Below are positions 1 to 11,279 of a stretch of 11,279 nt of DNA, piece by piece. The notes under the pieces were generated by a model. The model saw nothing but the letters and a program-made list of their open reading frames with translations, was not told the origin of the DNA and searched no databases. The first letter of the stretch is position 1; each line of letters begins with the position of its first letter. The DNA lies in NCBI GenBank assembly GCA_040222015.1, contig JAVJWO010000079.1:1-11279 (forward strand), given 5' to 3'. This DNA comes from Coleofasciculus chthonoplastes F2-STO-03. Its GTDB lineage: Bacteria; Cyanobacteriota; Cyanobacteriia; Cyanobacteriales; Coleofasciculaceae. The translations under genes were made by a program, and so were the position numbers.

Positions 1-66
1 AGCAGGGGGAGCAGGGGAAGCAGGGGGAGCAGGGGAAGCAGGGGGAGCAGGGGAAGCAGGGGGAGC
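1..66. repeat. G-rich tandem repeat: 9-mers AGCAGGGGG / AGCAGGGGA in strict alternation (18-bp period), cut off by the window edge
   Basis: Read directly: 7 full 9-mer units plus AGC. Short tandem repeats of this kind are common in filamentous cyanobacteria. Confidence 0.95.
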
Positions 67-99
67 CATGTTCCAAGACGAGCCATGGAGCGTCTGTGT

Positions 100-165
100 G
101 TAGGGGCGGGTTTAGGGACTAATATTGATTGTTATCCCTAGCTTGGCTGCAAAACCCGCCCCAAC
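100..165. repeat. GTAG-type REP-like inverted repeat (GTAGGGGCGGGTTT...AAACCCGCCCCAAC)
   Basis: Arms 100-113 and 152-165 are reverse complements with 1 mismatch, separated by a 38-nt spacer. The same family occurs at 10775-10840. Confidence 0.9.
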
Positions 166-263
166 CAAATGACAAATGACAAATGACGAATGACAAATGA
201 CGAATGACAAATGACAAATGACAAATGACAAATGACGAATAACAAATGACAAATGACAAATAA
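166..263. repeat. STRR-type heptamer tandem array, 14 units, consensus CAAATGA (variants CGAATGA, CGAATAA, CAAATAA)
   Basis: Counted directly from 166 to 263 with a 7-nt period. The array overlaps the start of the next ORF. Confidence 0.95.
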
Positions 264-777
264 TGAACAGTTAGCACAATGGTTATATCGCCTTGTAGAA
301 ATCCTGCGTAGCCAAGGAAATTCGACATGGCGCAGGTTGGTTCAGACTGTTTCTGGCAAAACGGCTGTCATTGAACTAGATGGAACTCAGTTGCAACTGT
401 GGGCGCAGGGAGATGAGCCGTTGCAGGTTAGCATCGAATCCTTGACAGAACCCCAACCCGTTCACTTTTGCAGCGATGCTGAAACCCTGAGAGATATCAT
501 TACGGGTTCTGTAACATTGGATGCGGCGGTAATGAGTGGCAAAATTTATGTTAGGGGTGATTTACCCGACTTACTGGGTATCAATCAGGTCGTCATGGGC
601 ATTTTAGCCGACAGTGCGATTAATTTACAGTTACAACGCCTCTGGAACGACTTTGATCACCTCTGGTTCCATCCCCCCTCTCCTCCCCCTTGTCAATCCC
701 TTGACCAACAAAAACCATCCTGTGGTTATCTGATCAACCAGATTCCCGCCGACGTACTCAACATTGAAGTGGATTGA
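253..777 (+). CDS. Hypothetical protein, probable SCP2 (sterol carrier protein 2)-like lipid-binding domain
   Basis: 174-aa ORF. The segment VHFCSDAETLRDIITGSVTLDAAVMSGKIYVRGDL resembles the C-terminal half of the SCP2 fold. The start codon lies inside the heptamer array. Confidence 0.65.
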   Translation: MTNNEQLAQWLYRLVEILRSQGNSTWRRLVQTVSGKTAVIELDGTQLQLWAQGDEPLQVSIESLTEPQPVHFCSDAETLRDIITGSVTLDAAVMSGKIYVRGDLPDLLGINQVVMGILADSAINLQLQRLWNDFDHLWFHPPSPPPCQSLDQQKPSCGYLINQIPADVLNIEVD

Positions 778-819
778 CATCACCTGAAAGGGCGATATAC
801 TCTAATTTATCCTTGTCTG

Positions 820-848
820 CTTGGTAAAATTTACGGAGTTTTACCAAG
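820..848. promoter_or_regulatory. Intergenic inverted repeat CTTGGTAAAA-N9-TTTTACCAAG (possible regulator site or hairpin)
   Basis: Perfect 10-bp arms at 820-829 and 839-848, between two co-oriented genes. Confidence 0.4.
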
Positions 849-984
849 ATTCTTAATGAAGATTTAAGATTTTTGACAATTTCGGTTATTGGCGGCGATC
901 GCGCCTATTCTGATATACAGAGCGCCGATTAACGGCGACGCTAACGTTCTGTTCACTCACTTGCCATACCGAGCTAATTATTTT

Positions 985-1278
985 ATGACTACTCTACCTA
1001 CATTGATTCGTTCCCTCGCTTTAACCGCCCTACTCAGCTTTATTGCTCCCGTTGTCCTCTTCTTGGGATTTTTCGCCTTTCTATGCACTATGAGCTGGGT
1101 TCCTGGCTTGGAAACCCTTGGTCAAACAGGCGCAAACGATTTGTTACAATTTCTGGCGATTTTTGGGAACGGCTGTTCCGTGGAAGGGTTGTTCGTGATT
1201 AGCTTAACCTGTAGCTTTGTGGCAGCCTTATTTGATACCTACGCTTTCTATAACTATCAGCATCTCAACAACCACTAA
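985..1278 (+). CDS. Small conserved-type cyanobacterial membrane protein (hypothetical, about 97 aa, two hydrophobic segments)
   Basis: ATG at 985 (MTTLPTLIRSLALTALLSFIAPV...) is preferred over the TTG at 889. Hydrophobic stretches and a C-terminal ...LAIFGNGC...TCSFVAALFDTYAFY motif resemble a cyanobacterial hypothetical family as I recall it. Confidence 0.75.
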   Translation: MTTLPTLIRSLALTALLSFIAPVVLFLGFFAFLCTMSWVPGLETLGQTGANDLLQFLAIFGNGCSVEGLFVISLTCSFVAALFDTYAFYNYQHLNNH

Positions 1279-1362
1279 CATCGACCATTGTAACCAATGA
1301 TTTCCTATATTCGGTTAGATCAACTTTTAGATCACCTTGGGCAACCTGGTTATGGAGCAATC

Positions 1363-1395
1363 AGTCTCCCGTCTTTTTTAACCTGACGGGAGACT
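1363..1395. terminator. Stem-loop between convergent genes; likely terminator or 3'-end stabiliser
   Basis: Perfect 11-bp stem AGTCTCCCGTC / GACGGGAGACT with an 11-nt loop, 23 nt past the glgB stop. No long U-tract on either side. Confidence 0.65.
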
Positions 1396-1418
1396 TCTAG
1401 CTAACCTAGCATAGTCAA

Positions 1419-3719
1419 TCAAGACTGATCCGATTTTAGAGCATCGGCTGTCTTCTCGCGGTTGAGCTTGAGAATTAACACACCCAGGGGAGGCAAACAC
1501 AAGTCCAGAGAATAGGGTTGATTGTGGAACCACCATTCATCCGTCCACTTACCGCCTAAATTCCCCATATTACTCCCACCATACTCGCGAGCATCACTGT
1601 TAAACAGTTCCGTGTAGAAGCCCACTTCTGGAACCCCGACTCGATAGTGGCTGTGGGGCTGAGGTGTGAAATTGCAAACCGCGACAACAAACTCTTCAGA
1701 ATCCTTAGCACGGCGGATAAATGCCACCACGCTATGGCGATTGTCACTACAATCAATCCATTCAAACCCGGCTTCAGCATAATCTTGAGTATAGAGAGCA
1801 GATTCTCGTCGATAGACCTGATTCAAGTCACTCAGAAACAGCTTCAACTGCTGATGGGGTTCGTATTGCAGTAAATGCCATTCTAAATCGCCCCAGACAT
1901 TCCACTCACTCCACTGACCGAACTCCATGCTCATAAACAGGGTGTTCTTGCCGGGATGAGTGAACATATAGGTAAACAAGCAACGGATATTGGCAAACTT
2001 TTGCCACTCATCCCCAGGCATTTTGCCCAGCATATTACTCTTACCATGCACAATCTCATCGTGAGACAACGCCAGCATATAGTTTTCAGCATGGTGATAC
2101 CACATACTGAAGGTGATATTATTCTGGTGGAACTGGCGGAACCAAGGGTCCATGTGGAAATAATCCAGCATGTCGTGCATCCAACCCATGTTCCACTTCA
2201 AATTAAAGCCTAATCCGCCAACGTAGGTGGGCCAAGACACCATGGGCCAATCCGTTGACTCTTCGGCAATGGAGAGGATACCAGGAAAATAGCTAAAGAT
2301 TACATGATTCGCCTGTCGCAGGAAATCGGCGGCTTCAATGTTCTCCCTCCCCCCATACTGGTTCGTCACCCATTCTCCCGGTTGACGACAATAGTCCAGG
2401 TACAGCATCGAGGCGACAGCATCCACACGAATTCCATCGATGTGGTATTTGTCAAACCAGAACAAGGCGTTGGACACCAGGAAGTTACGGACTTCGTTGC
2501 GGTTATAGTTGAAAACTAAGGTTCCCCACTCTTTATGTTCACCCTTACGCGGGTCAGCATGTTCATACAAGTGAGTCCCATCAAAGAATGCTAAACCATG
2601 ACCATCTTTGGGGAAATGACCCGGTACCCAGTCCACAATCACGCCAATCCCATTCTGGTGACACTGATCCACGAAATACATAAAATCGTCAGGTGTCCCA
2701 TAACGAGAGGTGCAGGCAAAGTATCCGGTTACCTGATAGCCCCAAGAGCCGTCAAACGGATGCTCGGCGACGGGGAGTAACTCAATATGAGTAAATCCCA
2801 AGTCTTTAACATAAGGAATTAAGCGATCCGCCAATTCCCGATAGGTGAGAAATCGCGCTCCCGGTTTGAGATCAGACACCATCACCACGGGTTCAGGCTT
2901 GCCATCCGCGCCAATGGCGGGTTCGGCTGAAGAACCATGCAGCCACGAGCCTAAATGCATTTCATAGATAGAAATTGGCTGAGTCAGCGTATCGGTATGG
3001 CGGCGCTGCTCCATCCAGTCTTGATCATTCCAGGTATAGGTATCAAGATCGGCAATAATCGAGGCGGTTTTGGGGCGGATTTCTTGGCGGAAACCATAGG
3101 GGTCAGATTTTTCGTAAATATGCCCGTCATAGTTTTTGATTTCATACTTGTAATGGTCGCCAACTGCCACTTCTGGGATAAACAGTTCCCAAATACCAGT
3201 GTCACCCTTCCGCATTTGGTGCTTGCGCCCATCCCAGTGGTTAAAATCGCCTAAAACCGAAGCGTTGCGAGCATTCGGAGCCCAAACGGCAAAGTAGACA
3301 CCCTGAACTCCATCTATTTCCGTGGGATGGGCTCCTAGTTTCTCGTAGATGCGATGATGATTCCCTTCGGCAAATAAATGCCGATCAAAGTCGGTTAAGC
3401 GTGGCGAACGGAAGGCATACGGATCGTAGATAACCCGCTCATGTTCGCCTTCTTTGAGGCGTAACTGGTAGTTTGCCAGTTCCTCTATATCGATCTGACA
3501 TTCAAAAAAGTGGGGATGATGCACTGATTGCATCGGATAGTCTTGGCGTTGTTCTGGCAGCACAACCCACACGGCGTCAGCATTCGGGAAATACACCCGC
3601 ACTGCCCAGGTGGTCTTTCCATCCTGTTCTAATCGGTGTGGACCCAGTATCTCAAAGGGGTCGTGATGTTGATTCCAGACAATTCGGTCAATCTGTTCAG
3701 GGGCAATCATGGGAAACAT
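1419..3719 (-). CDS. glgB: 1,4-alpha-glucan (glycogen) branching enzyme, GH13
   Basis: 766 aa with N-terminal [12 protein letters not shown]48 [25 protein letters not shown], catalytic [15 protein letters not shown] and LSHDE, and KWNMGWMHD. Confidence 0.99.
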
Positions 3720-3906
3720 CGAGGTATCTACTTCAGTGATTGGAAAATGGGTGTTAAATAACTTTAATATTTATATACTTTTTTTGTTTTTTCTACACAT
3801 TCGGGGGAAATTGGGGTATAAGCAAGAGTTATAACCTGTCGGTTTGGTCACCGATCCAGGGCTATCCTTGAGGACAGGGTGCGGCTTCCGGCGTTTTTTG
3901 CTTCGG

Positions 3907-4197
3907 CTAAAACGGTGTGACTGTCCGCCACAGATCAAGCAGTTGCAGCACAAAAACATTGTGCTGGATCTCAGTAGCGAGTTCCGGGGGGGTTGACCGC
4001 TGGGCTAATTCAGCTTTAAGTTGGGCGTATTCTGCGGCTGTAAGCAGTTCCCCATCGATAGGCGATCGCGCTTCGGTGATTATCTCGGTTCTCCACACCT
4101 CTTCGGGTACGTCATCTGGGGGAGGTAACGCCAAAGTCGGTTGAGCCACCCAACCCATTAATCCCAAACAGATACTAAAAAATATACCCTTTTCCAC
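3907..4197 (-). CDS. Conserved-type cyanobacterial hypothetical exported protein (about 96 aa)
   Basis: A GTG start at 4197 gives a signal-peptide-like N-terminus (KGIFFSICLGLMGWVAQPTLA) followed by LPPPDDVPEEVWRTEIITEARSPIDG..LTAAEYAQL. The start is uncertain; the ORF is open up to 4299. Confidence 0.75.
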   Translation of the reverse strand: MEKGIFFSICLGLMGWVAQPTLALPPPDDVPEEVWRTEIITEARSPIDGELLTAAEYAQLKAELAQRSTPPELATEIQHNVFVLQLLDLWRTVTPF

Positions 4198-4423
4198 GCT
4201 TTTAAGCTCAAAATCGTTTCGAGTGTACACAAAGAGGTAGCATCCTACATCTGTTCTGAGTGTAAGCCATAGCTGATCATGTATCCGACATCGTAACACT
4301 ATGGCGCCGAGTCAGAGTATCATATCGGGTGCGAACCTGCCCTAATTCGCGCGATCGCTTCGGAATCCCAAAACCCTGATATTCCGACACAGATACCTGC
4401 TTGCATCAAAATGGGGTGTGTGT

Positions 4424-4488
4424 GTAGGGGCGAGCCGCTTGCACTAATGAACAACTCTATTCCATTCAATTTGTTCGGCTCGCCCTAT
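4424..4488. repeat. GTAG-type REP-like inverted repeat (GTAGGGGCGAGCCG...CGGCTCGCCCTAT)
   Basis: Perfect 10-bp core GGGCGAGCCG (4428-4437) / CGGCTCGCCC (4476-4485) with a 38-nt spacer. Confidence 0.8.
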
Positions 4489-4518
4489 ATTGAACCGTTT
4501 TAGTCAACCCCCAAAAAC

Positions 4519-4552
4519 ATTGTAGAGACGTTGCATGCAACGTCTCTACAAT
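4519..4552. repeat. Perfect 34-bp palindrome with core GTAGAGACGTTGCATGCAACGTCTCTAC (REP-like dispersed repeat)
   Basis: ATTGTAGAGACGTTGCA/TGCAACGTCTCTACAAT is self-complementary. The identical 30-bp core recurs at 11069-11098. Confidence 0.95.
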
Positions 4553-4705
4553 CTGAAAGGACAAGGAATTTAGACATAATTAGGGTTAAATTTGGCTCCA
4601 TCGTTGTATGCTATAGAAGTTATGAATAGTTCTATCTTAATTGATGGGTGAGTGTGATCGGCGCTCAAGCGCAACTACGACCATTTTCGCATAAGACAGG
4701 GAATT

Positions 4706-5560
4706 ATGAAGGTTAGTTTTGGATTTGGGTGCATCGCCAGCCTGATTCTATTGGCTAGTTATCCAGTGCTGACAATATTGACAGAAGCGACTCCTGCTGT
4801 AGCGGATGATACGGGAGTGATTCGGAAAGTTGTACTCCTGGATTTATGGGAAGGGGGTAATGGGTTTCGGTTGTCTCCAGAAGTTACTCAAATTACAGTT
4901 GTTGATAATTACGCGATCGCGCAATGGTTTTGGGACAATAGTACTGGAGAGACGGTTGTGATCAATCAGAATAATCAATGGCACGCGATCGCGTCAACTC
5001 AAACTCCATTTACTCCTAGCACCCTGGCTAGTTATGGGATTCCTCATCAGATGGCGCGACAGTTAATTAATCGCGATCGCGCTAATCCTAGCACACCATC
5101 AGAACAACCTCCCGTAGCGAATATATTCACCCCTGTCTTACCGCAACTCCAGCAACAAACCGATACATTGATTTTATTACCCAGCCAAATGCCGAAGTTT
5201 AAACAGCGGATTTATGTGAATAGTTTTAGGTCACCCCATACCTATAGTATTGCCTTAAGATTAAAGCAAAACTGCAATGGAATCCCGGATTGTACTGTAG
5301 GTGCATTTAGCGCTACGCCAGTGAATCCCAACTATTCTCCCAGCGATGGATTTATCAAAAAAATCCCTCTCACCAATAATATATGGGGATACTTTACACC
5401 AAGTCGATGTCAGGGTTTTTGTACACCATCGGTGATTGAATGGGTGTGGCGAGATACCCATTACCGAATTGCCTTAAAAGGGATGGGGACAGATGTCAAT
5501 CAAGCCGAAGCGATGATGGTCAACATCGCTAATTCTGCGATTGAAGCTGGACCGCGTTAA
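4706..5560 (+). CDS. Hypothetical secreted or periplasmic two-domain protein (284 aa)
   Basis: AGGGA RBS-like sequence upstream, signal peptide ending TPAVA-DD, Pro-rich linker (NPSTPSEQPP), and a C-terminal domain with two close Cys pairs. Contains three HIP1 sites. Confidence 0.85.
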   Translation: MKVSFGFGCIASLILLASYPVLTILTEATPAVADDTGVIRKVVLLDLWEGGNGFRLSPEVTQITVVDNYAIAQWFWDNSTGETVVINQNNQWHAIASTQTPFTPSTLASYGIPHQMARQLINRDRANPSTPSEQPPVANIFTPVLPQLQQQTDTLILLPSQMPKFKQRIYVNSFRSPHTYSIALRLKQNCNGIPDCTVGAFSATPVNPNYSPSDGFIKKIPLTNNIWGYFTPSRCQGFCTPSVIEWVWRDTHYRIALKGMGTDVNQAEAMMVNIANSAIEAGPR

Positions 5561-5618
5561 CATGGAACTTTTAAATCAACCTTTTCCAATAATACAACGT
5601 TGGTAAGACTGACTAAAA

Positions 5619-5813
5619 TTAAACCTTTACAAGAATCCGCTCAAAACTTGGGTTGACATAGACAATGGGATGATCAGGGGCTTGAGCATCGGTAATTACG
5701 ATACCATTACTCGCCGCCGCGATCGCACGTTCGAGCAGGTGTAATTTTTCTTCAGTCTGTTTGCGGGCTGTGATATCGTGGGCAACGGTATAAATTAACC
5801 CTTCGAGTCTCAC
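5619..5813 (-). pseudogene. Fragment of a PAS/PAC sensor gene (end of a PAC motif plus start of a LOV-like PAS domain)
   Basis: EGLIYTVAHDITARKQTEEKL is a PAC end with coiled linker. AIAAASNGIVITDAQAPDHPIVYVNPSFERI is a PAS start that breaks off where TGY would follow. Both ends are missing. Confidence 0.85.
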
Positions 5814-5913
5814 ACCTTGCTATATTTATCCACTTGGGCGGCTAGAACCCCAACGATGGTACGGTGGTTATAGCGCTTCGCGCTGGTATAGTGACAAGTT
5901 AGGATAGAGTAAA

Positions 5914-6192
5914 CTAAGATAAAAGTTGTCTTCCATTTGGAGGTATGAGCAAATAAGTCACTGGGGAACCCCCATGGAAGTAATGCATAATGTCGGACTT
6001 ATTGATATGAAAGTAATCGATTGGGCTGTCATCTGTGAGCAGATAATACATCGAAGTCATGGCTGAACGTTTTTGCCCCACTCGATCGGTTTCAATCATC
6101 ATGCTAGAACGATATGCCTCAGAGTAGTAACCTCCCTCCGGGTGCATTTGCAAGGAGAGCTGTTGGATTAGATCATGATTGTTCATTGTCAT
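5914..6192 (-). pseudogene. 3'-truncated cupin, Cupin_5/DUF985 family
   Basis: LSLQMHPEGGYYSEAYRS, TSMYYLL and FHINKSDIMHYFHGG match the N-terminal half of DUF985. It stops at 92 aa and lacks the C-terminal ..LV.C.V.PGF.F.DF motif present in the intact paralogue. Confidence 0.85.
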
Positions 6193-6402
6193 TTAATTGT
6201 GTTAATAAAACAATCAAGTTAATCAGGGCAATTATAATCTTACACTTAAGGCTTTTTTTGTGCAATATTATGGAAGATTTGTCTGAGTTATAGCTAATTT
6301 GGTTTGTTTGTAAAAAAAATATTAATTAAACCGTTATGGGATATAGATAGGATGTAATATGTTCGATACATCAATAAAAACCTGAGACCCAGAAGTATTT
6401 GT
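6193..6402. promoter_or_regulatory. AT-rich divergent promoter region between the truncated cupin and the AHCY-like gene
   Basis: 210-bp AT-rich spacer between divergent starts, with TATAAT at 6233-6238 on the plus strand. Exact promoters are not resolved. Confidence 0.5.
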
Positions 6403-9039
6403 ATGACGCTTGATCGAGAACTCGCCAATGACTACCTTTATTTTTTAGCCGAAGAACTGGCGGCTGAGGCTTATAAGTCGGACAGCATTATTCCCTTAGA
6501 GAAAAAACTGATTATCAGGGAGCAACATAACTTCATCTTATCGGGGTCTGACCGAATTTTAGATGCTGTCCCCGAAAAAGAAGACCTTGATCTCGCCTTC
6601 TTTGCCACTCCTGACATCCTGGAAACGGTTCTCAAACCCGGAACGCCGTCTGGGGCGATAATTTTGCATACTCTCTTCTCCCAAATTGGGAATAGCCGTC
6701 TACTCGAAGAGGTTTCTTCTGATCAATTTGAAATTATCGGCACTCCTGAATCATTAGGGCGAGGGGGTAGCTTAGTTGTGCATAAGCAGTACGACTCACA
6801 ACAGCAAACCTTTTTTATTCAGTGGCAGGTAAAGGGCATACATTATGATCAAGCCGCTTCAACCACAACCGCTGATATTTTTATCGATATCGCAGAGGAT
6901 CAACAGTCGGTTCACAAACAGGTTAAATACTTGATATCAAGCATAAATATGCCGATTCAGCAGCATATTTATACTAATTTGCCGGAAAAATCCAGCCTGC
7001 ACCAGCAGAATCCCTATCATCTGTTGGTACTTCATCATCGCACCCATGAAGTGGTGATGACGTTACAAACCCTAGAGGCATTAGGATTTACCATTGATGC
7101 CTTTATTGGCATTCCCTATGGTGAAAGCAATTGGCCCACCATGAGAATGTTAGATTATGTGTCGAGTCAAAGCTATCGATGTTTACGCATGATTCAACAT
7201 CCGATTGAACCGACGCAATACCGATTTGACTTTAAGCAATCCTCTTTTCTTTTGAGTGCTGATGAAGCGTTATTTACCGACTTATATAACGACTCGAACG
7301 TGAATCGGGACTATATGAGTGCAATGACAACCTTAGTGGAAACCGAACTGGTTCGCAGTGTTCAACGATGTCTCCAAGAAAAGACCAAATTTTTGATTTA
7401 TGAAGATGGCGGATATGCCATCCCTCTGATTTATCAAATTTATAACGATTCCAGCCATCCTTGGCATTCCCTGTTCAAACAAGCTGTGGATGAAACGATA
7501 ATAGTTGGTGCCGTTGAAGTGACAGGGGCTGGAGAACGCAGAGACTTGGCAGCAATTGAATCGAATCAAGGAAAAGCCTTGCTGCCGGTACTCTCAACCG
7601 CACGGGATGACATCAAAACTATTTTTGAGGCAAAAGGAGTTTCACAAGCAATTATTGACTCCACGTCAACGGCATTAGGTCGATTAGGATTGCCCACATT
7701 TGAAACCCGTAAAGTGGCAGTTATTGGTGGCAATGGGGCAATCGGTACTCGACTGGTTGAAGAACTTACCGAAATGCAGAATAGCACCAGTAATGTGTTT
7801 GCCATAGATATTGTCGATCACGCCTTTTATCGAGAAATTGACAGCGAAAGGTTTCCCTATGCAGCCATAAAAGTTGATTACTTAAACTTGGGTCGATATG
7901 TTGTCGAAGACAACTGTTTACCTGTGATTATCGATTTGTCGTTTGGCAATCGTAGTCTGCACCTATACAACCAGACGCTGGAGAAATCCGTGCGCGAGTT
8001 CTTTTCGCCCTCTTCCCCCTACGCCTCCTTTACGGAATTAGTCTTTACCAATTCTTTCCCACATCCAGACATTTCCTTGGAGATGCTATGGCAAGAACTG
8101 GACAGATTGAATCAGTTATGGGATTCTATCAGACAGGAGTCTGGGTATGTGGCAGAGAAAATGGAATTCTTGCCCAATGGACAAGGGATGATTCAATTCT
8201 TTAGTAACGGCAATTTATCCAAAAAAGTCACGTTATTAGTCTCAGAACAGGTACTCTCGTTCAAAAAAGTGACGCGCCTGATTCAGAACCATGTTGATAC
8301 CATAATTGGCATGACGGGGCTACCTGTATTCGATGAGTATGACATCAATGCCTTTTTAACCCGAAATAACAATGAAAATCCGGTTGATGAACTTGTCCTG
8401 GTTAGTGGTTCATCCAAGGATTATGAATTTAAAAAAGCCATTGCTTTTCTGGATGAATTGTTAGCGGTTCTTTCCGAAAAGACGATAGATATTCAGCAAC
8501 AGTTGACCGGGTATACGAGGTGTTATGAACAACAGATGTGCTTTATCGCCGACGATGACATGGATATGATCCGTCAAGTTTTGGCTTCTGGGAAAACACC
8601 TGATGCCCTCGTTGCCCAACTTAAACAATATCCTGAATTGCTCAAGATTAGTGGATTGAAAGATGCCCAGCCTGATACCTGGGCGTCTGGTTTCGCGGCA
8701 TGGATTCGGGGTAAGATTAAAAGCAGTCTTTCCATTCGTAAATCGATTCACCAGGATATTGGTACAATCTATCATATTCAGTTTAACGGGCAGTCGAAAC
8801 GATTAGTCCTGTTAGCCGATGGCTTTGTGATCAACTTTTTTGCCAAGCATGAGAAAGGCGTAAAAACTGAATATATTGATCCCATTGTCACGATGCAACT
8901 GCTAGGATTAGTGAAACTGGCGACGACGGAAAAAGCAATAGAACCCGGGGTTTATCGCATGGCGCAACAGATCAAAACTGAGGATATCAATCTGTTTTGG
9001 CAGGCACTTGATGATAAGAGCCGCCCGATACAATTTTAG
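6403..9039 (+). CDS. Highly divergent, enlarged S-adenosylhomocysteine hydrolase (AHCY/SahH)-like NAD-dependent protein, 878 aa
   Basis: AHCY-like motifs occur in the correct order: NMP..; LLVLHHRTHEVVMTLQTLEALG; FLIYEDGGY; IVGAVEVTGAG; LPVLSTARDDIKTIFE; Rossmann KVAVIGGNGAIG..VFAID; VDTIIGMTG; LVSGSSKDYEF; KRLVLLADGFVINF; Q..GLV.L..IEPGVYRM. Confidence 0.85.
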   Translation: MTLDRELANDYLYFLAEELAAEAYKSDSIIPLEKKLIIREQHNFILSGSDRILDAVPEKEDLDLAFFATPDILETVLKPGTPSGAIILHTLFSQIGNSRLLEEVSSDQFEIIGTPESLGRGGSLVVHKQYDSQQQTFFIQWQVKGIHYDQAASTTTADIFIDIAEDQQSVHKQVKYLISSINMPIQQHIYTNLPEKSSLHQQNPYHLLVLHHRTHEVVMTLQTLEALGFTIDAFIGIPYGESNWPTMRMLDYVSSQSYRCLRMIQHPIEPTQYRFDFKQSSFLLSADEALFTDLYNDSNVNRDYMSAMTTLVETELVRSVQRCLQEKTKFLIYEDGGYAIPLIYQIYNDSSHPWHSLFKQAVDETIIVGAVEVTGAGERRDLAAIESNQGKALLPVLSTARDDIKTIFEAKGVSQAIIDSTSTALGRLGLPTFETRKVAVIGGNGAIGTRLVEELTEMQNSTSNVFAIDIVDHAFYREIDSERFPYAAIKVDYLNLGRYVVEDNCLPVIIDLSFGNRSLHLYNQTLEKSVREFFSPSSPYASFTELVFTNSFPHPDISLEMLWQELDRLNQLWDSIRQESGYVAEKMEFLPNGQGMIQFFSNGNLSKKVTLLVSEQVLSFKKVTRLIQNHVDTIIGMTGLPVFDEYDINAFLTRNNNENPVDELVLVSGSSKDYEFKKAIAFLDELLAVLSEKTIDIQQQLTGYTRCYEQQMCFIADDDMDMIRQVLASGKTPDALVAQLKQYPELLKISGLKDAQPDTWASGFAAWIRGKIKSSLSIRKSIHQDIGTIYHIQFNGQSKRLVLLADGFVINFFAKHEKGVKTEYIDPIVTMQLLGLVKLATTEKAIEPGVYRMAQQIKTEDINLFWQALDDKSRPIQF

Positions 9040-9043
9040 CCTC

Positions 9044-9118
9044 GTAGGTTGGGTTAAGGAACGAAACCCAACAGGCTAACGATGGTGTTGGGTTTCGCTT
9101 TCGCTCTACCCAACCTAC
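9044..9118. repeat. REP doublet (REPIN-like): two inverted GTAGGTTGGGT...ACCCAAC units
   Basis: Unit 1 spans 9044-9072 and unit 2 (reverse) spans 9087-9118. Each is a hairpin and the pair forms a long imperfect stem. It starts 5 nt after the AHCY-like stop codon. Confidence 0.9.
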
Positions 9119-9135
9119 TTACTACTTGCTACATT

Positions 9136-9163
9136 TTGAAGTTCGGAGTCTGGGATGTATAAT
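9136..9163 (+). promoter_or_regulatory. Putative sigma70-type promoter for the SRPBCC gene
   Basis: TTGAAG (9136-9141), 16-nt spacer, perfect TATAAT (9158-9163), about 75 nt upstream of the ATG at 9239. Confidence 0.5.
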
Positions 9164-9238
9164 AGGGCAACGAGTAGCTGAAACATAGATTCTGTCTAAT
9201 CAGCTCTTGGATAATAGAGTAGAGGGAAAATTGACATA

Positions 9239-9676
9239 ATGGTTAGAGTGTTTACAAGTTCTGTTATCAATGCTCCTATTGATAACGTATGGATGAAGAT
9301 CAGAGATTTTAATGCTCTGCCTAACTGGCATCCAGCTATTGCTAACAGTTTCATAGAAGATGGTGAGCCCAGCGATAAAGTTAACTGTATTCGTCATTTC
9401 AATCTCAAAGAAGGGGGTACTATTCGCGAAAAGCTATTGGCTCTCAGCGACTTAGATTATTTATTCTCCTACTCAATTCTAGAATCACCCATGCCCTTAA
9501 AGAACTATGTGGCAACATTGACGCTTAAACCAATCACAGATGGAGATTTAACTTATGCTGAATGGACAGCCCTATTTGACTGTGATATCCAAGCCTCAAA
9601 GAATCTGGTTAAATTAATAGGTGATGGTGTTTTTTCGACAGGTTTCAACTCATTGAACCAGATATTTAGGGAATAG
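9239..9676 (+). CDS. SRPBCC/START superfamily protein (Polyketide_cyc2, MxaD-like)
   Basis: 145 aa with SSVINAPIDNVWMKIRDFNALPNWHP, IREKLLALSD, YSILESPMPLKNYVATLTL and a C-terminal helix GVFSTGFNSL. AGAGGG RBS-like sequence upstream. Confidence 0.93.
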   Translation: MVRVFTSSVINAPIDNVWMKIRDFNALPNWHPAIANSFIEDGEPSDKVNCIRHFNLKEGGTIREKLLALSDLDYLFSYSILESPMPLKNYVATLTLKPITDGDLTYAEWTALFDCDIQASKNLVKLIGDGVFSTGFNSLNQIFRE

Positions 9677-9820
9677 GGAGAATTGCTAACATAAGAGATG
9701 CACGGGATGGGAGCGAGAGGCTAAAACTCGATAAACTAGAAGAAGTGTAAAGTGACGCAAGGCGGTTACAAGGCGGATTTTGGATCAAGGGTTTTGATGA
9801 TGCCAAAATGCTCAGGCATT

Positions 9821-9838
9821 GCATTGCCGTGCCCCTAC
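9821..9838. repeat. Right-half remnant of a GTAGGGGCACGGCA..TGCCGTGCCCCTAC palindrome
   Basis: GCATTGCCGTGCCCCTAC matches the right half of the palindrome that is interrupted at 10459-10934. Confidence 0.7.
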
Positions 9839-9870
9839 AGATAAAATTATGATTTCTAAGGAGAAACTCT

Positions 9871-10380
9871 ATGTCAACCAAAAACGCTAGCTATTGGATT
9901 GAAAAGCTTGGACTTGAAAAACATCCAGAAGGAGGGTACTACAAGGAGACTTATCGTTGTGAGCAAGAAATACCTCACGAAAATCTACCCAAACGATTTG
10001 AAGACTCTCGGAATTCTGCAACCGCCATCTATTTTTTATTAGAGGGAACGGATTTTTCAGCGCTGCATCGCCTCGATTCCGATGAGTTATGGCATTTTTA
10101 TGCCGGGAGTTCACTAACGGTTCATGTGATTGAGGAATCGGGAAACTATTGTCCGATCAAGTTAGGTGATAATTTTGACGAGGGTGAGGTGTTTCAAGCC
10201 TTAGTCAAAGCGGGATGTTGGTTTGGCTCGACGGTGAATGATCCGCAATCTTATGCACTGGTGGGGTGTACAGTACATCCCGGTTTTGATTTTAATGATT
10301 TTGAGTTGGCTAAACGAGAGGAGTTAACTAAGCTTTATCCTCAACATCAGTCTCTGATTGAGAAAATGACACGAATTTGA
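9871..10380 (+). CDS. Cupin domain protein, Cupin_5/DUF985 family (YML079W/Cff1-like)
   Basis: 169 aa with LGLEKHPEGGYYKETYR, TAIYFLL, SALHRLDSDELWHFYAG, FQALVKAGCWFG and YALVGCTVHPGFDFNDFELA. AAGGAG RBS upstream. Confidence 0.95.
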   Translation: MSTKNASYWIEKLGLEKHPEGGYYKETYRCEQEIPHENLPKRFEDSRNSATAIYFLLEGTDFSALHRLDSDELWHFYAGSSLTVHVIEESGNYCPIKLGDNFDEGEVFQALVKAGCWFGSTVNDPQSYALVGCTVHPGFDFNDFELAKREELTKLYPQHQSLIEKMTRI

Positions 10381-10476
10381 TAATTTTAGAGGCTACAAAT
10401 TATCTAGATTCTCAGACTCTTCCGAAATAGGGAGTTGTTTTGATTTAGCCACATCGGTTAGGGACACGGCATTGCC

Positions 10477-10915
10477 CATTGGTGTCAACTTAAGGTAAAA
10501 AGCTCTTAGAGCGGGGGGTGTAGGGCTTACAGGTGTAGGTTTTTTATTTTATGGTTGGGACTAGACTTGGAGGACAAGGATGGAAAGAAGACAAGGGGGA
10601 AAAACCGTACAAAATTAGGTTCGGTCAAACTCACTTCTAAAAGCCGAAACGCCCGATTTTTCGTTCTCACTCTTCCTTGTCTACGGTCGCTGAGCGAAGT
10701 CGAAGTGATGGTCTACCTGTCTCCCTTGTCTTACCTCAACCCCAATCTTAAAAAACCTACCCTTATGAGGGGGTGTAGGGGCGGGTTTTACAGATAACTT
10801 ATGGCACCCAACTGATAACTTGAATAAACCCGCCCTTTACAAGAACCAAGGGAGCAGAAACCCCGTAGCTGAAAATTAGAATGGGTAAGGGTTATGGCTT
10901 AAGTTGACACGGGTG
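10477..10915. mobile_element. Non-autonomous MITE or IS remnant (439 bp) with 18-bp terminal inverted repeats and 9-bp target duplication, inserted in a REP-like palindrome
   Basis: Left end CATTGGTGTCAACTTAAG (10477-10494) and right end CTTAAGTTGACACGGGTG (10898-10915) match at 15/18 positions. Flanks are GGCATTGCC (10468-10476) and GGCGTTGCC (10916-10924). No transposase ORF inside. Confidence 0.8.
10775..10840. repeat. GTAG-type REP-like inverted repeat, same family as 100-165, nested inside the MITE
   Basis: GTAGGGGCGGGTTT (10775-10788) ... AAACCCGCCCTTTAC (10826-10840) with a 37-nt spacer. Confidence 0.9.
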
Positions 10916-11068
10916 GGCGTTGCCGTGCCCCTACCCACCATATCCCCTAAGGTTTCCAACTCTCACAGGAAAAACGTGATTGGGTACAAGAGTAACAACG
11001 ATGGAAAATACTCCAAGTATACAGACAACAAAATAAGAGCAGCAGAAGTATTCCAGGTTATTCTATGT

Positions 11069-11098
11069 TGTAGAGACGTTGCATGCAACGTCTCTACA
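11069..11098. repeat. Second copy of the perfect palindrome TGTAGAGACGTTGCATGCAACGTCTCTACA
   Basis: Identical to 4521-4550 and located 20 nt downstream of the EF-hand gene stop codon. Confidence 0.95.
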
Positions 11099-11118
11099 CC
11101 CCTTATTCAGAGCCTAAT

Positions 11119-11279
11119 TTAGTAAGGACCAAAGAACCAGTTTCCAGGTGCCTGTGGATCATCACTCGCATGGAATTGTCGCAGTAATTCGACTACTTCT
11201 TCTTTGGATAGATGACCGTCGCCATTTAAATCTAACTTAGGAAAGATTTCCTCCGCTACATCTTCAGAAAGGTGCCAAC
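11119..11279 (-). CDS. EF-hand calcium-binding protein (calerythrin/bacterial calmodulin-like), 3' end only
   Basis: Manual translation: ...WHLSEDVAEEIFPKLDLNGDGHLSKEEVVELLRQFHASDDPQAPGNWFFGPY*. Canonical EF-hand loop DLNGDGHLSKEE and a calerythrin-like tail DDP.APGNWFFGP. Not in the ORF track because its start is outside the window. Confidence 0.92.
   Translation of the reverse strand, partial: WHLSEDVAEEIFPKLDLNGDGHLSKEEVVELLRQFHASDDPQAPGNWFFGPY

Follow-up and report, generated by a model that had tools for sequence, protein, structure and literature searches.

The window analyzed here, 11,279 nucleotides of Coleofasciculus chthonoplastes F2-STO-03 (contig JAVJWO010000079.1), carries an 878-residue open reading frame (ORF) free of internal stops at positions 6403-9039 (+), followed by an SRPBCC/Polyketide_cyc2 gene (9239..9676, +) and an intact Cupin_5/DUF985 gene of the YML079w/Cff1-like type (9871..10380, +). 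Upstream, on the opposite strand, lies a truncated, inverted Cupin_5 remnant of 92 aa (5914..6192, -) that matches the cupin of locus L009 at 72% and is adjoined by a PAS remnant. Its full-length counterpart is a Cupin_5 gene found head-to-tail upstream in relatives that bear a cyclic-nucleotide (cNMP)-binding domain, and the truncated, inverted copy is a sign of rearrangement upstream of the ORF. These two cupins, remnant and intact gene, are the only Cupin_5 sequences of the host genome, and the ORF they flank is single-copy. The downstream cupin is a likely partner of the 878-aa protein; the SRPBCC gene is an optional one, being found in this place only at the window locus and at L005 and missing from L004. 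The ORF is under purifying selection (dN/dS of 0.14-0.18 against five cyanobacterial orthologues). Contigs from three metatranscriptome datasets cover parts of it, but transcription is not demonstrated by them because the run that yielded near-identical contigs extends to the upstream remnant as well; promoter and terminator scans gave counts near chance (15 vs 10.5 and 7 vs 4.0, respectively).

The preliminary description, made from the letters alone, had taken the ORF for an S-adenosylhomocysteine (SAH) hydrolase-like protein of doubled size, and both profile and structure bear this out. A Pfam scan returned no AdoHcyase match at E<=1, while the NCBIfam ahcY model TIGR00936 matches with an E value of 3.8e-6 and 26 bits, far below its curated cut-off of 497.6 bits and thus outside the score range of the AhcY/SAHH equivalog. 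Searches of the PDB retrieved no AHCY structure with the single sequence and only 7r39 (E 0.038) with a family profile. An AlphaFold model built from 44 input sequences reached a pLDDT of 89.5 and a pTM of 0.87; among the Foldseek matches listed, 39/39 are AHCY/SAHH-family chains (best E 2.9e-10), and VIA-align places SAHH 6gbn first (Z 21.4, rmsd 3.4, 390 residues aligned, model residues 170-878), the next family trailing at Z 12.5. By both methods the protein displays two Rossmann-type domains in AHCY order with a C-terminal hinge, as in the AHCY structural superfamily. It would resemble AHCY and the angustmycin enzyme AgmF in working mode, yet lies outside the AhcY equivalog. A literature search, incomplete for subscription papers and without supplements, found no description of a cupin-linked AHCY-fold family lacking the canonical gate; distant homologues may be among the proteins of the AgmF network (Supplementary Fig. 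15).

The doubled size results from a 175-aa N-terminal domain together with insertions at residues 259-306, 348-360, 477-575, 583-618 and 691-780, as aligned to canonical AhcY. As a whole, the 878-aa protein (6403..9039, +) is a gate-less AHCY-fold protein and a natural cNMP-less form of a family whose members mostly measure 1000-1040 aa. Its N-terminal alpha+beta domain (residues 10-182; 6430..6948, +; predicted with a pLDDT of 85.9) is conserved in the family and includes the invariant residues P31, P82, W141, K144 and G145. No homologues of this domain were found among shorter proteins, the ESM Atlas gave no usable match, and VIA-align returned at best MAJIN at Z 4.8, with scattered RelE/YoeB-like and pilin rows at the noise level of Z ~3-4; the absence of a clear structural match does not establish a new fold. 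Longer fused forms of the 878-aa protein were not found either, which is weak evidence. The AHCY substrate-binding domain, delimited by alignment (residues 183-412; 6949..7638, +), contains the motifs HHRTHE (H55/T57/E59), GIPYG, EDGGY (D131) and EVT (E156 replaced by V, T157 kept), followed by K405 and E409, and accommodates the 48-aa insertion at 259-306. The Rossmann NAD-binding domain (7639..8847, +), with GGNGAIG at 442-448 and D469, is interrupted by the insertions spanning 477-618 and 691-780, which hold just 2 and 1 near-invariant sites in the 74-sequence family. Within it, the gate loop S668-G-S-S-K672-D-Y-E675 replaces the N-x-G-H-F-D-x-E of canonical AHCY. The C-terminal hinge and helix (EKGVKTEYID; 8848..9036, +), identified by alignment and structure match, keep Q832 and carry V820 in place of H353, and the tail is ~9-20 residues shorter than in canonical AhcY.

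Residue equivalences were taken from alignment with the host's own AhcY (P0075), whose numbering runs at mouse AHCY +1 from D131 onward; mouse numbering follows the portion of PMC4647836 available to us, and human N181, N191, E243 and N346 were derived through the +1 offset. This alignment reproduces the by-eye reading of the preliminary description: His55, Asp131 and Lys186 are kept as H212, D335 and K405, the NAD glycine loop from G442 and the acidic D469 (E243) are retained, and Glu156 has become Val, Asp190/Asn191 Glu/Ala, Asn181 Ala and His301 Ser. Kept as well are T214 (T57), E216 (E59), T374 (T157) and N811 (N346), with G445 and G448 in the GxGxxG loop; the altered positions are V373 (E156), A400 (N181), E409 (D190), A410 (N191), S671 (H301), K672 (F302) and V820 (H353). 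Conservation was scored over 74 sequences, the query and 73 homologues, of which three fragments are without some columns. D335, K405, E409, T374, S670, S671 and K672 are invariant (74/74), as are H212, E216, H211 and Y239 (71/71), N811 and E675 (E305), so that of the catalytic set H55, D131 and K186 persist and D190 is conservatively Glu throughout. Position 214 is Thr or Ser in 71/71, and the adenine-reading HxTxE motif is thus retained as HxT/SxE. The claim that the redox core is intact therefore holds across the family.

What has changed lies elsewhere in the pocket. The Gly-His-Phe gate (G300-H301-F302) is Ser-Ser-Lys in 74/74 sequences; L54 and M56 have become H211 and R213 (the latter in 70/71); the C79/N80 channel region is G-I-P-Y-G in every member; and the E156 position is V (69) or G (5). 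N191 is replaced by A/S/G/T, N181 by A and H353 by V/A. In the accessible text of PMC4647836, H55 and D131 are described as catalytic, H301 as holding the attacking water, T57/E59 as contacting adenine and E156/D190 the 2'-OH, and the G300-H301-F302 gate is called "completely conserved" among the SAHHs compared; HxTxE is given as the adenine-reading motif of SAHHs in the part of bioRxiv 10.1101/2023.05.12.540488 that we could consult. The preliminary statement that substrate contacts differ is accordingly borne out at the 5' and 2' positions, with the refinement that the base contacts T57 and E59 are kept. Because of these two contacts, the base is probably still adenine, the change lying at the 5' and 2' positions. 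In the alignment, H211, R213 and Y239 fall within the 5' channel or next to it; as the newly conserved side chains bring positive charge or hydroxyl groups, we infer an anionic, phosphoryl 5' group, with R213, Y239 and K672 placed at the 5' site by alignment to AHCY. The contacts to NAD are changed too (T158 to G/V, T159 to A, N191 to A and the shorter C-tail), so a tightly bound cofactor is not assured; the new invariant residues N444 and R450 may compensate.

These residues bear on whether the protein still acts on SAH. The host encodes a canonical 425-aa AhcY (P0075) on another contig (C90), so the 878-aa protein is not the sole SahH-like protein of its genome, and a canonical ahcY above the TIGR00936 cut-off is present in 15 of the 17 other carrier genomes; of the remaining two, one has ahcY in frameshifted pieces and the other only a contig-edge fragment. 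The proposal that the ORF is not the housekeeping ahcY was therefore correct. It might instead be a second, cNMP-regulated hydrolase or lyase of SAH or another 5'-thioether with a rebuilt channel: none of H55, T57, E59, D131, T157 and K186 is lost, position 190 is still acidic, and the ligand of Lys and Arg could be the carboxylate of the amino acid instead of phosphate. Arguing against this are the replacement in every member of C79/N80 and of the G-H-F gate, a feature of every SAHH compared (PMC4647836, as far as available), the separate ahcY genes and the lack of methyltransferases as conserved neighbors, and we regard it as improbable.

The conservation pattern also speaks to a protein that has lost catalysis altogether. 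The large insertions, the changes at E156, N181, N191 and H301 and the sensor-type fusions of relatives (cNMP, FHA) would suit a dead sensor or scaffold of the IRBIT/AHCYL type that binds NAD(H) or an adenine nucleotide. None of the residues that bear the chemistry varies, however, among sequences at ~30% identity, in contrast to the drifting insertions with their 1-2 invariant sites each, and no output domain is attached, making a dead enzyme very unlikely.

A recurring companion of the ORF is a cupin gene, which lies adjacent or within ~2.5 kb in 13 of the 17 GTDB loci (of the four without one, two have nearly no upstream sequence) and occurs in 7 of the 11 metagenome loci having at least 1 kb upstream; 24 metagenome loci were fetched, several being near-duplicates of each other or of GTDB loci. 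Detection relied on five cupin queries, which divergent cupins may escape. Cyanobacterial loci use Cupin_5 in three paralogous forms, and other phyla a tandem Cupin_2 pair. Cupin_5 is present in 8/8 cyanobacterial carriers, always with a copy at the locus, against 2 of the 20 listed non-carriers, both partial matches, in a comparison of kin whose genomes are not independent. According to the sections available of PMC8092285 and PMC13267403, the AI-2 mimic MHF depends on Cff1, a protein similar to sugar isomerases and epimerases, RmlC included; a GDP-bound DUF985 structure is cited in the accessible part of PMC8704077. E20 of the downstream cupin aligns with Cff1 E44. Methyltransferases and reductases are not conserved neighbors of the core family, nor is any nucleotide-metabolism gene, apt occurring only in the two related loci L019 and L037. 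An angustmycin-like cluster, suggested by apt and a PRPP-synthase-like gene in L019, was rejected, since apt recurs only in the related L037.

The likeness of Cff1 to RmlC and sugar epimerases (PMC8092285, in part) and the linkage to two unrelated cupin families could point to a true NAD+-dependent 3'-dehydrogenase/epimerase, whose NAD would be exchangeable and whose released product, a 3'-keto nucleoside, nucleotide or nucleotide sugar, the cupin would epimerize with RmlC-like logic ahead of re-reduction. The loss of T158, T159, N191 and the C-terminal tail would fit such an enzyme, and the change of E156 to V would free C2'. We nevertheless find this rather unlikely, since H55 and D131, which serve elimination at C4'/C5' and not oxidation, are invariant, and no reductase is a conserved neighbor.

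Most relatives are longer than the window copy by an N-terminal PF00027 cNMP-binding domain, found in 63 of the 73 homologues (precomputed annotation, rechecked on 6). The phosphate-binding pattern FGE-x(7-9)-R is matched by 53 of these 63 domains; of the 10 that miss it, six retain the Arg in an altered context and four, all from the cyanobacterial clade, are without it. The 878-aa protein has no such domain, and no trace of one was seen upstream at its locus. The cNMP-less forms nest within a cNMP-bearing cyanobacterial clade, and in a quick tree with midpoint root the label changes on starred branches at least twice once L005 is included; sensor loss has therefore occurred on more than one occasion, each time sparing the enzyme core. 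A single loss had been considered and was dropped after L005 joined the tree.

The 17 GTDB loci span cyanobacteria, Chloroflexota, Acidobacteriota, Planctomycetota, Polyangiaceae, Methylococcales and Coxiellaceae, and the gene is patchily spread, being found in 8 of 301 genomes of the order and in 0 of 4 others in the genus. Broken copies are common (L004, L007, G234 and G291), and 3 of the 7 other carriers of the order hold broken or partial ones. Such patchiness and breakage, the cNMP domain with its mostly intact phosphate-binding motif, and the SAVED and kinase fusions of the wider clade would be expected of a cyclic-nucleotide-triggered defense effector that depletes or modifies nucleotides in the manner of Pycsar or CBASS, the window copy being a sensor-less derivative. 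We think it doubtful at best. PADLOC reports nothing for the 878-aa protein, and its matches in relatives are confined to the cNMP part, the enzyme module matching no PADLOC model. Among 60 selected neighbors from the 17 loci there is no nucleotide cyclase family and no recurrent known defense gene; viral contigs gave no match to the 878-aa protein; and an effector that is toxic would probably not have been retained after its sensor was lost repeatedly.

The family belongs to a wider group. Searching 1.84 billion representatives with a profile yielded 347 matches at E<=0.001, of which the best 150 were examined. Outside the core family, these are AHCY-like proteins that have in common the elements P-Y, EDGG, E[HQV]T, K..E and S-S/T-K, as seen in an alignment of 41; signature patterns counted anywhere in the sequence occur in 87 and 77 of the 91 longer matches from the best 150 of 347. 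The 878-aa ORF displays the traits of this clade, with P-Y at the C79/N80 region, ExT with E156 replaced, K186, D190 changed to E and an S-S/T-K gate, and a profile built from distant members scores it at 216 bits against 84 for canonical AhcY. The fusions found on scanning 60 members (48 that are distant or of fragmentary length, and 12 others) include FHA (3), protein kinase (2), SAVED (1), zinc ribbon (1), EF-hand (1) and zinc ADH (1). In the two Streptomyces plasmid records examined out of 65, the match to the SAVED-fused protein lies near phosphoribosyltransferase, HAD, methyltransferase and GNAT genes in one cluster and near NUDIX and phosphotransferase genes in the other; as distant members, these bear only on the wide clade. 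The 878-aa protein itself had no match among plasmids.

Taking all readings together, it is fairly probable that the protein performs a redox chemistry on an adenine compound other than SAH; the preliminary suggestion of 3'-keto chemistry on another substrate would agree with this. More specifically, we tentatively favor a cycle in which NAD+ oxidizes the 3' position of an adenine nucleotide (AMP or a metabolite that contains AMP), a 5'-phosphoryl group leaves by beta-elimination and the cofactor is regenerated, the cupin then working on the product. T214 and E216 would hold adenine while K405/E409 and NAD+ oxidize the 3'-OH; D335 would then take off H4', and the anionic 5' group, bound by H211, R213, Y239 and S670-S671-K672, would depart. 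NADH would re-reduce C3' and release a 4',5'-didehydro nucleoside, or slow rehydration would follow, because His301, one of the two holders of the attacking water, is gone. Its loss fits this scheme, in which it would be dispensable given a good leaving group and no rehydration. NAD-assisted beta-elimination of phosphate has a precedent in dehydroquinate synthase. The linked cupin may isomerize the released product or its sugar. The cNMP-binding domain would gate activity in most relatives, leaving the sensor-less window copy unregulated by cNMP. Against this model stand the change of E156 to V, which removes a 2'-OH contact and is poorly explained (a 2'-deoxy or 2'-substituted substrate is conceivable), the altered NAD contacts, which fit an exchangeable NAD or a weak enzyme equally well, the want of a conserved nucleotide-metabolism neighbor and the frequent broken copies. 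A far more speculative extension, which we hold to be very improbable, is a LuxS-independent furanone route: elimination of the 5' group, either from SAH or from an adenine nucleotide, would produce 4',5'-didehydroadenosine, which on losing its adenine would become 5-deoxy-pentos-4-ulose, and the linked Cff1-like cupin would convert this to DPD/MHF, under cNMP control in most carriers. 5-deoxy-pentos-4-ulose (4',5'-didehydroadenosine minus adenine) is, as we take it from the formulae, an isomer of the AI-2 precursor DPD. LuxS is absent from 5/5 carriers tested, which is uninformative alone.

AHCY has been treated as a one-reaction family, with AgmF the described exception. The locus represents a subfamily conserved across several phyla, in which the redox core is intact and the 5' channel rebuilt, and which combines a presumed cyclic-nucleotide switch with a cupin partner that recurs from locus to locus. 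It is nested in a far larger uncharacterized clade that has fusions to SAVED, FHA and kinase domains. For assays the window copy is convenient, being sensor-less by nature and so expected to need no activator. Identification of the substrate could give a function to hundreds of mislabeled proteins and possibly a substrate to Cff1-type cupins; the furanone route, if true, would name that of Cupin_5/Cff1 enzymes and provide a first function for the gate-less AHCY clade.

Among known systems, the protein is closest in fold and domain order to AhcY/SAHH (TIGR00936; PDB 6gbn, 7o5l, 1li4; Z 21.4), with which it shares H55, T57, E59, D131, T157, K186, N346, E305, the GxGxxG loop and the acidic residue ending strand 2. 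It differs in the S-S-K gate, in the replacement of E156, D190, N191, N181, T158, T159 and H353, in GIPYG at the C79/N80 region, and in the 175-aa N-terminal domain, ~290 aa of insertions and, in most relatives, the cNMP domain. Cyclic-nucleotide sensing ahead of an enzyme recalls Pycsar and CBASS effectors (cNMP-TIR and SAVED fusions), whose N-terminal sensor plus enzyme layout the cNMP-bearing relatives share; unlike these, the family has no cyclase among the 60 neighbors scanned and an enzyme module without a PADLOC match, and the window copy is sensor-less. The neighboring cupin belongs to the same family as Cff1/YML079w and keeps the Glu equivalent to E44; the available parts of PMC8092285 and PMC13267403 mention no AHCY-like partner, and non-cyanobacterial gate-less loci use Cupin_2 pairs instead. 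A reading of PenD as an epimerase is contradicted by the review PMC12648386, whose accessible text gives PenD and PenG as SAH hydrolases. AgmF, the angustmycin C dehydratase, has an AHCY fold and rejects SAH, and its proposed cycle consists of oxidation, elimination and re-reduction of an adenine nucleoside with self-recycled NAD+, the leaving group being water (PMC8599513, in the portion available). AgmF is thereby a precedent for the use of the AHCY fold in an elimination reaction with a substrate other than SAH. All five key residues are present in AgmF, its size is normal and its gene stands in a biosynthetic cluster, whereas the 878-aa protein has Ser at the gate His column and cationic residues there, and no agm-type cluster was found at the family loci. 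An exactly AgmF-like working is excluded, because AgmF requires the gate His (H299A is inactive; PMC8599513, same portion), which is lost here. Archaeal SIH hydrolases (HxExK) likewise combine the AHCY fold with a shifted substrate range and a shortened C-terminus, as described in the part of bioRxiv 10.1101/2023.05.12.540488 at hand; in them the base-reading motif differs and the gate is retained, whereas the gate-less family has the reverse, a retained HxT/SxE and a replaced gate.

Several side observations concern genes near homologues of the studied gene, which encodes an 878-aa gate-less AHCY-fold protein. In two related loci (L019:12874-15077 and L037:1274-1792) an adenine phosphoribosyltransferase lies immediately 3' of the AHCY-like gene, and in L019 only, of these two, it is followed by a PRPP-synthase-like gene. 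In Richelia, EF-hand, GNAT-like, TerB-like and cyclodipeptide-synthase-like genes sit close to the AHCY-like gene (L016:712-2240 and 12802-13644). The GNAT-like/EF-hand pair is also present downstream in the Microseira wollei locus (L004:13368-14517), a region that aligns with window 11053-11279. This locus further encodes, on the reverse strand, a 1324-aa ORF with a TcdA/TcdB pore-forming domain (L004:15407-19381; Pfam E 1.6e-87), close to which are two large ORFs without annotation (L004:4756-7371 and 7671-9650). A broken copy of the studied gene was also seen near the TcdA/TcdB ORF.

Within the window, the reverse-strand glycogen branching enzyme gene (1419-3719), named glgB by eye from its translation, is an ordinary housekeeping gene beside the studied locus. 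A PAS-domain gene remnant, its motif identified by eye (5620-5815, reverse strand), directly abuts the truncated cupin and is matched by another contig of the source genome at 73% at the DNA level. Short tandem repeats of cyanobacterial type with 9-nt and 7-nt units occupy 1-75 and 152-275, the 7-nt array overrunning the start of an SCP2-like ORF (253). Palindromic intergenic repeats (4519-4552, 11068-11098 and 9044-9121) gave about 200 and about 44 genome-wide BLAST matches.

A distant clade member is found on Streptomyces plasmid NZ_CP109170.1, in an operon (L056:4275-12032) encoding an ATP-binding protein, GNAT, the gate-less AHCY-like protein, a methyltransferase, a phosphoribosyltransferase and HAD. 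Adjoined by TIGR02679/02680 genes, it looks like a cluster for nucleoside modification or defence. Elsewhere in the wider gate-less clade, the AHCY-like module carries N-terminal Ser/Thr kinase-like domains (P0160, P0189, P0143, P0161, P0195 and P0199) or is joined to FHA (P0106, P0117 and P0141). In P0194, profile search and domain scan revealed a gate-less AHCY-like domain joined to a SAVED domain, an architecture that makes this protein a candidate for a hitherto undescribed cyclic-oligonucleotide effector.
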